45,600 nucleotides of DNA. Origin: Patescibacteria group bacterium. Lineage in GTDB: Bacteria > Patescibacteriota > Minisyncoccia > Phycocordibacterales > UBA9973. Where the stretch lies: NCBI GenBank assembly GCA_038061755.1, contig JBBTYN010000004.1, forward strand, positions 84,373-129,972. Reading direction: 5' to 3'. Position 1 is the first letter of the stretch, and each line of letters opens with the position of its first letter. Below, in pieces: positions 1-45,600 of the stretch. A model generated the notes under the pieces. It was not told the origin of the DNA, did not search any database, and worked only from the letters and a program-made list of their open reading frames with translations. Made by a program: the position numbers and the translations under genes.

Positions 1-341
1 CAGACATCTTCAATGCGCTCTTTTGGTATATAGTCAAGTATTGCATTTATCTCGTCTCCATGCGGATCAATCAAACAAATACCATGCCCATAGGTAATAT
101 CTTGACGCATAAAAAGCTCAAGCAATTTGCTCTTGCCGACACCAGACTTCCCGACTATATAAAGATGCCTTCGTCTGTCTATCCTTTTTATTCCAAAAAC
201 AAATTTCTTTTCTTCTAGTGAAGCGACATAATTTGTCCGCCCAATGAAAGAAACATCTTCAGGGTTAACTTTCCCAAAAACAGGTAATTCTGGTGGTGGC
301 GGTCCGTATTTTATTATTTGAACTCGATTCGGCTTGGGCAT
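1..341 (-). CDS. VirD4/TraD-like (type IV secretion DNA-binding domain) P-loop ATPase, 5' part; runs off the window edge
   Basis: Not in the ORF track. Manual translation from ATG 341 gives MPKPNRVQ...FGIKRIDRRRHLYIVGKSGVGKS...CLIDPHGD (Walker A, DPHG), paralogous to 1050..3056. Confidence 0.85.
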   Translation of the reverse strand, partial: MPKPNRVQIIKYGPPPPELPVFGKVNPEDVSFIGRTNYVASLEEKKFVFGIKRIDRRRHLYIVGKSGVGKSKLLELFMRQDITYGHGICLIDPHGDEINAILDYIPKERIEDV

Positions 342-344
342 AAA

Positions 345-635
345 TTACTTATACTGTAACATAAATTTATAAGAAAATGGTTCAGTATATTTTTCCAGAA
401 TCTTTCTCTCATATAAATCCAATTTGTCATAACCTATGATGAAATTTTTTACAACATACCATTCTTCTCGTCCGCCTGGAATAATATCTTTAAATGATAA
501 AATATTATCTACAATGTTTAACGCTCTTTCTTTAGAATTATTAGCGGCTTCAATTTTTCCAGAATCATGAAAAGAAAACAGTCGCCCAATTTCAGGATAC
601 AAATTTGCCATGTAAAAAAGTGAATTTTTTTCCAT
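345..635 (-). CDS. hypothetical helical protein, coupled to the DUF5674-like gene
   Basis: 96-aa ORF starting 1 nt after the upstream stop and ending 3 nt before the next ATG. Confidence 0.75.
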   Translation of the reverse strand: MEKNSLFYMANLYPEIGRLFSFHDSGKIEAANNSKERALNIVDNILSFKDIIPGGREEWYVVKNFIIGYDKLDLYERKILEKYTEPFSYKFMLQYK

Positions 636-636
636 A

Positions 637-993
637 TTATTTCAAATCAATAAATTTATAAATAATTTCTGTAGCTTTTTTTATTACTTCTTCGTTATTT
701 ATATTCCTAGAACGATTGCCAAAATTAGGTTTTATATTTACCATTGAATCAAATTCCAAAACTCCGTTTTTATCTTCTTCAAAACGGATATTAAAACCCC
801 ATATATCTTCAAACTTAGAGCCAGTGCCAGTTAATAATTCAGAATCTTCAATATGATAATCACCGCCTAAAGCAACCCTACCGCTCTCTATGTCTACTGC
901 GCCTTTTATCATTGTGCCATACCAAAAATCCGCCAATTCTTTAACTTCATCTATGCCAATTTTAGTGCTTAATATTCTTATTCTGGCATCCAT
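637..993 (-). CDS. DUF5674-like protein
   Basis: Motifs MIKGAVDI, ALGGxxH, GSxxEDIWGFN, EFDSMVNIKP, recognised from family memory. TGT-TAAAAT lies 6 nt before the ATG. Confidence 0.7.
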   Translation of the reverse strand: MDARIRILSTKIGIDEVKELADFWYGTMIKGAVDIESGRVALGGDYHIEDSELLTGTGSKFEDIWGFNIRFEEDKNGVLEFDSMVNIKPNFGNRSRNINNEEVIKKATEIIYKFIDLK

Positions 994-1049
994 TTTAGTA
1001 TTTTAACATAAAATTTAATATACTTCTGCTGGTTGGTAAGAGGTAAGAT

Positions 1050-3056
1050 TTATTCCAAAATTTTTCTTAAAATGTCTTCTGGAACTTCTGGTGTTTTAGA
1101 TTTCTGAGATATGGGAGTAGCTGACTGACTAGCCTTTATCAAATCTTTTAATTTATTCATATCTTCTGAACTGGCAGCTCTATCTGCGTTTACTCGCTTT
1201 ATTGGAACTTCATTTTTAATTTTATCTTTCAAAGAGTCAAGAGAAATTGTTTCTGGAATTGGCTTTGCTTCAACTACTTTATTTAAAATATTTTTTAATG
1301 CCGAAGTATCTCTATTTATCGGATGAATAGGCTTAGGCCTAACTGGAACTGGAACTTGTTTAGTAAAAATTTTTTTTATAGACTTAAATACACTAGGTTT
1401 ACCCGCCACATAGGAGAGCCTGTTTGTCGAAGTAAAATCTTTTTCTCCTCTTTCTTGATATCTATGCTCTTCTTCTATATTTCCATTTTTTTGTTTAAAT
1501 TCTATACCTAAATCAGCTAATGGTTTATAAAACTTAGATTCATCATATTTAATTTGATCCTGTCCTTTTTTTTCTATTTTTACTTCCCCAGATTTTATTT
1601 TTGCAATACATTCTTTACAATAAACTGCTCGTCCCGGCTCTGGCTTAAATGGTACAGTCGCTTCTTTTTTACAAAGAGAACAAATAACCGGAAATTTTTC
1701 CATACTTCCACTGCCAGTGTCCGTTTCATTGCCAAGGGACATTCCACTCCAGTTATTAATCTCCCGTTCCACCACTTCTTTTGATTTACAATAAAGTTCA
1801 CGAGAAGATTTTATTACTTCTTCTTCTACTTTCTTATCACCTGACTTTACCATTGGAGGTAAGGTCTTAGCGGAAAATGGACGGGACGTTACGCCATCGA
1901 TCATTAACTTTAAATAAATTTTATAGTTCGGCAAATTTACAATATCAGAAGGAGTAAATTCTGGGTCAAATTCTTTTTCTAAAAAGTCTGCATCGTCAGA
2001 ACCAACTCTAAAAACTATCATTGTACCAACGTTGCCAAAGACCGCATCCCGAACGGCCGAGCTTTTATCCGCCACTAGCTGAGCAGTGTATTGGTGAGCC
2101 ACCGTCAGATTCAGTCTGTACTTTCTAGCTTCAGACAAAATACCGGCAAAAGCATCAGTTACAAAGTTTTGAAATTCATCCACATAAAGATAAAAGTCCT
2201 TGCGATGGTCTTCAGGAATACGCACGCGTTCCATAGCAGCCAGTTGAATTTTGGTAATAATCATCCCTCCCAAGAGTCCAGAATTATCTTCCCCAATACG
2301 TCCCTTAGAAACATTCACGAGAAAAATTTTCCCATCGTTCATAATATCAAAAATATTGATGGTACTCTTAGATTGACCAACGACATTGCGAATAATAGAA
2401 GTAGAAAGAAATTGTCCGACTTTATTTTGGATCGGGGCAATCGCTTCATTGCGAAATTTATCCTGCCAAGCTTCATACTCATGTACCCAGAAAGCTTTTA
2501 TCACGGGATCTTTTAAATTGGTAATTATTTTCTGACGATAATCTTTATCTACAAGCATTCTAGGAATTCCTAGGAGCGTCGTCCCTGGAGTATCCAGTAA
2601 GGCTAAAATACAATTATTTAAAATATATTCCATTCGTGCGCTCCAAGCATTCGCCCAGATTTTGGTAAAAATACCCATCAATCCAGACGCCACTAAATGT
2701 TTATATTGTGGGTCAATCAATTCTAAAACATTAAAACCGATATGATAATCCGCATCCGCTGGATTAAAATAAACTACATCTTTCATTCGGTGGGACGGAA
2801 TAGCTGAAAGAACTGCTTCGACAAGTTCTCCGTGCGGGTCAACGACACAAACCCCTTCGCCGTTTTGAATATTCTGAAAAATCATATTGAACATCAAAAC
2901 CGATTTACCAGTACCAGATTTTCCGAGAATATAAACATGCTGACGCCTGTCTTTGCGCTTAATGCCAAAAAGCTGATTTTTATCGCGAAAAGTCGTCAAC
3001 CCTAGGTAAGTAACGTCTTTATTTATAGGTATTTCTGGGAGTTCAATGTGGGTCAT
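1050..3056 (-). CDS. VirD4/TraD-like ATPase with CxxC-x17-CxxC zinc-finger domain
   Basis: Walker A GKSGTGKS, Walker B LYVDEFQNF, SEARKY, AHQY; C-terminal CSLC-x17-CKEC containing VPFKP. Confidence 0.85.
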   Translation of the reverse strand: MTHIELPEIPINKDVTYLGLTTFRDKNQLFGIKRKDRRQHVYILGKSGTGKSVLMFNMIFQNIQNGEGVCVVDPHGELVEAVLSAIPSHRMKDVVYFNPADADYHIGFNVLELIDPQYKHLVASGLMGIFTKIWANAWSARMEYILNNCILALLDTPGTTLLGIPRMLVDKDYRQKIITNLKDPVIKAFWVHEYEAWQDKFRNEAIAPIQNKVGQFLSTSIIRNVVGQSKSTINIFDIMNDGKIFLVNVSKGRIGEDNSGLLGGMIITKIQLAAMERVRIPEDHRKDFYLYVDEFQNFVTDAFAGILSEARKYRLNLTVAHQYTAQLVADKSSAVRDAVFGNVGTMIVFRVGSDDADFLEKEFDPEFTPSDIVNLPNYKIYLKLMIDGVTSRPFSAKTLPPMVKSGDKKVEEEVIKSSRELYCKSKEVVEREINNWSGMSLGNETDTGSGSMEKFPVICSLCKKEATVPFKPEPGRAVYCKECIAKIKSGEVKIEKKGQDQIKYDESKFYKPLADLGIEFKQKNGNIEEEHRYQERGEKDFTSTNRLSYVAGKPSVFKSIKKIFTKQVPVPVRPKPIHPINRDTSALKNILNKVVEAKPIPETISLDSLKDKIKNEVPIKRVNADRAASSEDMNKLKDLIKASQSATPISQKSKTPEVPEDILRKILE

Positions 3057-3099
3057 ATAGATATTTTATAACAAAACAGCTCTTTTTGCTAATTTTTAC

Positions 3100-3128
3100 T
3101 TGACTTTTTTCTAACACTATAATATACT
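3100..3128 (+). promoter_or_regulatory. sigma70-type promoter facing the mazF 3' end
   Basis: TTGACT (3100-3105), 17-nt spacer, TATACT (3123-3128). Confidence 0.7.
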
Positions 3129-3134
3129 TATTGA

Positions 3135-3192
3135 GTAAATGCTTTCCTTGTCGAAAGCTCCGAGAAACCCCCGCAAGGGGGTTTCGTTTTTT
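3135..3192 (+). ncRNA. candidate ~55-nt small RNA (hairpin plus intrinsic terminator) convergent with mazF
   Basis: Follows the consensus promoter. GCTTTC-cttgtc-GAAAGC hairpin (3141-3158), then GAAACCCCC-GCAA-GGGGGTTTC and a T-tract. Confidence 0.5.
3164..3192 (+). terminator. intrinsic terminator
   Basis: 9-bp perfect stem, GCAA tetraloop, GTTTTTT tail on the + strand only. Confidence 0.75.
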
Positions 3193-3577
3193 ATATAATC
3201 TTTCCTAGTTTTATTTTTATTTCATTTAATTCTCCATTTTCTATTTTCCCCATAAGTCGCAATATCCTTTTTGCATCAAAAAGTCTAACTTGCGACAAAA
3301 TTACAGTTGAACCTGGAAAAGAAATCAATTTGTGATAATATTTACCTTCCTTGTTTTCATTAGATGTTAAAGGAACTCCTAAAAATATATTATTGTTGAA
3401 TTTTCTAACTATTAAAATAGGCCGCTCAAAACTAGAATGCTTGCCATCCTCTTCGTCTCCAATATTTTTACCAATAGAAGCAAGCCAAATATCTCCTTTA
3501 TGAAAATAAACTCGTCCTCCGTTTGAAAGTTCTTTTTTCTTGATATTCCAATTATCAAAATCCTGATTCATAATCAT
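3191..3577 (-). CDS. PemK/MazF-family endoribonuclease toxin
   Basis: GDIWLASIGKNIGDEEDGK...RPILIV...GVPLTS...LSQVRLFD. Start revised to 3577, where the ATG overlaps the upstream TGA (ATGA); 3571 is an alternative. Confidence 0.85.
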   Translation of the reverse strand: MIMNQDFDNWNIKKKELSNGGRVYFHKGDIWLASIGKNIGDEEDGKHSSFERPILIVRKFNNNIFLGVPLTSNENKEGKYYHKLISFPGSTVILSQVRLFDAKRILRLMGKIENGELNEIKIKLGKII

Positions 3578-3777
3578 ACGCATTTGCAATTTCGTTCCGC
3601 TTCTCCGCACTTCTGGCATTTTACCTGCATCATTGATTTTTCTGCACATTTGTTAAAATGCAAGGGGTAAAAAAAAACGGCAGTGTATCCGCATTTGGGA
3701 CATTTGAATCCATCTCCATCTCCGTGACAAACGCCGCAATGTTTTGAAGATAAATGTGTTGCTGGGTTATAAATCAT
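3574..3777 (-). CDS. Cys-rich, probably zinc-binding microprotein (67 aa)
   Basis: Three CxxC motifs (CGVC, CPKC, CQKC) plus CKC; ATGA overlap with mazF. Confidence 0.65.
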   Translation of the reverse strand: MIYNPATHLSSKHCGVCHGDGDGFKCPKCGYTAVFFYPLHFNKCAEKSMMQVKCQKCGEAERNCKCV

Positions 3778-3817
3778 ATTTATATTTTAAACTTTACCGT
3801 TGGTAAAAGCAACAGTT

Positions 3818-3840
3818 TTCGCAAGAACGGTTCTTGCGAA
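3818..3840. repeat. perfect odd-centred palindrome (REP-like or operator)
   Basis: TTCGCAAGAAC-G-GTTCTTGCGAA, 11-bp arms. Confidence 0.8.
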
Positions 3841-3873
3841 TTAACCAAACATTAGCCAAACCAAAAAGCCCTT

Positions 3874-4355
3874 TTATAATGCTTTTTGGTCACTAGAAGA
3901 TATCCTCTCGTTTCTTTTTCTTTCCTCTACACCATCAAGAATTTTCTCTATATCTTTGAATTTTTGATTATCTATGATTTTATCTCCTAATTCGCAAGTT
4001 TCTTTTAACTCTTTTTCAAATTCAGAGATAGATATTTGAAGAACTAACTCATGGAGAACATTATTTCTTTTTTCTCTATATTTATGAAGAGTTTTTTTTG
4101 GTTATCATCTATAAGATCACTTTTAAACAGAAAATCTATTAATTCATTTAAACCGAATCTTCTAACTCTTTTTCTTAACTCGACAATCATTTTGGCTTCC
4201 TTGGCACCCTTCTGTCTGACATCTTCCCAATATTTATAATCTGCAAAGATTTTTAGTAATCCTTCAATGTAAGCACTTTGCACTAAAAAAGCTTCAAGAT
4301 ATTGTTTCTTTAGATAAGATCCTTTAATATGATCAACTAATTCTATCCTTCTCAT
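3874..4355 (-). pseudogene. HEPN-domain putative RNase split by a -1 frameshift at an A8 run (160 aa if restored)
   Basis: Frame 1 has EAFLVQSAYIEGLLK...DNQKK. Adding one A at 4092-4099 continues TLHKYREKRNNVLHELV...SDQKAL* to TAA 3874-3876, giving an RxxxxH motif (RNNVLH). Confidence 0.75.
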
Positions 4356-4401
4356 AAACTTAAAATTTATATTCTAACAAAAATTATTCTTGTTAATTAA
4401 T

Positions 4402-4935
4402 TTATTGAGTTTGTTTTGTAAGGGGTAATTTCTCTAATATTTCGTGAACAAGTCCAAGATCTTTTGCTTTTTCAGCACTTAATATTGTACTTTTCTGTAA
4501 TAGTTTATTAATTTCCTTTTCCTTTTGACCAGTTTCTTTCGAGAGAATACCAATATGTCTTTTTAATAAATCCTGGAATATAGCTAAGGATTCTTCATGA
4601 TTATGCAGTGTTGTTGTTTGAGCTCCAGTTGTAAATGTTCCTTCGTGTAAAAAGAATCGACAGCCTTTTATGGCTATTCTTTTACTGCCAGCAGAATAGA
4701 TAATATTTGCAGCAGAATCAATTTGACTAAAAGCAATTGTCTCAACTTCGATTGAAAGTGCTTTTAAGTATGAATATATTCTGATAGCAGAATCAACATC
4801 ACCACCGGGAGATGATATAAGTATTTTTAGTTTTTTTATATTAGAACCATAAATCTGACCATTGACATAAATAATAAGATTATTAGCAGTATTAACATCA
4901 ATTCCTCCCGTTATTGTGTACCATTGTTCTTCCAT
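4402..4935 (-). CDS. ClpP-like serine protease (divergent)
   Basis: ISSPGGDV, IDSAA (nucleophile Ser), FLHE (His), LSAEKAKDLGLVHEI C-terminal motif. Confidence 0.85.
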   Translation of the reverse strand: MEEQWYTITGGIDVNTANNLIIYVNGQIYGSNIKKLKILISSPGGDVDSAIRIYSYLKALSIEVETIAFSQIDSAANIIYSAGSKRIAIKGCRFFLHEGTFTTGAQTTTLHNHEESLAIFQDLLKRHIGILSKETGQKEKEINKLLQKSTILSAEKAKDLGLVHEILEKLPLTKQTQ

Positions 4936-4965
4936 GTTTTTTAATTATTATTTTAATTTATATAC

Positions 4966-6870
4966 TTATGCTTTTGGCTCTTCCCCTTCAGGACCTTTTT
5001 CTTTAAATTCCGCATCTTTGACTTCCGGATTTTGCTCTTCGGGAGTTTTTGGAGATTGAGGAGTTGCGCCGGCTTTCGCCATGGCTTCGCCTATTTTAGA
5101 CATTTCGGCCGAAAGTTCTTCGGTTGCTTTCTTGATTGCTTCTCCGTCCGTGCCGTCTTTCACGCCTCGCAAGGCAGTTATTTTTGCATTTACTTCATCT
5201 TTTAATTCTGCTGGAATTTTTGCTTCATTATCTTTTAACGCTTTCTCCGCCGTGTAAATAATCATCTCGGCAGTATTTTTCACTTCAGCATTCTCTTTTT
5301 TCTTTTTATCTTCTTCAGCATGAAGCTCAGCATCAGCTTGCATTTTTTTAATATCTTCGTCTTTAAGTCCAGAGCTTGCTTCAATTTTTATAGATTGAGT
5401 TTTTCCTGAAGCTTTATCTTTTGCAGAAACATTTAAAATTCCATTTACATCCACATCAAAGGCAACTTCAATCTGTGGCATTCCACGAGGTGCCGGTGGA
5501 ACTCCGTCTAAAATAAATCGGCCGAGAGATTTGTTGTCGGACGCCATTGGACGCTCTCCCTGCACAATGTGTATTTCTACCGAAGTCTGATTGTCAGCAG
5601 CGGTAGAAAATACTTGAGACTTAGAAGACGGGATAGTAGTATTTCTTTCAATTAATTTTGTAGCTACTCCGCCCAATGTCTCAATACCTAAAGATAAAGG
5701 TATCACATCAAGAAGCAAGACATCACGAACATCACCCTGTAACACACCTGCTTGGACGGCTGCGCCAAGCGCTACGACTTCGTCAGGATTAATGGACATA
5801 TTAGGAACTTTACCAAAAAGAGTTTGCACCGCAGAGACTATTGCTGGCATTCTTGTTTGACCACCTACCATAATAATTTCATTTATTTCGTTCATCTTAA
5901 ATGGTGAAGCAGAAAGAGCCCTCTTAGTAATTTCAATAGAACTGTCTATGTATTCTTTAGCTAAAGATTCCAACATCACCCGAGACATTTTCATCAATAA
6001 ATGCTTTGGTCCAGAGCTATCTGAAGTTATAAATGGTATGTTGATTTCCGTTTCAATGGTAGTAGAAAGTTCATGCTTAGCTTTTTCTGCTGCTTCTTTT
6101 AATCTCTGATGCGCTAGAGGATCTTTTATCACATCAATCCCAGACTCCTTTTTATACTCTTCAGCGATCCAATAAATTATTTTTCTATCAATATCACCTC
6201 CACCCATATGACTGTCTCCATCTGTGGATTTGACTTCTATCACATCATCGCCGATTTCCAGCACAGACACATCAAAAGTTCCTCCGCCAAAATCGTAAAC
6301 AACAATCTTTTCATTTTTCTTTTTATTAAATCCGTAAGCAAGCGCTGCGGCTGTTGGTTCGTTAATAATGCGCTTCACATCAAGTCCAGCAATTGCTCCA
6401 GCATCTTTTGTAGCCTTTCTTTGCGCATCATTGAAATAGGCCGGTACGGTTATTATCGCTTCCGTAATTTTTTCTCCCAGCTTCGCTTCAACATCAGATT
6501 TTATTTTTTGTAAAACCATTGCAGAAATTTCTTCCGGTCGATAAAATTTATCTGACATTTTTATTTTTACTCCGCCTCCATCTCCTGCTTCAATTTTAAA
6601 TGCCGCCGTCTCACGATCTTTTTGCACTTCTGGGTCATCAAATCTGTGCCCCATATAGCGCTTGATTTCAGCAATTGTATTTTCTGGATTTGTAACCGCT
6701 TGTCTTTTTGCTAGAAGACCAACAATCCTATCTCCGTTTTTTGCAGTAGCAACAACAGAAGGCGTCGTACGATTGCCTTCCACATTCTCAATAATCTTCG
6801 GTGCGCCTCCTTCGATAACAGCGACTGCCGAATTCGTTGTACCCAAATCTATACCTATTATTTTACTCAT
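4966..6870 (-). CDS. dnaK: chaperone DnaK (Hsp70)
   Basis: [35 protein letters not shown]. Confidence 0.99.
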
Positions 6871-6957
6871 ACGTTATAAGGTTAAATTAATAATTAACAT
6901 TTATTTTGCGACCACTAATAATTTGTATAAATAGAGTATATATGATAGGATATGTGT

Positions 6958-7464
6958 ATGTCAAGTTATTCAAAAAAGATACTTAAAAAACTAGCTGAAA
7001 AGCCAGCAATTTCTGTAAAAGATCTGAAAGAAAATGATATTAAAACCACTTATGCAATTTCTCGTGCTTTAAAAAACTTAGTGGAAAGCAAGTATGCAAA
7101 AATTCATGAATCAGGAAGACAAGATTACGTAAAAATTACTCCCCTTGGAAAAAATAAATTAAACACACTACTATTAGAGAATGAAGGTGCGCTAGTTCCA
7201 CAAAATTGGGATGGATTTTGGAGAATTATCCTGCTGGACCTGCCAGAAAACAGAAAGAGTGAACGTGAGTCTCTGCGCTATCTTTTAAAAAAAGCTGGTT
7301 TTGTTTGCCTAAAAAATTCCGCCTGGATTTCCCCTTACCCTTTTGAACATTTATTTACAAATATAAAAAAAGATTTAGGACTTACAACAGAAATGATGAT
7401 AATCGTCACCCAATTTTTAGACGAAGAAACAAAAAAAGTTTTATTTGAAACTTTCGGAAAATAA
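6958..7464 (+). CDS. PaaX-like wHTH regulator with Cas2-like C-terminal domain
   Basis: N-terminal wHTH (ITPLGK) and WDGFWRIILLDLPE..R..LR..LKKAGF...SAWISPY. Start 6958 is supported by TGa-TAGGAT 6 nt upstream. Confidence 0.75.
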   Translation: MSSYSKKILKKLAEKPAISVKDLKENDIKTTYAISRALKNLVESKYAKIHESGRQDYVKITPLGKNKLNTLLLENEGALVPQNWDGFWRIILLDLPENRKSERESLRYLLKKAGFVCLKNSAWISPYPFEHLFTNIKKDLGLTTEMMIIVTQFLDEETKKVLFETFGK

Positions 7465-7472
7465 AATTAATT

Positions 7473-8060
7473 TTATTTTTCTACTTCTTTGTATTCATAC
7501 ACATTTACCCTAGCTGGACGCATCACGCGTTCGCCGAGTTTGTAACCTTTTTGAATTACATTCGCAACGGTATGGTCCTGTTCTTTTTTATCTGTTTCTA
7601 CGACATCAATAGACTGATGTATGTTTGGATCAAAACTCTCCCCCACTTCACCTATTGCTTTGACCCCATATTCCTCAAAAATACCATTCATTTGGGAATA
7701 AATATATTCTACACCCTTACGCCAATTTTCATCTACTTTCTCCCAGGCCTCTTTGTTGACAAAAGCCAGATTAAAACTGTCTATCACGGACAGAAAACGG
7801 ATTAAAATCCGCTCCCGCATCACTTCCGAGAAATTAACCTGTCTTTCATTTTCTTGTTTTTTGTAATTAATAAAATCCGCCCGCTCTTTCTGCCATCCAG
7901 TCAAATATTCTTCTTTTTCTTTTTGACATACTTTCAATTCCGCCCTGAATTTCTTCAGAGTTTTCTTTAAATCTTCTTCCCCATCTTCATTAAATTCAAA
8001 TTCAAGAATTTCAGCTTCATTTTCAGGTGGAGTTTCTTTCTTTTCTTCTTCATCGCTCAT
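7473..8060 (-). CDS. grpE: nucleotide exchange factor GrpE
   Basis: RADFINYKK, FDPNIHQ, QKGYKLGERVMRPARV. Confidence 0.97.
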   Translation of the reverse strand: MSDEEEKKETPPENEAEILEFEFNEDGEEDLKKTLKKFRAELKVCQKEKEEYLTGWQKERADFINYKKQENERQVNFSEVMRERILIRFLSVIDSFNLAFVNKEAWEKVDENWRKGVEYIYSQMNGIFEEYGVKAIGEVGESFDPNIHQSIDVVETDKKEQDHTVANVIQKGYKLGERVMRPARVNVYEYKEVEK

Positions 8061-8079
8061 AGTTTTATTTTAGCACAAA

Positions 8080-8520
8080 TTATCTCTTACTCCATTGAGG
8101 TGCCTTTCTAGCTTTCTTCAATCCGAATTTTCTTCGTTCTTTTGCCCTAGGATCACGCTTTAGAAAACCTAATTTTTTCAAATTTCCACGTAAAGTAATA
8201 TCTGATTTAATAAGAGCTCTAGCTAACCCATGACGAATTGCCTCTGATTGAGAATGAATTCCGCCGCCAGAAACATGCGCTTCTACACCCCATTTTACAT
8301 TTGATTTAGCTCCACCAGTTGATATTCCTTTTATCATAGGGTCTAAAATTAAACGACGCTGATCTTCTGTTTTAAAATATTCTTTAGCATCTTTGCCATT
8401 CACAGTAAAATGAGCTTTAGTCTCCTCTGTGATACGCACTCTAGCGGTAGAAGTTTTACGTCTTCCTACAGCTTCAATATATTGTTGTTTTATTTTTTTA
8501 ATTGATATTTTTTCTGCCAT
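8080..8520 (-). CDS. rpsI: 30S ribosomal protein S9
   Basis: GRRKTSTARV, GGGIHSQ, ERRKFGLKKARKAPQWSKR. Start placed at MAEK (8520). Confidence 0.97.
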   Translation of the reverse strand: MAEKISIKKIKQQYIEAVGRRKTSTARVRITEETKAHFTVNGKDAKEYFKTEDQRRLILDPMIKGISTGGAKSNVKWGVEAHVSGGGIHSQSEAIRHGLARALIKSDITLRGNLKKLGFLKRDPRAKERRKFGLKKARKAPQWSKR

Positions 8521-8524
8521 AAAA

Positions 8525-8881
8525 TTAATCTTCAATTGTTAAATTTTTCATCATAACTCTTCGTAATTTATTATCAGGAAGCATTTGAAATGTTGCAAGC
8601 TTAATTAATTCTTTCAATCCTTTTTTCTCTGCTGTTTCTGTGCCTTTTAAAATGCGAAGCCCCCCGGGAATACCAGAATATCTAGTGTGATAAATTTCAG
8701 CTAATTTCTTTGTGGTAATAAGAAGCTTACTTGCATTGATTACTTTTACTGGAAAACCCGAATAAACATTACGCTCAAAGGTTGCCTTAGTTTTACCCAT
8801 CAAAGACATCGCCACTTCGCTGGCAACCCTTCCTAAGGTTCTGCCATTTGCGTCTATTGTTTTGATTTCTGTTTTTTTCAT
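8525..8881 (-). CDS. rplM: 50S ribosomal protein L13
   Basis: IDANGRTLGRVAS, VINA, YSGIPGGL, MLPDNKL. Start placed at 8881. Confidence 0.95.
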   Translation of the reverse strand: MKKTEIKTIDANGRTLGRVASEVAMSLMGKTKATFERNVYSGFPVKVINASKLLITTKKLAEIYHTRYSGIPGGLRILKGTETAEKKGLKELIKLATFQMLPDNKLRRVMMKNLTIED

Positions 8882-8894
8882 GATGTTTTTATTA

Positions 8895-9248
8895 TTAAAC
8901 AAATTCTATTATTGCCATCTTGGCGCCATCTGACTTTCTAGCTCCTAATTTTAAAACTCTCGTATAACCACCTTTTTTATCAGCATATTTAGGAGCAATA
9001 ACATCAAAAAGTTTTTTAACTTCAGAACTACGGTTTGAAAGCTTTGCAATTATAAGTCTGCGCGTAGCCAAACTACCACCCTTTGCGCGAGTTACAAGCT
9101 TCTCCATAAAAGGTCGCAATTCCTTTGCCTTCGGTTCGGTTGTTTTTATTTTTTCTCGCATGATCAAATTAAGCGCTAAAGAATTTAAAAGTGCTTTCTT
9201 TTGTGTTTTATCTCTACCAAATTTTCTTATATTGTTGTGGTGTCGCAT
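8895..9248 (-). CDS. rplQ: 50S ribosomal protein L17
   Basis: MRH, IKTTEPKAKELR, GGYTRVLK, DGAKMAIIEFV. Confidence 0.98.
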   Translation of the reverse strand: MRHHNNIRKFGRDKTQKKALLNSLALNLIMREKIKTTEPKAKELRPFMEKLVTRAKGGSLATRRLIIAKLSNRSSEVKKLFDVIAPKYADKKGGYTRVLKLGARKSDGAKMAIIEFV

Positions 9249-9273
9249 ACAATTAGTGGCGTTAAGCTCGTAG

Positions 9274-10251
9274 TTATTCTTTTAAGTTCAAACCAAATTT
9301 ATTTAAAACTTTTTTAATCTCTGAAATACCTTTTTCTCCGATACCCTCAATCTCAAGTAAATCTTCTCTTTTCTTTCGAGCAAGCCCTCCAAGTGTTCGA
9401 ATATTTGCAGAAGTAAGCGCATTTAATGTTCTTGTAGAAAGATCCAAGCTATCTGTACGAGTCTTTAAAACATCAGCAAAATCACCTCCTTTTTTATCTT
9501 CTGTTTCACCCCTATCTTCTTCTTTAGAAACCTTTTTACTAATTTTAACTTCCTCTTCTGGCTCTTTAAAATCAATAATTGCTTTTAATTGATTTATCAT
9601 AATTTCAATAGAAGATGAAAGAGCTTCACGAGCAGAAAGTGTGCCATCTGTCTCGATTGAAATTCTTAAACGATTATGGTTTGTTTTATCTCCGACACGC
9701 ATATTTTCAACTTCATAAGCAACTCTACGAATTGGGGAAAAAATTGCATCAACAGCAATAGTGCCAACATCCACTTTTTCTTTTTGGAAAACTTCTTTTG
9801 AAATGAAACCTAGCCCTTTTTCGATTTTCATTTCTATATTCAAATTTACCTTGCCAGTAACTTCAACAATATGAAGTTCAGGATTTAAAATTTCTACTTG
9901 TCCGCCAGTTTTTATATCTCCCGCCAAGACATCCTTAGGTCCTTTTATAGAAAGTGTAACCATTTGAGGTTCATCGGAAATCATTTTAAAACGAGCTTTT
10001 TTCAAATTTAAAATCATTACAATAACATCTTCTTTAATTCCATCCATTGTCTGAAATTCATGACTTACTCCATCTATTTTAATAGAAGTAATGCTAGCGC
10101 CAGGAAGAGAAGAAAGGATTATCCTTCTTAAACTATTTCCAAGAGTATGGCCATATCCAGGATACAGACCATCTATTTCAAATACTCCTTTGTTGCCCTC
10201 CTCTAAAACAACACGAGGTTTTGAAGGCATAATAATTTTATATTCAGGCAT
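9274..10251 (-). CDS. rpoA: RNA polymerase alpha subunit
   Basis: GYGHTLGNSLRRIILSSLPG, HEF, DAIFSPI, alpha-CTD LSTRTLNAL. Confidence 0.99.
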   Translation of the reverse strand: MPEYKIIMPSKPRVVLEEGNKGVFEIDGLYPGYGHTLGNSLRRIILSSLPGASITSIKIDGVSHEFQTMDGIKEDVIVMILNLKKARFKMISDEPQMVTLSIKGPKDVLAGDIKTGGQVEILNPELHIVEVTGKVNLNIEMKIEKGLGFISKEVFQKEKVDVGTIAVDAIFSPIRRVAYEVENMRVGDKTNHNRLRISIETDGTLSAREALSSSIEIMINQLKAIIDFKEPEEEVKISKKVSKEEDRGETEDKKGGDFADVLKTRTDSLDLSTRTLNALTSANIRTLGGLARKKREDLLEIEGIGEKGISEIKKVLNKFGLNLKE

Positions 10252-10304
10252 AATAATTTTTTAATTAATTTGTAATAATACTTGTCCGCTTCTAGCGGAA
10301 TAAT

Positions 10305-10907
10305 TTAACGACTGTAAAATTCAAGAACGGCATTAATATTAAGAAATGTTTCAATATTTTTTGGCTTGGCTAAAATGCGTCCTTCCATATTATTTAAATC
10401 AAAACTAACCCAAGTTGGAGCTGTGTAATCTTTTAATCTATCTGTAAGATTTTCAAAAATTTTCTTTACCTTACTTCCTTCACGAATCTTTATAACATCT
10501 CCAATCTTTACTTCATAAGAAGGAACAGTTACTCGGTAATTATTTACAATAAAATGCCCATGAGAAACCATTTGTCTAGTAGCGCGACGAGAAGCGCCGA
10601 GACCCATTCGGTAGATTACATTATCAAGACGAGATTCAAGTCCTTCGTAAAGCTTTTCTGCTGTTCCAGCACCTTTAGTGCCAGAAACTTTTTTAACATA
10701 ATTAGAAAGTTGACGTTCTGATATTCCATACGAAAAACGTATCTTTTGCTTTTCGATAAGCTGCATTCCATACTCTGTAGGAGCTTTTGGACGTTTTCCT
10801 CCAGGTAAAGATTTTACGGAAACAGCTGAAAATTTGGCAGTTTGACATTTATCATAAACTCCAGGACCAAGTCTTCTACAAATTTTAAATTTTGGTTTTG
10901 ATATCAT
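10305..10907 (-). CDS. rpsD: 30S ribosomal protein S4
   Basis: YGMQLIEKQK, LESRLDNVIYRMG, RQMVSHGH, EFYSR. Start revised to 10907. Confidence 0.97.
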   Translation of the reverse strand: MISKPKFKICRRLGPGVYDKCQTAKFSAVSVKSLPGGKRPKAPTEYGMQLIEKQKIRFSYGISERQLSNYVKKVSGTKGAGTAEKLYEGLESRLDNVIYRMGLGASRRATRQMVSHGHFIVNNYRVTVPSYEVKIGDVIKIREGSKVKKIFENLTDRLKDYTAPTWVSFDLNNMEGRILAKPKNIETFLNINAVLEFYSR

Positions 10908-10914
10908 AAATTTT

Positions 10915-11373
10915 TTATACTCGTCTTGGCTTCTTAGCTTTTGGTCCATTATGAGGAACTGGTGTAGCATCTAGAACAGAAGTAATTTCTATCCCATGAG
11001 CCATAAAAGCTCTAACCGCTGGTTCACGTCCAGATCCAACCCCTAAAATAACCACATCGGCATCTTTTACACCAAGAGCTTCTGCTTTACCACCAATAAT
11101 ATCTCCTACCTTGGAAGCCGCAAATGGAGTTCCTTTTTTTGCCCCCCTAAAACCCAAACTGCCAGCACTTGACCAAAATAACGAATTGCCTAATTTATCT
11201 GAAAAAACAACCTTAGTGTTATTAAAAGTAGCTTCAATATGTAAAATTCCAGAATTAATTTTCTTTTTTGGTGTTTTTCCTGCCTGTCCGGTAGGCAGAG
11301 ATGGAACTTTTTTTACTTCTTCTATTCCAGCTTCTTCTTTTTTCACTTTTTTTGTTATTTTATCTTTTACCAT
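10915..11373 (-). CDS. rpsK: 30S ribosomal protein S11
   Basis: HIEATFNNT, SAGSLGFRGAKKGTPFAA, DATPVPHNG. Confidence 0.98.
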   Translation of the reverse strand: MVKDKITKKVKKEEAGIEEVKKVPSLPTGQAGKTPKKKINSGILHIEATFNNTKVVFSDKLGNSLFWSSAGSLGFRGAKKGTPFAASKVGDIIGGKAEALGVKDADVVILGVGSGREPAVRAFMAHGIEITSVLDATPVPHNGPKAKKPRRV

Positions 11374-11406
11374 TTTTTTATTTTAATAAACTACAAACTG
11401 TTAACC

Positions 11407-11787
11407 TTAAGTCTTACTTTCTTTTCTCTTGCCTGACGCCATTGTTTTTCTAACATTACCTCTAACTGTTCGAGAGTTTGTTTTAGTACGCTGTCCACGA
11501 ACGGGCAATCTTTTTATGTGACGTATTCCTCGATAACTTTTTATATCTTTTAATCTTTTTATATTTGCAGCTGTTTCTCTTTTTAAATTTCCTTCAATTG
11601 ATATCTTTTCCACAATGGAACGAATGCTATTCTCTTCATCTAAAGTCAAATCTTTAGCCTTTTTACCATGATCAATATTAACTTGATCCAAAATTTTACG
11701 AGCAGAAGAAATACCAATACCATAGAGACAAGTCAAACCAATCTCAAGTCTTTTTTCATTTGGCACTGTGATTCCTAATATTCTCAT
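11407..11787 (-). CDS. rpsM: 30S ribosomal protein S13
   Basis: LYGIG, YRGIRH..RLPVRGQRTKTNSRT. Confidence 0.98.
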   Translation of the reverse strand: MRILGITVPNEKRLEIGLTCLYGIGISSARKILDQVNIDHGKKAKDLTLDEENSIRSIVEKISIEGNLKRETAANIKRLKDIKSYRGIRHIKRLPVRGQRTKTNSRTVRGNVRKTMASGKRKESKT

Positions 11788-11790
11788 AAA

Positions 11791-11901
11791 TTATTGTTTT
11801 TGTTTATGTTTAGGGTTAGAACAAATAATCCTCAAATGTCTGGCTCTTTTAACCATTTTACAATTAGCACAATTTTTTTTTACTGCTGATTTTATTTTCA
11901 T
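11791..11901 (-). CDS. rpmJ: 50S ribosomal protein L36 (zinc-binding type)
   Basis: Not in the ORF track. Manual translation [36 protein letters not shown], located between infA and rpsM. Confidence 0.97.
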
Positions 11902-12007
11902 AACAAGATAAAAGAAAAACAAGGAAAATACCCTTATTTTTCAATACTATAACTTTTTAAAATCTATAATTAATATAATACACTATTCTTTAAAAAATTA
12001 CAACCTA

Positions 12008-12241
12008 TTACAATCTTTTGATTATTCTACCTTTTCCACCATAAGAATCAAGCACTATCTCAACTGAATCTCCAATCAAAACTTTAATTCTATGCATTCG
12101 CATTTTTCCTCCTAAATATGCTAAAATTTCTTTCTCTCCTTCTGTTTTATCTTCCATCTTTACTCTAAATAAAGTAGAGGGCAAAGCCTCAGTGACGACT
12201 CCTCTCCCTGTTACTATTTTTTCTTTTCTTGGATCACTCAT
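12008..12241 (-). CDS. infA: translation initiation factor IF-1
   Basis: GVVTEALP..FRV, GKMRMHRIKVLIGD, GRII. Start 12241 has TACAAT 6 nt upstream. Confidence 0.95.
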   Translation of the reverse strand: MSDPRKEKIVTGRGVVTEALPSTLFRVKMEDKTEGEKEILAYLGGKMRMHRIKVLIGDSVEIVLDSYGGKGRIIKRL

Positions 12242-12297
12242 GAATATATTGTATATTATAGTAAAATTAAAGACTATAGTCAAGACAATAAATAATT

Positions 12298-13542
12298 TTA
12301 TTTCGCATAATCCGTTGTTACTTTTATGTTTTTAATTTTACTAGGAAGAAATTGTATCCATGGAGGATTTAATTTTACAAGAACAGAATCAATATTTGGA
12401 TACTGTGATAAAATTTGACTAGAATCTTTTTTTGGTTTATTTAACAAATCAACAGTGAATTTATCTACGTCAAGTTTCCAAACAATTTTTACAGGTCCTG
12501 ATAAATTAAAATTTATATTTTTCACACTATCAAATAAAATACTTTCTTTACCAAAAAGAGAAAAAGTTAAATCTTTGATGTTTGGTATAAAAAGTTCACT
12601 ATTGTCATTATTTTCAATACTGTCTTTTACAATTTTTTGAGTCAGTTTCTGCTCATCAAAAATGATACCATATAAAGTGCCTGGAAGGGTTAAAACTACC
12701 GATCCATCAGTGGATATCGGGCCAACCGTAAGATTATCAGTTTTCAAGAATAAAGCATCTTTGTATAATAAAAATCCTGAAATTTGATTAGAAATTTCAT
12801 TAAAAAGCTTATTTTCTAAAATTGTTTTTAACTCTTTTCCTGTTTCTATTTTTTGTAAGTCACTAACTTGGCGAGCTTTGCCAATAATCCCACCAGTTAT
12901 ATCTCCCATTGATCTACCATAAAATTTTTCATATTTAGTCGTTCCCTTAAAACCAGATATTTTAAAATCAAGCGGAGTACTATTATAGTCTGCTCCTTCT
13001 TTTTCTGCATAAATATCAACACTGACTTGTCCAGGAGTATCATTCTTGCTCATGCCTGGAATTACAATCTTTGTTTTTGTTTTGTAAATTTTACCATTTG
13101 ATCCATCTAAACGTGTATCCACTAAAAGTGTTTGAGGAGATGAACTAAATTTATTATAAAGAATAATCGTACCTTTCGCTTTTTCATTAAAATCTTTTTC
13201 TTCCAAATTGATTGTTTTAGACGCATCTCCAGAGATATGGGTAAGTTCAAAAGATAAAATGTCAGTATTTAAATCAAGACCAGCGGACAAATTTTTATTC
13301 AAAACAATATCTTTTGTTTTTAAAACAACCGAAACTTCCGCCCTAGAAAATAAAAATGAAAATGCAAAAAAACAAAACACCATAGATACTAATGCCACAA
13401 ACCAAAGCATATATCGATATTTATTTTTAGAATACTTAATTTCCGCATCAGCTAAATACTCCATTTTTATTGGTTCTTTTTTGGGGATATACTTTTTATT
13501 ATTTTTCACCCTGACCATGTCTTCTAAGAGATGCTTGGACAT
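12298..13542 (-). CDS. membrane-anchored hypothetical protein (baseplate-J-like domain seen in CPR)
   Basis: One N-terminal TM helix; AKGTIILYN...TRL...GKIYK...VIPG...AEKEGADYN...ITGG. Family call from memory. Confidence 0.55.
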   Translation of the reverse strand: MSKHLLEDMVRVKNNKKYIPKKEPIKMEYLADAEIKYSKNKYRYMLWFVALVSMVFCFFAFSFLFSRAEVSVVLKTKDIVLNKNLSAGLDLNTDILSFELTHISGDASKTINLEEKDFNEKAKGTIILYNKFSSSPQTLLVDTRLDGSNGKIYKTKTKIVIPGMSKNDTPGQVSVDIYAEKEGADYNSTPLDFKISGFKGTTKYEKFYGRSMGDITGGIIGKARQVSDLQKIETGKELKTILENKLFNEISNQISGFLLYKDALFLKTDNLTVGPISTDGSVVLTLPGTLYGIIFDEQKLTQKIVKDSIENNDNSELFIPNIKDLTFSLFGKESILFDSVKNINFNLSGPVKIVWKLDVDKFTVDLLNKPKKDSSQILSQYPNIDSVLVKLNPPWIQFLPSKIKNIKVTTDYAK

Positions 13543-13544
13543 AA

Positions 13545-14726
13545 TTATATTGAAATTAAGAAACGATTAATATAAATAGAATCAATAATTAGGAAAGGTT
13601 CACAAAATACATTTTCTTTAAACACTGCAATTCCACGAAAAAGCTCTGATTTTAAAAAAATAATTTCAAATTTTGATTCTGTTAAAATATATTGGCTAAA
13701 TTGTTCATTTTTAATTGTTTCAGAAAAAAAATCTACTAAATCTTTATCGAGAACAATATAAATTGTTGATGGAATAGAAATATCATTTGATAAACTAGCT
13801 AAAGAATCTTGAAATTTTTTTAGCCATTCTATTCTTAATTTATTTAAAATTAATGTGAGTTTTTCAACTATAGATTCTTCTGAATGTCCATCTTTAAAAA
13901 GAGAAATAAAAGAATCAGCTTCACTCAAAGTACAACCTAAATCAAGAGCAACTCCACGTGTGAAAAAATTACGGCCAAGAGGAAAAGATGTCGACTCTCG
14001 TAAGGTATTCTTCTTTACCATAGAAATATCCGTTATTTCTCCACCAATATCTAATAAAAGAAAATTCTCTTGTTTTAAATACAAATCACGCGCTATTGTA
14101 AAAAAAGACAAAACAAAAGAAGAAAATTCTATGTGTTTTAAATGAAAATATTTACCTATTGTCTCCTCAATTTTTTTTAATACTTGTTCTCCACTAATAG
14201 AAATAAAAAGGTGCATCTTTAATTCTTTAGTTTTTTTATTTAAAGATTCAAGTGTTTCATAACCATTTAACATTATTTTAATATTTTTAAGTTCAATCAT
14301 ACGAACTCTATTATCAGAATTGCTATATTTTAAGGCATGTTCTTCTTTAAAAAATTTTATTTCTTTTTTTATTAATTCATCAGCCAATTTTTCAGTAAAC
14401 ACAAAAGGAGTATTTTTTTTAAAATTAATTATTCTCGTTTGGGAAACACACCAAGGCGAAGCTAGCACGCAAAAAATCTTGGATGGCGCCCCCAAACCTG
14501 CCTTATAAATTTTTTCAACAACAATTTCTAGCGATTTTATTGTTGATAGTAAAAAATTATCAATATCAATCTTTTCTTCTATTTTTAGAAACTCCTGAAC
14601 AGAAAAAATTATTTTAGGAATTCCAGAACTTTGCGCCTCAAAAAGCGCTCCGTCCACAGAAGAAGACCCAATATTAAAAACTAGCACTAATTCATTCTTC
14701 GTTTTATTGTTCGAAAAAATACTCAT
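13545..14726 (-). CDS. divergent actin-fold (FtsA/PilM-like) protein
   Basis: VFNIGSSSV and LLDIGGEITD phosphate-loop-like motifs. Start 14726 has TGT-TATAAT 6 nt upstream. Confidence 0.6.
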   Translation of the reverse strand: MSIFSNNKTKNELVLVFNIGSSSVDGALFEAQSSGIPKIIFSVQEFLKIEEKIDIDNFLLSTIKSLEIVVEKIYKAGLGAPSKIFCVLASPWCVSQTRIINFKKNTPFVFTEKLADELIKKEIKFFKEEHALKYSNSDNRVRMIELKNIKIMLNGYETLESLNKKTKELKMHLFISISGEQVLKKIEETIGKYFHLKHIEFSSFVLSFFTIARDLYLKQENFLLLDIGGEITDISMVKKNTLRESTSFPLGRNFFTRGVALDLGCTLSEADSFISLFKDGHSEESIVEKLTLILNKLRIEWLKKFQDSLASLSNDISIPSTIYIVLDKDLVDFFSETIKNEQFSQYILTESKFEIIFLKSELFRGIAVFKENVFCEPFLIIDSIYINRFLISI

Positions 14727-14858
14727 ACAGCAATTATAACAATAAATTAGAAATATAAACAAGTTCATTACGGTATGTTGACTTTTATTTTGATTAGTAA
14801 TATACCTATATATAGAAGTATAAATAGTATTTTGTTCTAAATTTAATAAAAAGGAGAA

Positions 14859-15101
14859 ATGGACATGATGACCATCGGAGAAGCAAATGATTTGCTAACC
14901 CCGTATCTTCAACACCCTGATTTTAAGAAACTCGAAAGTAAAACCCCAATGCTTCAGGAGCTAACAACAAAAATCCAAGAGGAAATCAAAAAAATCGACA
15001 TGAATCATCATCTATTTGGTCAGTATTTTGTCAGGATTAATGAGCAAACAGAACAACTATTTCGCGAATTTGCTACAATCTGTAAACAAAGTCTGAAATA
15101 A
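14859..15101 (+). CDS. hypothetical 80-aa helical protein in a stand-alone cassette
   Basis: SD AAGGAG directly upstream, TTGACT at 14778, hairpin 15129-15154 downstream. Confidence 0.7.
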   Translation: MDMMTIGEANDLLTPYLQHPDFKKLESKTPMLQELTTKIQEEIKKIDMNHHLFGQYFVRINEQTEQLFREFATICKQSLK

Positions 15102-15168
15102 AATTAAATAGGTCACGTAGCCATCTCGATAGTCATGGATAACACCATGGCTATTTCTTTCCAAAAAA

Positions 15169-15185
15169 ACAAGGGTTACCCTTGT
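15169..15185. repeat. REP family A, copy 1
   Basis: ACAAGGGT-T-ACCCTTGT; contains the stop codon of the adjacent RAYT. Confidence 0.85.
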
Positions 15186-15820
15186 AAAGACAACCAATCA
15201 AACAACTCTCTTTTGTGATCAATGGGAGTTTTAAAATACAAAGGAAATACATTTGTATTTATTATTTTTCTTCTTAATCCAACCTCTGTTATTAAATATT
15301 CTTGCAAACTAGAATATTTATATTCAAATACAAATTTCAATAAATCTTTAGCGAGTTTTGTAGGATTTTTTTTCCAATTTTTATCAATTAACTTAGCAGG
15401 ATTAAGATGGATATATGCGTATAAATATTTAAAATATCGATCATTGTCCATATGAGACGACTTAAAAGTACTTTCATAAAGTCTTCCCGTACGTTTATAT
15501 TTTAAATTAAAATACATAGAGTACGCAGTTAAAAGTTTGAGCATATAAGTCGAAATTCCTTTTTCAATTTTTTCGTACGCTAAAATATGAATATGGTTAG
15601 GCATAAAACAATAAGCACCTATGTCAACAATAGTTTCTCCTCTATCAAAATTTTCTTCTAAACTTTTCATTCTTATGGGCTTTTTTGTGTTACATATATA
15701 CATTAAAAAAAGAAAATATTCATAATCATACTTATCCACAAAAAGTATTCGTTTCTCTATGCCTCGAGTATATAAATGATAATATTCCCCCATTACAAAA
15801 GATATTTTTCTAGTAGCCAT
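15176..15820 (-). mobile_element. REP-associated tyrosine (Y1/HUH) transposase, RAYT 1
   Basis: YYHLYTRG, HUH motif MPNHIHIL, GRLYESTFKS, catalytic YIHLNP, YKYSS; flanked by family A palindromes. Confidence 0.9.
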
Positions 15821-15847
15821 AATTAAAGTATATTTCAAAAATCCAAA

Positions 15848-15872
15848 AATAACAAGGGTAACCCTTGTTATT
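15848..15872. repeat. REP family A, copy 2 (inverted)
   Basis: AATAACAAGGGT-A-ACCCTTGTTATT, abutting the alaS stop. Confidence 0.85.
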
Positions 15873-17515
15873 TATCTAAGCACAGCTTTAATGCGTCTAA
15901 TTCCTTGCGCTACCGCTTCTTCTTTTTGAATCTTAAAAAAACCAAGTTCGCTGGTATTCTTCACATGGGGACCACCACAGAATTCTTTGGATACGAAATT
16001 GCCTTTCTTATCTTCTATAAAATAGACAGATACAATTTCTGGATATTTGGCTCCAAATTCCATCTCAGCGCCAAACTTTTCAGCTTCCATAAGTGGCATT
16101 TCACGATAGACTACATTCAGATTTCCTTTAATTTTATCATTTACCCAATCTTCCACTTTTTTCTTTTCTTCGTCAGCCAGCTTGTGATCACAAAGAAAAT
16201 CCATACGTAAACGATCTTCGGTAATATTACTTCCCTTCTGTTTTATTTTTTTATCCACAACAGCCTGAAGTCCAGCCAAAAGCAAATGATGCGCAGTGTG
16301 CAGTCTAATTGTCTTTTCACTATGATTTGCCAGTCCACCCTTGAACATACCGGTGGAAGAAGTTTGTGATAATTTTTGATGCTCTGCCATTTTTTTATTG
16401 AAACTTTCAATATCAATAGAAATTCCTTTTTCTTTGGCCAGTTCTAGTGTGAGTTCAATTGGGAAACCGTAAGTGGTTGCCAGAACGAATGGATCGATTC
16501 CTTTTTTAAATTCTTTTAAACCTTTATTCAAAGTTTCTCTAAATTTACTTTCTTCTTTTCCAATTTCTCCCTTGTCATCAAGAATGTAGACTCCTTCATA
16601 AATCTTTTTTATTTTTTCAATTTTTTCTTTTAGTGATTCTTTTGAAAACCTAATTGCCCTGCGAATAAGTCTTCTCAAAACATATCCGCGACCTGTATTT
16701 GATGGGATAACCCCGTCTGAAACTAGAAATAACGCTGTTCTTGTATGATCAATTACTATTCTTTCTTCACGTGTTTTTTCTCCATTAAATAAATCTGTTT
16801 CGTAGTTATTTTTTTTGTTTTGTATAATTGAAATTAAGCGCTCAAATCCCATTCCTGTATCAATACCCAGTATTGGAAGTTTTGAAAGTTTTGCTTCTCC
16901 TTTATCTAATTTTTCTCGGGAACCATCACAAAAATATTCATTAAAAACTATATTCCAAATCTCAACATCTTTACCACTTGCATTCTTGCAATATATTTCA
17001 GTAGTTGGCCCACATGGACCAAAATCACCTGTGGGACCCCAAAATACATCCGCTCCATCTTCTTTTGTGTCTTTCATCCCAAGTTCTTTCCAAATGGCTT
17101 TGGATTCTTCGTCTTTTGGCACTACTCCTTCACCCTTATAAAAAGTTACGTAGGAAATTTTCAAACCAAGTTCTTTGGTAATAAATTCATGAGCGTACTC
17201 TATGGCTTCTTTTTTTCCATATCCTCCAAAACTAAAATTACCCAGCATTTCAAGAAAAGTGTGATGAGTATCGTCCCCTACTTCATCTATATCAGATGTG
17301 CGAACGCATTTTTGTACGGTTACAATATTCCTAGTCCCAAAATCTTGATCAGCACTTTCAGGATTAGTATAGTACGGCTTGAATTGCTGCATACCGGCAG
17401 TCGTAAAAAGCACCGAAGGGTCATTTTCTGGCACAAGTGAAGCCGAAGGAATTATTTTATGTCCTCGATTTTCAAAAAATTTTAGAAACTTTAATCTAAT
17501 CTCATCTGATTGCAT
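15872..17515 (-). CDS. alaS: alanine--tRNA ligase, short form lacking C-Ala
   Basis: LFTTAGMQQFK, HHTFLEMLGNFSFG, EIWNIVF, DTGMGFER; editing motifs HTAHH and CGGPH. Confidence 0.97.
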   Translation of the reverse strand: MQSDEIRLKFLKFFENRGHKIIPSASLVPENDPSVLFTTAGMQQFKPYYTNPESADQDFGTRNIVTVQKCVRTSDIDEVGDDTHHTFLEMLGNFSFGGYGKKEAIEYAHEFITKELGLKISYVTFYKGEGVVPKDEESKAIWKELGMKDTKEDGADVFWGPTGDFGPCGPTTEIYCKNASGKDVEIWNIVFNEYFCDGSREKLDKGEAKLSKLPILGIDTGMGFERLISIIQNKKNNYETDLFNGEKTREERIVIDHTRTALFLVSDGVIPSNTGRGYVLRRLIRRAIRFSKESLKEKIEKIKKIYEGVYILDDKGEIGKEESKFRETLNKGLKEFKKGIDPFVLATTYGFPIELTLELAKEKGISIDIESFNKKMAEHQKLSQTSSTGMFKGGLANHSEKTIRLHTAHHLLLAGLQAVVDKKIKQKGSNITEDRLRMDFLCDHKLADEEKKKVEDWVNDKIKGNLNVVYREMPLMEAEKFGAEMEFGAKYPEIVSVYFIEDKKGNFVSKEFCGGPHVKNTSELGFFKIQKEEAVAQGIRRIKAVLR

Positions 17516-17521
17516 ATACCT

Positions 17522-17992
17522 TTAATTCACCGGCTGATCTATTTTTTCAGAAATTTTTCTAATAGGTTTTTCAATAATATTTATTAAAATCAATATTAAA
17601 AGTACTAATACGGTAACAAGTATAGATAAACTGTAAAATCCAAAACCAGCAGCCATACCGATACCAGCAGTCACCCAAAGCCCGCCAGCTGTAGTAAGAC
17701 CTCTAAGTTGAGAACCATAAATCATTATGGAGCCAGCCCCCAAAAAACCAATACCAACCACAATTTGAGCAGGAATCATTGTTGGACTAAGACCTGGATA
17801 ATTTATATATTTTTGCACCATAGCTTCTGAAATTAATACAAAAACTGCTGAACCCAAAGAAACAAGAGCATGTGTTTTCATGCCAGCATCTTTGTGAACA
17901 AAAAATCTTTCCATTCCTACTAAAAGCCCAAGCCCTACTGCTGTCATTAATTTTAAAATTATTTCACTATTTTGTGTAAAAAATTGTTCCAT
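17522..17992 (-). CDS. MgtC/SapB family membrane protein
   Basis: GMER...AGMKTHALV, QIVVGIGFLGAG, GLTTAGGLW. Confidence 0.92.
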   Translation of the reverse strand: MEQFFTQNSEIILKLMTAVGLGLLVGMERFFVHKDAGMKTHALVSLGSAVFVLISEAMVQKYINYPGLSPTMIPAQIVVGIGFLGAGSIMIYGSQLRGLTTAGGLWVTAGIGMAAGFGFYSLSILVTVLVLLILILINIIEKPIRKISEKIDQPVN

Positions 17993-17999
17993 AAAACAA

Positions 18000-19151
18000 T
18001 TATACAACTACTCCACCACCCAAGCAAATATTACCATCATAAATAACACAAGATTGCCCAGAAGCAACAAGAATAGGCTTAGTGAACATAACTTCTGCCA
18101 TTCTACTACGCTCAGGACCTTTAGCTTTAATTATACATGGTAAAAATTCACCATGATAACGAATCTGCGCAGTATAAGTTTTATTTAATTCTGGAATCTT
18201 ATTAATCCAATTAATGTTTTCTAAATTTATTTTTGACTCAAATTCAACCCCCCTTAATCCCCCCTTATCATAGGGAAACTGCGACACATATAAAATATTT
18301 TTCTTTATATTTTTACCCACTACGTAATAAGCTCCATCTTTTGAGGTCTTTTTTGTAATTGTAAAACCATGTCGCTCTCCTAAGGTATAAAAAACAACGC
18401 CATTATGATAACCGATATCTTCTCCCTTTTCATTTAACACTTTGCCTTTTTTTTCTTTTATATAATGTTTTAAAAATTCTTTTAAATTAACTGCCCCTAA
18501 AAAACAAATACCCTGACTATCTTTTTTTTCTGAGACTGGAAGCTTGAATTTTTTTGCTAATTTCCTTACTTCTGTCTTTTTTAAATGACCAATAGGAAAT
18601 AAAATTTTTCTTAACTGTTCTTGTTTTAATGTCCACAAAAAATAACTTTGATCTTTTAAAGAATCCACACCTTTCGCAAGAAAAAAAGCAGCGCTTTCTT
18701 CGGCCTTCGCAACTAAAGCTCGGTCAACCATGTTCAGGACAGAGTGCGAGCCGTGAGAAAGCGTCTGCTTTTTTTCTGCGTAGTGTCCTGTCGCCACAAA
18801 ATAAGCACCCATTGAAAGAGCTTTCTTGAGAAAGGCACCAAATTTTACCTCTTTATTACACATTACATCTGGATTCGGTGTACGGCCGAGCTTATATTCT
18901 CGAATCATATAATCAGCAACTTCTTTTTTATAAACATCTTCAAAATCAAAAGTAAGAAAAGGAATATCTAAAGTTGCCGCCACACGCATAGCATCAAAGC
19001 GCTCTCCTTCTTCATTACAGACTAAAAAATCTGGATGCCATGTTTTAATAAAAACTCCAACAACTTTATAACCTTGTTTTTTTAGCAGAGCAGCCGAAAC
19101 AGCGCTATCCACCCCACCAGAGAGTCCAATAAAAACAGTTTGCTTTTTCAT
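18000..19151 (-). CDS. mnmA: tRNA 2-thiouridylase MnmA
   Basis: SGGVDS, TPNPDVMCN, ATGHYA, KDQSYFL, DSQGICF, GQS. Confidence 0.97.
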   Translation of the reverse strand: MKKQTVFIGLSGGVDSAVSAALLKKQGYKVVGVFIKTWHPDFLVCNEEGERFDAMRVAATLDIPFLTFDFEDVYKKEVADYMIREYKLGRTPNPDVMCNKEVKFGAFLKKALSMGAYFVATGHYAEKKQTLSHGSHSVLNMVDRALVAKAEESAAFFLAKGVDSLKDQSYFLWTLKQEQLRKILFPIGHLKKTEVRKLAKKFKLPVSEKKDSQGICFLGAVNLKEFLKHYIKEKKGKVLNEKGEDIGYHNGVVFYTLGERHGFTITKKTSKDGAYYVVGKNIKKNILYVSQFPYDKGGLRGVEFESKINLENINWINKIPELNKTYTAQIRYHGEFLPCIIKAKGPERSRMAEVMFTKPILVASGQSCVIYDGNICLGGGVVV

Positions 19152-20086
19152 AAATTTTTTAAATACTTTTTTATATTTGTATTATGCTCTGAAAAAGTTT
19201 TTGCATAATGAACAACACCATCTTTATCATGAAGATAATAAAGATAAGATGAACTTTGTGGGTGAATAGAAGCAACAATAGCCTTTAACCCTGGATTTCC
19301 GATTGGACTTTTTGGTAATCCTTTTATTTTATAAGTTTCAGGCGCCACATCTACTTGAAGTGGCATACCAATCTTAATTCTTTTCCATAAAATTCCAGAA
19401 ATAATTCCCCTATCTATACCACCCTTTGATTCTTTTTCAATAATTGAAGCCATAATTATAATTTCTTTTTCATTTCTGCCTGAAGAAACAACCTCAGAAA
19501 AAAAAGGGGTGAATTTTTTCTCAAAATTGTCACTCATAGATTTTACAACATCTATCTCATTTGCATTATTTAAAAAAAAATAAGTATCCGGAAAAAGATA
19601 TCCTTCTAAAGATTTTGCTTTAACTAAAAATTCAGCCTTATTAAAATTTTCTAATTTTAAAACAAAAGTATCTGCAATTTGATTAATATTAAAACCTTCC
19701 GGAATTGTTACCGTAACAGGCGCAGTGTTATGTTCACCTACAGAAATACGCCTAGCAATTTCAAAAGCAGATAATTTTTTTTCAAACAAATAATTAGCAG
19801 ATATTAGATGATTCTCTCCACCAAAAATTAACACAAAAGATTCAAAAACAAATCTGGATCTTATCATATGCTCTTTTTTAAGTATAGAAGAAACACTCCG
19901 TAAATTCATTCCTTGTTCTATTTGAATAACACTATTAACTGGAAAATCCTCCGGTGCGCTTAAAAATAAAAAGTAAAAAAAAGTAAAAAATATAACTACA
20001 AAAAACACATAAAAAATATTTTTTTGTAATTTACTTATCCTGAACATCGGATGTCCAAGTTCGTTGTTTTTTATTTCGTCTTCCAT
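19148..20086 (-). CDS. mltG: endolytic transglycosylase MltG
   Basis: TM anchor, VTIPEG, LEGYLFPDTY, MASIIEKE, GLPKSPIGNPG. Confidence 0.93.
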   Translation of the reverse strand: MEDEIKNNELGHPMFRISKLQKNIFYVFFVVIFFTFFYFLFLSAPEDFPVNSVIQIEQGMNLRSVSSILKKEHMIRSRFVFESFVLIFGGENHLISANYLFEKKLSAFEIARRISVGEHNTAPVTVTIPEGFNINQIADTFVLKLENFNKAEFLVKAKSLEGYLFPDTYFFLNNANEIDVVKSMSDNFEKKFTPFFSEVVSSGRNEKEIIIMASIIEKESKGGIDRGIISGILWKRIKIGMPLQVDVAPETYKIKGLPKSPIGNPGLKAIVASIHPQSSSYLYYLHDKDGVVHYAKTFSEHNTNIKKYLKNL

Positions 20087-20089
20087 ATT

Positions 20090-21466
20090 TTATATCGGCA
20101 AATTTGTAGGAGGAGAAGCTTCTTTAGATTCAATACGTTCAAGAGTAGGAACTTTCAAGATCTGGCCTGGGAAGTGCCAGATGGTTGCAAGTTCTTCAAC
20201 ATTTAAAACAAAAATGTGATGATGAGCATATGCTTTAATTATAGAATCAAAAGGCCAACGCCAAACATGCTTGGAAAAAAGATGATGTCGAAGTGGTAAA
20301 TGAAAAAAAGCACGTTCACGATATTCATGAAGCATGCGGTTTGCCAACATCATCACTGTTTTTGGAGAAGCAGTGAATATACCGCTATAAAAATCTCCCT
20401 GGGCTGAATTTATACGCCAAAATTGATTACAATCAGGCCTAGCGTATTGACGAAAAATGAGACGAATATTTCTTGAATTATTAGTCCTTGTACCAGGCGG
20501 ATATACTTCTTTTTTGGCTACATACATCACTCGAATACCGGTATCAAAACCTATTTTTGAAGTTTTCGCAGACATCGCAGTGACCACATTTTTATAAATA
20601 TCAGGAGTACGAATTTCTATTCTTGCTCCATCATCTTTGAGAGCGGTAAAAGGCTTTAATATCTTAAAAATTTCTTTTTTAGCTTCCGCCACCCAATCAT
20701 GCTTACCAAAATAAGTTCCTTTTGTATGATATGTTTTTTTGGAAGGTGTAATAACAATCTGTACCCACGCCTGTTCTCCTTTTTTGATTGAACCAAAAAA
20801 CTCTATAATTGGAGCAATGGGGTCAACTTTAAATTCTTCTTTTGGGTCTTTGTCTAATCCAAAATCAATATATGTTTTAATTGGATAAGCTTCGGGTTTA
20901 AAAAGTTTAAATTCACATCCCCAAGCATTCCAATCACTCTCCGGAGTAATTGCATCAACTGCTAATGTATAGTCTTCAACCACTTTTACTTGAGCCTGAG
21001 GATATTGCGCATACATTTGTGTCTCAATAAGATCCTTGATACGCGTCGGTGTCCGTATATAAAAATGCACTTGTCCTTCAATAGAAACAATCTCTAAAGA
21101 AAACCAAAACCAAACTGCTCCCTGCCACCACTCTTCCTTTCCTCCTTTCATACTCCAATGATAAAGAGCATTGGTAAAAAAAAGTTCCATCGCTTTTGGA
21201 CTTCGTAACACCTCGCGCGGAGGAACTATTTCAAGCAAGACAAAATCTATTCCAGAAATAAAATCTTGCCTGATATAATGAAGCCAAAGTTTCCAAGCCA
21301 GCCAGCCTAAAAATATTGTCCCAGCCAAAGCTAAAACTCCTATTTCTGCATTATATTTCCAAACAAAATAACCCAGAATTATAACTACAATCCCAAGCCA
21401 AAATTCTTTTATAAAATTAAAAATAGATTCCTCAAATCCTTTTTTAGGACTTTCCTTTCCAGCCAT
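20090..21466 (-). CDS. conserved CPR-type membrane protein, similar to domains found with VirD4-like ATPases
   Basis: Two TM helices; FSLEIVS, YAQYP, YPIKTY, LNVEELATIWHFP, PPTNLP. Confidence 0.6.
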   Translation of the reverse strand: MAGKESPKKGFEESIFNFIKEFWLGIVVIILGYFVWKYNAEIGVLALAGTIFLGWLAWKLWLHYIRQDFISGIDFVLLEIVPPREVLRSPKAMELFFTNALYHWSMKGGKEEWWQGAVWFWFSLEIVSIEGQVHFYIRTPTRIKDLIETQMYAQYPQAQVKVVEDYTLAVDAITPESDWNAWGCEFKLFKPEAYPIKTYIDFGLDKDPKEEFKVDPIAPIIEFFGSIKKGEQAWVQIVITPSKKTYHTKGTYFGKHDWVAEAKKEIFKILKPFTALKDDGARIEIRTPDIYKNVVTAMSAKTSKIGFDTGIRVMYVAKKEVYPPGTRTNNSRNIRLIFRQYARPDCNQFWRINSAQGDFYSGIFTASPKTVMMLANRMLHEYRERAFFHLPLRHHLFSKHVWRWPFDSIIKAYAHHHIFVLNVEELATIWHFPGQILKVPTLERIESKEASPPTNLPI

Positions 21467-21484
21467 ACCTATATTTTAGTATGT

Positions 21485-22516
21485 TTACGCTATAGTGTAA
21501 AGTCCGTTTTTGTTTTTCTTGAAATATTTTGTATTAGCAAGATTCACTAAAATAGTATTTTTTTTGAAATACCTCTCTTTCATCACTCTTTTGACAACTT
21601 CATCTTTTGACAATGGTTCTCCTTCTTTTTTGAGAATATCTTGAATAACTTCACGAGCGATACCTGCTTTATATCCCCATTCAGCAAGAGCATACATTCC
21701 CCTACCTACTAGAATAAAACGAGAATCTTTAATAAGCTCATTGTGACAAGTTGCATAATGTATTTTCTTGCTAAAAGTTTTAGAAATAGAATCTGCCACT
21801 TCTTTAAAGTGCATAGGTGAACCATGGCGTCTCATTACCAAAAAAGCATAATCTTTAACTCCACGAGTGCGAATATTTGGCGAAGAAGCCTTGCCCCATT
21901 CCCCTAATTCATTTTTTGAAATAGTTTTAGAAATAGAGAGCCATCTTTTAGCCATCTCTTCATTTTTATACTCTTCAGAGACATCTTTCATTTGATCAAA
22001 AAACTTCTTAATCATTTCCGTTTCCGGAATAAGGTCTTCATCTCTTAGACTCGCGTAAAGTTTTCGAAGAGCTTCATGAACCTTATCAGCCATAGCATCA
22101 TCTACGCTATATCGAGTATGAAAATGCTCATCTTCGCGATGTTTTTTAAAAACATCAGCCAACACTAAAAAAAAATTAATATGATTTTGAGTACTTTTAT
22201 CTTTAGAAATAAAAGGTAAAAATTCATGTTCAGCAACAATTGACCCTAAATTATGCACTATTTGTTTTAATTCATCAAAAATAGCTTGCTCATTTTTATA
22301 AGCACCAGACTTTTTAATAAGATTAATAGCCGCCTCTTCAACCTGACGAACGCGTTCTCTTGTAATTTTATATTTTTTCCCAATCTCTTCGAGAGTCTTT
22401 TTCTCCCCATCAGCAGTCAAACCAAAACGATTCATTATGACGTCTAGGGTACGACTAGGTAAATGTAAAGTTATTTTTTTAGTTATTTTTTGAGGTTTGA
22501 AAGTTATTGTTGACAT
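21485..22516 (-). CDS. sigma70 region-4-like HTH plus C-terminal HARE-HTH DNA-binding protein
   Basis: RFGL...TLEEIG...ITRERVRQ; PMHF...HNELIKD.RFILVGRGMYALAEWG. Confidence 0.8.
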   Translation of the reverse strand: MSTITFKPQKITKKITLHLPSRTLDVIMNRFGLTADGEKKTLEEIGKKYKITRERVRQVEEAAINLIKKSGAYKNEQAIFDELKQIVHNLGSIVAEHEFLPFISKDKSTQNHINFFLVLADVFKKHREDEHFHTRYSVDDAMADKVHEALRKLYASLRDEDLIPETEMIKKFFDQMKDVSEEYKNEEMAKRWLSISKTISKNELGEWGKASSPNIRTRGVKDYAFLVMRRHGSPMHFKEVADSISKTFSKKIHYATCHNELIKDSRFILVGRGMYALAEWGYKAGIAREVIQDILKKEGEPLSKDEVVKRVMKERYFKKNTILVNLANTKYFKKNKNGLYTIA

Positions 22517-22524
22517 ATATTATT

Positions 22525-24327
22525 TTATCTTTTTGCTTTAACTCGATCTAGCTCAGTTAAAAATCTTTTGCGAAGTCTAACAGATTTTGGTGTAATTTCC
22601 AGATACTCATCCCCATTCATAACTTCAAGACCACGTTCAATACTCAACGTAAAAACAGGATTTAAGGTTATCGCTTCATCAGTTCCAGAAGCTCGCATAT
22701 TAGTAAGCTGTTTTCCTTTTGTAGGATTAACAGACATTTCGTCTCCTTTCAAAACATTACCAACCACCATCCCTTCATAAACATCAGTACCGTGATCTAC
22801 ATACAGTATACCACGTTCTTGTAAGTTTGCAAGAGAAAAAGCCACCGCTTTCCCAGAGACCATTGAAGCCATAGAACCGTACTCCCTCTTTTTTATTTCT
22901 CCAGCATATTCTCTAAATCCAGTAACTCTTGAACTCATTATTCCCTCTCCTTTTGTATCTATAATAAATTCACTACGATATCCTAAAAGTCCACGTGTTG
23001 GTATATCAAAAATAACCCTAGCAATACCTTCCTTTTCCACCATATCTTTCATAATTCCACGTCTTTTACCAATTTTTTCAATAACACTTCCAGAAAATTC
23101 CATTGGAACATCAATTACCAATTCTTCATATGGTTCTGTTTTTACCCCATCATGCTCTTTAATGATAACTTCTGGCTGAGAAACTTGCATTTCAAAACCT
23201 TCTCTACGCATATTTTCAAGCAGTATTGCAATATGAAGTTCTCCCCTGCCATACACTTTAAAAAAAGAAGGACCTATTTTGTCTCCCTGATCTGGAGAAA
23301 AATCAACTTTAAGTCCAACATTGATTTCTAATTCTTTTTCTAATCTCTCTTGGATTTGTCTTGATGTAACAAATTTACCTTCAAGCCCAGCAAAAGGAGA
23401 ATCATTCACTAAAAAATTAAGAGAAAGGGTTGGTTCATCAATAGCAATATGAGGCAATGGCTCTGCATTTTCATCTTCACATATTGTTTCTCCAATATAA
23501 ATATCTGGAATTCCAGCCAAAAGAACAATATCACCTGAAGTTGCAGAATCTGTTTCTTTTCTATTTATACCCTCAAATACAAAAAGTTTTGTAATCTTTC
23601 CTTTTCGTGTTCCATTTTCTCCCTTAACAAAAACCTGACTACCAGAAACTATTTTCCCAGAATAAATCCTAGCTACTGCCATTCTGCCCAAAAAATTATC
23701 ATAACCCAAATTAAAAACCTGCGCGGACATTTTGAGGTCAGCGGACCCTCCAGAGGCGGGCAAGACTTTTTCTAAAATTAGATCTAATAAAGGAGAAAGA
23801 TCTGCTGACTCATCATTTAAATGTCTAAAGGCTTTGCCTTGTCGTCCAATTGCATAAATTGTTTCAAAATTTGCCTGCTCTTCATTTGCGCCTAATTCAA
23901 AAAAAAGCTCCAAAATTTCCTCATGCACCCTATGTGGATCAGCTGCCGGCTTGTCTATTTTATTTATGACCACTATTGGCTTTAAACCTAATTCCAAAGA
24001 TTTTTTCAAAACAAATCTAGTCTGTGGCATTGGGCCTTCTACTGCATCAACCAACAACAACACAGAATCAATTGCGCGCAAAACACGTTCTACTTCTGAA
24101 CCAAAATCCGCATGTCCAGGAGTATCTACGATATTTATTTTCGTATCTTTGTAGTAAATAGAAGTATTTTTAGAATAAATCGTAATACCACGCTCTTTTT
24201 CTAGATCGTTTGAATCCATAGATACTCCCTCGTCTTGGAGACCTCCATTTTGCTTCATCAATGCATCGGTCAAGGTAGTCTTGCCATGATCCACGTGAGC
24301 TATTATTGCTATATTTCTAATTTCCAT
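22525..24327 (-). CDS. typA: translational GTPase TypA/BipA
   Basis: [45 protein letters not shown]. Confidence 0.98.
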
Positions 24328-24490
24328 GTTTTTTATTTTTATATTAACGCCTGCCTACCGGTAGATAGGAAACAAAAAAGCCCTAAGGCCTTTTTAAAAT
24401 ATATCTTATAATAACATAACTTTTTATAAACAACAAGTTTAAAAAACTAAAGGATGCAAAAAATGTTATTTTATGTTACTTTATATACAC

Positions 24491-24573
24491 GCGTCGGTGG
24501 TAGAGCGGTCAAATACTAGGGACTGTAAATCCCTCGCCTTCGGGCTACGAAGGTTCGAATCCTTCCCGACGCA
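24491..24573 (+). tRNA. tRNA-Tyr(GTA)
   Basis: Acceptor GCGTCGG/CCGACGC, anticodon arm AGGGA-CTGTAAA-TCCCT, long variable arm, GTTCGAATC; CCA not encoded. Confidence 0.97.
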
Positions 24574-24581
24574 CAAAAAAC

Positions 24582-27296
24582 CTAAACCGTAGATCTCGCT
24601 CTCACTCGAAATGAACTTTTGATTTTACTTGCCCGTCCTTTAGCGTGGTCTTTCTTAGTTTCTACAATAATTTCATTATTCTTTTCAGAAACAAAAACCG
24701 TGTCCCCTTTGGAAACTTTGTTTGAAATAATATAAGACGCAACTGAATTTAAAATCTTATTTTGAATTAAACGGTTCAGCGGTCTCGCCCCATAGTGTGG
24801 ATCGTAACCTTCTTTTGCTAAGTAAGAAAGCGCTCCATCAGAAATTTCAAAATTTATTCCTTTAGCTTTCAACCGATCAACTACAACTATAATTCGTAAA
24901 TTAACTATTTCCCTTAGAGCAGTTTCCGACAAAACATCAAAAACAATAATTTCATCCAAGCGATTCAAAAATTCTGGACGAAAATTATCTTTTAACGCTT
25001 CCGTAACTTTTTCTTTCATACTGCCATAATCTTGTTTTTGAGAATTATTAGAAAATCCGATTGATTCCATTTTCTCCACAAATTGCGAGCCAATATTAGA
25101 AGTCAAAATTATAATAGTATTTTTAAAATTAACCACTCTTCCTTTGCCATCAGTCAATCTTCCTTCATCAATAACTTGCAAAAGCATATTGAAAACTTCT
25201 GGATGAGCTTTTTCAATTTCATCAAAAAGTATCACCGCATATGGACGATGTCGGACAGCTTCTGTCAATTGACCAGCTTCTTCATAGCCGACATATCCCG
25301 GAGGAGAACCAATCAACTTAGACATAGAATGTCTCTCTGTATATTCAGACATATCTACACGAATAATTGCATTATCATCATTAAACATAAATTGCCCAAG
25401 CGCTTTAGTAAGTTCTGTTTTGCCGACACCTGATGGACCTAGAAAAATAAAAGAACCTATTGGCCTATTTGGATCACCTATGCCAGCGCGAGAACGACGA
25501 ATAACATCAGCCACACGCCCGATAGCAACGTCTTGACCCACAACTCTCTTTTTTAATTCAGCTTCCATTTTTTCAAGTTTTTCACGTTCTTCTTCAAGCA
25601 TCTTAGTAAGCGGTATGCCAGTCCAGCGAGCGACCACTTCGGCAATATCTTCCGCAGTAATTTCTTCTTTCAAAATTCTGCGTGATTTTTGCAATTTCTT
25701 TAATCGCGCAAGTTTTATATCAAGTTCTTTTCGAAACATGGGTATTTTTCCATAACGTAATTCAGCAGCCCGAGTAAGGTCAGCTTTCATTTCCGCATCT
25801 TCTGCCTCCAAACGAACACTTTCAAGATTTTTCTTGATATCTCGAATTTCTAATACAATTGACTTTTCATTTTGCCATTTTAATTCCAACTCTTTTGTCT
25901 TCTCGGACAAATTACCTATTTCTTTATCTATTTCTTTAATTCTATTTTTTATTTCTTTTTGTTTATCTTTTTGCTCGAGAGCAGAAGAGCCGATTTCTTT
26001 TTTAAGCGCTTCTTTTTCAATTTCTAAACGCATTGTTTTTTTATTTGCATCTTCTAAAATCGGTGGCTTGTTTTCAAGCATTATCTTAAGCGAGGAAGAA
26101 GCTTCATCAATTAAATCCACAGCTTTATCTGGTAAAAATCTATTAGTAATATAACGAGAAGAAAAATTTACCGCTGCCACTATGGCATCATCAGTAATTC
26201 GTATGCCATGAAAAAGTTCATATCTTTCTTTAAGCCCGCGAAGAATTGCAATTGCATCTTCTGTGCTAGGTTCATCAATATAAACAGGCTGGAAGCGACG
26301 CGCTAAAGCAGGATCTTTTTCAATATGTTTTTGATATTCTCGCAAGGTCGTCGCCCCAATGGCTCGAAGTTCGCCACGTGAAAGCGCAGGTTTTAACATA
26401 TTTGAAGCATCCATTGTACCTTCAGCCCCACCTGCGCCCACAATTGTGTGAATCTCATCAATAAAAAGAATTATTTTTCCAGCAGATCGTTCAATCTCTT
26501 TCATAATGCCCTTTAGTCTCTCCTCAAATTCTCCACGATATTTTGTACCAGCTACAAGCATTCCTAAATCAAGAGAAACGACTTCTTTATCTTTTAAAGA
26601 TTCCGGAACATTATTTTTTGCAATCAACTGAGCGAGCCCCTCCACGACAGCAGTTTTGCCAGTCCCCGCTTCCCCTATCAAGATAGGATTATTTTTTGTT
26701 CGGCGAGAAAGTATCTGCATTATACGGGTAATTTCATTATCCCGACCAATAACTGGATCCAGTTTATCTTCTTTGGCAAGTTTAGTTAAATTACGAGTGT
26801 ATTTTATTAACAATTTAAATTTCTTTGGTTCGGAAACATCTGTAATATTTTGACTGCGAAGTTCCTCCAAAACTTTCAGCACTTGATCTTTGTGAATGCG
26901 AAATCGCGCCAAAATCTCGCGCGCTTCACTCGTAACTTCAAGAATTGCGATAAAAAGATGCTCTGTCGAAACAAAGTCATCTTTCATAAATTCTGCCAAT
27001 TTAGCCGACTGTTCGATAACTTGCGCCAAGTCAGGATTAAGATAAATCTGATACGAAGGTGAAATAGTACTGCGTGTTTCTGGCAATTCAATTAACTCTA
27101 AAACAGAATCGGTTAAAAGCATTGTATCGATTTCCAATTTATCTAAAATAGAATTTACCATAGATTCATCTTGTAGTAAAAGCGCGCCGAGCAAATGAAG
27201 TGAAGAAACGTGGTTCATCCCACGTTCAATAGCCAGCTCATGGGCTTTTTTAATGGCATCTTTAGCTTTAGTTGTAAATTTATTTAATGGTGGCAT
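24582..27296 (-). CDS. clpB: Hsp100 AAA+ chaperone, ClpB-like
   Basis: Clp N domain, Walker A motifs GEAGTGKT and GPSGVGKT, long middle coiled coil (AAELRYG), DMSEY, GARPL. Confidence 0.9.
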
Positions 27297-27305
27297 ATAA
27301 ATTTT

Positions 27306-28079
27306 TTAGAGTGTTTTAGGTACTGTTATATCTACTGGTTTTAAGACATCATTAATAGTTTTGATTGAAGTAAAATTTGTCACATCACTAAAAAGAGCGA
27401 TACCAAGAGCTTCTCCGTCTAAATTCAGAACCAATCCCCCAGCATTTGATTTTGTAACACTAATATCAACATTTTTATTTCCTTCATAAATAGAAGAGGA
27501 GATGCTGTTGCCTAAAACTAAAACTTTCTGCCCTATTTTCATTTTATCTAAATCTCCGAAAACTGGTACTGTAAAAGCTATTTTATTTTTCTCATCAAGC
27601 GGAGATCCAATTTTTAGAAAAGAAAATCCAGATTTATCAGTAGAAATAAAATCTGCTTTGAATTTTCCACTGTTATTTTTTACATAATAAACTCCTTTAA
27701 CAGGAACAAGTGTCGCATCAGTAACAATAATCCCATCAGTGGAAACTGCAAATCCTCGTCCAGCTGAAACTTCAGCAGCTTGAAAGTTTGCATCTTGTCC
27801 TTCTTTGGTTATAGAAAATACAGCTGATTGATTTTTCGCAATCGCATCCACGACTAAATCTTCTTCTTTAACAACTACTGTTTGTGTGATTGTCTTCCCT
27901 TCCACTTGCTGAATTTTCTCAATAGTTTGCTGAACAATGCGATTGACAGGCGCAGTAAAAGACGCTGGCGCTTGTTGCATCAAAGTCACAGTTGTTATGC
28001 CTGTAGCAATAGAAGTAACAAAGCTAAGTAATATAGCCAATAATATAAGTTGCGTCTTGTTTAATTCTTTAATATCCAT
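27306..28079 (-). CDS. membrane-anchored trypsin/HtrA-fold protein, probably catalytically inactive
   Basis: GRGFAVSTDGIIVT, MKIGQKVLVLG, SNAGGLVLNLDGEALGI. Confidence 0.75.
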   Translation of the reverse strand: MDIKELNKTQLILLAILLSFVTSIATGITTVTLMQQAPASFTAPVNRIVQQTIEKIQQVEGKTITQTVVVKEEDLVVDAIAKNQSAVFSITKEGQDANFQAAEVSAGRGFAVSTDGIIVTDATLVPVKGVYYVKNNSGKFKADFISTDKSGFSFLKIGSPLDEKNKIAFTVPVFGDLDKMKIGQKVLVLGNSISSSIYEGNKNVDISVTKSNAGGLVLNLDGEALGIALFSDVTNFTSIKTINDVLKPVDITVPKTL

Positions 28080-28082
28080 GCT

Positions 28083-29276
28083 TCAATTATACCATTTTTT
28101 TAGTTTTGTCAAAATTTTTGATAAAACTTTTATAGTATAAATAATATCTTTTTTTGTCGTATCTCTACCTAAAGAAAAACGTACTCCACCTATTTCCGGA
28201 TCTGCCTGAGAATTTCCTTTAGGATGCAATGCTTTTATCACATATGAACCTCCGCTCTCCCAACTTTTGCAAGCACTTTTAGCGGAAGCCATTATTCCCC
28301 GCGCTGATAGTTCAATAACTAAAAGGTCACTTGGAATTTTAGGAAATGTAATATTTATATTATTTGGCAATCTATTTTCCAAATCACCGTTTACTATTAA
28401 ATTTTCGCCAAAGCCTTGCTTTGGCAACTTTTGAAGTTGTTTTATAAAATAATCACGAAGATTGATTAAACGTTTTGTTTCTTGTTCTTTAATATTTTGT
28501 ACTGATTTTAACGCACGAGAAAATTTTAAAATCTCCGGTAAATTTTCTGTCCCTGGACGCAATCCATACTCTTGGTCTCCTCCGCCAAATACTTTCACAA
28601 GCTTAATATTTTTTCTTTTATAAAGAATTCCCACTCTACCAGATCCTTCTATTTTTGAACCAGAAAGTGAAAGTAAATCTACACCTAATTTTTCAACATG
28701 AAGATCTAAATAATTTACCGCCTGCACTGCATCAGTGTGAAAAAATGGAAAAATACTTAAATTTATTTTTCTACAATATTTAATTATTTTTGCAATTTCT
28801 TTTATTGGCTGTATCGTGCCGATTTCATTATTCGCATACATTACTGAAACAAGCACAGTATTTTTCTTAATTTCTTTTTTTATTTTTTTAGGATCCACTA
28901 TTCCGTTTATCTCAACTGGCACAATTGTTATTTCCACTAGTTTTCTTTTTACCAATAACTCAAAAGTCTCAAGCACTGAGGGATGTTCTATGTTCGTAGT
29001 TATGATATGTAGTCTTCGGGTGTTGGACACCAAATCTTCGGGTGTCCAACACCCGAAGATTACTCCTTGTATAGCAAGATTATTACTTTCGGTTCCTCCA
29101 CTTGTAAATATAATTTCTTCTTTACGAACACCTAAAACATCTGCCACATCATTACGGGCATTTTTCAATTTACTTTTAGCTTCTACTCCCAATGCATGTA
29201 TAGAGCTTGGATTTGGAGATGCTGAAGCCGCATAATCCATATATATTTTCTTTGGCTTTTTATTTGATTTAGGCAT
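28083..29276 (-). CDS. cysteine desulfurase (IscS/NifS group I)
   Basis: YMDYAA, FTSGGTESNN, EHPSV, NNEIGTIQP, HTDAVQ, RPGTEN, SAKSAC. Start 29276. Confidence 0.93.
   Translation of the reverse strand: MPKSNKKPKKIYMDYAASASPNPSSIHALGVEAKSKLKNARNDVADVLGVRKEEIIFTSGGTESNNLAIQGVIFGCWTPEDLVSNTRRLHIITTNIEHPSVLETFELLVKRKLVEITIVPVEINGIVDPKKIKKEIKKNTVLVSVMYANNEIGTIQPIKEIAKIIKYCRKINLSIFPFFHTDAVQAVNYLDLHVEKLGVDLLSLSGSKIEGSGRVGILYKRKNIKLVKVFGGGDQEYGLRPGTENLPEILKFSRALKSVQNIKEQETKRLINLRDYFIKQLQKLPKQGFGENLIVNGDLENRLPNNINITFPKIPSDLLVIELSARGIMASAKSACKSWESGGSYVIKALHPKGNSQADPEIGGVRFSLGRDTTKKDIIYTIKVLSKILTKLKKWYN
29013..29059. repeat. REP doublet, in frame inside the cysteine desulfurase gene
   Basis: Perfect 19-bp inverted repeat TCTTCGGGTGTTGGACACC / GGTGTCCAACACCCGAAGA with a 9-nt spacer. 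Confidence 0.9.
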
Positions 29277-29300
29277 AAAAATAGTATATATTGAAATTAC

Positions 29301-29756
29301 ATGAACACAAAGCTTCAAATTGTTTTTTTTATTTTTGTTAGCATTACCATTTTATTTGGGGCTGTTTGGGTAATCATTACTGAAAAACGCTTAAAGAGAT
29401 TTTTTCTTGGGAAAAAAGCAAAAGATTTAGAGGATACTATCATTTCACTAGAGCGGGATCTCGCTGAACTAAGTAAAGCGAAGAACACCATGCAAAAAGA
29501 TATTGCTACAATAAATGCCAAACTTAGAAAAAGCATATGCGGACTTGAAACAATACGTTTTAATCCTTTCCCTGATCAAGGTAGTAATCAAAGTTTTGCA
29601 ATTGGAATGCTAAATGAAGAAAATGATGGTTTAGTAATTTCAAGTTTATATTCTCGTGAACGAATGAGTATTTTTGCTAAGCCTGTTAAAAATGGAAAAT
29701 CTGAATACGAACTCACAACTGAAGAAAAAGAAGTTTTGAAAAAAGCTCAAATATAA
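29301..29756 (+). CDS. DUF4446-like membrane protein
   Basis: TM helix plus coiled coil, RFNPF...GSNQSFAI, SSLYSRE, YELTTEEKE. Confidence 0.8.
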   Translation: MNTKLQIVFFIFVSITILFGAVWVIITEKRLKRFFLGKKAKDLEDTIISLERDLAELSKAKNTMQKDIATINAKLRKSICGLETIRFNPFPDQGSNQSFAIGMLNEENDGLVISSLYSRERMSIFAKPVKNGKSEYELTTEEKEVLKKAQI

Positions 29757-31252
29757 TGGAAAAAAATAAACAAAAAGAAAATATAATGAATCGTCCACCT
29801 GTTGTAGTAATTATGGGTCATATTGATCATGGCAAATCAACTTTACTTGATTATATCAGAAAAACAAACATAGTAGAAAAAGAAACTGGAGGGATAACTC
29901 AAGCGATTTCTGCTTACGAAGTTGTCCATCAAAATAAAAAAATAACTTTTATAGATACTCCTGGGCATGAAGCTTTTTCAAAAATGAGAGAACGTGGCGC
30001 CAAAATAGCAGACATCGCTATTTTAGTTATCTCTGCAGAAGATGGTGTAAAAATGCAAACAATTGAAGCGTGGAAAACTATCGTGGAATCCAACACTCCA
30101 TGCATTGTCGCCATAAATAAAATAGATAAGCCAGGCGCCAATATAGAAAAAACAAAACAAGAATTAGCAGAAAAAGAAATTTATTTGGAAAATTATGGAG
30201 GTAAAATTCCTTTTGCAGAAATTTCTGCAAAAATTGGCACAGGAGTAGATGACTTACTCTCACTTATTCTAATTCTAGCAGAAATGGAAAACTTAACTGG
30301 AGACGGTTCTTTAGATGCTTCTGGTTTTGTAATTGAAGTAAACTTGGATTCTAAACGTGGAATAATGGCAACCTTGATCATAAAAAATGGATCCATAAAA
30401 AATGGAATGACTATAGTAGTCGAAGATGCTATGTGTTCCACGCGTATAATAGAAAATTTTTTAGGAAAAATAATAAACGAAGCTACTTTCTCTTCACCTA
30501 TACGTATTGTAGGTTTTGATAAGATGCCTAAAGTGGGCACGCAATTTAAAACTTTTCAAAAAAAATCAGATGCCGTAAAATATATAGAAAATTGGAAAGA
30601 AGGAAAAAATCTTGAGAAAACAAAAAATAAAAAAGAAGAAAGTAATAAAAAAATAATACCAATAATACTAAAAGCAGACGTCTCTGGTTCTATTGAAGCT
30701 ATTGAGAAAGAAATTGCTAAAATAAATGACGAAAATGCTGAATTCAAAATTGTATCAAAAGGTATCGGACCTATCACTGAATCTGACATCAAGGGGGTAT
30801 CTTGCGGAGCTGATGTAATAGTCATAGGATTTAATGTAAAGACAGACAAAAGTGCACTTGAAGTTGCAGAAAAAAGAGGCATCACTATATCCTTTTTTGA
30901 AATTATTTATAAAATGACAGAGTGGCTTGAAACGCAAATGGAGGAAAAAAGGCCAAAAATTGAAACTGTGGAAGTGACTGGCCGGGCAAAAATTATTCGT
31001 GCTTTTAGCCGTACAAAAGAACGCCAAATAGTAGGAGGCAAGGTAACAGAAGGACAAATCAATCTAAACAGTACCATCAGAATAATGCGTCGAGAATTCG
31101 AAATTGGTCGCGGAAAAATTATTAATTTAGAAAAAAATAAAACAAAAGTCAGCGTGGTAGACGAAGGTTCTGAATTTGGAATGATGATTGAATCAAAAAT
31201 AGAAGTTGTCGCCGGAGACATACTAGAATCATTTTCAATGATACAAAAATGA
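29756..31252 (+). CDS. infB: translation initiation factor IF-2, short form
   Basis: RPPVVVIMGHIDHGKS, GGITQ, DTPGHEAF, KADVSGS, IGFNV. Confidence 0.97.
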   Translation: MEKNKQKENIMNRPPVVVIMGHIDHGKSTLLDYIRKTNIVEKETGGITQAISAYEVVHQNKKITFIDTPGHEAFSKMRERGAKIADIAILVISAEDGVKMQTIEAWKTIVESNTPCIVAINKIDKPGANIEKTKQELAEKEIYLENYGGKIPFAEISAKIGTGVDDLLSLILILAEMENLTGDGSLDASGFVIEVNLDSKRGIMATLIIKNGSIKNGMTIVVEDAMCSTRIIENFLGKIINEATFSSPIRIVGFDKMPKVGTQFKTFQKKSDAVKYIENWKEGKNLEKTKNKKEESNKKIIPIILKADVSGSIEAIEKEIAKINDENAEFKIVSKGIGPITESDIKGVSCGADVIVIGFNVKTDKSALEVAEKRGITISFFEIIYKMTEWLETQMEEKRPKIETVEVTGRAKIIRAFSRTKERQIVGGKVTEGQINLNSTIRIMRREFEIGRGKIINLEKNKTKVSVVDEGSEFGMMIESKIEVVAGDILESFSMIQK

Positions 31253-31572
31253 CAGAAAGAAATGAAAAAGTAGCAAATCAAATCAAGAAGCTCTCAGCGC
31301 AGTTTTTAGGACGCGAAAATAATAAAACTTCACTCATCACCGTCACTTCTGCGACCACCTCTCCTGATTTAAAACGAGCCACTATATTCATCACCGTACT
31401 TCCAAACTCTAAAGAAAAGTCTGCCTTAGATTTTGTAAAACGAAAGCTTAAAGATTTACGAGAATATTTGAAAAAAAATATGCCGATAAAAATAATTCCT
31501 TTTCTAAATGTAGCCATAGATCTAGGAGAAAAAAATAGGCAAAAAATTGACGAATTGCTTCGAGAAAAGTAG
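31249..31572 (+). CDS. rbfA: ribosome-binding factor A
   Basis: ITVT...SPDLKRATIFI, IPFL..D; ATGA overlap with infB. Confidence 0.9.
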   Translation: MTERNEKVANQIKKLSAQFLGRENNKTSLITVTSATTSPDLKRATIFITVLPNSKEKSALDFVKRKLKDLREYLKKNMPIKIIPFLNVAIDLGEKNRQKIDELLREK

Positions 31573-31583
31573 GATATAAGAAC

Positions 31584-31632
31584 GGCCTGGTAGCCAAGAG
31601 GCGTGAGCGTAGCGAATATGACATTCCTCTGC
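31584..31632 (+). pseudogene. interrupted 5' half copy of tRNA-Cys
   Basis: 18 nt (GGCCTGGTAGCCAAGAGG) and 11 nt (CATTCCTCTGC) identical to the tRNA at 31680, separated by 20 nt instead of 5. Confidence 0.8.
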
Positions 31633-31679
31633 GCAGAGGCTTAAGATTAATAAGTAAGTTATTTAATTAGATAAGTATC

Positions 31680-31751
31680 GGCCTGGTAGCCAAGAGGTAA
31701 GGCATTCCTCTGCAAAAGGAATATACGGCGGTTCGATTCCGCCCCAGGCCT
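31680..31751 (+). tRNA. tRNA-Cys(GCA)
   Basis: GGCCTGG/CCAGGCC, TTCCT-CTGCAAA-AGGAA, GTTCGATTC, discriminator T. Confidence 0.97.
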
Positions 31752-31872
31752 CAAAAAATTAAATAGTTTTAATTTTTTGCTAGTTCGCTGAAAGCGAAAT
31801 TGCCGATGTGAGACAAGGTCGAACAGGCAATAAGAAAAAAAATATGTTAAAATATTTTAGGATAAATAATTT

Positions 31873-31954
31873 GCCCGAGTGGCGGAACAGGTATACGCGC
31901 ACGACTTAAAATCGTGTCTCGCAAGGGATGTGGGTTCGACCCCCACCTCGGGCA
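31873..31954 (+). tRNA. tRNA-Leu(TAA)
   Basis: GCCCGAG/CTCGGGC, CACGA-CTTAAAA-TCGTG, long variable arm. Confidence 0.97.
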
Positions 31955-31970
31955 CACAATTAAATAATTT

Positions 31971-32043
31971 GCGCCCTTAGCTCAGCTGGTAGAGCAGATC
32001 CCTCTTAAGGATAAGGTCGAAGGTTCGATCCCTTCAGGGCGCA
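31971..32043 (+). tRNA. tRNA-Lys(CTT)
   Basis: GCGCCCT/AGGGCGC, ATCC-CTCTTAA-GGAT, GTTCGATCC. Confidence 0.95.
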
Positions 32044-32123
32044 CATTATATGCACTATAAATTAAAAAAATATATTTTAATAAAAAGATTGGCATATGCT
32101 ATATGTTTTAGTATAATAAGAAT

Positions 32124-32774
32124 ATGGCATATAGAAAAAGTAATGTTAAATTAATTTGGAATAATAATTTCGCATATATTATTGGCATCATTGCAACTGA
32201 TGGTAATTTATCTAGTGATTTAAGACACCTCATAATTACATCAAAAGATTATGAAATGGTCACAAATTGTAAAAAATATCTAAGACTTAAAAATAAAATA
32301 AGCAGAACAGCTAGAGGAGGTTCAATAGATAAAAAGTATTATATGCTCCAATTTGGAGATAAAAATTTTTTTGAATTTTTATTAAAATTAGGATTAACTC
32401 CAAAAAAATCAAAAACAATGTCAAAATTAAAAATACCTCAAAAATATTTTGCAGATTTTTTTAGAGGATGCATAGACGGAGATGGAAGTATTTCAATATC
32501 AAAACACAAAGAAAGTAAACATCCACAATATAAAATACGCCTTTGTTCAGCAAGCAATGATTTCTTAGATTGGATCTTGAAATTCTGCAAGATATCTTTT
32601 AGTATTGCTGGCGGTTCAATTTCAAAAACCAATAAATCCTCTGTATATACTCTAACTTTTGCTAAAAAAGATAGTATAAAAATATTAAAGATGATTTATT
32701 TTAAAAATGTGCTATGCTTATCTAGAAAGAAAAAAATTGCATTGAAAATACTGGGCGAGTGGCGTAATTGGTAG
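32124..32774 (+). CDS. free-standing two-motif LAGLIDADG endonuclease-like protein
   Basis: FAYIIGIIATDG and FFRGCIDGDGS, C-terminal LSRK. Promoter TTGGCA-17-TATAAT ends 6 nt before the ATG. Confidence 0.9.
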   Translation: MAYRKSNVKLIWNNNFAYIIGIIATDGNLSSDLRHLIITSKDYEMVTNCKKYLRLKNKISRTARGGSIDKKYYMLQFGDKNFFEFLLKLGLTPKKSKTMSKLKIPQKYFADFFRGCIDGDGSISISKHKESKHPQYKIRLCSASNDFLDWILKFCKISFSIAGGSISKTNKSSVYTLTFAKKDSIKILKMIYFKNVLCLSRKKKIALKILGEWRNW

Positions 32775-32834
32775 CCGCGCTAGTCTTAGGAACTAGTGGA
32801 GCAATCCATGGGAGTTCGATTCTCCCCTCGCCCA
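32753..32834 (+). tRNA. tRNA-Leu(TAG)
   Basis: GGGCGAG/CTCGCCC, CTAGT-CTTAGGA-ACTAG, long variable arm; first 22 nt overlap the LAGLIDADG ORF. Confidence 0.97.
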
Positions 32835-32838
32835 CTAC

Positions 32839-32867
32839 TTGACATTTATATTTATAAGTGCTATACT
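32839..32867 (+). promoter_or_regulatory. consensus sigma70 promoter (leaderless geometry)
   Basis: TTGACA, 17-nt spacer, (TGc)TATACT; ATG at 32874. Confidence 0.85.
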
Positions 32868-32873
32868 ATACTT

Positions 32874-33524
32874 ATGAATACAACAAGCAACAATAAAATA
32901 ATTTTTGGCTTTAAAATATTATCTATATTAGCGTTTAGCTTATTGATTATACCCGCAAAAGTTTTTGCAACAGCTGGTTATGTTGATAACCCAACACCTT
33001 ATATTGCATCCATAAGCCCAGATTCTAGTAACAGCAATATTGGATCAAATGTTGTTATAACAATCACAGGAGATGGATTCGTTCCAAGTTCAAAAGCTAG
33101 AGTCAATGGTTCTGACCGCATGACGACTTTTATAGATTATTCTCATCTTTTGATTAGATTAAATTCAAACGATACTTACAACACTAATGGAATTTACATT
33201 AATATTTTTAATGGATTTCCCGGTGGAGGATATTCTAATGCGAAATTGTTTACCATAAATAATGGAGCACCTATTACCAACACAAATAATACTTATTCAA
33301 ACACAAATACAAATCAAGCAGAAAATGCAACAACTACTAAAGACACAAACTCAAACTCTAGCAACCTCGCTTCCGCAGCTATTTTTGGATCAACTGGCTT
33401 CTTGCCTTCCGGCCTGATGCAGTGGATTTTGTTTGCAATAATTATTCTGCTTATCGTTATCTTAGCAAGAAGGTTCTTTGGTGCTGACGCAAAATACAAC
33501 CAAGCGCCAATGAAACACTCATAA
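32874..33524 (+). CDS. surface protein: signal peptide, IPT/TIG-like domain, Asn/Thr linker, C-terminal TM anchor
   Basis: PYIASISP...ITITGDGF...TTFID..L...NxxPGGGYSN. The ORF-track start at 32796 lies inside the tRNA, so the start was revised. Confidence 0.8.
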   Translation: MNTTSNNKIIFGFKILSILAFSLLIIPAKVFATAGYVDNPTPYIASISPDSSNSNIGSNVVITITGDGFVPSSKARVNGSDRMTTFIDYSHLLIRLNSNDTYNTNGIYINIFNGFPGGGYSNAKLFTINNGAPITNTNNTYSNTNTNQAENATTTKDTNSNSSNLASAAIFGSTGFLPSGLMQWILFAIIILLIVILARRFFGADAKYNQAPMKHS

Positions 33525-33555
33525 AAAAAACACTTTAAAATAAAGAAAATTAACA

Positions 33556-33587
33556 AAAAAGTCAGCCCTAATTGGGGTTGACTTTTT
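33556..33587. terminator. terminator hairpin overlapping the -35 of the next promoter
   Basis: AAAAAGTCAGCCC...GGGTTGACTTTTT; TTGACT 33578-33583, TACAAT 33600-33605. Confidence 0.7.
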
Positions 33588-33749
33588 AGTTTTGTATGAT
33601 ACAATACACAAGTAATCTGCCCCTTGAAAAGTAAATAAATACGGAGAAAATCTCCGTTGAAAATATAGAAACATTAGAGGAGTTTCTCCTCTAAAACAAA
33701 ATTTGCGCCTGCGGGCGCTCAACCGCGCTTTGGCGCAAAGGAGGATGTC

Positions 33750-34694
33750 ATGGAAGACGTGGATAAAAAAGAGGTAGAAAGAAAAGAAAGAAAAGAAGAA
33801 AGAGAGAAAAGAAGGAAAGAAATAGAAAAAAAGCACAGCAATATGGATATCGTTTTAGGAGTTTTATTTATGGTCCTAACGATTATCTTAGGAATTTTTG
33901 GTATAGCTATTGGTTTTGCAGGTGCTTGGCTGGCAACAATTATCCTCATTGTTCTAGAGGGGGCGATCATTAGATTTAAAAAGATAGAGGTAGGCTTTAA
34001 AGCACAATACCTCTTTCTAGGGACTAGAATACAATATTTTGTAAAGGAGGGCTGGCATGTAGTGCTATGGCCTTTTTTCAAAATAAAACAAATTGATTGC
34101 CGTGCAGTCACAACGGCAATGGATGAGCAAAATGTATTCACAATAGACAATGTGGAGGTGAAGGTAGAAAAACCCTCCATTGTTTCGCAAGTTGTCGATG
34201 TAGATTTATATCAAAACCTAAACCCGACGAACTTGTCGGGGCTGTTAGATGATGTGGTGGATGAAAATGTCCGCCATAAAATAAGAAACACCCAATTGGA
34301 AAACGTACTTGGGATGAAATTCAGTGTTGATGAAGACGACATTGAGCACAGCCTCGACCGATGGGGAATCGACATTTTGAGAATTATAGTACCGGATGTC
34401 TTGCCAGTGAATAAAGAATTTATTGATTCACAAGAGCTGAAGACAAAAGAAGTTCTTCAGCGAGAAGGACAAAGAGTCCAGGCCAGACATCATGCTGACC
34501 TAATCAAGTTTTTCTCAGGAACTGAACAACTTGGGAACGAAGGACCTACAGGTCCTGGACTTCCAGTCGAATTAGCAAACGAAGCAGCCTTGATCCATAT
34601 GGACAAGACAGAAAAGAAAAAACTAACATCCAGTAATTTTGGACTCGACAAAACTACAGTCGAGGCAATCGTAGAAACAATCAAAAGGAGATAG
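33750..34694 (+). CDS. SPFH/band-7 domain membrane protein
   Basis: Two TM helices, FLGTR...EGWHVVLWPF, TIDNVEV, RWGIDILRI; SD AAGGAGG. Confidence 0.8.
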   Translation: MEDVDKKEVERKERKEEREKRRKEIEKKHSNMDIVLGVLFMVLTIILGIFGIAIGFAGAWLATIILIVLEGAIIRFKKIEVGFKAQYLFLGTRIQYFVKEGWHVVLWPFFKIKQIDCRAVTTAMDEQNVFTIDNVEVKVEKPSIVSQVVDVDLYQNLNPTNLSGLLDDVVDENVRHKIRNTQLENVLGMKFSVDEDDIEHSLDRWGIDILRIIVPDVLPVNKEFIDSQELKTKEVLQREGQRVQARHHADLIKFFSGTEQLGNEGPTGPGLPVELANEAALIHMDKTEKKKLTSSNFGLDKTTVEAIVETIKRR

Positions 34695-34699
34695 TATAA

Positions 34700-35119
34700 A
34701 TGATAAAATTAATTTTGGGAGTTCTTGCCACTATATTAGTAATAATATTAGTGGTCTGGGGGTCTCATTGGATAATGACTCCGTCACCCCACAAAGTAGA
34801 GGAACAAAAACAAAAAGCCTCAGCTGAACTGAGGGCAAGAGAACTTGCTAAGGCTCAGCCGGCCATACCCACTACCAGTGGTGAAAAAAAAAGGAGGACG
34901 CTTTATGTCTTCCCTCCCGATGGATGCGTTACTAAGTTTCTTCAGGGAGACTGGAGTGACTATCCAAAAGGAAAAGGCAGAATAACTTTTTCCGACTCAA
35001 CGGGAAAGGTTGTCCTGACAGATGAACCTGGCACTTACACGGGCTCAAAGTTGCCTGCAGGCAACTATAAAATCTGCAAAAAAGATCCTGGCGCATGGGG
35101 CGTCGAGATCTGGGAGTAA
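34700..35119 (+). CDS. membrane-anchored hypothetical protein, operonic with the SPFH gene
   Basis: N-terminal TM helix, two Cys, SD AAGGAG, 5 nt after the SPFH stop. Confidence 0.75.
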   Translation: MIKLILGVLATILVIILVVWGSHWIMTPSPHKVEEQKQKASAELRARELAKAQPAIPTTSGEKKRRTLYVFPPDGCVTKFLQGDWSDYPKGKGRITFSDSTGKVVLTDEPGTYTGSKLPAGNYKICKKDPGAWGVEIWE

Positions 35120-35146
35120 TGGCCAATAATCGCGCTGGCCACGCAC

Positions 35147-35182
35147 AAGGGCGGACTCGTTTCACACGATGTCCGCCCTTTT
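35147..35182 (+). terminator. intrinsic terminator
   Basis: AAGGGCGGAC-TCGT...ACGA-T-GTCCGCCCTT-TT. Confidence 0.8.
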
Positions 35183-35210
35183 ATATTTCTACTCAATTAT
35201 TTAGATTATT

Positions 35211-35543
35211 TTATTGACCCAAATTCACTGTTCCCTGTTCTGGATCTATTTGACTCTTTGATATTCCTAAAGTATTTAGAACAATACTAAGAATAGTCCA
35301 AACTCCCATCATAATCGTAATACCAACAATCCCCCACATCATATGACTTTTACCAGTTGTCTTTTTCTCTTCATTCTCTTGATTTGAAAGAAATTCAAAT
35401 ACACCGTAAAGAAAATACACAACAGCTAAAGCAAAAAGAAGTCCAATAATCGGATTTATGATCATGTTATCAACATTTGCAATAAATCCATTCAAGCTCG
35501 TGCTCGCAGCATAAGCTATCTTTGTAGAGAAAAAGTCAATCAT
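35211..35543 (-). CDS. VirB2/TrbC-like pilin
   Basis: IAYA signal, TM-(EEKKTTGKSHMMWGIVG)-TM hairpin. Confidence 0.75.
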   Translation of the reverse strand: MIDFFSTKIAYAASTSLNGFIANVDNMIINPIIGLLFALAVVYFLYGVFEFLSNQENEEKKTTGKSHMMWGIVGITIMMGVWTILSIVLNTLGISKSQIDPEQGTVNLGQ

Positions 35544-35574
35544 CTATATAAAAATTTTATTACCTAATAACTAA

Positions 35575-35955
35575 TTATTGTATTGTCGGTAAAGTAATAT
35601 TTGTACTATTACTGCCAGAAAGACCGAAAGTATTTGTTAAAATATTTACAAGCCCCCACAAAGATACAATAACAGCCAAGCCAATAATACCAGCAATAAT
35701 TTTATTTCTTCCTTTTGTTTTTGCTTCTTCATCAGCAGAAATAACAAAAGAAATAACTCCCCACACAAAATAAACTACCGCTAAGGCAATCAAAACCGGA
35801 ACAACCGAATTAAGAAGTTGCCCAATTTTACACATTACTGAACTTAAATCTGTAATCGTCCCTACACTACAAACGTTACCAGTAGATGCTGCCAATGCAA
35901 CAACTGGCGCTAAGCTTAAAACAAAACTTGATAATACAATTACTTTCTTTTTCAT
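35575..35955 (-). CDS. VirB2/TrbC-like pilin
   Basis: Signal peptide, YFVWGVI...EEAKTKGRNKIIAGIIGLAV..LWGLV. Confidence 0.8.
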   Translation of the reverse strand: MKKKVIVLSSFVLSLAPVVALAASTGNVCSVGTITDLSSVMCKIGQLLNSVVPVLIALAVVYFVWGVISFVISADEEAKTKGRNKIIAGIIGLAVIVSLWGLVNILTNTFGLSGSNSTNITLPTIQ

Positions 35956-36052
35956 AATTTTATAACTAACTTCTAATAATAAATGCGACCTAATAATAAA
36001 CTAATAATATTTTTTAATTATACCTTTTCAAAAGATACGTAGCAAATACTTA

Positions 36053-36715
36053 TTAACAACTCCCTGTTACTGGATCTACCTGACCACCACCAAGACAAGG
36101 ACCCTGAAATAGCTGCGAAGAAGAACTAGAACCCGGAGGAGTAACCTTTGGAAGAATTGAAGTGCCAACACCAAAAGTAACGCCTAGTATTCCTACTAAT
36201 CCCCAAACAGACAACATCACTGCCAAAGCAATAATACCCCAAATCATAAATTGCTTACCTTGAGCTCTTTTTGCTTCTTCATTAGCATTAATTATAAAAA
36301 ACTGTATCACTCCCCAAACAAACATCACGATAGCTACAGCAAAAATCAAAGGAATCACAGCATTGTTAATAATACCAGTGATATAACACAAGACATCTTG
36401 AAATTTTGGATTACCGACGAGAGTACAGGTGGCAGCTGTTCCCGTTAAAGCAGAAAGAGAAGGAGCAGAAATGCTTCCTGAAAAAAAAGTTTTAACAACA
36501 ATATTTACTAGTCCCCACAAACCAACAATAACTGCAAAACCAATCACGCCGTAAATCATTACGTCTTTTCCTTTTTTCTTTGCTTCTTCGCCATCAGCGA
36601 TAACATACTGCACTACTCCCCAAACAAAATAAACTACGCCCAAAGCAACTAAAACTGGAACAATAGAATTAAGAATTTCTTGAAACTTTGATATTACATT
36701 CGTTATATTATTCAT
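36053..36715 (-). CDS. tandem two-domain VirB2/TrbC-like pilin
   Basis: Two copies of FVWGV.Q....EEAK..GK..MI.G.I...V...WGLV. Confidence 0.8.
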   Translation of the reverse strand: MNNITNVISKFQEILNSIVPVLVALGVVYFVWGVVQYVIADGEEAKKKGKDVMIYGVIGFAVIVGLWGLVNIVVKTFFSGSISAPSLSALTGTAATCTLVGNPKFQDVLCYITGIINNAVIPLIFAVAIVMFVWGVIQFFIINANEEAKRAQGKQFMIWGIIALAVMLSVWGLVGILGVTFGVGTSILPKVTPPGSSSSSQLFQGPCLGGGQVDPVTGSC

Positions 36716-36719
36716 ATTT

Positions 36720-37097
36720 TTATAATGCAAGTACTGTCGCTGATATCATCTTAGCAATAGCCCACGACCCAAGTAATATTGCTGCGCCAATTAATGTATA
36801 AAGAAGTGCATCTTTAGCTTTTTTTATTTCTTCCGGTTTGCCTTGAGCTTTTACAAAAAGAAAACCGCAATAAATAATAGCAAGCGCCACAACCGGCATA
36901 CCGATTTTAATAACACCTTCTAAAATGGTTTTAATTAAGGCTGGGACATCAGCATAACGATTCCCTAATGGATCATCGAGTTTGCCTGGAGTACTAGGGT
37001 CAGAGTTGGTATTATTAGCATAAAGAATAAAAAAAGGCGTAGTAAATAAATAAAACGCAAAAACTATTTTGTAAAAATTTTTCTTCAGAAAAATCAT
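36720..37097 (-). CDS. VirB2/TrbC-like pilin
   Basis: LDDPL, IIYCGFLFVKAQGKPEEIKKAK...IG. Start 37097 has TATAAT 6 nt upstream. Confidence 0.8.
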   Translation of the reverse strand: MIFLKKNFYKIVFAFYLFTTPFFILYANNTNSDPSTPGKLDDPLGNRYADVPALIKTILEGVIKIGMPVVALAIIYCGFLFVKAQGKPEEIKKAKDALLYTLIGAAILLGSWAIAKMISATVLAL

Positions 37098-37116
37098 AAT
37101 CCTATTATACATCATA

Positions 37117-37743
37117 TTAAAAAGGATTGAAACCAATCCAACTACCACTATAACCTAAAATTGATAATATTGTCCTAATGATTAAAAAAGCAGCCACCGC
37201 AATGATTAGCCCCCAAACTACACTAAAAAAAATACTTTTCGCTCTAGTCCTAGCTCCTGCCGCCTCCCCGCCTGCGGTAAACATAAGAAAACCAGAATAA
37301 GCGAACATTATCGCTGCAATAGGTATAACCATACCATAAAGAATGAATTTTATTACTTTATTTATGAGCGCCATAAAATCATTAAAACCACAACCTTTAT
37401 CACAAGGAACTAAACCTTTTGTAAGGAGTGTTGAAGTAGTAGTGGATGAAGATGTTGAAGTATCTGCGCTATTCGAACCTGAATCTCCTGCTGGGGTTAA
37501 AATATTTGCATTATTTGAACCCTGATCTCCTGCTGGGGCTGGATTGGTTGCACCTGTTTGTTCCCATGACACATATGTGACAAAATCTTCGCACTCATTC
37601 TTTGTTACTGTATAAACTCCATTAGTTGTAGTACAAATTCCTAAAGGATCTGTAGAATTATAATTAAAAGCCAAAGAAAGAGCCGGCATAATAAGTATAA
37701 AAAATATTGAGAGATAAATTATAAATTTTGTGATGTTTTTCAT
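37117..37743 (-). CDS. VirB2/TrbC-like pilin with N-terminal low-complexity extension
   Basis: GLVPC..GC.FNDF, FAYSGFLMFTAGG...RAK...VVWG; internal 14-aa repeat. Confidence 0.8.
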   Translation of the reverse strand: MKNITKFIIYLSIFFILIMPALSLAFNYNSTDPLGICTTTNGVYTVTKNECEDFVTYVSWEQTGATNPAPAGDQGSNNANILTPAGDSGSNSADTSTSSSTTTSTLLTKGLVPCDKGCGFNDFMALINKVIKFILYGMVIPIAAIMFAYSGFLMFTAGGEAAGARTRAKSIFFSVVWGLIIAVAAFLIIRTILSILGYSGSWIGFNPF

Positions 37744-37746
37744 ATT

Positions 37747-39036
37747 TTACTTAAACAATAATAAACTCATCTTAGCACTTGCATCTTTGATCGCATCCGC
37801 CACTGTCATATTATTGGAAATTACTGCATTAATCATTCCACTAAAAATAGCGTCAGTATCTTTCGGTGATGGATCAAGCCAACTCTTCCCATACAATGCT
37901 GAACTGTAAAAAATAGAAGAAAAAGCATCTTGTATTTTAATGCCTAGCAAGTCTCGGCGTGCTGGAGGCACACTTGTCGCCACACTAAACTTTGAAGCAA
38001 AATCCCCTGTTGCCATCAAGCTCGCTGCAAGGAAAGCTGTGCTAATATTTTTGGAAAAAGATGAAATAGCAAGTCCAGTAACCCGAACTCCTGTTAATTT
38101 AAAAGTAGAATTTTTAATTTGAGGCACTCCAGCAACAAAAAAATTTTGATTTGGATTTCTTTTTACTAAGGATTGAAGTTCAGAGGCATATCCAAAATAA
38201 AGAGCTAAATCCTCTCTGGAAAAAGCTTCATCAGAATTTAGAAATGATTTATTCCAAGAATATACAGCATTATTAGGATCTGCAAAATCTGTATAGAATT
38301 TTAAAATTGAAGGAAGGTTAAAATTTCCAATTGATGAATCTAAGGTTGAATTAAAAATTCCATCTTTTTCGTTTATAATAGGGTTGCCAACCTGCATAAA
38401 AAGGGTAGCCAATATGTCTTTAAAATGAATTATATTTGAAGAATATCCGAAGGCTATCGCGCTTTGTGTTATTTTATTTGAATCATCTTTTTTTGTAAGA
38501 GTAGGTGCAACATTTGTCACATCACCCCAATAAGCTGGAGGATAGACTACTCCACTTGCATCAAGGATACTTCTATTGTAATACATCATAAGCGGATCAA
38601 TGGAAATTGGAAAAGCTAAAATTCCTTTGGAAGTTAAAAACACTTCCCCTGCACCGGCAAAATTATTCTTAAATGAGGTTAAAGAATAACTCTCGTATGG
38701 AATAGAAAAAATTTTATCAGTATAATGAAAAACTAAATTATCAGGCAAGAAAAACATATCCGGTCCTGTTCCTGAAGCAGAAGCTTCTAGTAAATCTTGA
38801 TCAAAAGTATCGGTAGATTTCTGCACATAAGTGACAGTAAAAGTAGGATTTGCATTATTAAAATCCTTCATTATAGCAGACATTGTTGCATCTGGTACCG
38901 TCCCCCACAAAACTACTTTACCCAAACTACCAGTACTAGTATTCCCAATTGAAATTACGCCAGAAAAAACTAAAATACCTAAGATAGCTGCAACAATAAA
39001 TATAATTAAAATGATTATTTGAAAATTTCCTTTCAT
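37747..39036 (-). CDS. extracellular solute-binding protein (family 1-like)
   Basis: TM anchor, LWG, GPDMF, PISIDPLMMYYNRSIL, PAYW. Confidence 0.85.
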   Translation of the reverse strand: MKGNFQIIILIIFIVAAILGILVFSGVISIGNTSTGSLGKVVLWGTVPDATMSAIMKDFNNANPTFTVTYVQKSTDTFDQDLLEASASGTGPDMFFLPDNLVFHYTDKIFSIPYESYSLTSFKNNFAGAGEVFLTSKGILAFPISIDPLMMYYNRSILDASGVVYPPAYWGDVTNVAPTLTKKDDSNKITQSAIAFGYSSNIIHFKDILATLFMQVGNPIINEKDGIFNSTLDSSIGNFNLPSILKFYTDFADPNNAVYSWNKSFLNSDEAFSREDLALYFGYASELQSLVKRNPNQNFFVAGVPQIKNSTFKLTGVRVTGLAISSFSKNISTAFLAASLMATGDFASKFSVATSVPPARRDLLGIKIQDAFSSIFYSSALYGKSWLDPSPKDTDAIFSGMINAVISNNMTVADAIKDASAKMSLLLFK

Positions 39037-39097
39037 TGATTTTACAAAATCACGTCGCGCAATTGTCGATTCTGCGGAATCGTGTCGCGTAAGTCCT

Positions 39098-39634
39098 TTA
39101 GGACGCGACCAAGGGCGCGACGCTCTTTATAAGTATCATACCATAATGGTGCTCTCCTACATCAATTTCTCTATCCACAACAAAACCTTTTTTCTTAAAC
39201 ATCTCCAAGGCTTTGTCTTTAGGAATGATAGTATTTCCACTCATAATTGATGATTCGGACCAGTCAATCAACAAAACTCTCCCTTTTAGTTTCAATATTC
39301 TTTTTATTTCTTCAATAAATTTTTCTTTATCTACTACTTGAAAAAGTATGTTTGAAACAATGACGGCATCTACGATGCTATCACCTATTTTTGTACCACC
39401 AATTTTTTCAACATTCCCCCAAAGAATTTCCACATTATTTAAATGGGCATCTTTTGCTTTACTTTTAATGGTCTCTAAAAAATCTTTTTGCAATTCAACC
39501 GCATAAACTTTTCCTCTGGGCACCAACATCCCAGCAGCAATAGAATAATGCCCCGTCCCTGCCCCTAAATCCGCCACAATATTATCTTCTCTTAAGCCAA
39601 ATGCTTTTAAGTTTTTTATTGGGTCAGTGAACAT
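39098..39634 (-). CDS. class I SAM-dependent methyltransferase
   Basis: VADLGAGTG, VYAVE, RILKLKGRVLLIDW. Confidence 0.92.
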   Translation of the reverse strand: MFTDPIKNLKAFGLREDNIVADLGAGTGHYSIAAGMLVPRGKVYAVELQKDFLETIKSKAKDAHLNNVEILWGNVEKIGGTKIGDSIVDAVIVSNILFQVVDKEKFIEEIKRILKLKGRVLLIDWSESSIMSGNTIIPKDKALEMFKKKGFVVDREIDVGEHHYGMILIKSVAPLVAS

Positions 39635-39675
39635 AAGTTAATTATATCCTTTAATTTATAATCTAACAATATCAT

Positions 39676-39696
39676 TGTCAAAGGGCACCTTTGACA
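39676..39696. repeat. REP family B, copy 1
   Basis: TGTCAAAGG-GCA-CCTTTGACA. Confidence 0.9.
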
Positions 39697-39710
39697 TGTA
39701 TAATAAGATC

Positions 39711-40370
39711 ATGAAAAATAGAGATTATAAAAAATCATCTCCAGGAAGTATTCTACATATCTATAATCGTGGCAACAATAAAGAAAAAATATTTCTTTAT
39801 GAACAAGACTATCGAGCTTTTTTATTCCGTCTAGGGCTTTGTTTGGGATTTAACAAAGAAGAACTGGAACAAGAAGAGCTTATGGCTATGCCTTACTCAA
39901 GAATAAGGATAACAAATTCAAACAAAGATAGTTTCAAAATTCACGCATTTGCCTTAATGCCAAATCATTTCCATATATTAATCGAGCAGTTAGAAAATAC
40001 CTCCATAGCAACTTTTATGTTAAAAGTCTGTACTAGCTATGCAAAATATTTAAACAAAAAATACAAAAGAGTTGGTCATGTTTTCCAAGACCAATTCAAG
40101 GCTGTATTGGTAGAAAACAATTCTCAACTAATGTGGTTATCAGCCTATATACATATGAATCCTGTTAAAGACAAAATTGTAACACACCCATCTTTATATA
40201 AATGGTCTAGCTATAACGACTTTATTTTAAATAGAAACCTACCGCTGGTGACCACGGAATTTTTATTATCAGTATTTGCTGGAAAACAAAATTTTGAAAA
40301 AGAAACTTTAAACTTTTTTAAAAAGTCCGATTTGTCAAAGGTGCCCTTTGACACCTCCTTAACTTTTTAA
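39711..40370 (+). mobile_element. REP-associated tyrosine (Y1/HUH) transposase, RAYT 2
   Basis: HIYNRGNNK, LMPNHFHIL, GHVFQDQFKA, YIHMNP, YKWSSY. Start 39711 has TATAAT 6 nt upstream. Confidence 0.9.
40333..40353. repeat. REP family B, copy 2 (inverted, inside the RAYT 3' end)
   Basis: TGTCAAAGG-TGC-CCTTTGACA. Confidence 0.9.
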
Positions 40371-40993
40371 CCCCTTTTAATTTTATAATTTTCTTTAATC
40401 ATCCGTACTATTTCAGGGAATTTGGGCACACGAAAATGGCCGTTTTTACTTCTATAAATTATTATTTTTGCATTGGGTAATTTCACGCGATATTTCTCGG
40501 CGTGAGATACGGGAACAACATTGTCATCCCCAGAAAACATTAATGTAAGATTGGGTGAATTCTTCTGAAGCAGAGATAAATTCTTTTTTAGCTTGAAACC
40601 CCCACCCAAACTCTCCCTTGGAATGGTATTATCAAAAGGAGCACAAACCAGATATGTAGCAAGAATTTTTTTAGGAAACTTATTTTCTGAAAGATATTTC
40701 GCTAAAAAAATCCCGCCAAGAGATTCCCCTATCAAAATTATATTTTTACGCAAATAAGGAAAATGTCTCTCTAAATTAATCTTCCATTCTTCATATTGTG
40801 AATTGTCAGACGAGGGCATGCGTGGATGAATAAGTTGGAATTTTCTGCCGAGTTCTTTATTCAAATATTCTTGTCGCCAATGCAAATCTTTATCTATCGA
40901 GATCTTACGTGTTTTTAAGTATCGTAAATAATCCTTGTGTTTTTTAAACGTACTGCCTCCGTGTATAACGAATATTTGTGGTTTGGATTTCAT
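40367..40993 (-). CDS. alpha/beta hydrolase (RBBP9/YdeN-like)
   Basis: VIHGG, nucleophile GESLGG, DDNVVP, GHF. Start revised to 40993. Confidence 0.88.
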   Translation of the reverse strand: MKSKPQIFVIHGGSTFKKHKDYLRYLKTRKISIDKDLHWRQEYLNKELGRKFQLIHPRMPSSDNSQYEEWKINLERHFPYLRKNIILIGESLGGIFLAKYLSENKFPKKILATYLVCAPFDNTIPRESLGGGFKLKKNLSLLQKNSPNLTLMFSGDDNVVPVSHAEKYRVKLPNAKIIIYRSKNGHFRVPKFPEIVRMIKENYKIKRG

Positions 40994-41001
40994 ATACTGA
41001 T

Positions 41002-41022
41002 TGTCAAAGGTGCCCTTTGACA
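41002..41022. repeat. REP family B, copy 3
   Basis: TGTCAAAGG-TGC-CCTTTGACA, between the gyrA stop and the hydrolase start. Confidence 0.9.
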
Positions 41023-41031
41023 AGTGAAAAC

Positions 41032-43494
41032 CTATATACAAGCCAAAGATGCAATTCCGTCTCCCTGACGCAGACGCATTATGGTCACACCTTGAGTCTG
41101 ACGACCAAGAGATGAAATATCTTTTAATGCTGTACGAATTACTTGCCCCTTCTTAGACATCGCAATCAATTCCTGTTCTTCCCCGGTTAATACTTTAGCC
41201 ACAATGAGCTTGCCCGTCTTGGTTGTTACTTTTGCTGTCTTTACACCTGAGCCACCACGCTTTTGAACTTTATATTCTTTCAAGCTAGTCTTTTTTCCAA
41301 AGCCATTTGCACTCATTGTTAAAAAGGCACTTTTTTCGGTATTTTTCTTTACAACATCAACTCCAATAACTTCATCATTTTTACTGAGCCTGATACCACT
41401 TACCCCTCCAGCTGTTCTACCCATTTCGCGAACATCAGATTCTTTAAATCTAATAGATTGACCTGCGGCTGTCGCAATCATAACTTCATCGCCTTTTTCT
41501 GTCATTAACGCAGAGATAAGCTGATCATCTTTATCAAGCCGAATGGCAATGATTCCGCTTCTGCGCACATCTTTGAAACTTTCCGAAGACATTTTTTTTG
41601 CTGTGCCACGCCTTGTTACCAACATTAATGAAGTCCCTGTTTTACCATTATCTTTTGGCATCGCCAAAATTGAATTAACTTTTTCCTCACCAGAAAGTGA
41701 AAGAAAATTCATTATTGATTTACCTTTGGTCGCACGACGTCCTTCTGGAATCTCATACATTTTCATTTGATAAACCTTCCCAAGATTTGTAAAGAAAAGT
41801 AAATTACTATGAGTAGAACCAGAAACAAGCATTGTCACAAAATCTTCTTCTTTAGTTTCAAGATCAACTACTCCCACTCCTCCTCTTTTTTGGGCATGAT
41901 ATTCAGAGGGGTCTGTACATTTTACATAACCACCAGCAGTAAGCACAAGCATCGTCTCTTTTTCTGGAACTAAATCCTCATCAGAAATTTCTTTCACTCC
42001 GCCTTTCACTATTTTTGTTCGGCGCTCATCTACATATTTTTCTCGAACTTCTTTCAATTCTAGCGCAATTATTTTCTGTATTTTTTTAGGACTTGATAAT
42101 AAATCTTTCATTTCTGCAATAAATTTTTGTTTTTCGATTAACTCATCTTCTACAGATTTTCTCTCAAGTCCTGCGAGCTTTGCTAATTTCATTTCCAAAA
42201 TCGCCGTGGCTTGCAAATCTGAAAACTTGAATTCTTTCATTAAGTTCAGCTTAGCAATTTGAGAATTCTTTGAAGCACGGATAACAGTAATAACACGATC
42301 TATTTTATCCAATGCCTTTTTTAAACCGAGCAATATATGTTCACGTTCTTGCGCTCTTCTTAAATCATACGCTGACCTGCGCTTCACAACTTCTTTTCTG
42401 TGTTCAATAAAAAGAGAGAGTATTGATTTAAGCGACAATGTCTGAGGGACGCCATCCACCAGTGCAACCATATTAAAATTAAAATTTGATTCAAGTTGAG
42501 TATTTTTATAAATATAATTTAAAACTTTTTCCGGATGAGCACTGCTTTTTAAGTCAATAACAATTCTGATATCTTTAGTGGATTCATCGCGAAGTCCTTT
42601 GATTCCTTCCAGCTTTTTTCCTTGAACTAACTCTGCGATACTTACTATTAAATTAGATTTATTTACTCGAAAAGGAATTGACGTAATGATAATAGAAAAG
42701 TTGCCATCTTTTTGCTCCACTATCTCTGCTTCACCTCTACATACAACCCCACCTCGTCCTGATCCATATGCATGAAGCATGTCTTTGTACCCATAAGCAA
42801 TTCCACCAGTCGGAAAATCCGGCCCTTTTATAAATTGCATTAAATCTTCTATTGTTGCATCACTATTTTCAATTAAATAAATAGTTGCGTCCAACACTTC
42901 TGCTAAATTATGAGAAGGAATGTTCGTCGCCATGCCTACGGCAATACCTAAGGTGCCATTTAAAAGCAAAGCTGGAACATTTGAGGGAAACACTATTGGT
43001 TCCTTGCGAGTTTGGTCATAGTTTGGACGAAAATCAACTGTCTCTTTTTCTAAATCACGCAAAAGTTCTCCTGAGATTTTAGACATTTTTGCTTCGGTAT
43101 AACGCATCGCAGCAGCATTGTCTCCGTCAATAGAACCAAAATTTCCCTGTCCTAAAACAAGAGGGTAACGATAAGAAAATTCCTGTGCCATTCCAACCAT
43201 AGAATCATAAACAGCCGTATCCCCGTGTGGATGATATTTTCCAAGCACATCTCCCACAATGGCTGCAGATTTTCGGAAACGTGCAGAAGAAGTGAGTCCC
43301 ATTTCGTTCATCGCAAATAAAATCCTGCGATGAACAGGTTTTAATCCATCTCTAACATCCGGCAAGGCGCGAGAAGTAATAACAGACATTGCATAAGCAA
43401 GATAAGATTCTTTCATTTCTACCACGACATCAACTGGTAGAATTGTATCTGTTCTTATTTCTCCATTTATTTCTGGTGTAGACTTTTTTGCCAT
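41032..43494 (-). CDS. gyrA: DNA gyrase subunit A
   Basis: [23 protein letters not shown], GyrA-box QKRGGVG, beta-pinwheel repeats. Confidence 0.98.
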
Positions 43495-43498
43495 AAAA

Positions 43499-43714
43499 TT
43501 ATTGTATTTGTTGTTTTATGTTATCTTTTAGTATAAAAAATGGTTTTAAATCTTGGCTTATTTTTAATTGTGTATTTGTATTTGTCAAAGTTGTTCCTAA
43601 TAAATAAATCCAAAATAAAAATAAAACAACAGCACAGATAATTATGGTAATGTGTAAAATATGTCTCTTAATATGCTCAGGTTGTTTTCTAATATGGTGA
43701 ATTATTTTTTTCAT
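43499..43714 (-). CDS. small single-TM hypothetical protein
   Basis: [12 protein letters not shown] followed by a TM helix; tightly packed in the operon. Confidence 0.7.
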
Positions 43715-43718
43715 AATT

Positions 43719-44357
43719 TTATACTGGTTGCAAAACTATTACTTCTCCTTCTTTATTATCTAAATCTTTTTTCTTCAAGGTTAATTTATCCACTATTTCT
43801 GCTTTTTCTTCTCCTATTTCTTTCAAAAACACTTTTAATGTATTCTCATCATAATCCATTGGAATTATTAATTTCGGCTCAAGAGAAGATGCGAGCTTAG
43901 CTGCTATTTTTGCATCTAGCAAGTCTGCTTCTTTACCTTTTCCGCCTATTGGAATAAAAAGAATATCTGGATTATTTAGTACTTCACGTGATTCTTTAGA
44001 TAACTCTCCTTCAGACAATGCTCCTAAAAATAAAATATCAATATTATCAACTGCCAAAGAAAAAATAGTATTAATATATTTTTTACCTGCAATTAATGAG
44101 TGCGATAAAAGTCCTTTAGTAAAAATTTCTTTTATTTCATAATCTCCTGGTCCATTGATAACAAAAGGTGCTCTCTCGCCGTGACTTAGTTGTTCTATAC
44201 CATTATAGTCAGGATGATTTGTGGTCACCAAAGCAATATCTGCACCAAAATGAGCAGAAATATTAATTTTAGAATTCTTACTAACAGGATTAAAAGCAAG
44301 AACCATCTCTCCTTGCTGTATTTTGAAAAATTGTTTACCGAAATATGTAATTATCAT
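43719..44357 (-). CDS. metallo-beta-lactamase-fold protein (degenerate)
   Basis: ADIALVT, GPGDYEI, DILFIPIGG, EPKLIIPM. Confidence 0.8.
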   Translation of the reverse strand: MIITYFGKQFFKIQQGEMVLAFNPVSKNSKINISAHFGADIALVTTNHPDYNGIEQLSHGERAPFVINGPGDYEIKEIFTKGLLSHSLIAGKKYINTIFSLAVDNIDILFLGALSEGELSKESREVLNNPDILFIPIGGKGKEADLLDAKIAAKLASSLEPKLIIPMDYDENTLKVFLKEIGEEKAEIVDKLTLKKKDLDNKEGEVIVLQPV

Positions 44358-44360
44358 TAC

Positions 44361-44512
44361 TTGCATTCTAACATAATTTTTGCTAGAATAAAAGTATTAA
44401 AAGATGGATTTAGGGTAACCCTATTGAGTGCTTGCCCCGCCGAACTAGGCGGGGTGAACAACCTCTTTAGAACCTAAACCTTATATCCGCTTTATGCGGA
44501 TTTTTTAATTAT
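44361..44512 (+). promoter_or_regulatory. promoter and structured 5' leader of the S1 gene
   Basis: TTGCAT-17-(TGc)TAGAAT; hairpins TAGGGT-A-ACCCTA, GCCCCGCC-gaacta-GGCGGGGT and ATCCGC-tttat-GCGGAT plus a T-tract. Confidence 0.6.
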
Positions 44513-45589
44513 ATGGAGAACGAAGAAATAAAAGAAAATTTAGTGTTAAGCTCTGTTGTAAACCGGAGCGCAAATAAACCAGAAATTGATTCTCTGGTAG
44601 AAGGTCCTGTAATTTTAATAGAAAAATCTTCTGTATATGTGGACTTAGCGCCTTTTGGTATAGGTATTATTTATGGCCGAGAATTCATTAATGCAAAAGA
44701 TGTTATAAATAAAATCAATCTAGGAGATATCATTAAAGCAAAAATTGTTGAAACAGAAAATGAAAATGGTTATACAGAACTTTCCCTTAAGGAAGCTAGA
44801 CAAGCTCTCGCTTGGAGTGAAGCTGAGAAAGCCATCAAGACAAAAACAATTTTAAATCTAGAAGTAAAAGACGCAAACAAAGGAGGTCTCATTTTGGAAT
44901 GGCAAGGCATACAAGGTTTTCTTCCTGCTTCACAACTAAAAGCAGATCATTATCCTCGGGTATTAGATTCAGACAAAGATAAGATATTAAAAGAATTAAA
45001 AAAACTTATTGGGGAACATATCTCTGTAATGATTATTTCTACTCTTCAAAAAGAAGGAAAATTAATCTTTTCTGAAAAAGACAATAACCCTGAAGAGAAA
45101 AAGGAAATTTTAAGCAAATATAATGTCGGGGACAATTTGGATTGCACTGTTGCGGGAATAGTTGATTTCGGCATATTCTTAAAATTAGAAGATGGATTAG
45201 AAGGACTCGTTCATATTTCTGAACTTGATTGGGGATTAGTGGAAGATCCACGAAATATTTTCAAAGTTGGAGAAAAGGTTAAAGCTAAGGTAATTGAAAT
45301 AAAAGACGGCAAAATCTCTCTTTCCATAAAAGCGCTCAAGGAAAATCCGTGGAAAGAATTTGAAGGAAAATTAAAAAAGGGAGATATCATCAAAGGGGTG
45401 GTCATTAAATACAACAAACATGGTGCGTTAGTCTCTATAAAAGAGGGTGTAGCCGGACTAGTGCACAATTCCACTTTCCCGTCAGAAACCAAACTTCGCG
45501 AAAAATTAGAACTCGGAAAGAATTATAATTTCCAAATCACATTGTTTGAACCTAAAGATCAAAAAATGACTTTGATTCATTTAGAATAG
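44513..45589 (+). CDS. rpsA: 30S ribosomal protein S1 (four S1 domains)
   Basis: ANKGGL...GFLPASQL, DFGIF...EGLVHISELDW, ISLSIK...NPW. Confidence 0.9.
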   Translation: MENEEIKENLVLSSVVNRSANKPEIDSLVEGPVILIEKSSVYVDLAPFGIGIIYGREFINAKDVINKINLGDIIKAKIVETENENGYTELSLKEARQALAWSEAEKAIKTKTILNLEVKDANKGGLILEWQGIQGFLPASQLKADHYPRVLDSDKDKILKELKKLIGEHISVMIISTLQKEGKLIFSEKDNNPEEKKEILSKYNVGDNLDCTVAGIVDFGIFLKLEDGLEGLVHISELDWGLVEDPRNIFKVGEKVKAKVIEIKDGKISLSIKALKENPWKEFEGKLKKGDIIKGVVIKYNKHGALVSIKEGVAGLVHNSTFPSETKLREKLELGKNYNFQITLFEPKDQKMTLIHLE

Positions 45590-45600
45590 AAAATTAATAG

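Follow-up and report, generated by a model that had tools for sequence, protein, structure and literature searches.

A convergent small RNA gene accompanies solitary mazF toxin genes across Patescibacteria and is a candidate RNA antitoxin

In Patescibacteria, mazF genes that no conserved protein antitoxin accompanies lie tail to tail with a small structured RNA gene, and the coupling of the two is strict. MazF is a textbook type II toxin and, to our knowledge, no description of it has lacked a protein antidote; the hundreds of mazF genes considered here have none and face a small RNA gene instead. Since mazF lacks a protein antidote and is paired with the RNA gene almost throughout, the RNA is the likely antidote and forms with mazF what is probably a toxin-antitoxin pair of a new kind, and we consider it probable that it acts as a negative regulator or antitoxin of mazF by one route or another. 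A first-pass annotation of one such locus had proposed that a solo MazF is coupled to a small RNA gene of its own, and comparison across Patescibacteria supports that proposal. More tentatively, and with confidence that stops somewhat short of probable, we read the 0.5-kb unit as a two-gene toxin/RNA-antitoxin module that has spread through Patescibacteria, in which the RNA may bind MazF and an antisense layer may be added.

The locus was found in a window of 45,600 nt (contig JBBTYN010000004.1, positions 84,373-129,972), the whole stretch of DNA that was analysed, which belongs to a 577-kb Patescibacteria assembly (GCA_038061755.1). Its features are collected in Table 1. An unterminated mazF transcript would read through the RNA gene into the gene of the TrwB/VirD4-like ATPase.

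Table 1. Features of the mazF-RNA locus and its neighbours (window coordinates)
Feature	Position	Strand	Details
TrwB/VirD4-like coupling ATPase with treble-clef zinc finger	1050-3056	-	PF10412 E 5e-12; PF23477 E 1e-11
Putative sRNA promoter	3100-3128	+	-35 TTGACT 3100-3105; 17-nt spacer; -10 TATACT 3123-3128
Predicted single-stranded 5′ leader	3135-3140	+	GUAAAU in the window; ACAAAY in most relatives
Hairpin 1	3141-3158	+	6-bp stem GCUUUC/GAAAGC (3141-3146 with 3153-3158), 6-nt loop; RNAfold
Linker UCCGA	3159-3163	+	with the next two bases, type-A motif CCGAGA
Hairpin 2, predicted intrinsic terminator	3164-3192	+	9 bp with GCAA loop, 3164-3185; T-tract 3187-3192
mazF (PemK/MazF family endoribonuclease toxin)	3191-3577 (ORF)	-	PF02452
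67-aa Cys-rich zinc-ribbon ORF	3574-3777	-	overlaps mazF start by ATGA; weak zinc-ribbon Pfam matches

The first-pass annotation had described a TTGACT-17-TATACT promoter facing the mazF 3′ end, followed by a 6-bp hairpin and a 9-bp GCAA terminator whose T-tract touches the mazF stop; we confirmed the promoter at 3100-3128 (+) and both hairpins within 3141-3192. The promoter matches the consensus at 10 of 12 positions. Its -10 box ends 12 nt ahead of hairpin 1, a spacing shared with 76 of 102 family members, and transcription is predicted from this fixed distance to start at 3134/3135. The predicted RNA would be ~56 nt long with two hairpins. The T-tract (+) overlaps the stop codon TAA (3191-3193) of the convergent mazF, the RNA thereby overlapping the mazF coding sequence by 2 nt; on the mazF strand, no U-tract follows hairpin 2 in the window sequence. 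A 66-nt stretch has a folding energy of -24.3 kcal/mol (z = -4.2) that was equalled by none of 200 shuffles, and a 95%-identical copy of hairpin 2 lies behind the mazF paralogue G000:C3. In a local scan, neither promoter-like sites (7 vs 7.1 in shuffles) nor terminators (1 vs 0.8) were significant; the significance of the window element comes from genome-wide rarity of the motif and from comparison with relatives. The strict motif TTGAC[AT]-N16-18-TATA[AC]T has only 15 occurrences in the 577-kb genome, and each of the three mazF paralogues has one of them in tail-to-tail position. A comparison of the window with one aquifer RNA run (X9) and with three DNA runs yielded only low-depth contigs, which carry no information on strand or ends; the metatranscriptome yielded a 423-nt contig over 2797-3219 at a depth of ~3, which is strandless and could stem from DNA carry-over.

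The start codon of mazF, judged from alignment with relatives, is likely the ATG at 3569-3571 (MNQDFDNWN...). Its product matches PF02452 with E 3.2e-10 (40.6 bits vs a cut-off of 23.1), and all three paralogues of the genome exceed this cut-off; nothing informative on the window MazF came from NCBIfam, PADLOC or a search of PDB sequences. For its AlphaFold2 model (pLDDT 85.2, pTM 0.78), the top Foldseek matches were the structures of MazF-mt1 and of S. aureus, B. subtilis and E. coli MazF (probability 1.00, TM 0.6-0.75). Residues R50, P51, Q94 and R102 are invariant in a 30-sequence alignment (A3), and the PLT/PIT/PLS motif with its threonine is largely retained in the 30 sequences; the arginine of the RP motif and this threonine we take to be catalytic, by homology to B. 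subtilis R25 and T48. Going by the model and the alignment, fold and motifs are intact and the toxin, a soluble RNase of 126-128 aa, looks active. The model also contains an extra N-terminal helix (residues 2-17) that canonical MazF does not have, in which W8 and K12 are invariant among the 30 sequences. MazF proteins of the family share 32-49% identity. Many mazF copies are apparently leaderless and often have no Shine-Dalgarno sequence as well.

No conserved protein antitoxin accompanies mazF. The first reading of the window had reported no adjacent MazE/AbrB, which is true, though it had overlooked the zinc-ribbon ORF; across mazF loci, none of 44 small upstream ORFs is MazE/AbrB-like and one is CopG-like. 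Neither mazE nor pemI was found upstream of mazF in any locus examined. The genes preceding the mazF copies are unrelated housekeeping genes (rpoC, atpG, ftsA, dnaX and the like), where there are any.

The RNA element, by comparison, is nearly always there. It is present at all three mazF paralogues of the genome and at 33 of 33 mazF copies in 201 genomes of the order; the elements at L010 and L031 were initially missed (30/32) because there the element overlaps the ORF end. A search for related loci across Patescibacteria, with an alignment of 12 MazF proteins as query, added 80 mazF loci from genomes of other species, and 79 of them carry the element (L126 does not). Searches that started from the RNA led to the same pairing: 20 of 24 covariance-model matches (151 genomes) and seven of eight genuine pattern matches (401 genomes of the phylum) adjoin a convergent MazF. 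MazF without the RNA was seen once in 113 cases, RNA without MazF in 5 of 32. Two of these five orphan RNAs belong to genomes without any MazF (G100 and G112), and at least one orphan RNA (L136) resembles the leftover of a deleted mazF and not a selected stand-alone gene. Judged from these genome sequences, the asymmetry of loss fits an antitoxin role for the RNA. At least 592 related loci exist among species-representative genomes, with up to 8 copies per genome of 0.6-0.7 Mb, and at two loci the RNA unit is duplicated. An NYN-domain RNase is likewise faced by a similar RNA.

A conserved promoter and covarying stems downstream of mazF homologues had been suggested as a check of the initial proposal, and both are clearly present. 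A promoter score of at least 9/12 was reached by 77 of 106 elements vs 5 of 297 control positions. In 89 distinct sequences the leader reads A87 C77 A88 A85 A85 Y89 (86-99% conserved). Within the UUCG and GNRA hairpins that follow, 99.1% of 705 cells are paired (45-70% in slid controls), with 17 G-U cells vs 6 unpaired ones. Compensatory cells numbered 114 vs 30 in shuffles, in an alignment that was fitted to the model, and none of 500 shuffles reached 114. Two-sided changes affect 8 of the 10 base pairs, and compensatory swaps from GGC/GCC to GCC/GGC occur in hairpin 1 among relatives. The UUCG and GNRA loops exist on the RNA strand only, and 97 of 109 elements have a terminator on that strand.

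Two subtypes can be told apart. Type B, the majority (82 of 109 elements), has a third hairpin, which is a terminator across the mazF stop codon common to both convergent transcripts; at most type-B loci its 3′ arm extends 19-23 nt into the mazF coding sequence. In 58 of the 82 a U-tract is present towards mazF, making the terminator bidirectional. The two transcripts would overlap by a median of ~41 nt, and the 5′ module of the RNA (leader and hairpins 1 and 2) lies outside this overlap. With a length of ~85-95 nt for most members of the family, the earlier description of a single RNA of ~55 nt stands for the subtype seen in the window and does not extend to the rest. The window element is of the shorter type A, in which a mazF-side terminator was found in 0 of 15 elements. 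The GAGA of the linker motif is invariant in 14 of 14 type-A elements, and the stem of hairpin 2 covaries among type-A relatives (alignment A8). From the family consensus the window RNA deviates in its leader, GUAAAU, and in its 6-bp hairpin 1, which is GGC-UUCG-GCC in most relatives; it was counted as a member because of its position, promoter spacing, paralogue L005 and alignment A8. In the MazF tree, whose deep branches allow no order of events to be read, a core type-B clade is supported (99/93) and the window copy groups with L005 (95/86).

A covariance model (R1) trained on 13 type-B sequences finds 25 of 33 order-level elements at E ≤ 1; it misses the window copy and returned nothing in G000 in the genome search. 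MAFFT alignments of mixed subtypes (A1 and A2) misalign hairpin 2, and RNAalifold recovers hairpin 1 only from them. Rfam 15 gave no family at the gathering score in the window, at E ≤ 10 in 3050-3260 or at E ≤ 1 in ten related loci, the best chance-level match on the element being to terminator-like leaders (E 0.14). No description of the RNA was found in the literature searched.

We infer that the RNA is transcribed, that it binds MazF and neutralises it, and what the enzyme cleaves. The mazF product would be an active MazF-fold endoribonuclease without a protein antitoxin, and the near-consensus promoter facing the mazF 3′ end would drive an abundant small RNA that begins with single-stranded ACAAAY (GUAAAU in the window) and continues with UUCG-capped and GNRA-capped hairpins. 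MazF may recognise this conserved 5′ module, which would mimic a product or serve as a pseudo-substrate: many of the cleavage sites known for MazF have (U)ACA at their core, and an RNA starting at ACAAAY would look like the 3′ product left by a U^ACA-cutting MazF, held in place by the two tetraloop hairpins. By filling the RNA groove of the MazF dimer the RNA would silence the enzyme, with the logic of ToxI on ToxN, yet as a single unit with its own promoter in a tail-to-tail position. The RNA's 3′ part is the complement of the mazF mRNA 3′ end and could supply a second layer of antisense pairing and transcription interference; type B would pair via the shared terminator hairpin across the stop codon, and type A, as in the window, only if mazF is read through. 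That the 5′ module does more than pair is suggested by its leader, which stayed 86-99% conserved while the proteins drifted to 32-49% identity, by its position outside the type-B overlap, by its poor complementarity to the mazF start (given below) and by the two loci with a duplicated RNA unit. That direct binding of MazF forms a main part of the RNA's action is a view we would lean slightly against if pressed. As to a new phylum-wide toxin-antitoxin type, in which a single RNA of ~45-90 nt directly neutralises MazF as a product or pseudo-substrate mimic, we regard it as possible and on balance doubtful.

Within a genome, the same conserved 5′ module stands beside all paralogues. Were binding direct, the copies would not be insulated from one another, which counts against it: this is unusual for a toxin-antitoxin system and better fits a generic role such as stability or a host factor. 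A precise shared terminator across the stop codon, likewise a point against our reading, is a hallmark of antisense (type I) loci. No pseudoknot is apparent in the predicted two-hairpin fold, unlike in solved type III antitoxins.

Other roles for the RNA were considered and rejected. As a mimic of the 16S rRNA 3′ end (ACAA, a helix 45-like hairpin, CCUCC) it bears no convincing likeness to that of the relative G101, which was used for the comparison, the window genome having no assembled 16S gene. A small peptide starting from the ATG in AAAUGG is contradicted by the relatives, of which roughly one in three has ACG or GUG at that position, and by hairpin 2, whose length shifts the frame. Duplexes between the 5′ module and the start region of mazF are no more stable than those formed with shuffled sequence (-11.7 vs -12.1 kcal/mol; 130 rows, not de-duplicated).

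Several explanations compete with a toxin/RNA-antitoxin module. At the window locus, the small zinc-ribbon protein encoded directly upstream of mazF could itself be the antitoxin, in the usual type II order and translationally coupled through the ATGA overlap; its gene belongs to a genuine family, G093 having a homologue with 50% identity. That sole clear homologue, however, sits in a genome without a MazF match, of 200 other genomes in the order only two gave any homologue, and an ORF of this type is missing ahead of the 32 remaining mazF copies in the order and of the two paralogues in this genome. The contig of a related strain is one base shorter in the 9-A run 3670-3678, which would shift the frame, and neither Pfam nor NCBIfam gave an antitoxin match. 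The ORF is a neighbour of the window locus only, outside the conserved module, and we hold its role as antitoxin to be highly improbable. Equally little credit can be given to the idea that no dedicated RNA gene exists and that the hairpins are a mazF terminator or a DNA-level repeat behind a fortuitous promoter: local promoter and terminator counts are indeed at chance level, but the promoter keeps its distance in most of the 106 elements (vs 5/297 controls), T-tracts are found on the strand of the RNA, to which the tetraloops and G-U pairs are also specific, and the mazF strand of the window has no U-tract. The RNA might also be real without being the antitoxin, MazF being checked by its N-terminal helix as a tethered inhibitor, as in EzeT, or by an unlinked protein such as MrpC, and the RNA serving as a dedicated substrate, a cofactor, a component of an RNA-protein complex or a sensor that MazF cleaves at ACA. 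The extra helix of the AlphaFold2 model with its invariant W8 and K12 agrees with this, solitary MazF with an unlinked antitoxin and cis-acting antitoxin domains are on record in an excerpt of PMC4803016, and a cleavage site is an equally good reading of the almost invariant ACAAAY leader. Against the explanation as a whole, the two genes are strictly linked one to one with a fixed geometry across the phylum, which points to mutual dependence, and the losses follow the pattern that an antitoxin predicts, RNA surviving without MazF and MazF almost never without RNA; we judge this explanation quite unlikely.

The more serious rival is a purely type I-like cis-antisense mechanism, in which the small RNA would pair with the 3′ end of the mazF mRNA, followed by cleavage by RNase III, or its strong convergent promoter would interfere with mazF transcription, and little MazF would be made either way. 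Type B would pair via the shared terminator and the A/U-rich linker and type A via a read-through 3′ UTR, the 5′ hairpins merely stabilising the RNA or recruiting a host factor. Much of the anatomy suits it: the genes are convergent, the terminator hairpin reaches into the mazF coding sequence at most type-B loci, 58 of 82 type-B elements have a bidirectional terminator, and the median overlap is ~41 nt, an arrangement like that of B. subtilis txpA/RatA, bsrG/SR4 and yonT/SR6 as described in an excerpt of PMC6562991. RNase III is encoded in the genome, and variable 3′ parts would insulate paralogues that have a common 5′ module. On the other hand, the most conserved part of the RNA is the one outside the type-B overlap, and closed UUCG and GNRA tetraloops are, from general RNA knowledge, poor sites for initiating loop-loop contacts. 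In type A, with no mazF-side terminator in any of 15 elements, the overlap would depend on putative read-through. Small membrane peptides make up nearly all type I toxins known, and a stable 127-aa RNase arising from leaky translation would be left without an inhibitor. We consider antisense action as the whole explanation rather unlikely.

Should the RNA indeed be the antitoxin of mazF, the module would join a type II toxin, a type I anatomy and a type III logic in a very small, portable pair of RNase and RNA inhibitor. It would also open a view on gene regulation, and possibly phage defence, in uncultured ultra-small bacteria, which dominate groundwater and for which we know of almost no regulatory RNAs. 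If neutralisation is direct, the classical MazF family would have its first RNA antitoxin, and the module could be one of the chief devices with which Patescibacteria meet stress or abort infection. A clean new RNA family is in any case available for annotation.

The element can be set beside several known systems. The 'pemK RNA motif' lies upstream of pemK in Firmicutes. Like our element it is a structured RNA, and it takes its name from the pemK/mazF genes with which it is associated; the family is on record in PMC11507696, and our element matches neither it nor any other family of Rfam 15. The locus has in common with type II mazEF and pemIK the fold of the toxin, its catalytic RP and T motifs and the SQIR..D..R motif at the C terminus; it differs in having no upstream mazE or pemI in the loci examined, a longer loop between strands 1 and 2 and an additional helix at the N terminus. 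The par locus of E. faecalis, with fst RNA I and RNA II, is a convergent, 3′-overlapping type I locus. Our candidate RNA resembles type I systems in its predicted arrangement of convergent transcripts with overlapping 3′ ends, a strong antitoxin promoter, the availability of RNase III and, in type B, the shared bidirectional terminator; in the excerpt of PMC6562991, txpA/RatA, bsrG/SR4 and yonT/SR6 pair at their 3′ ends, and the terminator stem-loop of SR4 suffices for binding. The toxin here, however, is a 127-aa soluble RNase and not a small hydrophobic peptide, and the overlap is short (~41 nt), leaves out the best-conserved part of the RNA and in the window subtype includes just two bases of coding sequence. 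Type III systems (ToxIN, CptIN, TenpIN/AbiQ) likewise combine a MazF/Kid-like endoribonuclease with a small structured RNA and no protein antitoxin: an excerpt of PMC5086642 describes ToxN-type toxins as sharing the MazF/Kid fold and as inhibited by RNA, which is encoded as a tandem repeat array upstream of the toxin in one operon with a terminator between them. If the RNA binds MazF, the logic would be the same, an active site occluded by RNA, and two Patescibacteria loci even have the RNA unit in duplicate. Here, in contrast, the toxin is a genuine PF02452 MazF and not ToxN, CptN or TenpN (Pfam PemK_toxin only; no PADLOC match), the RNA is a single, convergent, downstream unit with its own promoter, and its predicted fold consists of two simple hairpins with no evident pseudoknot. 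An adjacent mazE is also lacking for MazF-mx of Myxococcus xanthus, for which MrpC is an unlinked protein antitoxin (PMC4803016, in excerpt); MazF-mx is a single gene, whereas the mazF genes described here come with a linked RNA gene in hundreds of copies.

The convergent promoter, the two hairpins, the T-tract and the facing mazF gene were confirmed as the first-pass annotation had read them, and the position of the mazF stop places it in overlap with the T-tract. We refer to the promoter, leader, hairpin 1 and hairpin 2, arranged tail to tail with mazF, as the element. Folding of a 66-nt stretch beat 200 of 200 shuffles (z –4.2). A local scan of this AT-rich DNA returned 7 promoter-like sites against 7.1 expected and 1 terminator against 0.8; matches in the window taken alone are thus at chance level, and the case rests on comparison. 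The window also carries a pair of TrwB/VirD4-like P-loop ATPase genes that resemble each other at their N-termini, ~0.7 kb apart and separated by two other reading frames; a treble-clef zinc finger (PF23477) lies on the complete one.

Features of the mazF locus and neighbouring genes in the window
Feature	Position	Strand	Remarks
TrwB/VirD4-like gene	3-341	-	P-loop ATPase
DUF5674 gene	637-993		between the TrwB/VirD4-like genes
96-aa ORF			between the TrwB/VirD4-like genes
TrwB/VirD4-like gene	1050-3056	-	P-loop ATPase
-35 TTGACT	3100-3105	+	17-nt spacer to -10
-10 TATACT	3123-3128	+	promoter of small RNA
Hairpin 1, 6 bp	3141-3158	+	fold prediction
Hairpin 2, 9 bp, GC-rich, GCAA loop	3164-3185	+	fold prediction
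T6 tract	3187-3192	+	3' of hairpin 2
mazF ORF, stop TAA	3191-3193	-	PemK/MazF PF02452, E 3.2e-10
Zinc-ribbon ORF, 67 aa, CxxC-rich	3574-3777	-	overlaps mazF start by ATGA

The genome to which the window belongs (576,619 bases in 16 contigs, 95% complete) encodes three MazF paralogues. Each has behind it, encoded in the other direction, a TTGACA/T-16/17-TATACT promoter, then a short hairpin and a GC-rich one capped by a GNRA loop, then a T-tract. The strict promoter motif occurs 15 times on both strands of the whole genome, and three of these occurrences are the mazF-facing sites. The window's hairpin 2 and the one behind the paralogue on contig C3 share 95% identity.

A MazF search detected the family in 55 of 201 genomes of the same order, often in several copies (maximum 8). 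At first reading 30 of 32 further copies had the element; in the other two loci, L010 and L031, it is present as well but extends over the end of the mazF ORF. With the window's copy, the element is therefore present in 33/33 order copies whose loci were fetched. The first-pass annotation had proposed to look downstream of mazF homologues for a conserved promoter and covarying stems. In a scan of species-representative genomes the protein had at least 592 relatives; the 80 best-matching ones come from Patescibacteria/CPR MAGs, save a few with generic or odd labels. Among these 80 loci, a strict regular expression matched 66 and inspection by eye recognized the element in 78; the covariance model added L113, leaving L126 as the only locus without it.

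Searching from the RNA side, a 16-nt core motif (≤1 mismatch) matched 19 times when 401 genomes of the phylum were searched, and the reversed pattern, as control, 12 times; promoter and hairpins are complete at eight of the 19 sites, seven of which face a MazF gene. Applied to 151 genomes of the order, the covariance model gave 24 matches with E ≤ 1e-3. Comparison of coordinates with the order's MazF table placed a convergent MazF match beside 20 of them; the remaining four RNA genes stand alone, each with a terminator of its own, and two of them lie in genomes where a profile search found no MazF, G100 (98% complete) and G112 (87% complete). Overall, MazF lacks the RNA in 1/113 copies and the RNA lacks MazF in 5/32. 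The small RNA gene stands without mazF, yet complete from promoter through both hairpins and the A-rich linker to the terminator, at L136, L137, L138, L139 and L042; the L136 terminator looks like a remnant of the 3' end of a mazF that was deleted. Two loci carry duplications between promoter and mazF, a second pair of hairpins 1 and 2 in L051 (~1500-1573) and a second hairpin 2-like structure in L094 (~1890-1967), reminiscent of the repeat arrays found in type III antitoxins.

The anatomy of the element is well conserved. A promoter stands at the expected place with a score of at least 9/12 in 77/106 elements versus 5/297 control positions, and of at least 10/12 in 63/106 versus 0/297. The distance from the end of the -10 box to hairpin 1 is exactly 12 nt in 76/102, so that transcription is predicted to start on the A of the leader ACAAAY, conserved among 89 distinct sequences as A87, C77, A88, A85, A85, Y89. 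Hairpin 1 is mostly GGC-UUCG-GCC, with compensatory variants GCC/GGC, GAC/GUC and UCC/GGA; hairpin 2 has diverse stems closed by GCAA, GUAA, GAAA or UUCG loops. In an alignment of 94 related matches fitted to the model, a procedure that favours the structure, standard pairs fill 99.1% of 705 cells versus 82.6% in shuffles, both-sided changes occur at 8/10 pairs, and compensatory cells number 114 versus 30. None of 500 shuffles reached the observed pairing and covariation, and slid controls were 45–70% paired. The strand is indicated by the tetraloops, found only on the convergent strand, by 17 G-U cells versus 6 non-pairs, and by the promoter and T-tracts there. No Rfam 15 match was found for the window and ten related loci, and we file the small RNA as a putative new RNA family.

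Two subtypes were distinguished by terminator arrangement among 109 elements, their counts depending on a simple purpose-made hairpin scanner, which found no terminator in 12. In the commonest, type B (82/109), a linker rich in A leads from hairpin 2 to a third hairpin (~12 bp), whose 5' arm holds the complement of the mazF stop codon and whose 3' arm ends 19–23 nt inside the mazF coding sequence, before a T-tract. Read on the mazF strand, this hairpin is followed in 58/82 by a U-rich stretch, the linker's complement, implying a shared bidirectional terminator. The predicted type B transcripts overlap by a median of ~41 nt, and the conserved leader and hairpins 1 and 2 lie outside this overlap. 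In type A (15/109, the window and its paralogue L005 among them), the terminator is hairpin 2 itself, and its T-tract touches the mazF stop codon; GAGA after (U)CC is invariant in 14/14, and hairpin 2 shows compensatory changes in 5/10 predicted pairs (14 sequences). In none of the 15 is the hairpin followed by a U-tract on the mazF strand, so that mazF transcripts would read through the RNA gene, in the window towards the TrwB/VirD4-like gene at 1050-3056. The window's RNA is atypical (leader GUAAAU, 6-bp hairpin 1) and was missed by the covariance model trained on type B; its membership is based on position, promoter spacing, L005 and the type A alignment.

Thirty aligned MazF family members share invariant W8, K12, G34, N36, G38, E40, G43, R50, P51, Q94 and R102, and largely keep the PLT motif; by homology, these would be the counterparts of the catalytic Arg and Thr in the B. 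subtilis enzyme. An AlphaFold2 model (pLDDT 85.2) matches the structures of MazF-mt1 and of S. aureus, B. subtilis and E. coli MazF with probability 1.00. Upstream genes vary by locus (rpoC, atpG, ftsA, dnaX, an ABC ATPase, or none), and of 44 small ORFs upstream of mazF none is MazE/AbrB-like and one is CopG-like. In rows that were not de-duplicated, a Shine-Dalgarno sequence precedes mazF in only 8/159, and a TATAAT-like -10 box, noticed upstream of mazF in related loci L055-L100, lies 4–10 nt before the ATG in 41/159 versus 27/636 control positions. This suggests leaderless, weakly expressed mazF mRNAs facing a strong RNA promoter. Separately, the 16S rRNA gene of one relative (L135:~770-900, G101:C1) ends in GTCGTAACAAGG...GGAT then TTATTTC, and no CCTCC anti-Shine-Dalgarno was seen by eye at the usual place.

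Evidence for a transcript is weak: one unstranded aquifer metatranscriptome run contains identical contigs over 2797-3219 and 3544-3756 at depth 2–3, and DNA of the same study also covers part of this region. Two DNA metagenome runs contain high-depth contigs from other organisms whose match is confined to the 34-nt terminator (window 3158-3191). Upstream of it these contigs read TGCTATACT...TATAAATGGCTTCGGC, with a promoter and hairpin 1 of the family type, and thus represent additional members from the same habitats.

The strictness of the one-to-one linkage throughout the phylum, the lack of a protein partner and the pattern of loss indicate that the small RNA is probably the antitoxin of mazF. 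The first-pass annotation had proposed an RNA antitoxin for an orphan MazF; linkage and missing partner are borne out, and neutralisation is what we infer from them. That the RNA has no function at all seems very improbable. The earlier reading had overlooked the zinc-ribbon ORF adjoining the mazF start, and was right that no MazE/AbrB gene adjoins mazF. That this ORF is the antitoxin at the window locus is scarcely credible: its only clear homologue (50% identical) is in G093, where no MazF match was found, and a 9-A/T homopolymer within it (3670-3678) counts one base less in the contig of a related strain. The other two paralogues of the genome follow the end of rpoC and a 438-aa surface protein, with no small ORF upstream of either. 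The modelled toxin has an extra N-terminal helix (residues 2-17), and this helix or an unlinked protein might be the real inhibitor, with the RNA as substrate or cofactor, which we hold to be improbable.

How the RNA would act is a matter of tentative preference. Pure antisense control of type I kind, which we consider rather unlikely, draws on the shared terminator, the presence of RNase III in the genome and likeness to 3'-overlapping systems of B. subtilis, as described in PMC6562991. We lean, with reserve, towards a dual mode in which the RNA would bind MazF directly as the main neutralising step, besides antisense pairing. Direct recognition of the 5' module is suggested by its place outside the overlap, by a near-invariant single-stranded leader while the proteins are 32–49% identical, and by the absence of extra complementarity between the module and the mazF start region (rows not de-duplicated). 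ACA, with which the leader begins, is the core of many MazF sites. The duplicated units in two loci and the ToxN precedent for RNA recognition of a toxin (PMC5086642) point the same way. Against direct binding counts that all paralogues in a genome carry the same module, which would leave the copies uninsulated from each other.

A 190-aa NYN-domain RNase gene outside the window (PF01936, E 2.9e-20; L140:870-1546, that is G000:C14:4169-4845) is likewise faced by a TTGACT-N17-TATACT promoter, which would drive a short RNA with two hairpins; the T-tract of its terminator lies directly against the stop codon of the RNase gene. The layout is that of the mazF locus but the RNA sequence differs, and this may be a second RNase/small-RNA module.

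Full-text literature searches returned no description of a MazF with an RNA antitoxin or of this RNA. A 'pemK RNA motif' exists in Rfam, according to PMC11507696, but does not match the element. In the module, a toxin of type II is combined with the anatomy of type I loci and, possibly, with the logic of type III.

Follow-up and report, generated by a model that had tools for sequence, protein, structure and literature searches.

A putative REP-RAYT module and a variable gene slot beside gyrA in a Candidatus Nomurabacteria-like genome

The closest described systems are the REP-RAYT systems, or “REPtrons”, of Proteobacteria, exemplified in Bertels, Gallie and Rainey 2017 (PMC5581495) by E. coli TnpA-REP with its REP/BIME elements and by the P. 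fluorescens RAYTs with their REPINs. RAYTs are portrayed in that text as widespread, single-copy, “domesticated” transposases, with the question of why hosts keep them named as open (PMC5581495), and classical REPs, as described in PMC6006769, carry the tetranucleotide GTAG or GTGG at the foot of the hairpin on its 5′ side. Our literature searches returned no description of REP-RAYT systems in Patescibacteria; the one paper that names both RAYTs and the candidate phyla radiation (CPR) places a RAYT solely next to an archaeal rbcL gene. Among the sources on REP-RAYT systems cited by Bertels, Gallie and Rainey 2017 are reportedly Nunvar 2010 and Ton-Hoang 2012. The “peel and paste” chemistry on single strands is expected to derive from the IS200/IS605 family. 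Two further systems invite comparison by their architecture. Integrons join a fixed platform to co-oriented, promoterless cassettes, whose hairpin-forming attC palindromes are recombined as folded single strands. The Rickettsia palindromic elements (RPEs) are palindromic repeats of 100-150 bp that are tolerated in frame in housekeeping genes; to our knowledge, they have no dedicated transposase.

Here, we describe a locus from the 0.58-Mb (577 kb) genome of a tiny, Candidatus Nomurabacteria-like groundwater bacterium (Patescibacteria/CPR; genome G000), in which a RAYT gene, RAYT2, and a hydrolase gene lie between a methyltransferase gene and gyrA. All coordinates refer to the window, that is, the whole analysed stretch of 45,600 nucleotides, and the features of the locus are as follows.

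39098-39634, minus strand: SAM-dependent methyltransferase gene (Pfam Methyltransf_31/11/25; synteny)
39641-39669, minus strand: promoter-like TTGTTA-17-TATAAT of the methyltransferase gene (10 of 12 matches; a consensus match only)
39675-39704, plus strand: promoter-like TTGTCA-18-TATAAT, putative promoter of RAYT2 (11 of 12 consensus matches, the best of the region)
39676-39696: REP copy 1, TGTCAAAGG-GCA-CCTTTGACA, the 5′ palindrome of RAYT2, inside the RAYT2 promoter spacer
39711-40370, plus strand: RAYT2, 219 aa (Pfam PF01797, Y1_Tnp, E 5.9e-11)
40333-40353: REP copy 2 with loop TGC, which forms the 3′ palindrome of RAYT2 within the last codons of the gene (LSKVPFDT)
40367-40993, minus strand: gene of a serine alpha/beta-hydrolase, 208 aa (Pfam PF06821, Ser_hydrolase, E 7.6e-9)
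41002-41022: REP copy 3 with loop TGC, in the same orientation as copy 2; it separates the stop of gyrA from the start of the hydrolase gene
41032-43494, minus strand: gyrA (Pfam DNA_topoisoIV and DNA_gyraseA_C; synteny), the conserved right neighbour of the module

We hold it to be somewhat probable, taking the explanation as a whole, that this 1.35-kb interval is a REP-RAYT module of the Nomurabacteria-like genome together with one captured accessory gene.

RAYT2 itself, a Y1 HUH transposase present in single copy, belongs to the RAYT (TnpA-REP) kind, as judged by its fold, its motifs and its flanking cognate palindromes, which bear out the RAYT-REP unit proposed in an earlier note on this DNA. 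The protein displays the HUH motif N85-H86-F87-H88 and the catalytic Tyr146 in YIHMNP, and residues N85, H86, H88, Y146, H148 and N150 are invariant in an alignment of 34 sequences. It scores 43 bits against Pfam Y1_Tnp, above the cut-off of 23, while its sole NCBIfam match, NF047646 (REP_Tyr_transpos; 61.3 bits, E 8.9e-17), stays below the 80-bit equivalog cut-off, which sets it apart from the REPtrons. When the AlphaFold model (pLDDT 84.2, pTM 0.84) was compared with the PDB by Foldseek, the best match was 4er8_A, E. coli TnpA-REP in complex with a REP hairpin (E 1.0e-6; TM 0.54 by query and 0.70 by target), followed by the IS608, ISDra2 and IS200 TnpA proteins at ranks 2-25; the RAYT2 motifs align with PEHMH and YIYINPVK of 4er8 in a match that is weak (E 0.4). 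RAYT2 thus has in common with the REPtrons the Y1 HUH fold with HUH and catalytic Tyr and a single-copy gene at a conserved site, and, as detailed below, a cognate flanking palindrome with frequent words, inverted doublets and paralogous RAYTs that have palindromes of their own. With the IS200/IS605 elements (IS608, ISDra2, IS200 TnpA) it shares the transposase fold and a gene bounded by subterminal hairpins. Unlike these, it has no multiple or near-identical copies and no tnpB, it keeps a fixed site across 50 species, and the same hairpin sequence is found at both of its ends and also alone and dispersed in the genome.

To define the repeat family, we searched the window with TGTCAAAGG-NNN-CCTTTGACA, allowing up to two mismatches and using 100 shuffles as control. 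The search returned exactly three matches, at 39676, 40333 and 41002, all without mismatches, as opposed to none in the 100 shuffles, confirming the three identical 21-bp palindromes that the earlier note had claimed. Since the loop reads GCA in copy 1 and TGC in copies 2 and 3, copy 1 is inverted and copies 2 and 3 are direct; the hydrolase gene therefore lies between direct copies and the whole 1.35-kb unit between inverted ones, also as noted before. Folded as single strands, the three copies each give a stem of 9-10 bp closed by a loop of 3 nt, with energies between −7.7 and −9.0 kcal/mol and z between −4.7 and −5.6. Two of them appear to be built into the gene itself, one into the promoter spacer and one into the 3′ end of RAYT2: copy 1 provides the TTGTCA −35-like box, and copy 2 encodes the peptide SKVPFDT, both of which had been pointed out earlier. 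The RAYT2 start codon follows 6 nt after the −10 box TATAAT, so a leaderless mRNA is likely. At the orthologous loci the 5′ palindrome keeps its position 10-35 nt before the start codon, with two conserved layouts around it, and in most orthologues the 3′ palindrome supplies the stop codon (...VKxxL*). This use of the palindromes as part of the RAYT promoter and stop codon differs from the REPtrons. The promoter-like site of the methyltransferase gene is located just outside palindrome 1, and at the empty sites of relatives a TATAAT-like box still precedes the ATG of the methyltransferase gene. No Rfam family was found in 38500-42000, and the single weak terminator-like site, which overlaps palindrome 2, is no more than was seen in shuffles.

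The family is not confined to the locus, and its 14 copies are spread over 10 loci in the 577 kb of the genome. Its words are among the most frequent of this genome, with 16-mers occurring 5-7 times and 14-mers 9 times, an absolute number much lower than the 41 that PMC5581495 gives as the mean for RAYTs. Such a very low copy number (14), in a 0.58-Mb Patescibacteria host, is unlike the REPtrons, and so is the lack of a GTAG/GTGG tetranucleotide, none of which was conserved in the flanks of six single REP copies read by eye. Four REPIN-like inverted doublets with spacers of 4-6 nt form perfect hairpins of 21-23 bp, and the doublet in purH folds with −28.2 kcal/mol (z −10.8). Five of the 10 loci, including those in purH, dus and rnhA, lie in frame inside other genes, so the copies are not generally extragenic; in this they depart from the REPtrons and resemble the RPEs, from which they differ by their length (units of 21-51 bp) and their tie to a RAYT gene. 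Against the orthologue in G077, the insert in purH stands out as a clean indel of 17 codons. In PDB alignments of PurH and Dus the insertion boundaries were not clean, because the inserts sit in variable linkers; close relatives were needed, and Dus stayed ambiguous. Between species the stems (TGTCAA[AG]G) are conserved and the 5-nt centre is species-specific, with the same centre in the RAYT2-flanking and dispersed copies of one genome (8/8 in G017, 5/6 in G007, 7/8 in G024 and 8/12 in G003). Five RAYT-like genes occur in G000, 27-38% identical to each other and without near-identical duplicates, and four of them have their own flanking palindrome. For these four genes, the earlier note's view that each RAYT has a repeat of its own is borne out, though the RAYT2 palindrome also occurs away from its locus. 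The paralogue in the window is the following.

15176-15838, minus strand: RAYT1, 30% identical to RAYT2, with its own palindrome ACAAGGGT-W-ACCCTTGT at 15169-15185 and 15852-15868

We then compared the locus across the genus. Orthologues of RAYT2 are present in 50 of 211 congeneric genomes with 59-70% identity, as a single copy in all except G071 (49/50). Both neighbours, gyrA and the methyltransferase gene, were found at 43 of the 52 loci, one of them at seven (mostly contig ends) and neither at two. Synteny in 50 of 52 loci thus shows that the chromosomal site of the module is fixed, bordered by the stop codon of gyrA on one side and the methyltransferase promoter on the other. Where RAYT2 is missing, the methyltransferase gene, otherwise its conserved left neighbour, directly follows gyrA: the gap measures 10-110 bp in 27 of 29 loci and is short in three of three further genomes (30/32 in total). 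One of the two filled gyrA ends without RAYT2, in G015, holds a NUDIX gene between two palindromes of the REP family.

Attached to this fixed module is a hypervariable cargo slot, a feature unlike the REPtrons, which we defined as the interval between the RAYT2 3′ palindrome and gyrA and scored in 47 loci, taking 60 bp or less as empty. The slot is empty in 15 loci and filled (245-1342 bp) in the other 32, so that the comparison of relatives suggested in the earlier note did reveal both empty slots and differing cargo. Cargo ORFs from 29 filled slots fall into 23 sequence clusters (at least 23 unrelated families), with types that include SAM methyltransferase, NUDIX, cupin, isochorismatase, RraB, GTP cyclohydrolase II, 2-hydroxyacid dehydrogenase, DUF6122 and DDE transposase. 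The longest ORF has the orientation of gyrA in 28 of 29 slots. This is also true of the hydrolase gene in G000, whose stop overlaps that of RAYT2 (TTAA); REP copy 3 lies 9 nt beyond the stop codon of gyrA and 8 nt ahead of the hydrolase start, no promoter-like site was scored in this 8-nt upstream gap, and the hydrolase would be read from the gyrA transcript. A third palindrome on the gyrA side accompanies 12 of the 32 filled slots, leaving 20 without a perfect one. Cargo-flanking palindromes are direct, inverted or different in sequence depending on the species, and the pair around RAYT2 itself is direct in ~14, inverted in ~19 and of different sequence in ~8 species (counts by reading). For no cargo gene did a second site with the gene and its palindromes turn up, and G000 has no close homologue of the cargo of other species. 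A NUDIX cassette shared by two species was considered and discarded, as the genes in G015 and G229 are only 23% identical.

The slot with its cargo is missing where RAYT2 is missing. As a phylogenetic control on this association, we reconstructed changes on a flanking-gene tree of 74 rows and 474 columns, which is short and leaves 31 of 71 inner branches unsupported, and on which the independent contrasts rest. Cargo requires at least 30 changes on this tree, and among ~9 contrasts slot filling went with RAYT2 in ~7 and against it in 0 (median p 0.016). The association could be indirect, if the convergent gene end made by the module simply tolerates insertions. An explanation in this spirit, which we regard as rather unlikely, takes the locus for an ordinary REP-RAYT module next to an incidental hot spot, in which the convergent ends downstream of gyrA serve as a neutral landing pad, cargo arrives through illegitimate recombination or is exchanged homologously with other members of the genus, RAYT has no role in the turnover, and the palindromes come later into new gaps as punctuation, terminators or mRNA-stabilising hairpins. 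It would fit the filled slots that lack a perfect third palindrome and the inconsistent palindrome orientation, and selection for expression alone would be expected to yield the co-orientation with gyrA. The contrasts (7:0), the emptiness of nearly all gyrA ends without RAYT2 and the palindrome-flanked NUDIX gene of the G015 exception speak against it, as do the palindromes around the hydrolase, identical and direct in a genome that has yet so few copies of the family.

The distribution of the hydrolase bears on both readings. The earlier view would have been undermined by a hydrolase stably placed beside gyrA without RAYT2; instead, its orthologues are beside gyrA in none of the four congeners that have them, all without RAYT2 (G009, G012, G002 and G025), and homologues are so in none of 80 metagenome loci, none of which has the REP palindrome. 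Since it is beside gyrA at none of these loci, the hydrolase is a lineage-specific cargo. No palindromes flank the orthologues in the four congeners, and across the metagenome loci the hydrolase neighbours vary without nearby palindromes, the commonest context accounting for 6 of 80, which favours the incidental hot spot. In G009, one related palindrome is situated 200 nt from the hydrolase orthologue, inside the next gene.

For signs of movement, the contigs of four public runs from three studies (X1, the possible source; X5 and X8, study P2; X9, study P3) were compared with 38800-42200, a search in which rare forms are invisible. These contigs contain the same arrangement throughout, and the circular or excision junctions proposed earlier did not appear, no joint skipping 40354-41022 being present, a result that again suits the incidental hot spot. 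Joints from 39696 to 40333 were dismissed as excision products, since they are REPIN doublets from other places whose flanks are absent from the G000 assembly. One X5 contig spans 39255-41197 with 0 differences to G000, showing that the arrangement is present in an independent study, and the exact 32-nt junction word used for strain variants had no match in metagenome contigs. The earlier interpretation is thus partly supported: cargo varies among relatives and is absent without RAYT2, while the inconsistent orientation, the missing third palindromes, the lack of a joint and the dispersed copies mean that we infer, rather than observe, capture caused by RAYT and its hairpins.

The phylogenies also bear on a further explanation, that REP3-hydrolase-REP2-RAYT2-REP1 forms an autonomous IS200/IS605-like transposon with a passenger gene, inserted whole at a preferred gyrA target. 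We consider this very unlikely. It is true that inverted palindromes bound the unit, that the nearest flank relatives of G000 lack all of it and retain a 7-45-nt spacer between gyrA and the methyltransferase gene, that RAYT2 presence is patchy on the flank-gene tree, where it requires 20 or more changes, no fewer than 9 of which fall on well-supported branches, and that some supported clades of the RAYT2 tree, in which 4 of 47 inner branches are well supported, conflict with the flank tree. Yet the gene is single-copy in nearly every genome and almost always at the same site, its paralogues in G000 are distant, and its combination with cargo changes in nearly every species. Furthermore, the grouping of G000 with G095 and G229 on the RAYT2 tree that is expected under vertical descent was not rejected (p-AU 0.07), and the ends of IS200/IS605 elements are not simple inverted repeats.

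Returning to the REP-RAYT module with a captured gene, the analogy with TnpA-REP and IS608 TnpA suggests how it might work. RAYT2 probably recognises its hairpin in single-stranded form, cleaving and resealing the DNA at the foot, and single REPs as well as REPIN-like doublets would be dispersed over the genome in this way. The REP hairpin next to the RAYT gene may be the point where DNA segments come in and go out, by a route that could be either RAYT-catalysed strand transfer or recombination between REP copies, and in G000 such an exchange would have left identical direct copies on both sides of the hydrolase. It is tempting to speculate further that RAYT2 and its hairpins make up a gene-capture platform with an integron-like function, in which an HUH single-strand nuclease and REP hairpins replace the tyrosine recombinase and attC, and cargo enters at the hairpin adjoining the RAYT gene, downstream of gyrA, is read from the gyrA transcript and is exchanged among Nomurabacteria-like species; as a specific proposal, we judge this unlikely. 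The locus is like an integron in its fixed platform, variable position, co-oriented and promoterless cargo and hairpin-forming palindrome boundaries. It is unlike one in having an HUH nuclease and no IntI among its genes (methyltransferase, Y1 transposase, hydrolase, gyrA), and in usually holding one cargo gene and no array, with many cargos lacking a second palindrome and no cassette seen at two sites.

If the platform were real, it would give a concrete host-level role to RAYTs, whose value to their hosts awaits explanation. In any case, the module sits at one fixed site in ~1/4 of a large CPR genus and is tied, by the independent contrasts, to a slot in which the turnover of accessory genes outpaces the divergence of species. 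With one enzyme and one 21-nt hairpin, the locus makes local gene exchange by REP/RAYT systems testable, and it is relevant to how very small genomes, poor in classical mobile elements, gain accessory genes and to how hairpin repeats become written into essential proteins. Another RAYT of the same genome, on contig C2, likewise has two flanking palindromes and a third that encloses a 253-aa ORF, and is the second such case.

The window contains exactly three matches to the pattern TGTCAAAGG-NNN-CCTTTGACA (39676, 40333 and 41002), all with 0 mismatches, and 100 shuffles of the sequence gave 0 matches. Since the loop reads GCA in copy 1 and TGC in copies 2 and 3, the two outer copies are inverted relative to each other, and those flanking the hydrolase gene are direct. 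This confirms the arrangement of three identical 21-bp palindromes described in the earlier note, and the open reading frames around them are also those it had named:

39098-39634, minus strand, methyltransferase gene
39711-40370, plus strand, gene of a Y1_Tnp protein (Pfam Y1_Tnp), the RAYT/TnpA-REP-type transposase RAYT2
40367-40993, minus strand, serine alpha/beta hydrolase gene, the cargo
41032-43494, minus strand, gyrA

Copy 2 is coding and translates to LSKVPFDT at the C-terminal end of the transposase, matching the SKVPFDT reading proposed before, and copy 3 lies 9 nt past the gyrA stop and 8 nt ahead of the hydrolase start. Folded as single-stranded DNA, each copy forms a hairpin of 9-10 bp closed by a 3-nt loop, with energies of -7.7 to -9.0 kcal/mol (z about -5). 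RAYT2 itself passes the Pfam Y1_Tnp cut-off (43 bits against 23), and its sole NCBIfam match, REP_Tyr_transpos, scores 61 bits where the equivalog cut-off is 80. An alignment with 30 orthologues and 3 paralogues shows N85, H86 and H88 of the HUH motif and Y146, H148 and N150 of the YxHxNP motif to be invariant. The best structural match of the AlphaFold model (pLDDT 84, pTM 0.84) is E. coli TnpA-REP bound to a REP hairpin (4er8_A; E 1e-6, TM 0.70 on the target), followed by the ISDra2, IS608 and IS200 transposases. RAYT2 is a Y1 HUH transposase of the RAYT/TnpA-REP kind with cognate hairpins, and the identification as a RAYT-REP unit is borne out by these matches and residues.

The palindrome is not confined to this locus. 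A search of the source genome (576,619 bp in 16 contigs, 34% G+C, 95% complete) with 4 mismatches allowed returned 16 matches, 14 of which were accepted as family members; they form 10 loci, namely the three copies at RAYT2, three singles and four inverted doublets, which are REPIN-like, perfect long palindromes with 4-6-nt spacers. Family 14-mers and 16-mers rank among the commonest words of the genome. Five family loci lie in frame within long open reading frames (PurH, Dus, RNase HI and two others). The doublet in purH (C4:50167-50214, L115:593-640, outside the window) adds 17 residues (PLPKMPFDILMSKGIFG), and the PurH orthologue of genome G077 (83% identical) lacks exactly these 17 codons; in another genome, G095, PurH carries an xSKxxFDx insert of 9 residues there, pointing to repeated insertion at a single site. 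When RNase HI is aligned to its E. coli counterpart, a gap of 9 residues falls at the palindrome, and in Dus the insertion boundary is ambiguous.

RAYT-like genes are frequent in the group, with matches in 44 of 61 relatives and up to 12 per genome. The source genome has five, with 27-38% mutual identity, and four of them have flanking palindromes of their own; besides that of RAYT2, these are:

RAYT1, the paralogue in the window: ACAAGGGT-W-ACCCTTGT, at window 15169 and 15852
RAYT-like gene on contig C1: AATCGAGG-GGAGT-CCTCGATT
RAYT-like gene on contig C2: CTAGCTAGGAC-A-GTCCTAGCTAG, at C2:58892, 59600 and 60653 (locus L120, C2:57500-62000)

At the C2 gene the three-palindrome layout of the RAYT2 locus recurs: two copies flank the gene, and the third encloses a 253-aa open reading frame without a Pfam family. 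In keeping with the earlier proposal of a private repeat for each RAYT, four genes have their own palindromes; the RAYT2 palindrome is also found elsewhere in the genome.

RAYT2 occupies a fixed chromosomal site. Of the 211 other genomes in the genus, 50 have an orthologue (E 1e-60 or better, 59-70% identical), one each with the exception of G071. In 43 of the 52 loci compared, source genome included, RAYT2 is preceded by the methyltransferase gene and followed by gyrA; seven have a single neighbour (three end before gyrA, three start at RAYT2, and G008 is without the methyltransferase gene), and two, G188 and the second copy of G071, have neither. In nearly all loci the gene has one palindrome 10-35 nt ahead of its start codon and a second at its 3' end. 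Their stems, TGTCAA[AG]G / C[TC]TTGACA, are kept across species, and the 5-nt centre varies by species. Within a genome, RAYT2-flanking and dispersed copies have a common centre (8/8 copies in G017, 5/6 in G007, 7/8 in G024, and 8/12 TGTCAAAG-type copies in G003), a pattern that fits ongoing spread or homogenisation in each lineage. The 5' palindrome sits in the spacer of a promoter-like site, which in the source genome reads TTGTCA-18-TATAAT (11/12 matches), in line with the -35-like box noted before; orthologues show two recurring layouts, with the start codon 6-8 nt past the -10 box. In most of them the 3' palindrome is read as VKxxL and then supplies the TGA stop (3' ends of L010-L084). 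RAYT2 of the source genome reads it in a different frame and is 11 residues longer, its end overlapping the hydrolase stop (window 40333-40370). Between the 5' palindrome and the start of the methyltransferase gene, many orthologue loci (L010-L083) also contain a DnaA-box-like motif (TTATCCACA, TTATCAACA or TTATTAACA), placed 10-25 nt before the palindrome; the source genome has no clear copy.

The slot between the 3' palindrome and gyrA is variable, and it is associated with RAYT2. Comparison of the interval across relatives, as proposed in the earlier note, revealed both empty sites and differing cargo. In the 47 loci with both genes, the slot was measured as the distance between the point where the RAYT2 alignment ends and the 3' end of gyrA; 15 slots do not exceed 60 bp, and the other 32 span 245-1342 bp. 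An open reading frame of 60 aa or more is present in 29 filled slots; in 28 of them the longest one runs in the direction of gyrA, a DDE transposase in G139 being the exception, and these cargos fall into 23 sequence clusters. They include SAM methyltransferases (8 loci), DUF6122/YdjM (2 loci), 2-hydroxyacid dehydrogenase, isochorismatase, RraB, GTP cyclohydrolase II, cupin and NUDIX proteins, a glutamine amidotransferase fragment, lycopene-cyclase-like and PsbP-like proteins and several without a family; the hydrolase is the cargo in the source genome alone. Among 30 genomes without a RAYT2 orthologue, picked before their loci were seen, the gap from gyrA to the methyltransferase gene is 10-110 bp in 27 of the 29 loci that reach the latter. 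The exceptions are G029 (411 bp) and G015, where a NUDIX gene flanked by two family palindromes lies in the gap (L105, 2419-2968) with no RAYT2 orthologue, and which may hold the remnant of a lost module.

On a tree of the flanks (gyrA C-terminus plus methyltransferase, 474 columns; 74 of 85 loci, 11 with short or missing parts being left out), 14 of 71 inner branches are well supported. RAYT2 presence changes at least 20 times, with no fewer than 9 changes on well-supported branches, and cargo changes at least 30 times. In about 9 independent pairs discordant for RAYT2, slot filling was concordant in ~7, opposite in 0 and equal in ~2 (median p 0.016). The RAYT2 tree is poorly resolved, and grouping by vertical descent was not rejected (p-AU 0.07). 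The source genome falls within a well-supported set of 10 rows, 7 without RAYT2 and three with it, whose cargos differ (hydrolase, NUDIX, DUF6122). In the nearest relatives of the source genome just 7-45 nt separate gyrA from the methyltransferase start, so the whole 39676-41022 unit is an indel relative to them.

Stable synteny of the hydrolase with gyrA in genomes lacking the RAYT and the repeats, which the earlier note had named as evidence to the contrary, was seen neither in four genomes of the genus nor at 80 metagenome loci. Orthologues in G009, G025, G012 and G002 (65-72% identical) are all away from gyrA, the methyltransferase gene and RAYT2; in G009, G012 and G002 gyrA and the methyltransferase gene are also adjacent, and the G009 hydrolase gene is part of a mur-like cluster 8 kb away, at the position of murI in the source genome. 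The retrieved flanks of the 80 metagenome homologues (63-74% identical) contained gyrA, RAYT2 or the methyltransferase gene in 0/80 and a RAYT2-family palindrome in 0/80; their contexts are diverse, the G009 type being commonest (6/80). Judged from these sequence comparisons, the hydrolase position in the source genome is derived and, so far, unique.

By analogy with TnpA-REP and IS608 TnpA, RAYT2 would act on its own hairpins, and cargo would enter the slot at a REP hairpin; a circle with one REP integrating into a resident REP would yield identical direct copies such as those around the hydrolase gene. The earlier idea of a RAYT-REP unit that captures or exchanges cargo is in keeping with the variable, RAYT2-associated slot, but palindrome orientation is not consistent across species, many cargos have no second palindrome (only 12 of the 32 filled slots show an additional perfect one on the gyrA side), and a search for circular or excision junctions at the RAYT2 locus found none in the contigs of four runs. 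Because of these three observations, substantial weight stays with the alternative that the slot is an incidental hot spot, in which cargo turns over with no role of the RAYT. In the literature searched, no description of REP-RAYT systems in Patescibacteria was found.

Other repeats and insertions were also observed. In G012, gyrA (L040, contig C3, about 11455-12446) has a ~1-kb interruption between residues about 96 and 165 (source-genome numbering), which could be an intein or other intervening element. Eight copies of GGCTGACGAGCC-GAG, some with similar flanks, lie on contigs C2, C4, C5 and C7 of the source genome (e.g. C2:32304, 102901, 103810 and 106626); their CTGACGAG core is reminiscent of hammerhead ribozymes. 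Within three adjacent minus-strand open reading frames at window 35398-36697, a 212-nt direct repeat (72% identical) and seven related 37-nt segments look like tandem paralogous small genes, and two tandem 42-nt units (79% identical) lie at 37454-37537, inside the open reading frame 37117-37743 on the minus strand.
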